This document shows positions 1-64,000 of a DNA stretch of 64,000 nucleotides, one piece after another. The DNA is from Camelus ferus (taxonomy: Eukaryota). How positions within the stretch are numbered: the first letter of the stretch is position 1; the number at the start of each line of letters is the position of its first letter. The DNA lies in assembly GCF_009834535.1 (NCBI RefSeq), contig NC_045696.1, positions 56,360,001-56,424,000 of the forward strand, given 5' to 3'. The notes below the pieces were generated by a model. That model was given only the letters and a program-made list of their open reading frames with translations. It searched no databases and was not told the origin of the DNA. Both the position numbers and the translations under genes were made by a program.

Positions 1-1019
1 TACAAAGCAAGAAGATTTAAATACCATATACTTATAAATAGCCCGTCCCATCTATATTACTTGTGTTTCATTTACGAAGAGATAAAAAGCACAGGCTGGG
101 TTACTGGCAGTCAGAAACAAGGTGAGATTGTTTTGAAAAAGGATTATGTATCTATCTCAGTATCTTTTCCCTTCATTTATTGATTAGCAATGTCAGGTAA
201 GAGCTTTCTTGATTTTTTTCTTCTCAAGTAAGTTCTCAATACATAGAGATAAATATCCATTTACATCTGCAGATTCTGTGTAAACCTGGCTTATCATTTC
301 AACAGCCTTTAATGAATTCAGATGCATAAGTGACATCTACCAGCTCACAGTATGACATTTTAAAATTTTTCATCAAAGACGAGTTTCTGAACATGGAAGT
401 TTATTACACTTGGAGTTATGGAGGACTAACTGGTCATCCTGCTGTTTCTTCTTAATGATGCTAAGGACGGAGTTTGCAAGCATGACCTGAGAATGGGGCT
501 GAGGGTACCTCTTGGCTTGTTGGGACTATAAGAAAACTTTCCTAAAATGTCACAGGGCCATGCTTTCTAAAATGCTACATGAGTTGATACAAATGGTATC
601 CTTGAGCTTTAAACATATCTAAAAGCAAATAAGAATGTCCTTCCAAAAAGCTTTTTAATAAAACAAGATTAAATTGTGAAATTTATTGAATTTCTTTTCC
701 AATCCACTGTTTTTGATCCATGCTACAATGGAATTATAAATCTAACTCATCTAGATATGTATCAAACAGTTTTTATTTCAGTGTTGTCTTGTTGTCTGGG
801 GTGTTTCAGCAAATGCGATCATTTTGCTTATTTTTAATGTATTAAGTTCAAAATCTTAACCTAATTCAAGTTCTGGATGCCTAAAACTAATATTTGTGTG
901 ACCTGTAATTATTTATGTTCAAATTTTGTATCATGAGGGCGAGAGCAACCTGACCTTGCTTCTTATTCTCCTGCCTGGACCTCCTAGGAGATTTCATTAA
1001 CCTTTCAATCTCCAGATAT

Positions 1020-2073
1020 GAATTCTTTAATCATAACAACTTCACTTTATTCCACTTTCAGACACCCATCCCCAGGTCACACCCTGGGTCTTATGATCAT
1101 TCAAGATGGTTCCATTTCAGAAATTTTAAACACCAATATCCCACTTTCTGATCCCAATGCACCCGAAATTTAACTCCTAGTCTCCTCCCTCAATCTGTTC
1201 TGACATTCTCCCCCAGTTCAGACAGTGGCAACTTCATCTTTCTTTTTGCTTGGACCAAAAACCCTAGAGTCATACCTGACTCTAGCTCACCACCCACATC
1301 CAAGCTGTCATGAAATCCTATTGGCTCTACTCTTAAAATACATCCAGATTCCAAATGCTTCTTACCACCTCTGCTGCCACCACCCTGATCAAAGTCCAAC
1401 TTTGCACATCTCATTTGGACTAATGCACTAGCCTCTTAACTGGTCTCCCTGCTTCTACTCTGGACCCTCCTTAAGGCTATTTTCAGCACAGCAGCCATAG
1501 CTATCACGTCACTTCTCTGCTCAAAATCCTGCAATGGCTTTCCACCTCACTCGAAGGAAAAGCCGAAGTCTCTACCAGGGTCTTCAAGGCCTCCACATTT
1601 GGTCCCAGTTATCTCTCTGCCTCATTTCCTACTTCTTCCCCTTGCCCACTCCTCTCCACCCACCTCCTCTCTATTTCATGAGAACGCCAGGCATTCTCAC
1701 ATTTCTAGGCTTTGAAGTGGCTGAACTCCCTACCTGGAATATGTTAATTCACATGTCAGCATGACTCAATCCCTCTCTCCCTTCGTGTCTTTGTTCAAAT
1801 GCTACTCTCTCAGCCAGGGTTATGATGACAACCCCACTTAAAATCACACTCTTCCACCAGAATTTCAAATTTTTCTTATTCTCTTCTATTCTCTCCATCC
1901 CCATCCCACCATAGCGCTTACTACTTTCTAACATATTACATAATCTACATATTTATTATTCTTGTTATTTACTGTCTTCTGCCAATTAGAATTGTTCAGG
2001 ATGTCCCCCCAGCACTGCAACACTACCGCACATGTTGAAAGCACTCAATAGATACCTGATGAATGAATGAATG
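1020..2073 (+). mobile_element. LINE-2 (L2a-like) 3' portion
   Basis: Pyrimidine-rich L2 3' sequence ending in the typical gaatgaatgaatga tail at 2061-2073. Confidence 0.8.
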
Positions 2074-2317
2074 AGTCTCCCATCCTCAGCCCTCTCATAT
2101 GCTAATATCTAATACATGTGCCCACTGACAGCCTCCAGACCTCCAGGTCCTTGGCTTTCAGCTTCCTCACAGTCTCTTTTCCTTTCTCTGCCCAATTTCA
2201 AACCTCTGGTTAGTTATCCGAACTGTTCTCTCAACAAGCACCAAATTCCCTTTCCAAACAAGTCCTTTTTCTGCACTTGCCCAACAAAGCTTGCATCTAA
2301 ATTATGATTCATTGGTA

Positions 2318-2738
2318 TTACTCAACCATAAAAAATAATGAAATATTTCCTTTTGCAGCAACATGGATGGATTTAGAGATAATCATACTAAGTGAAGTAA
2401 GTCAGACAGAGAAAGACAAATATCATATGGTATCACTTACATGTGGACTCTTAAAAAAATAATACAAATCAACTGATTTACAAAACAGAAACAGACTCAC
2501 AGACATAGAAAACAAACTTATGGCTACCAAAGGGGAAAGCAGGGGAAGGATGAATTAGGATAATGGGATTAACAGATACACACCACTATATATAAAATAA
2601 ACAACAAGGATTCATTCACTGTATAGCACAGGGAGCTATACTGAATATCTTGTAATAACCTATAATGGAAAATAATCTGAAGCTGTATGCCTGAAACTAA
2701 CATAATATTGTAAATCAACTATAGTTAAGTAAAGAAAT
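2318..2738 (+). mobile_element. 5'-truncated L1 3' end
   Basis: Contains tttgcagcaacatggatgga...ctaagtgaagtaagtcagacagagaaagacaaatatc (end of ORF2), followed by the 3' UTR. Confidence 0.9.
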
Positions 2739-5700
2739 TACAGTCCACTGTCTGCTTTTACATCCAGGCAGCTGAGTGCTACAACCTTGCAGACTGTTGC
2801 CACCAAAATCAATCAGCCAAACTTCTTGTACCACCAGTCAGTCCTTTTATTCCTTCTATGGGGTATTTCTTCACATTTCCGTTGTGAGTGACTCACCTCA
2901 TTGGATTCAGAAAATAAGAGCACCTGTCTGTCTAGATGATGCCTTCAGTCTAGGTTTGCTGCCCTCCTCTATGTTCTTATAAGACTCCAGGCTATATGCA
3001 CATCAATATAATTGTCATGTTATGTTACTAGCTTTTTGTTTGCCCCTCTAGACAATTTCTACTCCTCAAAAGTGAGGCTGTTTCTTATTCAGAGGCTGTA
3101 TCTAAGCCTCTAGCAAAGGCTTTGGAAAATGGCAAGTGTTCCATAAGCATTTGTTAGATGAATGAATGAATTCATCAATGGACATGGAAGGCCCATTGCT
3201 TCTTTCTTTGTCCTTTTCCTTAATCTCATTTTTCCTGGGCCATGCTCTCCTCTGTTAGGTGAGGGAAAGTGCCCCAAACGGCTCTAAAGTGGCAGAGATC
3301 CCTGACAGTCAGAGAAAGTCAAGAGCCGGCTTGTTTGTGTGCTAAGAAAAGAGTACATTCGGGTCACAGTAGGAGTTTTAGGGGGAGCCCCTGGGTCCCT
3401 CATGGAATGGTTGAAAACTCCCTGGCATTACTGAACACAAAAGGGCCAAGATATTTTGGGTGCCGGGGACTTCCACAGACACTGGGTTTTAACCTCTTGG
3501 CAAATCCCCAGACACCAAACCCTCATTGAAAAGCCTTGTCGTCTGGGTGAGCTCCTCCCTGGCTTCCCTTCTCAGCATGGTGCCGAGGGACTTTAAAAAT
3601 AAATGAGAAAAAGGATCCTAAAGGGATGCTTGTGAAGCTTTTTGCTCTCTCATTCTTTGTTTCCAGGAAAGTGCAGCATCTTGGGGATGTGTACACTCAC
3701 ATAGGCACACACATATATGTGTTTACTTGTTTCCAATGACATCAGGCCACTTGAAAGACTGCTTTCCATTGGCTGAATTCTTCCTGGAGAATTCCCCCAG
3801 GAAATGCTCTTGTCCAATGTGTCTCTTACATCATGCATTGAGGGCCACGTAGGACCGGTAATATGATGACAGCCCTTGTCAAGCAGTTGATGGATGAGAC
3901 TTCATCTTCGTGACCACCCAGACTACGGAGTCTCAGCAGACAGCAGCTTGGAGGTTGACAACACGCCTCCCGTTCCCTGGCTTCAGAAAATCTGCTGATC
4001 TTGGACTGATTTGCTGCTTGCAGCGAGGATGCAGTGTAATGCCTTGTCTTTACACGCTTGCAGCCAGTAAATGATGTTTTGTCATGAGCTAAAGCACTCA
4101 GCCCTGCTTCTAGTCCTGGGTGGGCCTGGCCTCTCTAAATGTTCCTGCTTGCCTGTAGTCATAAGTGCTTGTCTAGCCTTGTTTTACGTGGAGAGAGCGA
4201 GCTCCCACCTACTTTCTCTCAGGTCAGGCCCGCAGCACTGAAGCAACAGAGGAACTGGATGAACAAGGAAATTCTGCCTGCAGAGGAGCTAAATGGTTAG
4301 CAGTGGTTGGAACTGATGAAATCTAGGATGCCTTCCAGCTCTTCCCTTCTCAACTTATTCCAGAAGCCAGTTTCTTTTCCCTGTTGCCGGCTTATTAATA
4401 AGTCAGTCACACTTTGCATTTCTGCTTCTCTACCTTAAGCAGAACAACAGGCTGACCTGGTTACCAAAGATGTATTAGAATTTATGTCCCAATCAATCAG
4501 TCAAAATATTTAGCTATTAAGTACAAAAGAAAACTTGCTAAATAGCCTGTCCTCAAATTTCCCTTTAACAAAAGATGACCTTAGTGTCTCCATGTTTTAG
4601 TCACTATCTTTTTAACGATCTTCCCACATCAAACATTAATTCAGCAATTCCTAAATATCTACTTGCCAAGGTATTAAGAAGAACTTGAGACAGGAAGGCA
4701 AATGTGATATAATTTCTGTCCTCAGCTCATTAGGACATCACCTCCCTGGTTTCTAACCTCCTCATTGCAAAGACAATTTTCTTACTCTGTCTTTTCATCT
4801 TTTAAGACAGAATAAAAATTTAATCTAATATTAGCAGTTATTTTCTCCCTATTCATGGAGCCATTTAACAAAACCTACATATATATATGAATGTATGTAT
4901 ATTTTAGGTGACTATGAACATAAATTTCCAGTATACAAATTTCAGAATGCACAGCTCTCCTGGACCATAGACAGGCCAAAGGATCAATTTTAAAATGCAG
5001 CCTTGCAAATATTTTTAAAGCTGAAATGTGGAAATGTAGATAGAAGATCAAATGCCCACTAATTACTTCATTACCAGATCAAGTTTAGGAAAGCAGTGAA
5101 AAAGCATACTGATAGATTCAAGATAAATTGGTGATAAGAGGGAAAAAAACGGTACCAAAGGGTACCCTTACCAGAAAGGAGCTTATATGGTTTTAATTTG
5201 AAGCAATATGGCTACACTTCACATAGATTTTTTTTAAAAATTAGTTTCCAAATGTATTGTTGCCATGTCTCATTGTACCTGTAGTATATTTTAAGTGTGC
5301 TTTTAAATGCCAGGGGGAAAAACACTACGAACACAAAAAAAATCTTCTTCTGTTATATAACCTCATACCCTAGAGTATAAGCATGTGTTGTAATTTGTGA
5401 AGCAGTGATTTCAACTTCCTTTCTCTCCTTAGCTGCGGGGAAAAGGCCTCGAGCAACTCCTATCAGGAGGCCGGCAGCACTTCCCGAAGGGCAGAGCAGA
5501 TGCCCCGATCTTCAGTACAGCATAAAACACAGGCCCGATTGGCCACATGAAACACTCAGTCACAGGGAGTCTGCTGTGAACCAGAATATTATCTACCAGG
5601 TGACAGGTCAGTTGATCTCTGGGGCACGAAAGGCTCGACTGCCGTACTGGGGAGGTTTCCTTGCCGCCTTCTCCTTTCTTCCTCAGGTGTGCGTCAGAAT

Positions 5701-6699
5701 TTTGAGCCTTGGTGAATCTGAGAGGAATCTGGAACAACTACAGCTGCTGGAATTATTCATTCCCCACTGAGCTAGAATCTGGGAATTCATGATGCTGGGA
5801 CCGGGTTTTACTCAGCTTTGTCTCTACCAGCACCGTCTACAGGGCCCTGAACTGAGTGGAAACATAAATGTCTGTTATCCTGGGTAAAGCATTAGTCTTG
5901 GAAGAGTACTCAGAAGAGAAAAAGGGGGACTACGGGAAAGGCAGGACCTGTTTGCTCCTCCCTCACCAGCCCCCACGAATTGCCTAGGGCAGGCTTTGAG
6001 TCTTAGTGGACCTGACTCCCTCATTTTAAGAAGAAGAGACTGCATGCAGTTTTACAGCCAGATAGGGACCACACTGGGACAGCTAATCCAGATGTCCTGA
6101 CTCCTGGTTCCTTCTAGTGTTCTTTCACTTCCCCCCCAGTTTACCCCAGCCGCCTGGGACACTATGTACATCCTACTGATCCACAAACTTCTGCTACGGG
6201 CCTTTCTGATCCTGGTTTCTAACGTTCAGCAGTAGCTCTGGCAGGTCTGGGGTTTTTCACCTGCCTCCTCCCCTGAGGCCCCTTGAAGGCCCCCCTGACC
6301 AGGAATTTATCATCAAGAGGAAACAGAGAGGAAGTCCTGAGTCCCCTGGAGTGCCTTCTGCTGGGCTTTGCCTGCCCCTTCCAACTCTGACTGCTAGCTT
6401 GGATCTCTGATCTTGGCAGGCTCCCTTATGACTCCTGGCTTTACCTACTGGCTGGAACCCCAGACTGAATTCTTGCAACAGCCGGCTTTGGGCTCTTGGT
6501 TTCCATCATTGTCTAGTGTCTCCAAGTCTTGGCCCCAGCAGTGGCCTGAAAGTGTCTGCCCTAGGCTGTGACAGGAGCTGTATGTTCTGTCCTGTAATCT
6601 GATGTGAAAGGAACAACTGTTAGATAATCTGTGTGTGTGTTTAAGCAGCTTGCATGGATTAATACTGAGGTTAATACTGAGGTAACAAGATGTCGTAGA

Positions 6700-6900
6700 A
6701 AAAGCATGGCTTTGAAATCAAACTGACTAGATTGACTAGCTGTGTGTGGTGGATGATCTGTCTAACCATGTTGAGGCAGTTTCTTTATCTGAAAGGATAT
6801 CTGGGGAAAATAATGTTTATCCTCCTGAATGCTATACAGCTTAGAGATAATGTGTCTAAAGTAAAAAGCACACAAGAGGCCTGTGATAGAAATTAGCAAC
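6700..6900 (+). mobile_element. MIR SINE, degraded
   Basis: MIR-like core: agaaaaagcatggctttgaaatca...gcagtttctttatctgaaa... Confidence 0.6.
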
Positions 6901-7207
6901 TATGAATTTTAAGTTAAATTGTCTGTATGTATACTCATAGGGACTAAATGCTGATTTTATGTTTGAAGTACTGAAGGATCTTGAAGCACCTCTGAATCAT
7001 CAAAAATTACATTATGTTCAGAATCATCTGCATATATATTTTTTCTATTTCTTAGAATATTGGTAATTATATCAAATAATATTAAAAACAATAGGCAACA
7101 TTGATTATATATTAAATGTGCTAGGCTGTTGCTAAGCACTCTCTATATACCACCTAAAGCAATCTTCACAGCATCTTGAGATACGTAATATCATCACTCC
7201 TATTTTT

Positions 7208-7329
7208 ATTTTTTAGTTTTTTTTTTTAATTGAAGTATAGTCAGTTTACAATGTGTCAATTTCTGGTGTACAGCATAATGTTTCAGTCATACATATATTC
7301 ATTTCATATTCTTTTTCACTATAGGTTAC
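7208..7329 (-). mobile_element. Short young L1 3'-end insertion inside a MIR (about 7100-7460)
   Basis: Poly-T followed by the L1 3' terminus (ttgaagtatagtcagtttacaatg...). It has an 18-bp TSD, atcatcactcctattttt (7190-7207) and atcattactcctattttt (7330-7347). Confidence 0.9.
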
Positions 7330-7869
7330 ATCATTACTCCTATTTTTAAGTAGAGAAATGGGATTTAGCAAAGTTCAATAGTGATCTAGTCGCATGACTC
7401 GTAAGTGATGGAGCTGGGATTTGAGGTAGAGTTTGATTCCAGAGCCTAAGTTCTTATGCCATTTAATCTTTCACTGGTCACACATTTACACTTTCATGAA
7501 CATTGTTAAGGAAGGTTAACATCCTCTCTCCATTTCCCCACCTAGGCTGGTGGGGAACAGTTTTCGTCCCACTCCCCCTACGTGGAAAACTGCTGATAAG
7601 GAAGCTTTCATGTCCCTCTCCACCTGTTCTCACTCTCCCCCAAGTGAGCAGGAGTCTGTAGTCAGACTGGAGAAAGGCTAACAGGTCCAGGCCATGTTCT
7701 ACTAAATGGTCTCCAAGACAGGGATTTCCACCCCACCTCCCTCCTTTCCCATCTCCACTGGGCAGTGAACTTCCCTCCACTTCCTGGGCCCCATTTTAGC
7801 ATTGTGTCAAGCAGCATTTTCTAATTTACCTTTCACCAGAAATCCCTGTGCTTTCTTCTGCTTCAAAGG

Positions 7870-8720
7870 CTTTTTATTTTGAAATCATTTGACCCACAAG
7901 GAGTTGCAAACCAGAACAGAGTTTCTGTGTACCCTTCACCCAGCTTTCTCCAAAGATAACATATTGCATAATTAGAATACATTATCTAAACCAGGAAATT
8001 GACACTGATGTAATACTATTAACTAAACTATGACCCTGTCCAAATTCCACCAGTTTTTACATGTACTCCTTGTGTCTGCGTGTGTGTAGATCTATGAAAT
8101 TTATCACATGTATGGATTAACATAACTACCACCATCATCAGGATACTAAATTGTCCCATTATGCATACAAAACAAAACCTCCCTCACACTACCCTCTTCA
8201 CAGTCACACCTTTCCTCCAACCATAACCCTTGGCAACCTCTGATCTGTTCTTTATCACTATAAATTCATCTCTTGAGAATGCAATATAAATAGAATCATA
8301 CAGTGTGTAACCCCTTGAGGCTGGCTGTTTTCTCTCGGCATAATGGCCTGGAGAGTCATCCAAGTGGTTACATGTGTTAATAACTTGCTCCCTTTTATTG
8401 CTGGGTAGTGTTCTACTGTACGGATGTACCACAGTTTGTTTGTCCATTCATCTGTTGAAGGATGTTTGGGCTGTTTCTAGGTTTTGATTATTCCAAATAA
8501 AGCTGCCATAAACATTGTGTGCAGGTTTTTGTGTGAACGTAAGTTTTCATTTCTCTAGGGCAAATACCAGGAGTGTGATTGCTAAATTACACAGTGAGTC
8601 TATGTTTGATTTTGTACAAATCTTCCCAACCTTTTTCCGGGGTAGTGGTACCATTTTACCCAACAGCAATGTATGACATCCAGTTTCTCTGCATTCTTGC
8701 TGATGCTGGGTATGGTCAGT
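7870..8720 (-). mobile_element. Old L1M (L1MC/L1MD-like) 3' end
   Basis: Antisense L1 ORF2 end and 3' UTR motifs (ccattcatctgttgaaggatgtttgggctgtttc; aacccttggcaacctctgatctg). Confidence 0.8.
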
Positions 8721-8859
8721 GTGTGTGCTTTTGGTGAGTGTGACACATGTTGGCCTTAAAGGTAGAAACCTTGGATATCTTTTGATTATTAGTGATGTGT
8801 GCCTGTATTCACTCTCTCTGGAACGATTCCTGGAGGGGAGGAGGATACGTTTTCGGTTC

Positions 8860-10300
8860 TAAATTCTTATCAAGCATCTCCTGTATGCCAGACACTGTGG
8901 CAGGTGCTAGCAAATACAGAAAACTAAGGTATTTGAGTTTGAGGACTCAATATGAGGCAGAGGGGATGGATAAGTGGATAGGTAAATATGATTATGAAAC
9001 AACACAGTAAGTAATACAGGTATATGCAAAGTACTGTGTGCACTGATAAAGGAATTGTGCCTTAGAACAGTGGTTCTTAAATTTTAGAATTGACAAGAAT
9101 CACCTAAAGAGCTTGTTAAAATACAGATCTAGTCATCATCCCACAGAGTGCTGGATTCAGTATATCTAGGGTAGAGCCCTAAGAATTTGTATTTCTAATG
9201 AGTTCCCAAATGATACTGATGCTGCTGGTCCAGGGCCCACATTTTGATGGATAAGAGTTTGTCTTAAGGATGAATAGGAGTTTATCAGGTGAAAAATGAG
9301 AAGAGTCACGAAACAAGGAAGAGCATGAACAAAGAACTGGTGATGAAAGTGCATGGTACTCTCTAGGTGATTACATATTACCTCGTCTGATGAGAGCACA
9401 ACTTAATTTAAAGAAGCAGAAATTGTAGGTTAAAGCCAGGCTACAAAAGATCTTAAGTGCCTACCTTAGGAATTGTGTAGGCAGTAGAAGTCTATGCTTG
9501 AAAAAAAAAAATGCTGGCAAGAGGGCAGAGGCTGAATTGGAAATGGACAATAGGTAGGGGGCTACTGCAAAAATTCAGATGAAAAGCAGACCAGACTTGG
9601 GCAATGGAGACAGATAATAGGAGACCGATTTGAGAGACATTTGAGGTTAACTATCTAAGACTTGTTGACTCACTGGATGTGTAAGGAGATGAAGAAATCC
9701 AGAATGAGGAGTGGATGGATGGTAGTGCTGTCAACTGAGATAAGAAATACATGGAGGTAGAGAAAAATGAGTGGTAAGGTATGAGTCTGGTTTTTGGTCA
9801 CTGAATCGAAACTGACTGAGGAACATCCATCTGACAATATCAACTATGAAGTTAGAAACTGGGATTTGAAAGAGGCAGGGTTTGGGAATATGCTGCAGGA
9901 GGGATTAAGACCAGGTGAGGGGTGTAGTGTAAGAAGTGAAGTAAGACTGGAACCCAGGATGATATCAACATAAATGGGGAGGTGGAATGCAGGAGCTAGG
10001 GAAAGCAGCTGGTAAGAAGCAAAGAGGTAAAGCCAGGACATTCACGAGTGGTAAAGTTAAGAACAGAGACGTTTTAGAAAGGAGGGACAGAGGAGATGGT
10101 TAAGTGTCATCTGGCTTGAGACTAAACAGGACGGCATCTAAAAAGGTATCAGTTGGTTTAATGACCTTGGCAGGAGTCATTTCAGTGGAATCAGGGCATG
10201 GGTTGAAGACTGAATTGGAGATGAGGAAGTGGAGGTAGGTAGCAAAGACCACTCTTTTAAGAGGCTTGGTGGTAATAGGATGAGGAGGGCTGGGGCAACA
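8860..10300 (-). mobile_element. LINE-2 fragments, interrupted by MER5A
   Basis: Purine-rich antisense L2 sequence (atgccagacactgtggcaggtgct...; gaccttggcaggagtcatttcagtgga). Confidence 0.65.
9068..9250. mobile_element. MER5A-like hAT-Charlie MITE
   Basis: cagtggttcttaaa...gaatcacct...gagcttgttaaaatacagat...atttctaatgagttccca...gatgctgctggtcc. Confidence 0.85.
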
Positions 10301-11304
10301 TCTTCAGGGAAAGGCATGATCAAGAGAAAAATTTCCTCTGGAGGCCTTCAAAAGTTTCAAGGGGAATGCCAACAGTTTCTAGTGGCTAATCAATATTTAT
10401 TTGTCTACCTGATTTGAAATGTGCAAAACACAGAAAACTATTTGAGCAATTACCACTGATTCATTCATAGGAGGCAATTTGAGTGTGATAATCACTCTGG
10501 TATCTTTCTCAACAAATTCAGAGGCACATAATTAGTTTAGTCTTACTGTCTTTTGGTCTCTGAGCACTCCCTGTGCCCCATCATCAACAGCAAAAGATCC
10601 CACTGTTATTCTAGCTTCTGCCTTTTAATAGATTTAAATAATCCCTTTATGTGTTTTGGACTTTCTTCAAAGGTGTTTCTCAAAGACTTTTTTCCTATTT
10701 TGAAACTAACCTGACATACTCTGTGGGCTCCCTGATCTCCTCTGGGTAGCTTTTTACATTCTTTGAGAGATGTCCTTTTCCCTCCACAATAACCACTGTG
10801 ACTGTCGAATTTTTAAGTGCTTGGATTTTTTTCTTTTTTTAATTCTCAGTTACTCTTTCTCTAAACTTCCAATAAAGTCTCTTAAAATAGTGTTCTATCT
10901 TCTCATGATTCAAAAGCCTACCTTTCAACTTTATCCCAGTTAATACATTTTGTCATAGTTTCCTTTTGAACAATGAATAATTGAGATAAATTTTCTGGGC
11001 TTATGGATTTAGGATGTCACAATAACTCACATTTATTGGCTCCCCCATGGTTACCTCCTAAGACCAACCCTAGTCACAAGGCAAGAACCACAGCCAGGAC
11101 TGTAGGTGGTTTGAAACTTCCTATGAAAGGAAAGTTCATCCTATCAAAAATCCTTGCTAAAAATCTCACTTCTACCTCTTGACCTGATTAGGCTTTTACA
11201 GTTCACACTTAGTTTAATTTTTAATAGCTGGCATGATTTCTAAGTTTCTAAATCTTTAACATTTGTATATTGGTATCATCAGCTTGGTCATCTAATCTAT
11301 GGTA

Positions 11305-11470
11305 CTGGTTCTCAAACACTGGAATCACCTGCAGAACTGGAAAAAAAACTGCTGCTGCTCTCCCATCCCAAGACATTCTGATTTAACTGGCACAGGATGA
11401 AGCCTGGGTATCAGGATTTTTAAAAGTTCCCTAGGAGATTCTAATATAAACCAAATCTAAGATATCATTG
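11305..11470. mobile_element. MER5-family MITE
   Basis: tggttctcaaac...gaatcacctg...ttctgatttaactgg...ttttaaaagttccctaggagattctaat. Confidence 0.75.
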
Positions 11471-11509
11471 GTTTAAGTATATTCCTAAGATACTCTAATT
11501 TTTTAAATT

Positions 11510-12335
11510 GTGAAAGGATTTGAATAGACATTTCTCCAAAGAAGATACACAAATGATTCATACATACATGGAAAGATGCTCAACATTATTAGCCATCAGA
11601 GAAATGCAAATCAAAACCACTTCATACACACTAGGATGGATAGAATAAAGACATATAATAACAAGTGTTGGCAATGATGTGGAGGAAACTGGAACCCTCA
11701 TATATCGGTAGTGAGATTATAAAATGGTACAGCTACTTTGGAAAACAGCTCAGCATTTATGTAAGCACAGAGCCACCATATGACACAGCAATTCCACTCC
11801 TAGGTATGTCCCCAAGACAAAGGAAAACATAGGTCCACACAAAAACTTACACATGGGTGTTCATAGCAGCACATTTTTCCTAATAGCCAGAAAAAGCAGA
11901 AATAAACAAATATCTGTCAACTGATGAATAGATAAGCAAAATGTGGACTATCCATGCACAGCAGAATGTTTTTCAGCCATAAAAGGCATGACGTGCTGCT
12001 TCATACTGCAACATGGATGAACCTTGTAATCATTATGCCAAGATTACACTAAGTGAAAGAAGCCAGATACAAAGGGTCACACGCTGTATGACTCTGTATG
12101 TACTGTTCAGATTAGGCAAGTAGAGGTAGAAAGTAGGCTGGTAGCTGCTAAAGGCTGGGGGAGGGGAGAAACAGGGAGGGGCTGCTAACAGGTCTGGGGT
12201 TTCTCTTTAGGGTAACGAAATTGTTCTGGAATTAGATAGTGGTGATGATTGTCCAGCCTTGTGAATGAACTAAAAACTACTGAACTGTATGCTTCAAAAA
12301 GGTGAGTTTCATAGTATGTAAATTATATTTCAAGA
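11510..12335 (+). mobile_element. L1MB-like 3' end
   Basis: ORF2 C-terminal motif (tagacatttctccaaagaagatac...gaaatgcaaatcaaaaccac) followed by the 3' UTR ending taaattatatttcaa. Confidence 0.85.
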
Positions 12336-12569
12336 GAATAAGTGCTTTCTTATTGTTATCTTATGTGTCTGAGGAATTCCTACCCATGGAGATTTGAGAA
12401 ACACTCTCCTTGCCAATAACATTTCTATTTTAATATTGTTTGTTGTGCATCTCATGCAAAACTAGGCCTCCCCTTTCTTGTGTGCCAGAATGAAACATCT
12501 GGCTTTGGTCACCTTTACTAAATAAGGACATGAGAATAATAAATAAATTCTGGAGAAGGAAAGCTGAAT

Positions 12570-12830
12570 GGCAGGGTCTCTATAGAATGAGGACAGACCT
12601 TTCTGCAGCCTGGAAAGGGAAAGGCCAATAGGGATGTGACTGAAGCCTATTAAATCACAAAGAGATCTTGTGTATGGTAGAAGGAAATCCTGGATTACTT
12701 GAAAGAGAGGATACCATGTAAAGGTTCAGAAACGCAAAGTTGGCATATGAAAAATAAAGTAACAACTTCACACAACAGGTAGGGATTCAAGGATGATCAA
12801 ATGGTATAGGCAATAAAATATAGTTTTAAG
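12570..12830 (+). mobile_element. Possible CR1/L3 3' remnant
   Basis: cagcctggaaagggaaaggccaatagggatgtgactgaagcctattaaatc resembles the CR1 C-terminal LFSLEKRRLRGDMIEVYKI coding motif. Confidence 0.45.
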
Positions 12831-12914
12831 GAAACGGTCCAATAATAGATTATATTTTATCAATATACGTTACTACTAATAGGAGTTTTTATCTTTCTCT
12901 TTAAAGTTTAAAAA

Positions 12915-13360
12915 GATTTTAATTGTGATAAAATTACCTTCAATAAATAACACAAAATTTACCATCTTAACCATTTTAAGCGTACAGTTCATTAGTGTTA
13001 ATTATATTCACATTGTTGTGTAACCAATCTCCAGAACTTTTTCATCTTGCAAAACTGAAATATTATACCCACTAAACAACAATCCCTCATTTCTCCCTCA
13101 CACCCCCCCCAGCCCCTGGCAACAACCATTTTATTTTCTATTTCTATGAGCTTGACTACCCTAGATATAAGTAGATGCATACATTATTTGTCTTTTTGTG
13201 ACTGGCTTATTTCACTTAGTATAATGTCTTCAAGAGACATCCATGTTGTAACATGTGTCAATTTCCTCCCTTTCTAGGGCTGAATACTTTTCCAATGTAT
13301 GTATATATCACATTTTGTTTATCCATCCCTCTGCCAATGGACACTTCAATTGCTTGTTTT
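12915..13360 (-). mobile_element. L1MB/L1MA-like 3' end
   Basis: aaaatttaccatcttaaccattttaagcgtacagttc...agcccctggcaacaaccatt...tttttgtgactggcttatttcacttag. Confidence 0.85.
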
Positions 13361-14715
13361 TTGGGGGGGGGGGGGAGATGGGCCCAAAGACTGAAGTTGA
13401 CATCCAGAGGATTAACCTATCTTATCCTAACAAGGTGCCTGTTATCACTATCAGAGACAGAAGGATGGTCAGAATTGGGGCTCAAATGATGGCCAAAGAG
13501 GTTAGACCAGAAGAGTTTGAATACAGGAGTCCAGGCAGAATCATAAAATTAAGATACATAAACCAGATGCTGGGAGCATGAAAGGAAGAACAAGCAGTGG
13601 TAATTTAGAGATTGAACATGCAAGGATGTCTAGAACAAGGAGACCATTTTGAGGACAAGAAATACATAAAGAATTAATAAAACAGTAAACTGTGAGTGAG
13701 AATCAAAGTCCATCAAGCAGGGTCAAGGAGTTCAGGAAATTAGCAGAGGACCCAGTGAGTGAGGGGTGGCACCAGAAAGGGGGGTACACTACAGGCTAGT
13801 GTAGATGTCTAGGAGTCTGGCAGGCAGCAAGCCACCAGAAAGAAATGAACAGACTCTAAGTAGGTACTGGCTGTTCCCCGTTAGCCTCTGCTCTGGAGCG
13901 TGCTGATTTGATAGAGAGAAGGGGAAAATGAAAATAGATAGGCCAGACCCAAGAAATTTGTACTGGATTCTGGAGCTGACTCCCAACATCCAAAAGGGTG
14001 TGGCTGCTTTGATTTCCATCCAGGTTGGTGTCAATACTGCCCTGGGTTGGATTTGAATGAGGCTGCAGGGATATCTACCCCCCATGCTTGGGGTCCAGAC
14101 GTGTTAGTTACGGTCTGAGAGTTACCAGTGGTGCCTGCTATAAAATGAATTTAGTACTAATTTAGGCCACTTATATTCTTGTGCCTAGAGCCAAAGTATG
14201 CCCAGATTCCAGGCGTAGGACTAAACTGATAGTTGGAAGTTAAGTGGGGGTGGGGAGGGCAGTTACAAAAAGAAGGGTACAGAGGTTAGAAGACAATCAG
14301 TTCCTTGCAATCCTAGGCTGTATGGTCATGATACTGATCTAATGTAAATTTCTCAGGATGGAAAATAATTGTCCAGCTGTTACATAAACAATATTACCAG
14401 TTTGTTTTTCTTTTCTCTCTTTCTTCTTCTTTTAAACAGTTTGGAGCGTCTAAGTACAGATGTATAGAAAAAACAACATGTTTCTAGAGAATTATATTCA
14501 CAGACAAGCTTCTCTAATTTGCCAGTTCTTCTCTGCTGAGGCATGTTTTCCAGCAAACAAAATGCACTAATAAATCTATCAGAGACAGAAAGGCAGGGGG
14601 GACAGCTGCAGCCGCAGCATCCAGGAGTGACAATGATTAATTCCTACATCTGCTCAGCCAGAGAGAAACAAAGGTCACTGTGCACAGATTAGCATCCTGA
14701 TCACCACCTCCTCCC

Positions 14716-14716
<1 letters not shown>

Positions 14717-14747
<31 letters not shown>
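14717..14747. repeat. (AC)n microsatellite
   Basis: About 15 perfect AC units. Confidence 0.95.
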
Positions 14748-14749
<2 letters not shown>

Positions 14750-15229
14750 CCCGAGTGACAATAGCATGTTTATCCATTGATCATGGCAAAATTCAAAATG
14801 TCTGAAAAATTTCTACTATCTGAAAACCTCCCTCCCCCTAGAAAGCAAGCTCTTTAGTGAGATAAAGATGGAAGAAGGAATAGAATAGGATCAGAAATAG
14901 ATTAATGTCAGATTACTGTCTAATCTTGTTAACATCCAAATTAAGTGAAAATATGATGCTCAGCTACATTTACAAAAGCAGGAAACAGGAAATTTTAGAA
15001 CAAATCCTAATACAGTAATTTGATCAAAGTAAGAAAGGCTATTATGGTGAAGCACTTGAACACACGTGGACATTTGGCACAATGTAAAGAAGGTATTTAG
15101 ATGTTGACTCTTTGTCCTCATGCTCAACAGTCCCCTGAAGACACAGCCACCGCCTAGTCAAGGCTCCTACACTTGTAGATATCCCTGAGAGGATGGCTTT
15201 AAAAATACCTTTCCTACCCAAGATGATTT

Positions 15230-16640
15230 TTTTAAGTGTATAAATTATAAATGTTTAGTTCACTGAATTATCACAAAGAAAATATCTATGTAACTATCAC
15301 CCAAGTCAAAAGAAAGAACATTTCAACACCCTAAAACCTCCACTCATAATGATTACTCTTTTCTTCCTTCCTCAAGGTAAACCACTATCTTGACTTTTAA
15401 TACCATACTTTAGTTATGCCTGCTTTTAAACTTTATTTAAGTTAGGGGAATCATATAGTACATGTTCTTTTGTGGCTGGCTTTTTAAATTTGATGTTATT
15501 TCTGAAATTTGACCCTGTTGCCGGGTGTTAACTGTAACTTGCTTCATTTGCATTGAACAGTATTTCAATGCAAGAATATACTATAACTTATTTATTCTTT
15601 CTACTACTGAAGGACATTTGGGGTGATTGCAAATAATGTTACTGTGAATATTCTTTATATAACTTTTGGACTAAATGTGCATACATTTTCCATGGGAATA
15701 ATTTCTTAGTAGATTTGCTGGATCACAAGGTATATGAATAGTTAATGTTAGAAAATATACCATATAAGATAAATAAGTACTAGGGATATAATGTACAGCA
15801 TAAGAAATATGACTAACACTGCTATATGTTATATATGGAAGTTGTTAATAGAGTAAATCCTAAGAGTTCTCATTGCAAGGAAAAGTTTTTTTCCAATTTC
15901 TTTAATTTTGTTTCTATGAGATGATGCATGGTCACTAAATTTACTGTGATCATCATTTCATGATGTATGTAAGTCAAATCATTATGCCGCACACCTTAAA
16001 CTTATACAGTGCTTATGCAGTCAATTATATCTCAATAACACCGGAAGAAAAAATTTTTCACAGGAAAAAAAAAGACATGCCAAATTATTTTCCAAAGTGG
16101 TTGTACCAACTTGCCTTCTCACTCTGAGCAGATAAGAATTTCATAGCTTCACATCCTTATAGTAACATTATCTTTAAAAACTTAAGACATTTGGTGTGTA
16201 TCTCATAGTTTAAATTTGTTTTTCCCCAGCCATAGGCAACTGCTTAATCCACCTGCTGTCTCTACAGATTTATCTTTTCTGGACATTTTATATAAATGGA
16301 ATCATACAATATATAGCCTTTTGTGATTGTCTTCCTTCATTTAACATGTTTTGAAGGTTCATCCATGTTGTATCATGAATCAGGACTTCATTCTTTCTTA
16401 TTGTGGAATACCAGCTCATAAATGGATATACCATTTCATTTATCTAATCATCAGCTGATGGACATTTGGGTTGTTTCTGCTTTTGGGCTACTACAAATAA
16501 TGCTGCTATGAACATGTACACATTTTTGTGTGGCTATATGTTCTCATTTTCTTTAGTATATACCTTTAGCTTTCTTGATAGCATTCTTTGAAGCACACAT
16601 TTTAATGACATTGAATGTATTTATTTTTCTTTTGTTGCTT
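15230..16640 (-). mobile_element. Old L1M fragments, with a nested + strand L1MA-like 3' end at about 15760-16070
   Basis: Antisense L1 3' motifs. The nested piece reads gagtaaatcctaagagttctc...caccttaaacttatacag...tcaattatatctcaataa plus an A-rich tail. Confidence 0.7.
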
Positions 16641-18810
16641 GTGCTTTTGGTGTTGTTTACTGAATATCCTCTTGACAAACAGAAATTAATTTTCTGTGTT
16701 TATCAGTGGTGCCATAAGAAAGTCTTATGTGATTCACCTTTGCATTTATAGTAAAACTATCAATTTTATCCTTCAATGTCCAAGATATAAAACCTAAAGT
16801 GAGAATTTTTTTTAGAGAATAATATTAAGAAATAGTTTTGCCTCTACTAATAAACTAGTATGTATCCTCCTTTTGGATGTTTCCCTTTTTGCCTTTTTAG
16901 GAAACTCAAAGGTAATTTTTAAAACTTTTGGTGAAGAAAAATATGTATAAAGAGAAGTGCAAGTTCAGGCCAAGATGGTGGAGTAGGAAGAACCTCTCTC
17001 AGGCACATCAAAATTATAACTACTTACAGAGCAACTTTTGACGAGAAAGACTAGAATCTAGCAGAAAAGGTCTTCCACAAACTAAAGATATAAAGAAGGA
17101 ACCACAATGAGATGAGTAGGAGGGGCAGAGTCATGGTATTGCTAAGACCCCAGGTGGGTGATCCACAAGTGGAGGATAATTACAATTGCAGAAGTTCTTC
17201 CCAAGCAGCAGTGGGTTTGAGCATCACACCAGGCTCCACGGCCTGTACTGGGAAAACAAGCCCTTGGAACATCTGGCCTGATGGCTAGCAGGGCTTACTT
17301 TCAGGAGGCCAAGAAGGCTATGGGAAATAGGGAATCCACACTTAAAGGGCACACACAAACTCTCACATGCTCCAGGACCCAGTGCAGAAGTAGTAATCTG
17401 AAAGGGGCCTGGGTCAGACTCACATGCTGATCTTGGAGAGGCTCCTAGAGAGGCAGGAGGTGACTGAAACTCTTCCTGGGGATATAGACATTGGTGGCAG
17501 CCATTTCTGGGAGCTCGCCCTACCACATGGACACTGGTGCTGGCAAAGGCCATTACGGAATCATCCCTCTAGCTTATTAGCACCAGGATCCAGCCCCACC
17601 CACCAATGCATAGGTGCTAGCCCTTCAGCCAGAGACCCTGGGGCCCAACTCCACCCACCAGTGGCAGGTACCAGCCCCAGGACCCCTGCCCCCAACCCTG
17701 TGCCCTGGTCCCACCCATCAGTAATTTGGTAGCCTCAGGAAAAGTCTCACACACCAGTGGGCAGGCACCAGCCCCAGGACCCCCTGGCCCCAGCCATACC
17801 CTCCAGTGGACAGACATCAGCCCTAGGATTACCACAGCCCTGCAGTCTGCCATGCAGGACCCAGCCTATCCACCAGTAGGCTAGCACCAGCCCTACGATG
17901 CCCTTGGCCCTGGTCCTGCCCATTAGTAAGCCAACATCACCTCTGAGACACCTTGGGCCCCTCAGCCAGCCACCTTGGGATCTAGCCTACTAATGGGCTG
18001 ACATAAGCTTCTGGACACCTTGGACCCTGTAGCCAGCTGCAGTGTCAAGAACCAACCCTATCCACCAGCAGGTCAACACCAGCTCCAGGGCACCCAGGGC
18101 CCTGCAGCCAGAGATCCTAGGACCCGGCTCTGACTGCAGTGGGCCAGTACTATCCCAGGACCCCAGCTTCACTCACCAAAGGGTGGAAACCAGCCCCAGA
18201 ACCATTGCTGCCCTGTAACCTGCCTTTGTCAGGACCAAGCCAACACACCAGCAGACCAGGACTAGCCCCAGGAACCCCCCCCCAACCTCCCCCAGGCCCT
18301 AGCCCTGCCCACCAGCAGGCCAACACCAGCTCTGGGATACCTCGGGCACCTCAGCCAGAGACCACCCCTGCCCCTGGAATCCCGTTCCAACCACCAACAG
18401 GCTAATATCAGCCCCGAGACACCTTGGTCTCTTCAGCCAGCCACCCTGGGATGTAGCCCCACTCACCAGCGGGCCAGCACCATCTTTGAGACACATCGGA
18501 ATCCAAAGCCAGCAGTGTCAAGAACTGACCCAACCCACCAGCGGGGCAACACTACTAGATCCAGGAAGCCCAGCCCTGCAACCATACAAGGGAACTCCCG
18601 TGACGCTATCAACTGACTTTTCAGCAGAAACTCTGCAGGCCAAAAGGGAGTGGCACAATATACTTAAAATGACGAAAAGGAAAAACTTTTTAGAGAATAC
18701 TGGGCAAGGTTTTCCTTCAGATTTAATGGAGAGATAAAAAGTTTTACAGATAGGCAAAAGCTATAAGAGTTCAGCACCACCAGAAAAGCTTTACAGTAAA
18801 TGTTAAAGGT

Positions 18811-18941
18811 GGGGAGGGTATAGCTCAGTGGTAGAAAGTGTGCTTAGCATGCATAAGGTGCTGGGTTCAATCCCCAGTACCTCCATTAAAATAAATAAGT
18901 AAATAAATAAACCTAATTACTCCCCCCCAAAAACCCCAAAA
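18811..18941 (+). mobile_element. Vic-1-type camelid tRNA-Ala-derived SINE, nested in L1
   Basis: ggggagggtatagctcagtggtaga...gggttcaatccccagtacctcca plus a taaataaacctaattac tail. TSD taaatgttaaag / taaatgtttaag. Confidence 0.9.
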
Positions 18942-19922
18942 TACAATAAATGTTTAAGAGACTTCCCTAAGTGAAAAAGAAAAGGCCACAACTAGAAATA
19001 TATAATTACAAAAGGAAAAAGTTCACTGATAAAGGCAAATATATAGTAAAGGCTGTAAATCAATCATATACAAAGCTAGTAGGAAAGTTAAAAGACCGAA
19101 GAAGTAAAACTATTTATATCCACAATAAGTAGTTAAGGGATACACAAAACAAAGAGATGAGAAAAATGATGTCAAAAACAGTAATCATGAGGGGAGGAGA
19201 GTACAAATGCAGGGTTGTTAAAATGTGTTTGAAATTAAGAGATCAGCAGCTTAAAATAATCATATATAGAGAGAGATAGATTGCTATACATAAACTTCAC
19301 GGTAACCACAAAACAAAAATCTGATACACACACAAAAAAGAGAAAGAAACATAACACTAAAGCTAGTCATCAAATCAAAAGGGAAGAGAACAAAAGAAGA
19401 AAGGAACAAAGAAAAACTACTGAAGAAACCCCCAAACAATTAACAAAATGGCAGTAAGCACATACCTATCAATAATTAAGTGAAAATGGACTAAATGCTC
19501 CAATCAAGAGACATGGAGTGGCTAAATATGTTGCCTACAAGTGACTCATTTCAGATTTAAAGACACATAACTGAGAGCAAGGGGATGGAAAAAGGTATTC
19601 CATGCAAATGGAATCAAATGAAAGCTGGGGTAGCAATACTTACATCAGACAAAATAGACTTTAAAACAAAGACTGTAACAAGAGACAAAGAAGGACATTA
19701 CAAGAAGAAGATATAACAATTGTGGATATATATGTTCCCAACATAGGACAACCAAAATATAAAAAGCAATTGTTAACAGACATAAAAGGGAGAAATTGAC
19801 GGTAATACAATAATAGTAGAGGACTTTAACACCCCACTTACATCAATGGACAGATCATCTAGACAGAAAATCAATGAAGAAGCACTGACCTTAAATGATA
19901 CATTAGATCAAATGGATATATA

Positions 19923-19929
19923 TGTGTGT

Positions 19930-19973
<44 letters not shown>
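19923..19973. repeat. (TG)n microsatellite inside L1 ORF2
   Basis: About 25 TG units with one interruption. Confidence 0.95.
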
Positions 19974-19976
<3 letters not shown>

Positions 19977-22900
19977 CATTCCATCAAAAAACAGCAGAAT
20001 ACAAATTTTTTCAAATATACATGGAACATTCTCTTGGATAGATTACTTGCTAGACCACAAGACAAGTCTCAGTAAATTTAAGAAAATTGAAATCACATCA
20101 AGCATCTTTTCCAACCACAACACTGTGAGACTAGAAATCAGTAACAAGAAAAAAGATGCACAAAACATAAACACATGGAAGCTAAACAGCATGCTACTAA
20201 ACCACCAAAGGATCACTGAAGAAATCAAAGAAAAAAGTTAAAAAACCTAGAAACAAATAAAAATAAAAACACAATGATCTAAAATCTATAGGATGCATCA
20301 AAGCAGTTCTAAGAGGGAAGTTTATAGTGATACAAGCTTACATCTGGAAATAAGAAAAATATCAAATAAAGAACCCAAACTTACACCTAGAGAAACTAGA
20401 AAAAGAGTAACAAATAAAACCCAAAGTTAGTATAAGGAAAGAAATCATAAAGATCAAATGAGAAATAAATGAAATAGAGACTAAAAATATACACATATAT
20501 ATATATATGTATAGAAAAGAGAAATGAAACTAACAGCTGGTTCTTTGAAAAGATAAACAAAATTGATAAATCTTTAGCCAGACTCATCAAGAAAAAAAGA
20601 GAGGGTCCAAATCAATAAATCAGTAATGAAAAAGGAGAAGTTACAACCAACACCACAGAAATACACAGGATCCTAAGAGATGACTAAGAACAGCTATACA
20701 TCAATAAGATGGACAACCTAGCAGAAATGGACAAATATCTATAAATGTACAATCTCCCAAGACTGAACCAGGAAGAAATAGAAAATATGAACAGACCAAT
20801 TACCAGTAATGAAATTAAATCAGTAATAAAAAATACCAACAAAAGTCCAGGACCAGATGACTTCACAGGTGAATTCTACCAAACATAGAAGAGTTAACAC
20901 TTATCATTCTGAAACTATTCTAAAAAACTGCAGAGGAAGTAATGCTTCTGAACTCATTATACAAGGCCAGCATCACTCTACACCAAAACCAGACAGAGAT
21001 ATCACACACACACAAAAGAAAATTACATGCCAATATCACTGATGAATATAGATGCAAAAATTCCCAATAAAATATTAGCAAACACTACATTAAAAGGATC
21101 ATACACCATGATCAAGTGGGATTTATCCCAGGGATGCAAGGGTTTTTTCAGTATTTGCAAATCAATCAATGTGATATACCACATTAACAAACTGAAGAAT
21201 AAAAATCATATGATTTTATCAATAGATGCAGTAAAAACTTTTGATAAAATTCAGCATCCATTTACAAAAAAAACTCTCCACAAAGTGTGTATAGAGGGAA
21301 CATACTTCAACATAATAAAGGCTGTATTTGATAAGCCCAAAGCCAACATCATACTCAACAGTGAAAAGCTGAAAGCATTTCCTCTAAGATCAAGAACAAG
21401 ACCAGGACGCCCTCTCTCACCACTTCTATTGAACATAGTATTGAAACTCCTAGCCACAACCATCAGACAAGAAAAGAAATGAAAGGAATCCAAGTTGGAA
21501 AGGAAGAAGTAAAATGTTGACTGTTTGCAATGACAGAATATTATACACAGAAAATCCTAAAGACACCACCAAAACCCAACTAGGGTTCATCAATGAATTT
21601 GGTAAAGTTGCAGGATACAAAATTAATATACAGAAACCTGCTACATTTCTATACACTAACAATAAACTATCGGAAAGAGAAACTAAGGAAACAATCCCAT
21701 TTACCATTGCTTAAAAAAACAAACAAACCTAGGAATCTAACTAAGGAGACAAAAGACTTGCTCTGAAAACTGTAAGACAATGATGAATAAAACTGAAGAT
21801 GATACAAACAGATGGAAAGATACACTGTGTTCATGGACTGGAAGAATTAATATTGTTAAAAATGACCATAGGCATTACCCAAGGCAATCTACAGATTCAA
21901 TGCAATCCCTATCAAAATACCAATGGCAACTAGAACAAATAATTTTAAAATTTGTATGGGAGCACAGAAGAACTTGAACAGCCAAAACAATCTTGAGAAA
22001 GAACAGAACTGGAGGATCATGCTCCCTGGCTTCAGACTATACTACAAAGCTACAGTAATCAAAAGAGTATGGTACTGGCACAAAAACAGACACATGGATC
22101 AATGGAACAGGATAAAAAGCCCAAAACTAAGCCCACACACTTATAGTCAAATACAACAAAGGAGGTAAGAATATACAATGGAGAAAAGACAGTCTCTTCA
22201 ATAAGTGATGTTGGGAAATCTGGACAGCTACATGTAACAGAATGAAATTAGAACATTCTCTAACACTATATAGAAAAATAAACTCAAAATGGATTAAGAT
22301 ATAATGTAAGACTGGATACTATAAAAATCCTAAAAGAAAACATAGGTAGAACACTCTGACATAAATCACAGCAATATTTTTTTGGATCTGTATCCTTAGG
22401 AAAAGCAAAACTAAACAATGGGATCTAATTAAACTTAAAAGCTTTGCACAGCAAGGGAAACCACTGACAAACTGAAAAGGCATTCTACTGAATGGGAGAA
22501 AATATTCGTAAATATTTGCAAATGATATGACCGATAATGGGTTAATATCCAAAATATATAAAACAGCTCATACAATGCAATATCAAAAAAATAGCCTAAT
22601 TAAAAAATGGGCAGAAGACCTGAGTAGACATTTTCCCAAAGAAAACATTCACATGGCCAAGAGGCACATGAAAAGATGCTCAACATTGCTAATCATTAGA
22701 GAAATGCAAATCAAAACCACAATGAGATATCACCTCACACTTGTCAGAATGGCTACTGTCAAAAGACCACAGATAGCAAATATTGGCAAATATGTGGAGA
22801 AAGGGAACCTTTGTACACTATTGGTGGGAATGTAAATTGGTACAGTCACAGTGGTAAACAGTATAGAGGTTCCTCAAGAAACTAAAAACAGAACTATTAT

Positions 22901-23519
22901 ATGACCCAGCCATTCCACTCATTGAGTATATATCTGAAGAAAATGAAAACACTAATTTGAAAAGGTATATAAGCACACCAATGTTCATGGCAGCATTATT
23001 AACCATAGCCAAGATACAGAAGCAACCTAAGCATCCATCAGCAGATGAATGAATAAAGAAGATGTGGTACATGTACACAATGGAATACTACTCAGTCACA
23101 AAAAAGAATGAAATAATGCCATTTGCAACAACATGGATGGGCCTGGAGGATACTATTCTTAGTGAAATAAGTCAGAGAAAGACAAATACTATACATTATC
23201 ACTTATATGTGGAATCTAAAAAATAAAACTAATGAATATAAGAAAACAAAAAGAGCTTCACAGGTTTAGAGAACAAAGTAGTGGTTACCAGTGGGGAGAG
23301 AGAACAGGATAGGAGCAAGGCAGGGGAATGGGATTAAGAGGTACAAACTTCTATACATAAAATAAATAAGCTACAACGATATATTCTATAGCACAGGGAA
23401 TATAGTCAATGTTTTATAATAACTCTAAATGGAGTATAAACCATAAAAAATTTGAATCAATATGTTGTACATCTGAAATTAATACAATATTATAAATCAA
23501 CCATACCACAGTAAAAAAA

Positions 23520-25150
23520 GAAAAGTGTATATATTATAAGTGTACAGTTCAGCAAATTTGGAGAAACTGACACACTTATGCAAACAGCATGCAGGTCAAG
23601 AAATAAACATTACCAGTGTCCCAGAAGCCTTTTGCATGGTCCCTTGGGTCATTATGCTCCCCAAACTCTTCCCTCAACCTCCAGGGTAACCACTATCCTG
23701 ACATCTAACACAATAGATTAGTTTCACCTGGTTTTATATTTCATATAAAGTGAAATCATATACAGTACAATCTTTGTACTTGGCTTCTTTTGCTCAACAT
23801 TATCTTGGTGAGAGTCATCCATATTGCTGCAGGTAGTCAGATTGTTTACTCTCATGGTTGTGTAGTAGCCAGTGTATCCACTACGATGTATTTAAACATT
23901 AAATGGTTGATGGACAGTTGAGTAGTTTCCAGTTTGGGCCTATTATAAACAGTGCTGATAAGAACATTCTAGTACATGTATTTTGGTGAATACATACATG
24001 CAATTTTTGCTGGAACTTCTGTGACTCAGGGTATGAATATGTTCAGGTTTAATAGATTCTGAACAGCTTTCTAAAGTCATTGTTACAGTTTATACTCCCA
24101 CAACAATGCATGAGAATTCCAGATGCTCCCAGTCCTTCCGAACACTTGGTTTTTCAGCCTTTTTTATTGTAGACAGTCAAGTGAGTATGGAGTGTGAGCT
24201 CCTTGTGCATTTATTGTGCATTTCCCTGATGCCTAAGTTGAGTACTTCTTCATTTGTTTATTGGCTACCTGGATATATTCCTTTGTGAAGGGGGTGTTCA
24301 TATCTTTTGCTCATTTAAAATTGTGTTCTCCATGTTTTTCTTATTAACTCACATCCTTTATTCTGGATAAAAATCTTTTAATGATACATGCATTGTGAAT
24401 ATATTCTCCCATTCTATGGCTTACTTTTCCCCTTTCTTAGTGGTCTTTTAGTGAATAGAAGATGGTTTTTGATATTTATGTAAAGCAATTTAACAACCTT
24501 TCTTTTATGAATAGTACTTTTTGTGTTCTATTTAACACGTTTAAGTTCTTGAAAATATTCTTGAAAATTCTTGAAAATATTCTCTTCCATTATATTCCTG
24601 AAGCTGTTTGACTTTTACATTTAGATCTGTAGTCCACCTGCAGATGATTTTGTTGAGGTAGGATTCAAGTTGCATATTTTCCCCATAAGGATAGCCAACT
24701 GACCCTGCACCATTTATTAAAAAGTGTCTATGTATGCTTGGCTCCATTTCTGGGTTCTGTCTGTTCTGTTCCATTGGTCTATTTGTCTACCCCTGCCCCA
24801 ATAGCACACTTAAACTGTTGTAATTGCTAGCTTTATAATAAATCTTAAAATCCAAGAGGAAATTCTCTCACCTAGTCCATCTTTTCCCAGGATATTTTTG
24901 GTCCTTTGAATTTCCATATAAATTTGAGAATCAATTTCTTGAGTTTCACCAAAAAAGAAAAAAAAATTGGAATTTTTTTTTGCAATTATATTGACTCCAT
25001 ATATCAATCTGGAGAAATTATATCTTTACAATATTGAGTATTCTGCTACAGAAAGATAAAATATCCTTTACTTATTTAGAACTCCTTTAAGTTCCTTCAA
25101 AAATATTTTATGATTTTCCATGTAGACATACTGCATATCTTATCCTAGTG
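23520..25150 (-). mobile_element. Old L1M (L1MD/L1ME-like), the target of the 16962 L1
   Basis: Antisense 3' UTR and ORF2 end. Its terminus continues on the other side of the younger L1 at about 16925-16960. Confidence 0.75.
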
Positions 25151-25250
25151 TATTAATCAGGGTTCAATTAGAGAAACAGAACAAGTAGGTGATATATGGA
25201 TTTGTCACAGACAACTGGCTTATGCAATTTCAGGGGCTGGTTAAGCTTAA
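25150..25250. mobile_element. MLT2-like LTR terminal fragment
   Basis: tgtattaatcagggttcaattagagaaacagaac...ctggcttatgcaatt...ggggctgg. Confidence 0.55.
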
Positions 25251-25399
25251 ATTTCATTTTTAGCCACTTCTGCTCTTGAGTCATCACACCCCAAGGAGCA
25301 TGCTTTTATTCTTTTATTTAAGGGGGGGCTATGATACTTTTGAATGTTAAAGGTCTGTTCTCAATAAAGCAGCCAGTTTTCCCATTGAGTGTAAGTCAG

Positions 25400-25970
25400 A
25401 CCATGTCGTTTCTCAGTTTCAAACCCTACAATGGCAACACCTGGAGTAAATACCAAAGTCATTACATTGATCTACAATATGCACAGCATCTGGCCCCTGT
25501 TACCTCTCTGACCCCATATTCTCCTATTCTTTGCCTCATTTTCTCTACTCCAGCCACACTGGCCTCCTTGCTTTCCTTGAACACTAGGTATGTTTTTACC
25601 CCAGGGCCTTTGCATATTCTGTTCCCTTTGCTTGGAACAGTCTTTACCCCATGACTTATTTCTTATGCCTTTCGATCTATATTCAAATGTTACCTCCTCA
25701 GTGAGATATTCCCTGGCTAAACGCTACAATAGCAGCTACTACCCTGATATTCCCCATTCACTTTCCCTGTTTTACTTCTCTTTTCTGCACTTATCACTAA
25801 CATTCCATTTATTTGACAATTTATTTTATTTATTTATTGCCTGCTCACCCCTCTAAGAAAGCAAGGTCCATAAGGGAAGGGAACTTTTGCCTACTTTGTT
25901 CTTTGATATAATCCCCATACCAGAACAGTATCTGATATACTGTTAGTAATTCAATAAATATTGTTAAAAC
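25400..25970 (+). mobile_element. LINE-2 3' portion
   Basis: ctccagccacactggcctccttgct...cagggcctttgcat...caataaatattgtt. Confidence 0.8.
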
Positions 25971-27869
25971 AACAGACACATTTGTAACAACCTAATTATG
26001 AGAAGGGATTCTAAAAGTATGGAACTCTGTGGCCAACAGGGGATCAAGAACAGACAGATTTTAGAGGTAAGACAAGACAAAAAGGATAGTTTAGAGTGAA
26101 GGAGAACTGGAAATCTGGGGCTTCAGATGTCAGTCCTTGGGCTCTTGAATGGAGCAACCACTAGGAGGGAGAAAAAAGAACAGTGGAAAGCAACTGCTTA
26201 TCTATGGCACAATTTTATGTAGAATTGATACGTACTAAAGTTAAAGAATAAAAATGGCTGTCCTCTAAGAACTTAACCTTTATTGTCATAGTCAATATTC
26301 CAGGACATTTAATTTGTTCATTCAGGAAACATGGAGTATAATCCAGGCACAATGAAGATGCAAAGATCAATATGATGTGGCCCTAACTCAAGGAGTTCAT
26401 TATCTGGTAAGAGAGACAGAGCCCCCCTCCACCCAATCCAGTAAGCTGTGATGGGGTAATGGCATGTCTATCTACAATAGTGGGTACACAAAGGAGGGTG
26501 TGTCTACTTCATCTAGAAATGATACTATTTTAGGTTTGACTGCAGCATGAAAGGATTTTGTAGAAACTACTCCTATGCATTGATCCTGACCCTGCCTCAT
26601 TAAATTCTGCTGACTCACACACATTGCATCCCACAGCCAGTACCCAAGAAAGACCTCATCTCTATTCACAATTCTAGATCTCTTCACCTCATTTCTGCTC
26701 TGCATCTCTCTTCCAGCACCGTTCCTGCATGGCAGTGGCCTCTGACCTCTCGATAAACCACCTATTTTTGGCTCTATGCTCAATCCTTTGGATGTGATGA
26801 CTGATACAATTTTTTCCAGCTACGAACCTTAACTTTCTTTTTGGATAAGGCTTTGCAGGATCTGTTCCTGATCACTCTGCTTATTCACTTCTTAGCCCTG
26901 CCACACTATTCCCAAATGGAACTATATAGATGGCATTTATTCTAGGCCTGACTGGCTCCCCTTCTTCCTTCTTGGCCAATTACCATCAAACTGAGGCTTA
27001 TAGAGAAGATCCCAGAAATCCTTATAGGGCACAGTATGAGTGAAAACTTTGCTGCAGCCAACAGGATCAGAACTGCTTTTCTTTTTCTGTCACCTTCCTT
27101 TCAGCTCCAATTACTCAAACCACACAGAAGACAGACTTGAAACAATCAATATGAAAGGAGCACAGCTCCTATCCCTGCAGCAAGGCATTATTTTTTGAAA
27201 AGCTATTTTAAAAAACCAGAATATACTTTTTGGACTTGCTCATGTTTTTCCACCCAGGTGGTGCCTTTGAAGCTCTAATGAACCTTAATCACATTTTACA
27301 TAGTATCCTGAACACAGTAAGTGTTCAGCTCAGTAAGTATTTATTATTTACATTGATAAATAAACCCCACTCAGGGGATAATATAAAGCTTTCAGGTATG
27401 GAAAGAACAAAGAAAAGATAAGGATGAGTCTAATCCTTCTCAAAAGTGTGGAGATACTGAGGTCTTTTCATGATAATGAAAAATAACATGAAATCTGGGG
27501 AGTCAGAGAGATTCTCAGAAGGATACGATAATAACATCCTGGAGCACCATGACTCATATTATATGTTGGACTTTCCCAAGGCAAAGAGAACAAATAGAGC
27601 AGGGTACATGAAGTAAGTCATGAATGAGCTGCTTGAATTCACTGAACATTGAATGTAATTCAGCTCTGCCAGATTCTGCCAGAGGACTCATGCGAGGACC
27701 CTACTCAGGAAGGAGATGTGGCAGAGTGAGCTGGCCACAGGGATGGATGTTATTTCAGCCATTTACCAGCATTTGGGTTTCTGGCTGCTACTTTAGCCCA
27801 GGGTGCAGGCAGAGGAGGCAGATGCTTCCATGCAAGTTCCCAGTGCTGGAAAAGGCACTCTACCATGTG

Positions 27870-28270
27870 CCCTGAGCAGCTCTGCACATTCCTGCTGGGT
27901 ACACCCACAGGCAGCTCTCTTTACCCAGACCACTTCTCAGGGCTGTGTTTGCAGGGAGCAACCTTGAGGGATGTGGTAACATCTCCCCTAGTCAAAGAAC
28001 AGGCCTGTTATGACTCACTATACAAGTGGTGAATTCCCCAGGCTCAGGTTCCTCTCCTTTAATGGCAGCCCCTTGTGCGTGCAAGCATGATCCATCCTGG
28101 GCCCTGCATCAACCTCATGGGATGAGGGGCATGGGAACCAGCACAAATCGAACATGAAGCTCTGACTACTACTTTTTTCATGAATAATATAGTACTTTGT
28201 TTCTGACCCAAGAGTCTCGTGTCTTTTGCTAGCAGAAAGCTACAAGTAGTAACTTACACAATTCTTGTTA
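27870..28270 (+). mobile_element. ERVL-class solo LTR (MER21/MER68/MER77-like)
   Basis: gcaaccttgagggatg...ttccccaggctcag...tttgtttctgacccaagagtctcgtgtctt...gctagca is characteristic of this LTR group. The subfamily is uncertain. Confidence 0.6.
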
Positions 28271-28754
28271 CTCAAACTTCTTGATTTCCCAGATAGGAAA
28301 ATCCCAGATACTGGGGGTTATTGTGGGAATGCTACCCTCAATTCTGAGAAGTAACAATATGTAAATAACTACCATCCACAATCATTACCACAAGTGCTGG
28401 TGAGAAAAGGTCTTAGAATAAAAGATGGTCCTTAGTCGAAGAAGTTTAGCTTCATGCAGAACTTATGACATTGCCCTCATTTTATGCAATTCAGAAGGGG
28501 CACTAGGAGAGCTTCCCTTTTGACCTGAAAGATCGGCTTTGCTTCCAGAGTTAAATTATTATGGTCCTTATTAAACTGCATGAGGAATTTAGAAAAAAAA
28601 AGAGTGCATTCTTCTGTGTCAGTAATTAATACCTACACAACTATCAGATGGGTTTCAAGTCACCTAGCAGGGTTCTTTGGAAAAGGACATCAGATACGGT
28701 GCCCATTTTCCCTCATGAGAACCTTCTCAGAAAAATAAGAATGTTTGTAGAGTA

Positions 28755-31700
28755 TTATTTTAATAGCTTTATTGAATAAACTGGTTTTTTTCAAAGTGCA
28801 TTATTTGTTAAGTTTTGATGTATGTATATACCTGTGAAATATTCACCACAGTCAAGGTAATGAACATCTCCATCACCCTCCAAAGTTTCCACATGTCCCT
28901 TGGTCATCCCTCCTTCCTACCCTTCTGTGCTACCCACCACCTGTAGGCAACCACTCATCTGATTTCTGTCACTACAGATTAGTTAACAATAGATTAATTT
29001 TCTAGAATTTTATATAACAGGTATTATATAGTATGTAGTCTTTTTTGTCTTTTTTCACTCAGCATAATTATTTTGATATTCACCTATGTTGTTTCAAGTA
29101 TTAATTATTTTATTCCATTGTATGGATATACCACAATTTGTTTATCCATTCACCTGTTGATGGATATTTGTGCTATTTCTAGTTTTTGGCTATTACAAAG
29201 AAAGCTGTTATGAATATGGTATACAAGTCTTTATACAGAAATATAGTTTCATTTCTCTGAGTAAAAACCTAAGAGCAGAATGACTGGATTGTACAGTAGG
29301 CATATGTTGAACTTTTAAAGAAACTGTCAAACTGTTTTCTAAAGTGGTTGTACCATATTACCTTCCCACCAGCAGTATATGCTAACACTTGATTTAGTCA
29401 GTCTTTTAAAATTCTAACCATAGGTGTATAGTAGTATTTCATTGTGGTTTTAATTTGCATTTCCCTAATGACTAACAGTGTTAAACATCTTTTCACATGT
29501 TTATTTGCCATCCATATATCTTCTTTGGTGAAGTGTCTGTTCAAATCTTTCATTCGTTTTTTGTTGGATTGTTTCTTATTATCAAATTTTAGTGTTATTT
29601 ATATATTCTGGATACAAGTTCTTTATCAGATACATGACTTGCAGATATTTCCTTCCAGTCTATGGCTTTCTTTTTATTTTCTTAAGATTCTCTTTAGAAT
29701 AAAATGTTTTTAAGTTTAATGAAGTCCAATTTATCAGTGTTTTCTTTTATGGATTGTGCTTTTATTGTTGTATCTAATAAATCTTTCTTTGAGAAGTTTT
29801 ACAGTGTTAGATTTTACAGGTAGGGCTATGATCCATTTTGAGGTAATTTCTGAATATAGTGCAAAATGTAGATCAAAGCTCATTTTTGCATATGGATACC
29901 CAATTGCTTCAGCACCATGTGTTGAAAAGACTCACTGTCCCTTCTCCACTGAACTGCTTTTGCACCTTTATTGAAAAGCAGTTCTCTATATATGCATAGG
30001 TTTATTCCTGGATTTTATTCTGTTCTGTTGATATATATGCTTTTCTTTACCCAATACTGAACTGTCTTAATTACTATAGCTTTGTAATGTCTTAAAATTG
30101 GGTGGTCCTAGTCCTCCAACTTTATTCTTTATTAAAGTTGTTTTGGCTCTTCTAGGTCCTTCATACTTCTGTACGAATTGTACAACCAGCTTGTCAATTT
30201 ATAAAAAAGCAAAACAAAACAAAAAATGGCCAGCTGGAATTGTGACTGTGATTGGGGTTAGTCTATTAGGGAAGACTTAACAATTTTGAGTCTTCCAAAC
30301 CATGAACACACTATCTCACCATTTATTTAGGATTTCTTTAATTTTTCTCAGCAATGCTTTTTGTAGTTTTCAGTGCACAAGTATTTCACATTGTTTGTAG
30401 GATTTATCCCTAAATATTTCGCATTTTTAATGATACTGTAAATGTTACTGCTTTTGATTTCACTTTTCAATTGTCTGTTTTTACTATATAAAAATATATT
30501 TGAGTTTTGTACATTGATTTTATATCCTGTAATTTGCTAAACTCATTGATTAGTTTTAATCATTAAAAAAAAAACAGATTCATTGAATTTTCTACATAGA
30601 TGATCAGCTCACCTTAAGGTAAGCCATTTTAGTTCTTCCTATTTAAACTAGGTGGCTTTTATTTCTTTTTGTACTGGCTAAAACCTTTACTGTTGAATAG
30701 AAGTAGTGAGAACTGAAATCTTGTTTCTAATCATTATGGGAAAGCATTCAGTCTTTTACCATTAAAAATGGTGTTAGCTATAGGTTTTTTGTAGATGCAT
30801 TTCATTAAGTTGAGGAAGTTCTTTTCTATTTCTACTTTGTTGAGTCTGGATCAGGAATGGATGTTGAATCTTGTCAAATGCTATTAAGATGGCCATTTGG
30901 TTTTCCTTCTTAGTTGGTAAATATGGTAGATTATATTGATTGACCTTTGGCTGTTAAACCAACTTTGCATTCCTAGAATAAGTCTTACGTTGTCATGATG
31001 CATTATCCTTTTGATATCTGGTTGTACAAGATTTGTTAAAATTTTGTTTAGAATTTTGAATCTATGTTCATGAATTTATAGCTTTTTTTCTCCTGTAATG
31101 TCTTTGTTAGATTTTGATATCAAGGTAATGCTGTCCTCATTAGAATGAGTTAGGAAATGCTTCCCTATTTTCAGTTTTTCAGAAGATCCTGTGTAGAACT
31201 GGTAACATTTCTACAACAATACAGGAACAGCCTAGGAGGGTGTCTCTGGGTCAAGGTCTCTCACAAGTATGCAGTCAAGGGGATCAATCATGGCTGCAGT
31301 CATCCAAGGCTCAAGTGGGCAGAAATCTACTTCCAATCTTATTCACACTGCTGTTAGCAGGCCTCGGAAGTTCTATTTTCAAGCTCACAGATGTGGCTAT
31401 TAGTAAGTCTCAGGCCCTCCATGGCTACAGACTGGAAATACCAGTTCTCCGCCATGTGGGCCTCTTTACGGGGCAGCTTACAACATGGACGGTGGCTTCC
31501 CTCAGAAAAAGTGAGAGAGATCCAAGGTGGAAGCCATAGTCTTTTTGTAACCTTATCCCAGAAGTGATTAATAAGCAAGTCAGTAAGTCCAGCTCATACT
31601 CAAGACAAAGGAATTTAACAAGAGTGTGACTATGAAGAGAAAGGACTTATTGGACATCTTAGAGACTACTTACTGTAGCTTTTCATGACATTACCTTATT

Positions 31701-32410
31701 GTCCTTCTAATGTTTACAGAATCTTTAATGATAATACCTCTCCCTTCCTTATTTAGGTAATTATTTATTCTCTCCTTCTTTCCTCATCACTTCAGCCAAA
31801 AGTTGGTCATTCTTAATGATCTTCATAAAGAGCTTTTAATTTCACTGTTGTCTGTTTTCCATTTTATCAGTTTTCATTCTGATATTTATTATTCCTTTCT
31901 TCTGTTTATTTTGGGATTCATTTGGTTTTTGTTTTCTGTTTTGTAAAGTGGGATCTTTATTCTTTATAATATGGAGTTTGGTGCTCTAATTTCCCTTGAA
32001 GTACTGCTTTAATGGTATCCAACAAATTTTGATATGGTGTGTTTTCATTTTCATTCAGTTGAAAATACTTGTTTTCCTTTTGATTTCTTCTTTGATCATG
32101 GGTTATTTTAAAGTGTTCTTCTTAGTTTTCAAGTATTTCAGAATTTTCCAGAGACCTCTCTGTTACAGATTTCTAATTCAGTTCCATTGTGATAGAGAAC
32201 ATACTCTGTATGATTTGAATCCTTTTAAATTTAAGAAGACCTTTCCTATGGTCCAGAATATGATCTGTCTTGGTAAATGTTCCATGTGTACTTGAAAAGA
32301 ATGTGATTGTGCTGTTGTTGGGTGTAGGATTATATGAAAGTCGATTAGGTCAAGTTGGTTGATGGTGTTGTTCAAGATCTTCTATTTCTTTACTGATTTT
32401 CTCTTGTAGA
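28755..32410 (-). mobile_element. Old L1M (3' UTR plus ORF2), interrupted by an MLT1 LTR
   Basis: Continuous antisense L1 ORF2 motifs, for example ttttaatttgcatttccctaatgact and gttgaatagaagtagtgaga. Confidence 0.85.
31210..31675. mobile_element. MaLR LTR (MLT1F/G-like)
   Basis: ggtctctcacaagtatgcagtcaag...ggctgcagtcatc...ccatgtgggcctct...gcagcttacaacatgg...tcagtaagtccagctcatactcaag. Confidence 0.7.
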
Positions 32411-33059
32411 CTACATTTTAAAATGTTATAAAAATGCAGTATCTGTGACTGAACTTGAACATTACTATATTATTTTTATTTTTTAATATATTTTTTTACC
32501 CTGGCACACACATGTGCATATGTGCACCCATACATGCACACACACATGCAGAGTCACAGTCACAAGTTTAGAGACCACAGAACTAGAATGAAATGAAGCA
32601 TCTAATTGTGATGCTGTACCTCTGAACAAATTTTATTATTTTGGAAAGCACTTTTGAAACTGGGTTATTTTATCTTTCCTTGTCTGACCTTGTAAGCTAC
32701 TTAATTGCAAAATGTGTTTTTATTCACAGTGCCTCTTAATGTTTTATTCTTTATGCCAAGTCATGCTCCTGCTGCGAGCAAGACAGGCAACAAAATCTTT
32801 AATAGAATGAAAGAAATACAGGTGCTTCTACCATAACACTGTTTATAAGTGTTCCTATTTTAACAATATCTATATATCAATGCTTTAAAAACCTTGCTTT
32901 CTACAAAATAGTGTATAAAAATAATGTTATGGGAAAAATAGTTTGAAGCCATAACATTTGAAACACATTTAACTTTGTAACCAGAATACTAATAAAAATA
33001 GTAATTATCTCAATCAAAATACTAGCACTTGGTAAATGTCCACTTTCCCTTGTATATAG

Positions 33060-33305
33060 GATCACAGCTGATTTTTACAGCCTTAAATCTGAGAGATGTA
33101 GGTCCTCAAGGGCATTTACCTCCAATAGATAACGCTGTCACCCAAATCTGCTCTGGGTCTGTGTTTTCTTCAACAATCATTTTTAAACACAAGGGAAATG
33201 TCTTCTCTGCTTCTTCATCTACTCCTGCAGCTTCATCAGACAGCTTCATGGTGAAGGTAGGATACCAGTTCTTGAAGCCATTAAAGCAGCTGCTGCTTGC
33301 ACTGC
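33060..33305 (-). mobile_element. Tigger/pogo transposase remnant
   Basis: Minus-strand translation SASSSCFNGFKNWYPTFTMKLSDEAAGVDEEAEKTFPLCLKMIVEENTDPEQIW, then after a frameshift LYWR*MPLRTYIS...FKAVK. This aligns by eye with the Tigger/TIGD1 motif series ASRGWF..FK...K..GEAASAD.EAA..YP..L..II.E....QIF...YWKKMP.RT.I...FKA.K. Confidence 0.75.
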
Positions 33306-33569
33306 CACAGTATTCTTATCTCAACTGTGAGAAAGCTTAGCCTTGAATGTTTTAAACCATTGATTTGCTGGGAGGAAATTATATATGGACCAATGATATT
33401 GTTTTCTTATTTGCCAACTGGGTACTAATTTGTATTATAGACATGTGTTTCAGCTGCAAAGATTGTATTCCATAGTTTTCTAACTTTGAAAGGTGTGATT
33501 TTTCTAGTCATTTTCTTGGCAGCAGCTACTGTTGGGATTTAAATCTCTTTCCTCCCAGGATCACTGAAA

Positions 33570-34000
33570 ACATATTTACTGAGCACCTACCATTTTCCAG
33601 TGTGTTCTAAATGCTGGAGACAGTGGTAAGCATGACAGACAGGGTTGCTGTGTTCCTAGACTCTGCATTCTGGTGGGGGATACAGACAATAAACCTATAA
33701 ATCAATAAGCATGGTAACATCAGAGAGTTACACTTACTATGAACAAAATAAAACAGGTGCTGGGATATGGAATGAGATGCAGGGGCTGGGTGGCCATTAG
33801 GTGGAGAGGCTGTCTTAGATAAAATGATCAGGGAAGTCTCCTCTGAAGACATGACATTTGAGCCAAGACCGTAAGAGGAGAAGAAACTAGGCATGGGAAG
33901 ATCTGGAGAAGATTGTCAAGCAGTGGGAACAGGAAAGGGACAGGAAGTCAAAGGCTTTAAGTTGGGAGCAGGCTTAGTGTATTTGAGGAACAGAATGAAA
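33570..34000 (-). mobile_element. LINE-2 3' portion
   Basis: acatatttactgagcacctac...gatcagggaagtctcctctgaagacatgacatttgagc. Confidence 0.8.
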
Positions 34001-35015
34001 AGTGTCCAGGGAAGCTCAGGGTATACTCAGTGCCTCACTGAGTATACACTGAGTGTAACACCTCACTGCCATGCTGAGGTTGACCCAGCAGATCAAGTCA
34101 CTGCTGTTTAACAATCCCATGTCCTCCATGCCTCAAATGGCCAGTGGCATCCCAAAATGCCTGCTAGACAGATCTGACTGACTGACCCTCGTCTGAGTGC
34201 TGAACCCAGACAATGGAGCACAACACACTTGATCACCACAGTGCTGGAATGGTGTGGGGCCAGACAAGTTTGGCATCTCTGAGGGAGCGGTTGAAGTCTG
34301 GTGTACGGTCTATCCAGAAGTCACCTGTGGGCCAGGGGGAGAAGTCTGGAGTAGGGCTTCTCAGGAGGCAGCCTGGGATAGCTGAGGCAGGATGACGGTT
34401 CACAAGTGTGGGAGTAGGAGAGACGGGTGGGCCCCAAGGGAAGGCTCGAATAGTAGTGAAGGTAAGATTCTGCAAGTCCCTTCAGAAAAGGTCATCACTG
34501 TGTTTCTTTTGTTGGTCCTGGGCGCCACAGGTACATACCTGGGTGAGCCGGTAACTTTCCAACCAGTCAGAATTGTCTAGCAGGACAGTCAGGTAGTGGG
34601 GCTGCACTATTTTTGCAGAAAACTTAGCCTACCCAGACTGGCTCCAACTGTGCCACCATAAACTTTCATGTTGCTTTGGAATATTTCTTTACATGCTCTC
34701 TGTTTTAAATACAAATACCTCATCTTCTCAGAAGGACTGTACCCTCCTTTATGAGGAGAGACGCTTCACTTCGTTCTTTGGATATCCTTGCAGCAGTTAG
34801 CACAGTCCTGGGCCAGGCCTTCCTTCTTCACAAGAGGGCACTGTACCGCAAGGCCAGCACTGCTTCAGGGGGGCTTCTCACACAGCTTCATGCCACGGTA
34901 GGACCCAGGCTTGGCTGATACCAGCTAGCAGCTCAGGGAGCCAACATGATACTAACACTCTGGGTTTCATGTTTCAGACTATGGAGGATGAGAAACTAGG
35001 CATGGGGCTGCTTAC

Positions 35016-35152
35016 CTGTTCTTCCTGCAGCGAACTGTGAAGCCCAGAAAGAAAGCTATCAAAACAAGTCCACAGCTGAGGAAAGTCCAAACAACACCCA
35101 AGAGGGCAGGAGATAATGAAGAAACGGTCTTACTGCTGTGGTGGGAAGAGGT
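35016..35152 (-). CDS. GPR156: GPR156 second coding exon (includes TM1)
   Basis: Acceptor tcttcattctgttctcag, then 137 nt encoding TSSHHSSKTVSSLSPALLGVVWTFLSCGLVLIAFFLGFTVRCRKN(R), then a phase-2 GTAAG donor. It continues in frame from the previous exon across a 199-nt intron and matches the GPR156 TM1 region. I did not find the next exon (IVKMSSPNLN...) in the window. Confidence 0.96.
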
Positions 35153-35351
35153 CTGAGAACAGAATGAAGAGAAGCTGTTAGGAATGAAGGCTGTTCAACA
35201 GATCAAACATGAACTGCCCCCAGGACCTCCAGAGCTGGGACACACATGTCCTGCAGAAGCATTTCCTCCTTGTCCTCCTCTCCCTGCCACTACCACCATC
35301 ATAATAACAACAACATGTGTATCTGTGCAGCCCTGACAGCTGCTCACTTAC

Positions 35352-35447
35352 AATTGTTGTCCTGCAGAGATCATGAAGGGGTCTCCGATCCAGCTCCTGA
35401 CCAGGAAAACCATCACACAATTCAGAGCAGTTTATTTCAGGCTCCAT
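35352..35447 (-). CDS. GPR156: GPR156 first coding exon (aa 1-32, extracellular N-terminus)
   Basis: Translates MEPEINCSELCDGFPGQELDRRPLHDLCRTTI, which I recognise as the GPR156 N-terminus (human, from memory: MEPEINCSELCDSFPGQELDRRPLHDLCKTTI). The ATG context is gacATGg. The exon is 96 nt and ends at a phase-0 GTAAGT donor (35351-35346). Confidence 0.96.
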
Positions 35448-35823
35448 GTCATCACATGCCCCTCTTGATATGTGCTTATTCACAGTCTTGGTTACCCGCT
35501 GGTAGGTAACCAGCAGATCTTTGACGAAAACACAAGAGCAATCCAAATCTTTTCTTCAGAGGTGCCATTTTGGAGCTGGCTCCAGGCTCAAAATCTGGGA
35601 TGAACAACTCATTCAGGTGGAAGCAACAGCCTATTTCACTAGGCTCCTTCATCAGACACCCTCCAGGCTCTCCTGGTCCCCTGCTGCCAGTGCATACCAC
35701 TAAGAGTGGGCATCTTAGTCACCATTAGGTTGTACCAAGCGATGATGCTGGCTTGCCACCAGATGGCAGTCACTGCTCCAAGTACTCTCACACGGGTCCA
35801 GAAGGAGAGGAAAGCAATTAAAC
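35448..35823 (-). other. GPR156: Probable 5' UTR part of the GPR156 ATG-containing exon
   Basis: Candidate acceptor tttgtttgttaacag|G at 35824/35823, preceded by AT-rich intron-like sequence. An alternative acceptor cttgtgttttcgtcaaag| lies at about 35518. The true boundary cannot be fixed without transcripts. Confidence 0.55.
35754..35772 (+). promoter_or_regulatory. CTCF-binding motif
   Basis: tgCCACCAGATGGCAGtca matches the CTCF core consensus CCASYAGRKGGCRS at every position. Confidence 0.7.
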
Positions 35824-37249
35824 CTGTTAACAAACAAATGTTATGTATATAACACATACAAATAAACACAAACATACATAAATGCGTAAGTGGTTTATTA
35901 CAGAGGTTTAAAAACCTTTTATACATTTTAACTGTACAGTTATAGTTTTATTATATATGGTTGTATACTTTATAACAGTTTTAAAATATAGTATAGGTTG
36001 AAATAAACATATTCTAAAACCTCTTCAATAAACAATACTTTAAAAACAAAACCAAAGCACATCTAACAAACTATAGATATAAAGCTCTACAGTCCCTCTT
36101 CAGATCCTTTTTATGACTCAGTACTATAAAAACTTAAGATGTATGAGGCACATCTTCCTTTTTTCCCTACTAGGAACCCCCTGCCTTCCCAAGATCTTTC
36201 CATGCAACTCAGGGCTTAAGCTCTATCTGATTCTGGGTGGTGGGGGGCCCAGGTGCCCCATGCTGTCCACGTGCATTGTCTGTTGGTTGGTCCCGAGAGC
36301 TCTTGTTCGCTCAGTGAATGGAGGAGCATTCTATGTCCAGTCAGCTGGGGTCACAAAAGACTCCATAGAACGATTTGCCAGGAGTGTTTTGTGTTTGTTT
36401 TTAAACTGTTAGACTGCCAGAAGTGGGATAGGCTACTGAGGTAATAAGAAGAGAAACTGAGGGTTCTAGGGAGTCCCACAGAGTGAGTGAGTGGCCAGAG
36501 CATGGTGTTACTTCTCTCAGAAGATGACTGCAATGTGAATACTGTGATCTAAAAAGAAGCTCTACCTTGCAGAACAAAAGTAGAAATGCAGAAAGGCTCA
36601 AATTAGCTCTGACGGAAAAGGCAGACATGTCCCTAATTCTTCAAAGCAATCTACCCCTTAACAGAGAAACAGATTTGAAATTTTATCAGGGGGAGTTTAA
36701 AAGAGGATGCCGCTTCTGCTTTGTGTTTCTGAAACAGCTTAGCACAGTTTTCTTTTATTGTGGAGGAAAATTGGAAGAGAAAAAAAAATCAATTATTATT
36801 ATTTCAATAGCCACTGAATATAGGACTTGTGTTTAAGCCAGAACAATAGTGGCAGGTGTAGAATGCCCTCTTTGGATTCTGCACACTTAGACATGAACAA
36901 TACAGCACCAGGTGCTGCCCATATATTGGCCTCTCATATCTTCCTGAATTATTTACCAGGCTCATTACAATGAAATCTCAAGAGAACTAAAAGCCACTAT
37001 CTCCTGTCAAGACATTTAAATTCTTGTGCAGTCTGATCAGATTACTGAATGCAAAATTAAATAAATATGAAAACATGACGATCTGCATCCTAGTTTAGTT
37101 GAAATTTTAATTGCTGAAAAGACAATTTTTTTTTCCTTTTTTAAAAGTTAGACATTCCCTATTGTGCCTTGTAGCGCAGAACAATACTGCAAGCCACAGG
37201 GAGGACTATCCTGTATGATAGATTGAAAGATATGTTTTTCCTATATTAA

Positions 37250-37520
37250 TCATACTGGCAAATAATTACACTGATATTTAAATCATTGTTAAGTCCCTGT
37301 TTGTATATCCTTACATCATATAGATGTGTGTGTATGTATGTATAAAACCTCTTTTTGTTCTCACAATAGTGTCTGTGAGGTAAACAAGACCATTCCTCAT
37401 TTTCACATAAGGAAACTGAAGAGCAGAGAAGTGAAGAAACCTGCTCCAAATTTTCAGAGGAGGACTCGAATCCAGGGGTTTACAGTGCAAGGTCAATGTC
37501 CTTCTAGTACACACCCTACA
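37250..37520 (-). mobile_element. MIR SINE
   Basis: cctcattttcacataaggaaactgaagagcagagaagtgaagaaacctgctccaa. Confidence 0.7.
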
Positions 37521-37651
37521 TGGGGCAGACACTCTGGACTGACCACTCCCAGGAAGACATCAAATGGCCTGTTAGGTTTCTTCATGTTTAGTTCCCAGAG
37601 CTTCACATCTATGAGTTCCCTGGAGTATGACACACAATAGTGTGTGCATAC

Positions 37652-37866
37652 CAGTACTTCTCAACTGGGGCAATAATGTACCTCCAGGGGACATTTGGCA
37701 ATGTCTGGAGACACTATGATTGTCAAAACTGAGAGAAGGGTGATACTGACGTCTAGTTGGTAGAGGCCAGGGATGCTGTTAAACATCCTACAATTCATAG
37801 GATGGTCCAAACAACAAAGACTTACCCAGCCCCGAATGTCAATAATACTAAGGTAGAGAAATCCAG
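37652..37866. mobile_element. MER20 hAT-Charlie element
   Basis: ttctcaactgggg...ggggacatttggcaatgtctggagac...gtagaggccagggatgctgttaaacatcctaca...aatgtcaataatactaaggtagagaaa. Confidence 0.9.
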
Positions 37867-38461
37867 CATAGTGGTCAACACTATGGATCTTAGAAGGGCT
37901 AACAACCTTAAGCCCAAATCATCTTTGGGAAATTTTGTGAACATGATGGATTGTCCATCTGAACATCAATTTCTGGGGGATAAATTTCTGAGTACATTCC
38001 AAAGGACCCTTGGACAGAGTGAACTCACTGGTATGGAACTTTGAGTGTTATGCCCCACTTTGGTCCAAGGATATCTAGTGTAGGAATTTTATAAACTGAT
38101 ACTAGGCTCCCCCATGGGGCAGATATTCACAGAGATTCACACATAAGGAGCTGGTGAAACAAGGAATGGCTTAGTCATTGAGAGGAGAGAGTTGAATGAT
38201 TTCAAAAACAGTGTTGAGTGACTGGGAAAGTGGGTGGGAAGTAGTGTGCACAGCGGGTAATGGTGAGGCATCTGACCATAAGATAGATACAGAATCCAAG
38301 GCACAAGGAGAAACATCTGCCAGTCTCCTCCAAGAGCAACCTCCCTTCCCCCTCCCACACACAGCCTATAGAGGCAAACGTCTAGTCCACAGATAGTAGC
38401 ACACACACGGTCAGACATTGTGGGGCTTCCTTCTCCTTCCCCTTCCCCTTCTCCTTCTTCT

Positions 38462-38592
38462 TCTTTTTTTTGATGGTGGGGAGGTAATTAGGTTTATTTA
38501 CATATTTATTTTTGGAGGAGGTACTGGGGATTGAACACGGGATCTCATGCATGCTAAGCATGTGCTCTACCACATGAGCTATACCCTCCCCC
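38462..38592 (-). mobile_element. Vic-1-type SINE
   Basis: ggaggtaattaggtttattt...gaggtactggggattgaac...gcatgctaagcatgtgctctaccac...gagctataccctcccc. Confidence 0.9.
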
Positions 38593-38840
38593 TTATCCTA
38601 TTCTTCTACAAATTAGTTCTGATTGTTGAAAACCTAGTCCTGCAATTACTGTCCTCTAAAAAGTTGTTTCTCAGTTGGTATAACGTCTGCTTCTGTTCAT
38701 GAAGAATTAAACTACTTTTGGAATTGGCTTCCTGCTGTAAACAACTTGAAAATCAGGCAAAATATCTGAAACAACTCTTTTCAGACACTGGATAATAGAT
38801 AGTTCAGGACTTTGGAAAGCAAATGAGGTGAACCTACAAT

Positions 38841-38846
38841 TATATA

Positions 38847-38889
<43 letters not shown>
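38841..38889. repeat. (TA)n microsatellite
   Basis: About 24 TA units with one C interruption. Confidence 0.95.
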
Positions 38890-38890
<1 letters not shown>

Positions 38891-39560
38891 ATGAAATATA
38901 AATGAAATATAAATAAATATTCTTTCAATGACTATAATTCATCCCAAGTTACTGCCTGAAAAGTTTCCAGGCCATAGTACAAGGAGGAAAACCCAAAGAG
39001 AACCTAGAAATCTTGCTAAGGTAAGGAGAATAGACTAGATTTAAGAACATCAAGGCAAACAGAATTTGTGAAGCAGAGTAATAAAGAAGAGGGAGAGCAA
39101 AGAGAGAGAGTGCTTTGGAAATTTGCAGGGGATCCTCTTAGTCTTTTTCTAAGTATTAATCTAGGCATGAGTGAGAAAAACTACTTGAAGTGAAAGAAAG
39201 AACCACAGGTAGGCAGTAGCTAAACAATTTCTGGAGTTCATACAGGGCTGTAAATGTGTTCCCATCAGCCAGAGTGGAGAGACCTCATAATATATAGGAC
39301 ATTGGATAGAATCCTCAGAAAAAAATGGAACTAAATTAACCCTAGACTAGAAATTACTCCAGACCTTCTCTAATAACACTTAAAAGTAAGGCTTAAAAGG
39401 ATCAAATTAGTCTCAAAAAACTCAATTGCATTCCAGGACAAAACCCAATGTTCTTTAAAGGAATATAACAAAATCCAGCATCCAAGAACATAAAATCCAA
39501 AATGTCCATCATCCAATAAAAAAATTACCAGGCAAGTAAAGAAGCAAAAAATAAAACCTA

Positions 39561-42500
39561 TTCCATGCAAATGGAAAAGCCAAAAAAGCAGGTGTAGCAG
39601 TACTGATTTCAGACAAAATAGACTTTAAAACAAAGGCCATAAAGAAAGATAAGAAGGACATTTTATAATGATTAAAGGAGTGATACGAGAGAGGATATCA
39701 CACTCGTTAATATATATGCACCCAATATAGGAGCACCTAAGTACATAAAACAATTACTAACAGAGATAAAGGGGGATATTGATGGGAATACAATCATTGT
39801 TGGAAATTTTAACACCGCATTAACATCACTAGACAGATCTTCCAGACAGAAAATAAATAAAGCAACAGAGAAATTAAATAATACAATAGAAAAATTAGAT
39901 TTGGTGGATATTTTCAGAGCATTATACCCCCCAAAAATAGGATATATATTCTTTTCAAGTGCACATGGAACATTTTCTAGGATTGATCGTGTACTAGGGC
40001 ACAAAAGAAACCTCAACAATTTTAAGAAGATAGAAATTATCTCAAGCATCTTTACTGACCACAATGCCATGAAACTAGAAATCAACAACAGAGAAACAAA
40101 GGAGAAAAAAAGGAAAGCATGGAGATTAAAAAATATGCTATTAAAAAAAACCAATGGGTCACTGAGGAAATCAAAGCTGAAATTAAAAAATACCTTGAGA
40201 CAAATGAAAATGAAAGCACAACCACACAAAATCTATGGGATACAGCAAAGGCAATGCTAAGAGGGAAGTTTATAGCGATACAGGCCTTCCTCAAAAAAGA
40301 AGAACAATCTCAAATAAACAATTTAACCCATGAGCTGAAAGAACTTTAAAAAGAAGAACAAAAAAACCCCAAAAGGCAGCAGAAGGAAGGAAATTATAAA
40401 GATCAGGGAGGAAATAAATAAAACAGAGATTAAAAACACCATAGAAAAAAATCAATCAAACCAAAAGCTGGTTTTTTGAAAAAGTAAATAATATCGACAA
40501 ACCTCTGGCCAAACTCACAAAGAAAAAAGAGAGAGCACAAATTAGCAAAATAAGAAAGGAAAATGGAGAAATTACAACAAATAAAATAGAAATACAGAAT
40601 ATCAAACAAGAATATTATGAAAAACTATATGGAACCAAACTGGATAACCTACAGAAGATGGACAAGTTTCTGGAAACATACAGTCCACCAAGACTGAATC
40701 AAGAAGAAACTGACCACTTGAACAAACCGATCACTAGAAATGAAATCGAAATAGCAATAAAAAACCTCCCTACAAATAAAAGTCCAGGACCGGACGGCTT
40801 CACCATGGAATTCTACCAAACATACAAAGAAGAACTCATACTAGTCCTTCTTAAACTCTTCCAGAAGATTGAAAAGGAGGGAATACTCCCAAACTCATTC
40901 TATAAAGCCACCATCACCCTGTTACCAAAACCAGGCAAAGACACTACAAAAAAAGAGAATTATAGGCCAATTTCACTGATGAACATAGACGCCAAAATCC
41001 TCACCAAAATATTAGCAAATAGAATCCAACAACACATAAAAAAGATTATGCATCATGACCAAGTGGGGTTCATCCCAGGGACACAAGGGTGGTTCAACAC
41101 ACGCAAATTAACCAATGTAATACATCACATCAACAAAAGAAAGGACAAAAACCACATGATCATCTCAATAGATGCAGAAAAAGCATTTGATAAAATTCAA
41201 CACTCATTTATGATAGAAACTCTCACCAAAGTGGGTATAGAGGGAACATATCTCAACATCATAAAAGCTATATATGACAAACCTACAGCCAGCATAGTAC
41301 TCAACGGTGAAAAACTCAAAAGCTTCCCACTAAAATCTGGGACAAGACAAGGATGCCCACTATTACCACTCCTATTCAACATAGTCTTGGAGGTCCTAAC
41401 CACAGCAATCAAGCAGGAGAGAGAAATAAAAGGGATCCAAATTGGAAAAGAAGAGGTAAAAGTGTCACTATATGCCAACGACATGTTACAATATATATAA
41501 AACCCTAAAAGGTCCACACAAAAACTACTAGAGCTGACCGAAGAATTCAGCAAGGTGGCAGGTTACAAGATTAACGTTCAAAAATCAGTTGCACTTCTTT
41601 ACACTAATGATGAATCAACAGAAAAAGAAAGTAAAGAAACAATCCCCTTTAAAATAGCACCCAAAGTAATAAAAATATCTAGGAATAAATCTAACCAAGG
41701 AGGTGAAAGAATTATACACAGAAAACTATAAACCACTGATGAAGGAAATTAAAGAAGACTTTAAAAAATGGAAAGATATCCCATGCTCTTGGATTGGAAG
41801 AATCAATATTGTTAAAATGGTCACATTGCCCAAGGCAATCTACAGATTTAATGCAATCCCTATCAAATTATCCAGGACATATTTCATAGAACTAGAACAA
41901 ATCATAATAAAATTTATATGGAACCATCAAAGACCTAGAATTGCCAGAGCATTACTGAAGAGAAAGAAAGAAGCTGGAGGAATAATTCTCCCAGACTTCA
42001 GACAATACTATAGAGCTACAGTCATCAAGACAGCATGGAATTGGTACCAAAACAGACATAGAGACCAATGGAACAGAATAGAGAGCCCTGAAAAGAACCC
42101 ACTAACTTTTGTTCAACTAATCTTTGACAAAGGAGGCAAGAATATACAATGGAATAAAGTCTCTTCAGCAAATGGTGTTGGGAAAACTGGACAGCAGCAT
42201 GTAAAACAAAGAAGCTAGAACACTCCCTTACACCATACACAAAAATCAGCTCAAAATGGATCAAAGACTTAAACATAAGACAAGATTCAATAAACCTCCT
42301 AGAAGAAAATATAGGCAAAACATTATCTGACATACATCTCAAAAATTTTCTCCTAGAAGAAATAAAAGCAAGAATAAACAAATGGGACCTAATGAAACTT
42401 ACAAGCTTCTGCACAGCAAAGGAAACCATAAGTAAAACAAAAAGACAGCCTACGGAATGGGAAAATTTTTTTGCAAATGAAACCAACAAAGGTTTGATCT

Positions 42501-43484
42501 CCAGAATATATAAGCAGTTCATACGACTCAATAAGAAGAAAATAAACAACCCAATCCAAAAACAGGCAAAAGACCTAAACAAGTAATTCTCCAAGGAAGA
42601 CATACAAATGATCAATAGACACATGAAAAAATGCTCAATATCACTAATTATCAGAGAAATGCAAATCAAAACTACAATGAGGTATCACCTCACACCAGTC
42701 AGAATGGCCATCATTCAAAAGTCCACAAATGACAAATGCTGAAGAGGCTGCGGAGAAAAGGGAACCCTCCTACACTGCTGGTGGGAATGCAGTTTGGTAC
42801 AGCCACTGTGGAAAACAGTATGGCGATTCCTCAAAAGACTAGGAGTAGACTTACCATATGACCCAGGAATCCCGCTCCTGGGCTTATATCCAGAAGGAAC
42901 CCTACTTCAGGATGACACCTGCACCCCAATGTTCATAGCAGCATTATTTACAATAGCCAGGACATGGAAACAGCCTAAATGTCCATCAACAGGTTACTGG
43001 ATAAAGAAGATGTGGTATATTTATACAATGGAATACTACTCAGCCATAAAAACCGACAACATAACACCATTTGCAGCAACATGGATGCTCCTAGAGAATG
43101 TCATTCTAAGTGAAGTAAGCCAGAAAGAGAAAGAAAAATACCATATGAGATCGCTCATATGTGGAATCCAAAAAACAAACAAACAAACAAAGCATAAATA
43201 CAGAACAAAAATAGACTCATAGACATAGAATACAAACTTGTGGTTGCCAAGGGGGCAGGGGATGGGAAGAGATAGACTGGGATTTCAAAAATGTAGAGTA
43301 CATAAACAAGATTATACTGTATAGCACAGGGAAATATATATAAGATCTTATGGTAGCTCACAGAGAAAAAAATGTGACAATGAACATATATATGTTCATG
43401 TATAACTGAAAAATTGTTCTCTTCACGGGAATCTGACACAACATTGTAAAATGATTATAAATGAATAAAAAATGTCAAAAAAAA
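39561..43484 (+). mobile_element. Youngest long L1 in the window, 5'-truncated in the endonuclease domain; ORF2 disrupted
   Basis: Long ORF2 pieces at 40658-41500 (RT; catalytic motif reads YAND, then a stop), 41703-42218 and 42794-43222. It has a 3' UTR with aataaa and an A tail. Degenerate TSD aaaaataaaacctat / aaaaaaaaccctat. Confidence 0.95.
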
Positions 43485-44694
43485 CCCTATAGCCATACAT
43501 TTTAAAAATTCAATAAAAACATACAGAAATAATAGAAACAATATAATTGGCACACAAGGACTTTAAAACAACTATTATAAATATGCTCAAAGACATAAAA
43601 CAGAACATAAACAAAATGAGGAGAGAAATGGACAATATAGAAAAGACCTAAATCTTTTATTTATCTAATAAAATATCTAAAATCTTTTTTATCTAGAGAT
43701 CAAAGTATAATTCTAAAAGAAAAAATATACTAGGTTAGACACTGCAAAAATAAAATATTGGTTACCTTAAAGACAAAGCAATAGAAATTATCCAAAATGA
43801 AGTACGTAGAGAAAAACAGTTGATAAAAATGGAGGTAGCCTTGTGACTTATTGAACAATAGCAAGTGGTTTCTAACATACATGTAACTGAAGTTCTAGGG
43901 AAAAAGGAGAGAAAATATTTGAAATAAATAATGACCAATATTTTTTCACATTTGATGAAAAATGTTAACCTACAGATTCAAGAAGCTCAAACAACCCCAA
44001 GCAAAATAAACACTGAAACAGACACAGACACAAACACACAAACACACCAATGCACAGTATAATGAAATTACTGAAAACCAGTGATAAAGATAAAATTTTA
44101 GATGTAGTTGGATTATGTATAGAGAAACAACAGTAATACAACAGATTTCTCATTTAAATTATGTAAGCCAGAAGAGAGTGGAATGACATCTTAAAAGTCA
44201 ACCCAGAATACAATACCCAGTGAAAATGTCTTTTGGAAATGAAGGTAAAATAAAGACATTTCAAAAAAGAAAACCTGAGACATGCAATACAAGAAATGTT
44301 AGAGGAAATTCTTCAGGTAGAAAGAAAAATGATACCAGAATCAAATCTGGAAAGAAGAGTGTGGGAAATGATGAATGTGTGGGTAAATGTAAAAAAAAAA
44401 AAAAAAATTGTGTTCTTTTTTAAAGCTATGCTCATCAGCATGTACAAATTAGAAAAACACGCATATACTGAATTCTCTTTTATACCCATATCATTTTTCA
44501 AATGTAACTTCCTTCGTTCATATTTTCCCAGCTGAGTTGGTACCTGCATTACCAACAATAAAGCTGAATCATAAAAAGCATCCAGGGCCATGAAGTGATG
44601 AGATGAATGTGTAAGGGGATGGTGAATACATGAAAGCAGAACTCCATGGTCACTAATTCCCTTTTCCTCCAAAACACTTTTGCTTCCAATATTC

Positions 44695-44960
44695 ATTCAC
44701 TTAATAAACTTTTTTGAACACCAGCAATGTGACAGGCATTGTTCTAGGCACCTGGAATGCTAGGAACAAAAGAAAGACCCCTACCTTTATAGAATTTGTA
44801 TTACAATGGGGGAGTCAAACAGTAATCAGTGGACATAACACATACATAAATTAAATAGTATCTGGAAGATGTTAAGAACAATGGAGGAAAAGGTACGTCA
44901 GGGCAAGAGCATTTGGGAATGCCAGAGGTGGAGTGAAGCAATTCTAAATGATGTTGCCAG
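44695..44960 (-). mobile_element. LINE-2 3' end
   Basis: cattcacttaataaac...atgtgacaggcattgttctaggcacc. Confidence 0.7.
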
Positions 44961-45199
44961 GTTTGTCTACACAGACCTAAAAAGTTAAAGGCGGATTCTA
45001 TTTTGAAAACTATGACAGCTTTCTACATTTATCTCTCCCTTGTTATTGCAGGGAATGAGTGGTATTGTTCCTATTTTACATAGATGGATATACATACACA
45101 TATACATATACACACATACGTATCTATTAGATAAAGCAAATAAGTAATTATGTTCATGTCACTGGAAACAGATTTTCAAAGTAAGAGAAAAGAGATATA

Positions 45200-45590
45200 C
45201 ATATAAAATAAATAAGAATCTTTCAATGTTTTATTTAAGTGGGAAGTATCAGTATGGACTCAGAATTTTTCTTTTCCTAAAACATTCATATTCCCTAGTT
45301 TGTTAACTGAGGTTTGGAAGTAATTACAGCCCAGTAACAATCAGGACTCCAAGTGCCCAGACTGTAGTCTCTAAAACCACTTTCACTAAAAGGACTCAAG
45401 ATTTCTTTAGTGAAATGGCCAATTTAATTGTGGAGCTGGAAATATATGAGACGAAACTGGGGCATCTTGTCATATTAGAAAATAAAAAAGACCACAGATA
45501 TTACAGAATCATGTCAAAGGGATGCAGAGTCAACAGGCTCCCACTGGCCAATGACAAGATAATTTGAGCATCACTAAGAATAACAATAGT
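45200..45590 (+). mobile_element. L1MC4/L1MD-like 3' UTR fragment
   Basis: cccagtaacaatcaggactccaagtgcccagactgtagtctctaaa...ggctcccactggccaa...ataatttgagcatca. Confidence 0.6.
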
Positions 45591-46718
45591 AGTGCACTGA
45601 AACATATATGGCACATAGTAGGCATGCAATAAATGATTATTAAATAAATGAATGGATTTAGCATTGGTGGTATTAATAGGATATTGTTGAGGTCTACAAC
45701 ATTGATTTAATGGCTCCTCCATGAGGAGAGATGGTGTAAATTTCTCTTCCTTTCAAATATCGAGAAAAATTATCTTTTTTCTGGAACATTTTAATAGCAT
45801 GAATAGTATGTTTCTTTCTCTTCTGGCTTCTGGGAAGCTTAGGATCAAATGTGTGGTTCACTCACAGCAACTGTGCAGTGTTAGGCTTTCTAGCTCATTT
45901 TATTATCTTATGACTATTTTCCTTTTGCCCTGCTTTCCTTACCTCTTCATTTTTCAAATCACTACATGTTTTATATTAAAAGCAGGAGAAAGGACAATTG
46001 AAGTATTAGGAATGTTTCTACCCAGTGTGAGCAAACAGATACATTATTTGAAGTACTTCGGCTTCAGGCTACCCAGTAAGAAGAGGTAAGTCAGAACCAC
46101 ATGCAAATTTATCAAAGCACCACCCACAGCACTGTACTAGATGTTTTACTAAGGTTCCTTCCGGCACTAATATAGTCTGAAGTATTGGCTCTCCATTAAC
46201 TTTGTTAATGTAGCAGGGAATACATGGATGATTATAAATAGCAGGAAATGTAAAAGGAATTTTTAATTGCCTTTGAATGCACAGCGTTATGTCCTGGTAA
46301 CAGACTTACAAACATCCTGAATATGGGTAACTTAAACTAACAGTAAAATTCACATCTATTCTTTGAGCATACATTGCTTTTAATGGGGGCAACAAGCAGG
46401 ATACAAGAAGGGCAGAAGGGATTAAACCTCCCTAATCAGAGAGATCCTCAACATAAAATGACTCACCATTGTACATTTTTTCTAAGAGAGCATGAGATTA
46501 TGGTGGGAAAGTATTGCATATATATGAACAGAGTCAGTCAGGGAAAGTAGGTGAAGTCACAGAATGTTGGAGGTGGAAGCAACCTCAAATATAGTAAAGT
46601 CCCATCTCTCCATTATGGGTCAGGAAACTGCCCCATAGAGGTTGGGAGACTCAGGGTCACATGGTGAGTGTAAGAACAGAATCTTGGTCTCCCAAGTTCA
46701 GTGCTCATTCTATACTAC

Positions 46719-48012
46719 TTTTTTTTTTAATTTAAAGTATAGTCAGTTTACAATGTTGTGTCAACTTCTGGTGTACAGCATAATGTTTCAGTCACATAGA
46801 TACATACACCTATTTGTTTTCTTTTTTTTTTCATTATAGGTTACTATAAGATATTGAATATACTTCCCTGTGCTATACAGAAGAAACCTGTTTATCTATT
46901 TTATATATAGTAGTTAGTATCTGAAAAATTCAAACCCCCAATTTATCCCCTCCCACCCCTTTCCCCACCCCGATAACCACAAATTTCTTTTCTATGTCTG
47001 TGAGTCTGTCTCTGTTTTATAAATAAGTTCACTTGTGTCTGTCTTTTTTTTTTTTTTTAAGATTCCATATATAGGTGATATCATATGGTATTTTTCCTTT
47101 TTCTTCTGGCTTACTTCACTTAGACTGACATTCTCCAGGTCCACCTATGTTGCTGCAAATGGCACTATTTTATTCTTTTTTATGGCTGAGTAGTATTTCC
47201 ATTCTATATATATTCCACATCTTCTTTATCCAGTCATCTGTTGATGGACATTTAGGTTGCTTCCATGTCCTGGCTATTGTAAATAGTGCTGCTGTGAACA
47301 CTGGGGTGCACAAATCCTTTTGAATTAGAGTTCCTTCCAGATACATGCCCAGGAGTGGGATTGCTGGATCATATCTTTTTAGTTTTTTAAGGAATCTCCA
47401 TACTGTTTTCCACAGTGGCTGCACCAAACTACATTCCCACCAACAGTGTAGGAGGGTTCCCTTTTCTCTACACCCTCTCCAGAATTTATCATTTGTGGAC
47501 TTTTTAATGATGGCCATTCTGACTGGTGTGAGGTGATACCTCATTGTAGTTTTGATTTGCATTTCTCTGATAATTAGCAATACTGAGTATTTTTTCATAT
47601 GCCTATTAGCCATTTGTATGTCTTCACTGGAAAATTGCTTGTTTAGGTCTTCAGCCCATTTTTGGATTGGGTTGTTTGTTTTTTGTTATTGAGTTGTATG
47701 AGCTGTTTGTATATTCTGAAGATTAAGCCCTTGGCAGTCCTATCATTTGCAAAAATTTTCTCCCATTCTGTAGGTTATCTTCTTGTTTTGTTTATAATTT
47801 CTTTTGCTGCGAAAAAAGCTTACATGTCTAATTAGGTCCCATTTATTTATTTTTGCCTGGGTAGACTGCCCTAGAAGAACAACACATAGAAAAGGTTGCA
47901 CACTATGATCAAGTTGGATTCATTCCAGGGATACAAAGATGGTTCAACATACGCAAATCAATCAATGTGATATACCGTATCAAAAGAAAGGACAAAAATC
48001 ACATGATCATCT
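46719..48012 (-). mobile_element. Young L1 with a 5' inversion
   Basis: Antisense 3' end at 46719-47878 (poly-T first) is joined to a sense-strand RT-domain piece at 47878-48012. Confidence 0.88.
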
Positions 48013-49571
48013 ATTTCACTACTACCTTAAAGGACCTTTAAAGGAAGTTGTGGTTGGACTTTCACACATTTGGAACAGCGGGGGCAAAGGCCAGGACTTG
48101 GGGAGGGAAGATGGAGACTATATGTGTGTGTTTTGGGGAGTGCTGGATGGGAATGGTGACCAGAAGGCAGGCAAGTTTGATCTGAATACACAGAATGTGT
48201 GCAGGACAAGTGGAGGCATTTGAAGCAGGCAGGGTCTTAAGGAGGCCATTCAAGGGCTGCAGTTAGAATTTTGTGGAGGAGGTCAGGAGAGAAAAGGAAC
48301 ACTGAAAGGGAAAGAATATTCTCTTGGGAGAGTATAACTTTTGGAACTTGTACATTTTCTTCCCAACAGTGTAATACAGACTGAATTAATCTGCTTCTCA
48401 GAACCTCAGATTTGCCTTATAAAAGAGGGAGAAATGATAAATGTTCCCTTTTAAAGCCTTTGAAGTGCCTCCAATTAAATTTTCCACATACTTTCATGGT
48501 TTCTGAATAATCATCCCCAGGACCCTGGAGCAGGGCCCGTGCAGGGAATCTTGATTCACTGGAGGGAAGAGCAGGGGGAGGAGACATGGCTGCTCCAAAC
48601 ACATCCCTCTTGGGGGATTTCAGAAGCAGAAGGGAAACACTGGGTGCCCCCTGGCAGGGATGGGAGGTAGGCAGGGTTGAGGAGGAAGAAGAGTAGACTT
48701 GACTCACTCCTTTAGTCTAGTGTGAGTCTCAGAGAAAACAAATCTCTGGGATCCCTGGCTCTGTATTCATTCTTGGACTATATCACCATTCTCCCTTAAT
48801 CCCTCTACTCCAAAGCCTCTGCTTTCCAGTTTCCCAGCCCACAGTCAGTGATCTTTTCATAAGCTGGAAAACATTTTTGCTTAACATTACAGAAGACTAT
48901 ACTTAACCTTTTAATTCCATATTTTTTTGTACTTTTCTTCTACTAAACCTGATTTCTCCCTTTGCTAACAGTGTTCACAATTTTTTCTGGCTGCTTGATA
49001 GAATTAAAGTGAATCAGACTGGCTGTTGGATTGGGTCCCCTATAGAATCTGGGCAACAGTGCTGTAAGCAGTAGGCATACTGTAAACAGTAGGTCAACTG
49101 AATGCAGAGCACACGCTGGGCCCCTGGGCCAATTCAGCCCTTCATCCCAATACATGGGGTCTGGCTTCACTTCACATATCCCAGGACCATTGGGTATAAT
49201 GAGTAGCCAGTAATGGACAAAACTGAGACTGAATTTTAAGTCTCATCTCCATCATTTTCTATTTGTGGCACCTTAAGTTAGTCACTTAACTTCTCCAATT
49301 CTTAGCTGCCTCCTGAAATGAAGATAATACTATCCATACCTCACAGGTTTTGTTGATGATTAAATCATATTATGTCTAGGATGAAGGCAAATATAATACA
49401 CTAAATCATCAATAAATATTGGCTTCTTTCATTTCCACAGTAAAGAAGGGTCTTCTATACAGAAGACTTGGGTCACATAACCAACATTATTCATCTTGTT
49501 TCTCTTAAGTTTCTAATAGAATCCAAAGTTCTAAATTATTGTTTCTTCTAACATGAAGAGTAATGACCTTT

Positions 49572-49697
49572 TTGCGAGGGCAGTTGTGGTCATTAGGTTT
49601 ATTTATTTATTTATTTTAATGGGGGTACTGCGGATTGAACCCATGACCTTGTGGATGGTAAGCATGAACTCTACCACTGAGCTATACTGTACCCCCC
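49572..49697 (-). mobile_element. Vic-1-type SINE
   Basis: Same tRNA-like head as the other copies. 16-bp TSD aagagtaatgaccttt (49556-49571) / aagagtaatgatcttt (49698-49713). Confidence 0.9.
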
Positions 49698-51136
49698 AAG
49701 AGTAATGATCTTTATACAGTATTTAAAATCAAATTTTGAAAGAATAATGAATTACAGATTCCCGATGGCAGAGGCCATGTTCATTAATGCAGGAAATATT
49801 GATTGATCAACTATTATGTGCTGGTCACTGTGCTGAGAGCTAGGGATGCAGCAGGGAATAAGACAACGCTGTCTTGTTCTAGCACCTAGCACAGAGCCTG
49901 GTACACAGCAGTTCATACTTGTTGAAGCGAATCCAGAGATATTAAGAAAACATTGTATAGCATAGGCGTCCTAGACTCCTAGAAACAATACTCAGGACAT
50001 CTAGATACTCCTATAACTAAGCAGAAACAGGAGGTTTGATTCATAAAGAGGGGCTGGAAAATCCCCCTGACTACTGTGGGAGCATCTCCTGCTTTCAGAG
50101 ACCTGCCCTGATGTGTTTTGCTGACTCTCTCTATACTTTCAGGTATAAACTGGCACAACCACACAAACTGGGCTGTGAGTCACTACTGCCTTATAGACGG
50201 ATCTCAGAGACCTATTAACACTCCACACTATTGCCAGGGGCTGGAGTTGGGAATTTAAAAAAAAAAAAAAAGGCAACATACTAACTTCCCTCACCAACTT
50301 CCCAGAGTTGTGCTATTACCTAAAAGCACTCAGGTACTATTATGCAAATTATACATGCATGATTTCCATAAAAACCAGTCACAAATATCAATTAGAGCTC
50401 ATTAATATGCAATAAAATTCTCACTTGAAAACTATTAAGAGCCAAGAATGAATTCCACTTGGCTGCCCTCCTTTAATGAGAACTGCTGTGAAGTGCTCTA
50501 TGCTATTTCTCATCAGCGAAACAGTAAGGTGTCATGACAGATCAAGCTTCAGGCAACAGAAGGACAAGAGAGAATGATCATTTGAAGGATTCAAAGACTG
50601 GTTTTGGACAGGTTGGAAGTTTTATGCTGCTATGGCTAAGACCTCAGTCCAGAACGCAGGCTGAGTGAATTCATTAATCTACCTTGCAAATGGAGCCATG
50701 GTGATACAGATCACTGCTTTAAAGGATGTTTGTAAGGGGGCCACACCGCTGGAAAAAGGTAAATAAAACCGATCCTGAGGTCGGTTTGTTCAGGAAAATG
50801 AATGTTCTACTCCCCAAAAGAAGCAGAGATCTGAGGCCCTTGGAATTAATGGGACTCACCCTCTAAAAGCCTTCTGGTCAGGATTTTTATGACTGAATTT
50901 ATATGCTGTGTCACTGAGTTCCAGTTTCATCTGGCCATTGGATTTCTCTCAACTGTTGTTCAGTGTGGTTGTGCAATCCAAGACACTTGTGCAAGAGTGA
51001 TTCAGGCTCTTTGAGGATAAAGAGATGGAAAATATAAGCTATCAACACTACACTCTTCATTCTGCAGCCATTTCCTTATCAAAATGGCTTAAACTTGGCC
51101 AGGTAGAGAATAGGCTTTTCTAAGTATAGTTTAACC

Positions 51137-51320
51137 CAGCGGTTATCAAACTTTAGTGTACATAAGAATCCCTGGAGAGCTCCCTGAAAACACTGATTAC
51201 AGGCCCTCACCACCAGAGTTTCTGATTCAGTAGGGCTGGAGAATTTGCCTTTCTAGTAAGTTCCCAGGTGATACTGCAGCTGTTGATCTGGGAATCAATC
51301 ACACCATGAGAACCAAAGTC
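51137..51320. mobile_element. MER5A-like MITE
   Basis: cagcggttatcaaactttagtgtacataagaatccctggagagct...tttctgattcagtaggg...ttctagtaagttcccaggtgat...gagaacca. Confidence 0.85.
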
Positions 51321-52387
51321 TAGCTTAAGGAAGTAGAAAACTTTCATTAGAGTTTCAACCACACAATCCTTGGAATAACCTTTAACTTGTTACTCCAAGC
51401 TACTGTGAGGAGGCTCATGCACAAATATATAGATCAAGTCATTTGAATCACTCACTAGAAATTAATTTCAGGGAAATACTATTGAGAAATTAGACACCTA
51501 GAATAGCACTCAGTTTTTTCATTAGTCAAACCATGATTCTCCAATGTTTGTTTGGACATGAGATGCTTATCAGTTATTGACCCTCTCCTGAAAAACATGC
51601 AAACATCTAATACTTTACATACAAAATCAGGGGACGGGATCACAGGCCATCGATCAACCTCCATAAACTTACGAAACACAAAACCCATTCATGACGCGTG
51701 AGAAGGCTCATTTCAAAACACAACTCAAGTGAAACCAGGGATAAAAAAAAATTAAGTTTTTCTTTATATTATTCTCATAAAACAAATATTTATTTATGGC
51801 TACCCACAAATAAAGCATGGTGCATTAAAATGACAAATAAAATTAAATTAAAATTTAATTCAAATTTTAATAGTCCTTTTAAAATGTTTTTTCTTTAGTA
51901 TAATAACCTTTGTCTTTTAATTGGAGTAGTTTATTCTTAAGCTAATTATGGACATACATGAGTTTAAATCTCTTTGTTACTATTTGTTTTATTTTTCAAA
52001 TCTATTCTACATTCTTTTCCTCATATTTAAAAAATTTTTTGTATTTTGTATTTTATACCATTTTCCTATCAGCTTTTGAAAAAACAGCTTTTTTGAGCTA
52101 TAAATTACATACAATAAACCACATGTATACATTTGATAAGTTTTGACATATGCATACCCTGTAAAACCATTCTTTCATTCAAAATAATGAACTGGTAGTG
52201 ACAGTCCTCCAACTTTCTTCCTTCTTTTAAAGTTGTTTTGGCTATTCTAGATACTACCATGAATTTTAAAATGAGGTTATCATTTCTATAAGAAAGTCAT
52301 CTGGGATTTTGATTGGGACTGAACTGAATCTATAGATCATTTAGGAGAGAATTAATGTCTTAACAGTACTGAATCTTTTAACCCATT

Positions 52388-52748
52388 TGTCTTTCAGCTA
52401 AGCTGCTATAACAAAATACCATAGACTAGGTGGCTTATAAGCAACAGAAATTTATTTCTCAAAGTTCTGGAGGTTGGAAGTCCAAGATCATGGTATCAAC
52501 ATGATCATGTTCTGGAGAGAGCCCCCTTTCTGTTTGCTGATAGCTGACTTCTTGCTGTATCCTCACATGCTGGAAAGAGAGCTACCTAGCTCTCTGCCCT
52601 CTTCTTATAAGGGCACTAATCCCATTCTTGAGGGCTACCCTCATGATCTAATCACCTCCCAAAGGCCTTGTCTCCAAATACCACCACATTGAGAACTAGA
52701 TTTCAACACATAAAGTTTGGAGAGGACACAAACTTTCAATCCATAGCA
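52388..52748. mobile_element. MLT1A-like MaLR solo LTR
   Basis: tgtctt...gctgctataacaaaataccatagactaggtggctta...ggaagtccaagatca...taatcacctcccaaaggcc...caatccatagca, with TG...CA termini. Confidence 0.9.
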
Positions 52749-52925
52749 TCTATGAACAAGGTATACCTCTCCATTAAATAGCAGAGATAAAGGTCTTCTT
52801 TAATTTCTCTCTATAATGTTTTATAGTTTTCAGTGTATAGTTCTTGCACAATTTTTATCAGATTTATCCCTGAGTATTTCATATTTTTTGATGCTATTAT
52901 AATTTTTTTAAGATCCTAATTTCAG

Positions 52926-52968
<43 letters not shown>

Positions 52969-52973
52969 GCACA
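52926..52973. repeat. (TA)n(CA)n compound microsatellite
   Basis: Seen directly in the sequence. Confidence 0.95.
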
Positions 52974-53787
52974 ATTGACGTTTGTATATTGATATTGTAT
53001 TTTGCAACCATGTTCAGCTCATTCATTAATTCTAGTAGCTCTTTTGTAGATTCTATTTAGTGTTCTATATAGACGATCAGGTCATTTGCAAATAAAGACA
53101 GTTTTACTTCTTCCTGTCCAATCTGGATGCTTTTCATTTATTTTTCTTTAGCTTATTCCTCTGGCTAGGACCTCCAGGGCAATGTTGAATAGAATTGCTG
53201 ACAGTAGCTATCTTTGTCTCATTCTTCATCTTAGGGGAAAAGACTTCGGTCATTTACCATCAAATATGATGTTAGATGCAAATGTTCCATAGATTCCCTT
53301 TATCAGGTTAAGGAAATTCTCTTCTGGTTTGCTAAGACTTTTTCTTTAATAAACCTGGTTGTTCACATTCCATAATTATTGAATAAACTTTGATAGTTTT
53401 TGTCTTTCAAGGGATTTGTTCATTCCATCTAAATTGATGGAATTATTGGAATAAAATTGTTTATAATATCAATAGAATTTGTAGTGTTGTTACCTCTTTA
53501 ATTCATGGTATTAGTAAATTGTGTCTGCTCTCTTTTTATCCTGATCAGTCTGATGAGAAGCTCATTGATTTTATTGATATTCTCAATAAATCAGCATCCA
53601 CTTTGATCTTCTCTGCTTTTTTGTGTCACCTATTTTAAGATTTCTGCTGATTATTTCCTTTCTTCTGCTTACTTTGGGTCTCATTTTCTCTTTTTTTGGT
53701 TCTAGTTTCTTAGGATGGAAGCTGAGGACACTGATTTAAGACTTTTCTTCTTATAAGCTCTTAGCACTATAAATTTCCACCTAAGTA

Positions 53788-54271
53788 CAGGCATACCTCA
53801 GAGATACTGTGAGTTTAGTTCCAGACCACCACAATAAAGTGAATATGGCAATAAAGTGAGTCACATAAATTTTCTGGTTTCCCAGCACATATAAAAGTTA
53901 CATATTATACTACACTGTAGTCTATTAAGTGTGCAATAGCATTATGTCTAAAAAACCAATGCATGTACCTTAATTAAAAAATATTTTATTGCTAAAAAAT
54001 GCTAACCATCATCTGAAACTTTAGCAAGATGCAATCTTTCTGCAATAGTAACATCAAATACCACTGATCACAGATCACCATTACAAAAATAATAATAATG
54101 AAAAAGTTTGAAATATTACAAGAATTACCAAAATGTGACACAGAGACATAAAGTGAGCAAATGCTGTTGGAGAAACAGCACCAACAGACTTGTTCAATGC
54201 AGGGTTGTCACAAAACTTCCATTTGTAAAAAACTCAGTATTTGCAAAGTGCAAAAAAATGAGGTATGCCTA
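53788..54271. mobile_element. Non-autonomous Tigger1 deletion derivative (484 bp)
   Basis: TIRs caggcatacctc...gaggtatgcct(a), TA target duplication on both sides, and Tigger1-like subterminal sequence. Confidence 0.9.
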
Positions 54272-54626
54272 TACTCCTTTTGATATGTAACTTTTCACTT
54301 GCATTCAGTCTAAACTAATTTCTCATTTCCTTTTTGATTTCTTCTTTGCTTTATGAGCTATTTTGAAGTATATTGTTTAGTTTCCAAATGTTTGAAGATT
54401 TCTATGATTGATTTCTTACTTAGTTTTATTGTGGTCAAGAACACACTTTGTATGATTTGAATCTTTTTAACTATATTGAAACTTGTTCTGCAGCCTAGAA
54501 TATGGTCTATCTTGATAAACGTTCCATGTGCACTTTAAAGGAATGTATACTTTGCTGTCAATGGGTAAAATGCTCTATATAGATCAGTGAGGTCAAGCTG
54601 ATTATGTTGGTTCCTTCTATATCTTT

Positions 54627-54986
54627 TTTTGGGGGGATTTTTTTTTTTATTTAAGTGTAGTCAGTTTACAATGTTGTGTCAATTTCTGGTGTATAGCATA
54701 ATGCTTCAGTCATACATGAACATACATATATTCATTTTCATATTCTTTTTCACCATAAGTTACCACAGGATATTAAATATAGTTCCCTGTGCTATCCAGT
54801 ATGAACTTGTTGTTTATTGGATTTCGGGAGAAACCTCCTGTATTTTGAAACGAGAGACACTCTGCCAGAGTTCAGTAGGTGTTCTGTGTGATTCAGTGGG
54901 CTTGTAGATGTAATTCTTGATGTATTTGTGGGAGAGGGCAAGCTGTGAGTCTCTCTACTCCACCATCTTGGCACCTCCCTGACCCC
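54627..54986 (-). mobile_element. 360-bp mini-L1: L1 5' terminus fused to L1 3' terminus
   Basis: Minus strand reads ggggtcagggaggtgccaagatggtggagtag... (5' UTR start, 54986-54818), then ataaacaacaagttcatactg...aaactgactacacttaaataaaaaaa (3' UTR end). TSD 54612-54626 / 54987-55001 (13 of 15 identical). Confidence 0.85.
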
Positions 54987-55384
54987 TTCTTCTGTATCTT
55001 TAATTATTTTCTGTCTTTTTGTTACATCCACCACTGAGAGAAAGTTAATGAAATTTTGGACTACAATTATGAATTTGTCTATTTCTCCTCAAAGTCAGTA
55101 TCATTTCTATTTCCTATATTTTGAAGTTCTATTATTAGCTGCATAAATGTTTAGTATTGTTACAGCCTAATGACTTGATTACTTTATCATTAAGAAATTA
55201 TTTTCTTCATCCATGGTAATACTCTTTGCTCTGTGATCTACTTTATCTGATACTAGTATTGCTACTCAGCTATATTTTGATTATTATTAATATGCTTAAA
55301 ATTTTCCATTCTTTTCCTTTAATTTATTTGTGCCTTGATACGTAAAGTCTGTTTCTTATACATAGTATATAATTGACTTTCCTT

Positions 55385-55528
55385 AGAGGGGAGGGTATAG
55401 CTCACTAGTAGAGCGCATATGTAACATGAACTAGGTTCTGGGTTCAATCCCCAGTACCAACAGTTAAAATAAACAGATGTATAAATAAACCTATCTACCT
55501 CCTCCCCCTCCAAAAACAAAGTTTAAAA
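55385..55528 (+). mobile_element. Vic-1-type SINE
   Basis: Perfect 14-bp TSD aattgactttcctt (55371-55384 / 55529-55542). Confidence 0.92.
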
Positions 55529-58500
55529 AATTGACTTTCCTTTTTAATCCTATCTGGCAATTTCTGTCTTTTACCTGAGGTATTGAGATCCTTTATATCT
55601 AAAGTAGTTTTTGGTATATTATCTATATTTTTAGGTTTAAACATATAATATTGCTATTGTTTTTAAATTTATCTCCTCCCTTGTTTCCCCTTCTCTCCTT
55701 TTCTGTCTTCTTTTAGGTAAATTGAGTATTTTTATGATTCCACTTCATCTCTCTTTTGGCTTATTAGCTATACTTCTTTTCTGTGACTGTTTTTGTTTAT
55801 AGATATATCCTTAACCTATCACAGTCTCCCCTCAAGTGGTATCATATCACTTCACATGTAGTATAAGAACCTGACCAAAATATACTTCTATGCCTCCACT
55901 ACCAGCCTCTGTACTGTCATTGGCATATATTTTCTCTTACATATGTTATAAACCTCAAAATACCTTGTTTTTATTTTTCTTTAAACTGTCAATTATACTT
56001 ACAAGAGGTTTAAATAATAACAAAAATCTTGTATGCTTCCCCATCTAGTTACCCTATCTGGTGCTCTTCCTTTTTTTGTATATATCCATATTTCCTACTG
56101 GTATCCTTTTTCTCCTGCTGGAAGCACTTCCTTTGACATTTCTTGCAGTCCACATCTGCCAGTAATGAATTCTTTCAGCTTTTATATATCTGAGAAAGTC
56201 TTTTGCCTTTGTTTTGAAAGATATTTTCACTGGGCATAGAATTCTAGGTTGAAGGGTTTTGTTTTATTTTTCTAGTACTTAAAAAATGCTGCTCCATTGC
56301 CTTTTTGCTTGCATTTTTTTTCCTGATGAAGTCTGTGAAAACTCTGCCATTCTTATCTTTGTTCCTCTTATGTAATGTGTTTTTCCCTCTGGCCGCTTGA
56401 AGATTTTCAGTTTATCACTGACTTTGAGCAATCAGATTATGATGACACATCTGGTGGATTTTTTTTTAAGAGCTTGTTGAACTTCTTGGATCTGTGAGTC
56501 TACAGTTTTCATCGAAGTCAAAAATGTTTCACCCATTATCTCTTCAAATATTTTTCTGTGCCATCCCTTGGGGCATTCCAATTACATATATATTAGTTTC
56601 TTATTACTCTAAACATTCTTGAACACTTTTCTGGGATGCAGTTAAATTAGTTGGGAATACTTTGGTACATTTGGGTTTTATTTTAAGATATCAGTCAGGA
56701 TCAGAGCAGTGTTCAATCCAGGACTAATTTTTCCCCACTACTAAGTCATGATGACGTTTCAGAGCACACTACCCAATATTCCATGAATTATGTGCTTTTC
56801 CAGTCTGACCAGTGGGAACAGGCACTATTCCCCACCCTATGTGATTAGCAAGTATTGATCCCTCTAATCCTTTTGAATGGTTCTTTTTCCTTCCCTAGGT
56901 AGCTTCCTCACAACCATGTGCTGATAAGTACTCAGCTTAAAATTTGAGATGTACTCTGTGAGAATCTCTGAAGTTCTCTCTGTGCAGTTCTGTCCTCTCC
57001 AACAGTCTGTCCTGGAAAATTCCAGCTGCCTCAGTCTCCCTATACTTGACACTGTCTTCTCATCTCAGGGAGTCTACATTCTCCCTTTTTTGCACCATAT
57101 TCTAGAGTGTATCGTGGTATGCCTCCTTTTTTTGTTTTATTTCACTGAATATCAGAAACCACACATTAAAAATATAGAAGCTCTAGATCATTTTCTCTTT
57201 TCCAAAGTACATGTTTTTGGATCTTGTCAAGATGGCAGAGTAGAAGGAACTTGAGCTCACCTCGTCTCATGAACACAACAAAACCACAACTGACAGCTAA
57301 ACAACCATCGATAAAAAAAGACTAGAACCTACCAGAAAAGATCTTCTACAACTGGAGACATAAAGAGGGAACCAAAGTGGGAGGGTTGTAGGGGTGCACT
57401 TGCCATTATAAACGGGTCCTGTACCCAGCTGGTGAACAATTATATTGTGGAGGTTCTCCCATGGGAGTGAGAGTTCTAAGCCCCACATCAGGCTTTGAAG
57501 GCCAGTGGGGCTTAATTGCAGGAGCATCAAAGGACTGGGGAAACAGATTTCACTCTTAAGGAGCACACACAAAATCTTATGTGTACCGAGACCAAAAGCC
57601 AAAGCAGTGATTTCACAGGCGCCTGGGCCAGACCTGCCTGCTGGTCTTGGAAGGTCTCCTGAGGAGGTGGGTGGAGGGGGGCGGCTGTAGCTCACCCTGG
57701 GGACATAAAAGCTGGTGGCGGGAGTATTCATCTGCATAAGCTCTCCTGGAGGCTGACATCTTGTTTGGGTCATTAGCACCAACACCTGGCCCCACCCAAC
57801 AGCCTATAGGCTTAAAAGCTGGGACATGTCAGGGCAAACAACTAACTGGGTGGGAATACATCCCCACCCATCAGCAGAAAGGCCACCTAAAAACTGAGCT
57901 CACAGCCACCTCTAGGCATGCCCCTAGGGGTGCCTACCAAAGGGCCAGGACCCAGCTCCACCCACCAGTGGACAGGCACTGGCTCCTCCCACCAGAGAGC
58001 CTGCACAATCCTCTAGACTAGCATCACCCATGGTGGGGGGGAGGGGGGGAGATACCAGAAGCAAGAAAACTATCACCCCACAGCTTGCGGAGCCAAATCT
58101 GTAAACTCAGGCCAGACCTCTACCCTGCAACCAGCGAGCTCCTGGCCCTTGGGTGAGTACACTGCTGGGAGTGCACTGCTGGGACACATAGGACATCCCC
58201 TACAGAAGGACACTTCTCCAAGGTCAAGAAACATAACTAACCCACCACATAATAAAAATACAAACAGAAATTTAGACAAAATGAGGTGGCAGAGAAATAT
58301 GTTCCAGACAGAAAACAAGATACAACCTCAGAAGAACTAAGTGAAGTGGAGATAGGCAATCTACCCGAGAAAGAGTTCAGAGTAGTGATAGTAAAGATGA
58401 TCCAAGAACTCTGGAGAAGAATGAATACACAGAGCAAGAAGTTAGAAGTTTTTAACAAAGAGCTAAAAAGTATAAAGAACAACCAAACACAGTTGAAGAC

Positions 58501-60007
58501 TACAATAAGTTAAATGAAAAATAACTAGAAGGAATCAATACTAGAATAAATGGATCAGTGGGCTTGAAGATAGAGTAGTGGAAATCACTGCCACATAACA
58601 GAAAAAAGAAGAAAGAATGAAAAGAAATGAGAACAACTCAAGAGACCTCTAGGACATTATTAAGTGCACTAACATTTATAGGAGTCCCAGAGGGAGAAGA
58701 CAGAAAGGATCTGAGAAAATATTTGAAGAGATATTAATTGAGAACTTCCCTAACATGGGAAAGGAAATAGTCAGCCAAGTTCAGGAAGTGCAGAGAGTCC
58801 CACATAAAATTAACCCAAAGAGGAGCACACCAAGGTACACAGTAATCAAATTGACAAAAATTAAAGATAAGGAGAAAGTATTAAAAGCAACAAGAGAAAA
58901 TCAACAAGTAACATACAAGGGAACTTCCATAAGATTATTAGCTGATTTTTTCCCCAGAAACTCTGCAAACCAGAAAGGAGTGGCATGATATATTAAAAGT
59001 GATGAAAGGGAAAAACCTACAACCAAGAATACTCTACCCAGCAAGGCTCTCATTCAGATTTGATGGAGAAATCAAAAACTTTACAGATAAGCAAAAGCTA
59101 AAAGAATTCAGCACCACCAAACCAGCTTTACAACAAATGCTAAAGGAACTTCTCTAGGTGGAAAAAAGGCCACAACTAGAAACAAGAAAATTATGAAATG
59201 GAAAAGCTCACTGGTAAAGGCAAACATACAGTAAAGGTAGGAAATCATCCACACACAAACTAATACCGAAGTTAAAAGACAAAAGTAGTAAAATCATCTG
59301 TATCCACAATAAGCAGTTAAAGGATACACAAAACAATTAGAATAAAATATATCAAAACCAGTAATCATGAGGAGAAAAAAGTACGAATGCAGGGTATTTA
59401 AAAATGCATTTGAAATTAAGAGATCAGCAACTTAAAACAATCATGTATATATACAGACTTCTATACTAAAACCTCACAAACTGCAAGCCAAAAATCTATA
59501 ATAAACACACACACACAAAAGAAAGAGGAATCCAAACATAATGCTAAAGATAGCCATCAAATCACAAGAGAAAAGAACACAAGGGGGGAAAAAGACCTAC
59601 AAAAACAAACTCAAAACAATTAACAAAATGGCAATAAAGATATACATATCAATAATTACATTAAATGTAAACAGATTAAATACTCCAACCAAAAGACATA
59701 GCCCGGCTGAATGGATACAAAAATTAGACCTGTATATATGCTCTCTATAGCCCTCTATATATATATACATACAGACTGACAGTGAGGGGATGGAAAAAGG
59801 TATTCCATGCAAATGGATACCAAAAGAAAGCTGGAGTAGCAATAGTTATATCAGACAAAATAGACTTTAAAATAAAAACTGTTATAAAAGACAAAGAAGG
59901 ATACTACATAATGATCAAGGATGATCAAGGAATCAATCCAAGAAGAGTAACAACTGTAAATATATATGCACCCAACATAGGAGCACCAAAATAAAGCAAA
60001 CATATTC

Positions 60008-60573
60008 TTTTTTAGGGGGGGAGATAATTAGGTTTACTTGTTTTTTTTTTTTAATTTATATATATTTTTATTGAAGTACAATCAGTTTACAATGTTGTGT
60101 CAATTTATGGTGTACAGCACAATATTTCAGCCATATAGGAACATACATATATTCATTTTCATATTCTTTTTCACCATAACTTACTACAAGATATTGAATG
60201 TAGTTCTCTGTGGTATACAGTATAAACTTATTTATCAATTTATATATAGTAGTTAGTATCTGCAAATCTCAAACTCTTAATTTATCCCTTCCCATCCCCT
60301 TCTCCCCCTGGTAATGATAAGTTTGTTTTCTATGTCTGTGAGTCTGTTTCTGTTTTGTTAATAAGTTTGTTTGTCTTTTTTTTTAGATTTCACATATAAG
60401 TTATCTCATATGGTATTTTTATTTCCCTTTCTGGATTACCTCACTTAGAATGACATTCTCCAGGTCTATCCATGCTGCTGCAAATTGCATTATTTTATTA
60501 TTTTTTATGGCTGAGTAGAATTTATTTTTAGAAGAGGTACTGGGGATTGAACCACTTGAGCTATACCCTACCC
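60008..60573 (-). mobile_element. Vic-1-type SINE split by a young L1 3' end (about 60041-60520), nested in L1 ORF2
   Basis: SINE tail ggggagataattaggtttac at 60008-60040, then L1 poly-T and 3' UTR, then the SINE head gaggtactggggattgaacc...gagctataccctaccc at 60521-60573. Confidence 0.85.
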
Positions 60574-63355
60574 TTAATCAAACAAACATTAACAGAAATA
60601 AAAGGGAGAACTTGACAGTAACACAGTAATAGTGGGGGACCTTAACACCTCCCTTACATCAATGGACAGATCATCCAGACAGAAAATCAATAAGGAAACA
60701 CAGGCTTTAAATAACAAATTAGACCAGATGGACTAAACTGATACTTACAGAGCATTCCATCTTGAAGCAGAATATATATATCCTTATATATTCTTCTCAA
60801 GTGTACCTAAAACATTCTCCAGGATATATCATGTGCTGGGCCGCAAAGCAAGCCTCAGTAAACTTAAGAAAATTGAAATCATGTCAAGTATCTTTTCCAA
60901 CCACAACACTATGAGATTAGAAATCAATTACAAGAAAAAACTGCAAAAAAACCCCACAATCACTAAAGAAATCAAAAAGGAAATTCAAAAAATACATAGA
61001 GACAAATGAAAATGAAAACACAATGATCCAAAACCTATGGGACACAGCAAAACCAGTTCTAAGGGAGAAGTTTAGAGTAATACAAGCTTACTACAGGAAA
61101 CAAGAAAAATCTGAAATAAAGAACCTAACCTTACACCTAAAGCAACTACAGAAAGAAGAACAAACAAACCCCAAAGTTAACATAAGGAAAAAACCATAAA
61201 GATCAGAGCAGAAATAAATGACACTAAAAAAAAAAAAAAAAATTGAAAAGATCAATATAAAACTAAAAGCTGGTTCATTGAAAAGATAAACAAAATTGAT
61301 AATCTTAAGCCAGACTCATCAAGAAAAAAAGGGAGAGGGCCTAAATCAATAAAAACAAAAACAAAAAAAGGAGAAGTTACAACTGACACTACAGAAATAC
61401 AAAGGACCATAAGAGGCTATTATGAGCAACTACAGGCCAATAAAATGGACAACCTAGAAAAAAATGGATAAATTCTTAGAAAGGTACAATCTCCCAAGAC
61501 TGAACCAGGAAGAGAGAGAAAATACAAACAGACCAATTACCAGTACTGAAATCAAATCAGTAATTAAAAACCTCCCAACAAACAAAAGTCCAGGACCAGA
61601 TGGCTTCAATGGTGAATTCTACCAAACATTTAGAGAAGAGTTAACACCTATCCTTCTGAAACCATTCCAAATAATTGCAGAGGAAGGAACACTCATTCTA
61701 TGAGACCACAATCACCGTGATATCAAAACCAGACAAAGATATCATAAAAGGAGAACATTAGAGGCCAATATCACTGATGAATATAGATGTAAAATCTCAA
61801 CAAAATATTAGCAAACTGAATCCAACAATATAGTAAAAGGATAACATACTATGGTCAAGTGGGATTTATCCCAGGGATGCAAGGACCTTTCAATATCCAC
61901 AAATCAATCAATGTGATATACCACATTAACCAACTGAAGAAAAACCATATGATCAACTCAATAGACAGAGAAAAAGCTTTGGATAAAATTCAACATCCAT
62001 TTATGATATAAACTCTTCAGAAAGTGGGCTTAGAAGGAACATATCTCAACATAATAAAAACATTATATGACAAACCCATATGTAACATCATACTCAATGG
62101 TGAAAAACTGAATTTCTCCTAAGATCAGGAACAAGACAAGGATGCTCACTTCCTCCACTTCTGTTCAACTTAGTTTTGGCAGTGCTAGCTACAGCAATCA
62201 GAGAAGAAAATGAAGTTTAAAAAATTTAAATAGGAAAAGGAGTAAAACTGTCACTGTGTCAAGATGACATGATACTATACACAGAAAATCCTAAAGAGAC
62301 TAACAGAAAACTATGAGAGCTCATCAATGAATTTGATAAAGTTGCTGGATACAAAATTAATACACAAAAAAACTGTTGCATTTCTATACACTAACAACAA
62401 AATATCAGAAAGAGAAATTAAGGAAACAATCCCATTTACCATTGCTTCAAAAAGAATAAAATATCTAGCAATAAACCTACCAAAAGAGGCAAAAGACCTG
62501 TGCTCTGAAAATTATAAGATGCTGATAAAAAAAAATGAAGGTGACAGAAACAGATAGAAAGATATACCATGTTCTTGGATCGGAAGAATAAATATTAAAA
62601 TAAATACCAATGCAATCTACAGATTCAATGCAATTCCTATCAAAAATGGCCTTTTTCACAGAACTAGAACAAGTAATTTTAAAATTTGTATGGGAACACG
62701 AAAGACCTCAAATAGCCAAAACAATCTTGAGAAAAAAGAACAGAGCTGGAGGAATCATCCACCCCGACTTCAGACCATACTACAGAGCTACAGTGATCAA
62801 AACAGCATGGTAGTGGCACAAAAAAACAGATCAACGGAACAGGATAGAAAATCCAGAAATAAATCCATGCACGTATGGTCAATTAATCTAAGACAAAGGA
62901 GACAAGAATATATGATGGAGAAAAGACAATCTCTTCAATAAGTGGTGCTGGGAATACTGGACAGCTACAAGTAAAAGAATGAAATTAGAACATTCTCTAA
63001 CACTGTATACAAAAATAAACTCAAAGTGGATTAAAGACCTAAATGTGTGACTGGATACTATAAAACTCCTAGAGGAAAACATAGGCAGAACACTTTTTAA
63101 CATAACATTTTTTTGGGATCTATCTCCTAGAGTACAGGAAATAAAAGCAAAAATAAACAAATGGGACCTAATTAAACTTAAAAGCTTTCACACAGCAAAC
63201 GATACCATCAACATACTGAAAAGTCAATCTACTAAATGAGAGGAAATATTTTCAAATAATATGACTGATAAGGGATTAATATCCAACATATATAAATAGC
63301 TCATACAACTCAACATCAAAAAAGACAAACAGCTCGATTTAAAAATGGGCAGATA

Positions 63356-63530
63356 CACAGGGAACTATATTCAATATCTTGTAGTAACTTATGGTGAAAA
63401 AGAATATGAAAATGAATATATGTATGTTCCTATATGACTGAGCATTGTGCTATAAACCAGAAATTGACACAACATTGTAAACGGACTATACTTTGTTAAA
63501 AAATATATTATAAATAGATAAATAAATATT
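63356..63530 (+). mobile_element. Short young L1 3'-end insertion nested in the older L1
   Basis: cacagggaactatattcaatatcttgtag...gaaattgacacaacattgtaaac, flanked by duplicated aaatgggcaga. Confidence 0.85.
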
Positions 63531-64000
63531 TTTTAAATGGGCAGAAAGACTCTTTGGCTTTTTTACCTCTTGGTCTGTGCTACTTATAAATTGGTGAATG
63601 ACTTGTAAGGAAAATATCTCAAATTTATTGGGCTGATTCCTCTGTGCCTCTTTCCTTTCCATGATCATGGTCGCTCATGTTCCGACTCATTTAGTATCCT
63701 TGAATTCCCTTTTTCCCCTTCTCAGTCCTATCAGGCTACAGAATGTTCTGCTCAGCTTCTCTGACTCTAAGCAGCTGGTTTTTGCCTGGCTTCTTAGCTT
63801 CTCCTCACATGCTACTTAATAAATGGTAAATGTCTCAAGGAAAAATACAACCTAGAATGTGGGGCACTCAATAAATTTCTCTTCTTTCTGAGGTCTTAGC
63901 TCTCAAGCCCTGGCTATCTTTTATGCCTTCAAATAGATTTCTGAAATCCAGCTTTTCTAGATGTCTCCTCTGGGAGCAATGGTCTACTACCAGGTAATCC

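What the first reader, a model, noticed from the sequence alone, without database searches (positions are those of the whole stretch)
54627..54986. 360-bp mini-L1 retaining only both termini: candidate spliced L1 retrocopy or SINE-like non-autonomous family
Seen: a single insertion with a TSD (13/15 identical) at a TT/AAAG endonuclease-type site, with an A tail. It consists of 169 nt of L1 5' UTR start (YY1-like caagatggtgg, as at the L1 5' ends at 16971 and 57228) joined at 54818/54817 to the last ~190 nt of the camelid L1 3' UTR. Both ORFs are absent. In an uninterrupted 3' UTR copy in this window (46889-46919, minus strand) the same point reads TACTAACtactatatataaaatAG|ATAAACA. The junction therefore falls exactly after an AG, with a perfect branch-point heptamer 19 nt upstream. 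The TACTAAC is also present at 60252-60258. Established: human L1 RNA can be spliced and retrotransposed (SpIREs). Inference: this is a 5'UTR-to-3'UTR spliced L1 RNA mobilised in trans. Because it keeps the promoter start and the poly(A) end, it could be a non-autonomous family. Caveats: the polypyrimidine tract is poor, and the donor GT cannot be seen in this window.
Basis: partly seen in the sequence, partly recalled or inferred. Interest (0 to 1): 0.78.

Follow-up and report, generated by a model that had tools for sequence, protein, structure and literature searches.

The report
Spliced, ORF-less mini-L1 retrocopy family
This 360-base insert is one of dozens to perhaps a hundred or more copies of a short element made of only the two ends of an L1 retrotransposon, most likely because L1's own RNA had both of its genes spliced out as one intron and was then pasted back into the genome by other L1s.

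Summary
Observation confirmed. The minus-strand insert (54986-54627) has a 13/15 TSD, an A tail, 169 nt of L1 5'UTR start and 169 nt of L1 3'UTR end. It splits an older L1 ORF2 remnant cleanly. It is not single-copy: in two whole-genome contig sets, 20 and 22 contigs carry the CpG-ancestral G at the junction. At least four diverged non-focal copies cross it, and summed depth suggests about 10^2 copies. The acceptor side ends in AG in the consensus of 549, 562, 161 and 607 records. The first AG after TACTAAC is the junction. In 5 of 5 related L1 5'UTRs, G|GTAGGG sits at the homologous point. The direct parent's donor was not read. Chance of a GT-AG fit is 0.3-0.6%. Best reading (0.8): 5'UTR-to-3'UTR spliced L1 RNA, retrotransposed in trans many times. 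It works like a SpIRE and is built like a SIDE. Self-propagation is untested (0.25). My searches found no ORF-less bipartite L1 in print. This scan noted the same kind before in another genome (e1-7855650, unchecked). New variant of a known kind.

The parts
54987..55001 (-). 5' copy of the target-site duplication (13/15), part of the host L1 ORF2 remnant
54818..54986 (-). First 169 nt of an L1 5'UTR (putative exon 1). Its last base is G in the ancestral state (CpG decay in this copy).
   Evidence: 74-81% identity over 77-112 nt to L1 5'UTRs L001, L002, L004, L005; C at 54818 on + strand in 20, 22 and 8 contigs
54960..54970 (-). YY1-like motif CAAGATGGTGG at the L1 5' end (motif name from established knowledge)
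54817..54818 (-). Junction: aligns with G|GTAGGG in related 5'UTRs and with AG|ATAAAC in the parent 3'UTR
54649..54817 (-). Last 169 nt of the L1 3'UTR (putative exon 2), AATAAA at 54651-54646
54627..54648 (-). Degenerate poly(A) tail (A11, short C run, A4)
54612..54626 (-). 3' copy of the target-site duplication
54290..55163 (-). Host: decayed older L1 ORF2 endonuclease region, split by the insertion
   Evidence: tblastn
46895..46919 (-). Reference acceptor in an uninterrupted 3'UTR: TACTAAC (46919-46913), branch A at -19, first downstream AG at 46897-46896
17116..17121 (+). GTAGGA at the roughly homologous position (+159) of an older L1 5'UTR
57388..57393 (+). GTAGGG at the roughly homologous position (+170) of another older L1 5'UTR

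Best explanation
A full-length L1 of a now-decayed subfamily was transcribed from its internal Pol II promoter. The spliceosome joined a donor about 170 nt into the 5'UTR (G|GTAGG) to an acceptor about 170 nt before the poly(A) site (branch point TACTAAC, first downstream AG). This removed most of the promoter region and both ORFs as one intron of several kb. The resulting polyadenylated non-coding RNA of about 340 nt was reverse-transcribed at L1 endonuclease sites by ORF1p/ORF2p supplied in trans, many times. Being short, it was often copied to its 5' end. SHOWN: insertion anatomy, many diverged copies with the same junction, AG acceptor consensus, GT at the homologous site of related L1s. 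INFERRED: the donor in the direct parent, the splicing event itself, trans-mobilisation. OPEN: whether copies came from repeated splicing of many parents (dead ends, like SpIREs; about 0.55 overall) or partly from inserted copies acting as new sources (about 0.25 overall).
For: Clean TPRT-type insertion; 20 (X1), 22 (X9) and 8 (X15) contigs, and 5 of 10 raw reads (4 starts), carry the ancestral base at 54818. Of 24 listed pieces, 2 bridge the junction by the tool's 31-letter rule (42 and 39 letters on the short side) and 4 more with 30 letters. Their difference counts (20, 24, 29, 30) mark at least 4 non-focal loci. Two of them run on 3465 and 618 letters past the 5' end without lying on this flank. 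Loose ends at 54817 give an AG-ending consensus in 549, 562, 161 and 607 records, with TACTAAC in the raw-read consensus. Parent-type pieces stop at 54818-54820 and run on 82-158 letters. A G at the first post-junction base is seen in 11, 12 and 6 contigs (10-17% of depth, against 3-5% at the listed sites 54794, 54795 and 54810 in X1 and X9); in X15 all six such pieces end within 4 letters, as parents beginning GTA would. MAFFT puts the junction exactly at G|GTAGGG in 4 of 4 aligned loci, and all 5 have it 45-46 nt after a shared anchor against 43 nt here. Random breakpoint pairs fit GT-AG at 0.3-0.6%, and G|GTRnG plus YAG at 0.01-0.07%. Human L1 RNA is spliced and retrotransposed, also in trans (PMC5860796).
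Against: The direct parent's letters after the 5' segment were never displayed: the relevant loose ends were among 381 rows not shown. L001-L005 are a different L1 family, only 74-81% alike over part of the segment, and need a 2-nt gap to align. Their donor scores only 5 of 9 against the U1 consensus in four of five loci and is not their top-scoring GT. There is no polypyrimidine tract. In three of four runs the loose-end consensus reads TACAAAC, not TACTAAC, so the perfect branch point belongs to a subset of subfamilies. Only 1 of 5 window 3'UTR copies has the AG. The chance figures use criteria chosen after seeing the data. The 10 junction reads in RNA carry 7-9 or more differences and show no fresh spliced transcript.
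Confidence: 0.8

Rival explanations
1. Variant of the best explanation (nested in its 0.8): one or a few spliced copies kept enough promoter, or borrowed a host promoter, and became source elements. The copies are then a self-propagating, Pol II, SINE-like L1 family.
For: Junction depth is 17% (X1) and 28% (X9) of the 5'-segment depth at 54846, against about 2% SpIREs among human full-length L1s. The last exon base is A in 56-69% of depth, while the opposite CpG product is 9-12%. This skew is larger than at two other CpG sites and could mark a source copy. The YY1-like start and poly(A) end are retained. A human SpIRE regained activity through a host promoter (bioRxiv 2025.02.02.635956).
Against: The ratio is inflated if the human-like filter drops full-length L1 contigs, and a 340-nt RNA reaches its 5' end far more often than a 6-7 kb one (inference). 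The skew may be reference bias toward the focal base. Human SpIREs that lose 5'UTR sequence have weak promoters. No shared diagnostic variants could be examined.
Confidence: 0.25
2. A single DNA-level or RT-level deletion in one L1 made a founder, which was then amplified as a SIDE. The splice-like signals are coincidence.
For: Bipartite ORF-less LINEs are usually ascribed to internal deletion (PMC5786205, PMC6740152). A fixed junction in many copies is also expected from one founder. The donor was not read in the direct parent.
Against: A random deletion fits GT-AG at 0.3-0.6%. It would also have to hit the first AG after a branch heptamer. No microhomology beyond one G.
Confidence: 0.13
3. 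Recurrent template jumping of ORF2p within L1 RNA, guided by structure or by the similar AAAAT runs upstream of both breakpoints.
For: Both sides have an AAAAT run 2-3 nt before the junction in the majority letters. Template switching is a known route to L1 chimeras.
Against: The runs are out of register and only one G is shared. Loose ends and spanning pieces centre on one position. The element shows no notable structure (z 0.23), though the parent RNA was not folded.
Confidence: 0.05
4. A one-off: post-insertion deletion of a full-length L1 here, or chance juxtaposition of two L1 fragments.
Against: At least four other diverged loci and 20-22 contigs per genome cross the same junction. One TSD brackets both parts.
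Confidence: 0.02

Closest known systems
SpIREs, spliced integrated retrotransposed elements of human L1 (Larson et al. 2018, PMC5860796)
   Same: Early 5'UTR donor, retrotransposed spliced L1 RNA, TSD and A tail, on the order of 10^2 copies (116 SpIRE97/622). One class needs trans-complementation.
   Different: The described classes are intra-5'UTR or 5'UTR/ORF1 and keep ORF2. Here the acceptor is in the 3'UTR, both ORFs are gone, the product is 360 bp and must be mobilised wholly in trans.
SIDEs / bipartite ORF-less non-autonomous LINEs (RIME, NARTc, Vingi derivatives, Bov-A, RTESINE, R2 SIDE, Persaeus; PMC5786205, PMC6740152, PMC7245038)
   Same: Only the 5' and 3' ends of the partner LINE, no ORF, multi-copy, presumably Pol II.
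   Different: Reported for RTE, Ingi, Vingi and R2 and for CR1, not for the L1 clade. They are ascribed to internal deletion: 'splic' occurs 0 times in both papers. Self-propagation is not shown here.
HAL1 (half-L1)
   Same: L1-derived non-autonomous bipartite element.
   Different: HAL1 keeps ORF1; this element keeps no ORF.
TINEs of tarsier (PMC5059674)
   Same: Short Pol II, polyadenylated, L1-mobilised retrosequences from a defective element; SINE status debated.
   Different: LTR-derived, about 30,000 copies, not described as spliced in the passages read.
Processed pseudogenes
   Same: Spliced, polyadenylated Pol II RNA retrotransposed by L1 in trans.
   Different: The 'gene' is L1 itself and both exons are L1 UTR.

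Membership tests
SpIRE | L1 TPRT hallmarks (TSD, EN site, A tail) | tested here: met
SpIRE | Junction directly after an AG acceptor of the parent L1 | tested here: met
   loose-end consensus at 54817 in 4 of 4 runs; 46.9-kb copy; 1 of 5 window copies has it
SpIRE | Junction directly before a GT donor of the parent L1 | tested here: inconclusive
   met in 5 of 5 related 5'UTRs and hinted by G at +1 in 11, 12 and 6 contigs; direct parent not read
SpIRE | Same junction in independent insertions | tested here: met
   at least 4 diverged non-focal loci; 20 and 22 contigs with the ancestral base; their TSDs were not seen
SpIRE | Acceptor in 5'UTR or ORF1 with ORF2 retained (the two described classes) | tested here: not met
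   acceptor is in the 3'UTR and no ORF remains; so not a member of the described classes, though it works like them
SpIRE | Spliced RNA shown from a full-length element | not testable with these tools
   10 junction reads in X24 carry 7-9 or more differences and cannot be told from reads of inserted copies
SIDE / bipartite ORF-less LINE | Only 5' and 3' termini of a LINE, no ORF | tested here: met
SIDE / bipartite ORF-less LINE | Multi-copy with fixed structure | tested here: met
   copy number only of order 10^2
SIDE / bipartite ORF-less LINE | Copies descend from non-autonomous source copies (shared diagnostic variants) | not testable with these tools
   no genome held; the lay gives no full sequences
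SINE (Pol III) | tRNA, 7SL or 5S-derived head | tested here: not met
   ARAGORN finds nothing in the element; Rfam gives only a sub-threshold hit, 19.9 bits against 95; the head is L1 5'UTR
HAL1 | Retains ORF1 | tested here: not met
   360 bp, both halves are UTR

The most novel reading that the evidence does not exclude
The mammalian L1 clade, thought not to yield ORF-less bipartite elements, does so by splicing. A donor conserved near +170 of related L1 5'UTRs pairs with a 3'UTR acceptor that gained a perfect branch point in one lineage. The spliced product then became a self-propagating Pol II SINE-like family. A similar element noted in another genome with no shared sequence words suggests this can happen in more than one lineage.
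Probability: 0.25. Interest if true: 0.78.

Novelty: new variant of a known kind. Interest (0 to 1): 0.56.

Why it matters
It extends L1 self-splicing from small 5'UTR trims to removal of the whole coding region. It would add the L1 clade to the short list of LINEs that give ORF-less bipartite elements. It offers a concrete mechanism, splicing, for a class usually put down to unexplained 'internal deletion'. That makes a standing question testable: do SIDE and bipartite-SINE junctions fall at GT-AG in their parents? Repeat annotators would split such copies into two L1 fragments, so similar families may be hidden in other mammals (inference).

Tried and rejected
No genome is held, so copies could not be counted directly. 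DNA pattern scans for the parent or for junction copies gave 0 matches in viral contigs, genome contigs and the first metagenome scan. Only one search gave loci, and all 5 are of another L1 family with no junction. BLAST against plasmids and phages: no match. Searching an open frame of the 5' segment against predicted proteins, to read the parent's next codons: no candidate at 30-98 aa; 14 candidates, none at E 10 or better, at 99-2000 aa. Rfam mir-9235 hit rejected as chance. No special RNA structure. RNA runs do not show independent transcription: junction reads run 9:1 in the same direction as ordinary L1 3' ends (1142:241), and no silent stretch was laid as a control. Papers with nothing relevant in the passages read: bioRxiv 2022.02.16.480772, PMC4398370. 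Belancio 2006 is not held, so any 3'-end acceptors it reports were not seen. Supplements of PMC8605555 could not be read; its repeat library, and Repbase or Dfam entries, may already hold this element.

Full report
ANATOMY. The element lies on the minus strand from 54986 to 54627. It is bracketed by a 15-bp duplication matching at 13 of 15 at a TT/AAAG site. A tblastn with the window's own L1 ORF2 N-terminus shows that the flanks are colinear halves of an older L1 endonuclease remnant: residues 8-66 end at 54987 and residues 69-126 resume at 54612. So this is one clean insertion. It consists of 169 nt that begin with a G run and a YY1-like motif, 169 nt of L1 3'UTR end (80-92% identical to four window copies) and a degenerate A tail. 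Fourteen DNA-type runs of one coded organism in five studies hold 82-87% of the words of 54300-55300. That is more than the flanks alone (64% of the stretch) could supply, so the insertion is common or fixed there (inference).

IS IT A FAMILY? No genome was available. I laid 4 of the 24 listed runs on 54775-55104 at 80% likeness: two genomic contig sets, one RNA contig set and one raw single-cell RNA run. The stretch was cut to hold only 43 nt of the high-copy 3' part. Depth counted at 54817 and 54818 was 1173/1156 (X1), 1538/1527 (X9), 239 (X15) and 10 reads (X24). Listed single contigs have a median depth of 13 and 10, which gives roughly 90-145 copy-equivalents. The tool warns that this is not a copy number. 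The filter also removed the focal locus itself (flank depth near 0), so the figure is only an order of magnitude. Firmer are the contig counts: 20, 22 and 8 contigs have C at 54818, which is G at the end of the 5' segment, so the focal A is CpG decay. Of 24 listed pieces (9391 not shown), 2 bridge the junction by the tool's 31-letter rule and 4 reach 30 letters, ending at a contig end. Their difference counts (20, 24, 29, 30) mark at least four loci other than this one. Two continue 3465 and 618 letters beyond the 5' end without lying on this flank. Their TSDs and tails were not seen. Other pieces stop at 54818-54820 and run on 82-158 letters; these look like unspliced parents.

ACCEPTOR. Records that match only the 3' part break off at 54817 (549, 562, 161 and 607 records). 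Their loose-end consensus ends in AG in all four runs. Smaller groups break at 54808-54818. The raw-read consensus carries TACTAAC; the three contig consensuses read TACAAAC, so the perfect heptamer belongs to a subset of subfamilies. The window copy at 60.2 kb, which shares the focal copy's 3'UTR type, has TACTAAC. In the 46.9-kb copy the junction AG is the first AG after the heptamer, with the branch A at -19. There is no pyrimidine tract, and only 1 of 5 window copies keeps the AG.

DONOR. The parent subfamily is not in the window, and the lay did not print the parents' loose ends. Five pattern scans found nothing. A sixth returned five metagenome contigs, L001-L005, which are 5'UTRs of a related L1 family (whale-type by my recall). 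Four are 74-81% identical over 77-112 nt of the 5' segment; L003 starts later and matches over 27 nt. MAFFT of 4 of the 5 (L004 left out because of an internal duplication) puts the junction exactly at G|GTAGGG. In all five this GT is 45-46 nt after a shared anchor, against 43 nt here. The window's two older 5'UTRs have GTAGGA and GTAGGG at about the same place. In one search a G at the first post-junction base appears in 11, 12 and 6 contigs, and in X15 none of those pieces goes more than 4 letters further. This fits parents beginning GTA, but it is a hint only. Against: by a crude U1 match this donor scores 5 of 9 in four loci and is top-ranked only in L005. Random breakpoint pairs between these 5'UTRs and two window 3'UTRs can be read as GT-AG in 0.3-0.6% of cases, and as G|GTRnG with YAG in 0.01-0.07% (criteria set after seeing the data). 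Only one G is shared across the junction, so microhomology does not explain it.

MECHANISM. Most likely (0.8) an L1 transcript was spliced from the early 5'UTR donor to the late 3'UTR acceptor. The short non-coding poly(A) RNA was then inserted by L1 proteins in trans, repeatedly. Whether inserted copies seeded further copies is open (0.25). Two weak hints favour it. Junction depth is 17-28% of the 5'-segment depth at 54846, against about 2% for human SpIREs. The decayed A at the exon end is also more skewed than at two other CpG sites. Both have simple bias explanations. The focal copy differs from 96-97% of the depth at six listed non-CpG sites in about 210 nt, and CpGs are mostly decayed, so the family is old. 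I estimate some 10-25 million years, from general substitution rates. RNA data show no fresh spliced transcript: the 10 junction reads carry 7-9 or more differences and the same strand bias as ordinary L1 3' ends.

COMPARISON. It works like a human SpIRE (PMC5860796: abstract, Introduction, results section 7, first part of Discussion and passages read). It is not a member of the two described classes, which keep ORF2. It is built like a SIDE. Kojima 2018 (PMC5786205, passages) states that ORF-less bipartite LINEs were reported only for RTE, Ingi, Vingi and R2; PMC6740152 (passages) adds CR1; PMC7245038 (passages) again concerns RTE. TINEs (PMC5059674, passages) are a looser analogue. A camelid TE survey (PMC8605555, passages; supplements unavailable) and a casein-cluster paper (PMC6726744, passages) show no such element in what I read. 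Nine literature searches found no ORF-less bipartite or 5'UTR-to-3'UTR spliced L1. The library lacks most subscription papers, Belancio 2006, Repbase and Dfam, so this is not proof of absence. The scan's own notes hold one similar finding in another genome (e1-7855650). It shares no sequence words with this one. I had reached the same reading before seeing it, could not check it, and do not count it as support.

VERDICT. A real, multi-copy, ORF-less L1 derivative whose junction fits splicing on both sides, the donor indirectly. New variant of a known kind; interest 0.56. If self-propagation is shown (0.25), it would be an L1-clade SIDE born by splicing, with interest about 0.78.

Noticed in passing
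table 5; window 54817/54819 joined to 54903/54902: Single contigs (one in X9; one each in X1 and X9) join the 3'UTR side at or next to the same acceptor to a point about 84 nt further up the 5' segment. This could be a second donor, another 5'UTR subfamily using the same acceptor, or a later deletion. L001, L002, L004 and L005 have a GT near the homologous point. Two other single-contig skips (54840-54941, 54861-54937) lie within the 5' segment.
   Followed up: no
window 18811-18929 (+), 38474-38591 (-), 49589-49700 (-), 55388-55517 (+): Four copies of a tRNA-Ala-headed SINE of about 120 bp (self-BLAST; ARAGORN of the 4). Probably Vic-1/SINE_VV by recall. PMC8605555 reports camelid SINEs as nearly all MIR.
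   Followed up: partly
window 63352-63503 (+): An ordinary 5'-truncated L1 3' end of about 150 bp, inserted in an older L1 with an apparent TSD. It is the closest window relative of the element's 3' half (92%).
   Followed up: partly
window 54825, 54827, 54833: Three private substitutions within 9 nt just upstream of the junction, where 96-97% of the depth in X1 and X9 reads otherwise.
   Followed up: no
loose ends at 54817; window 46913-46919, 60252-60258: L1 3'UTR subfamilies differ in TACAAAC versus TACTAAC at the putative branch point. Gain of the perfect heptamer may have switched the acceptor on.
   Followed up: no
window 16958-23519 (+): An old, near full-length L1 with a (TG)n run in ORF2 and a tRNA-Ala SINE inserted at 18811.
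   Followed up: no
L004, about 300-370 of the oriented contig: A tandem duplication of about 40 nt within the related L1 5'UTR.
   Followed up: no
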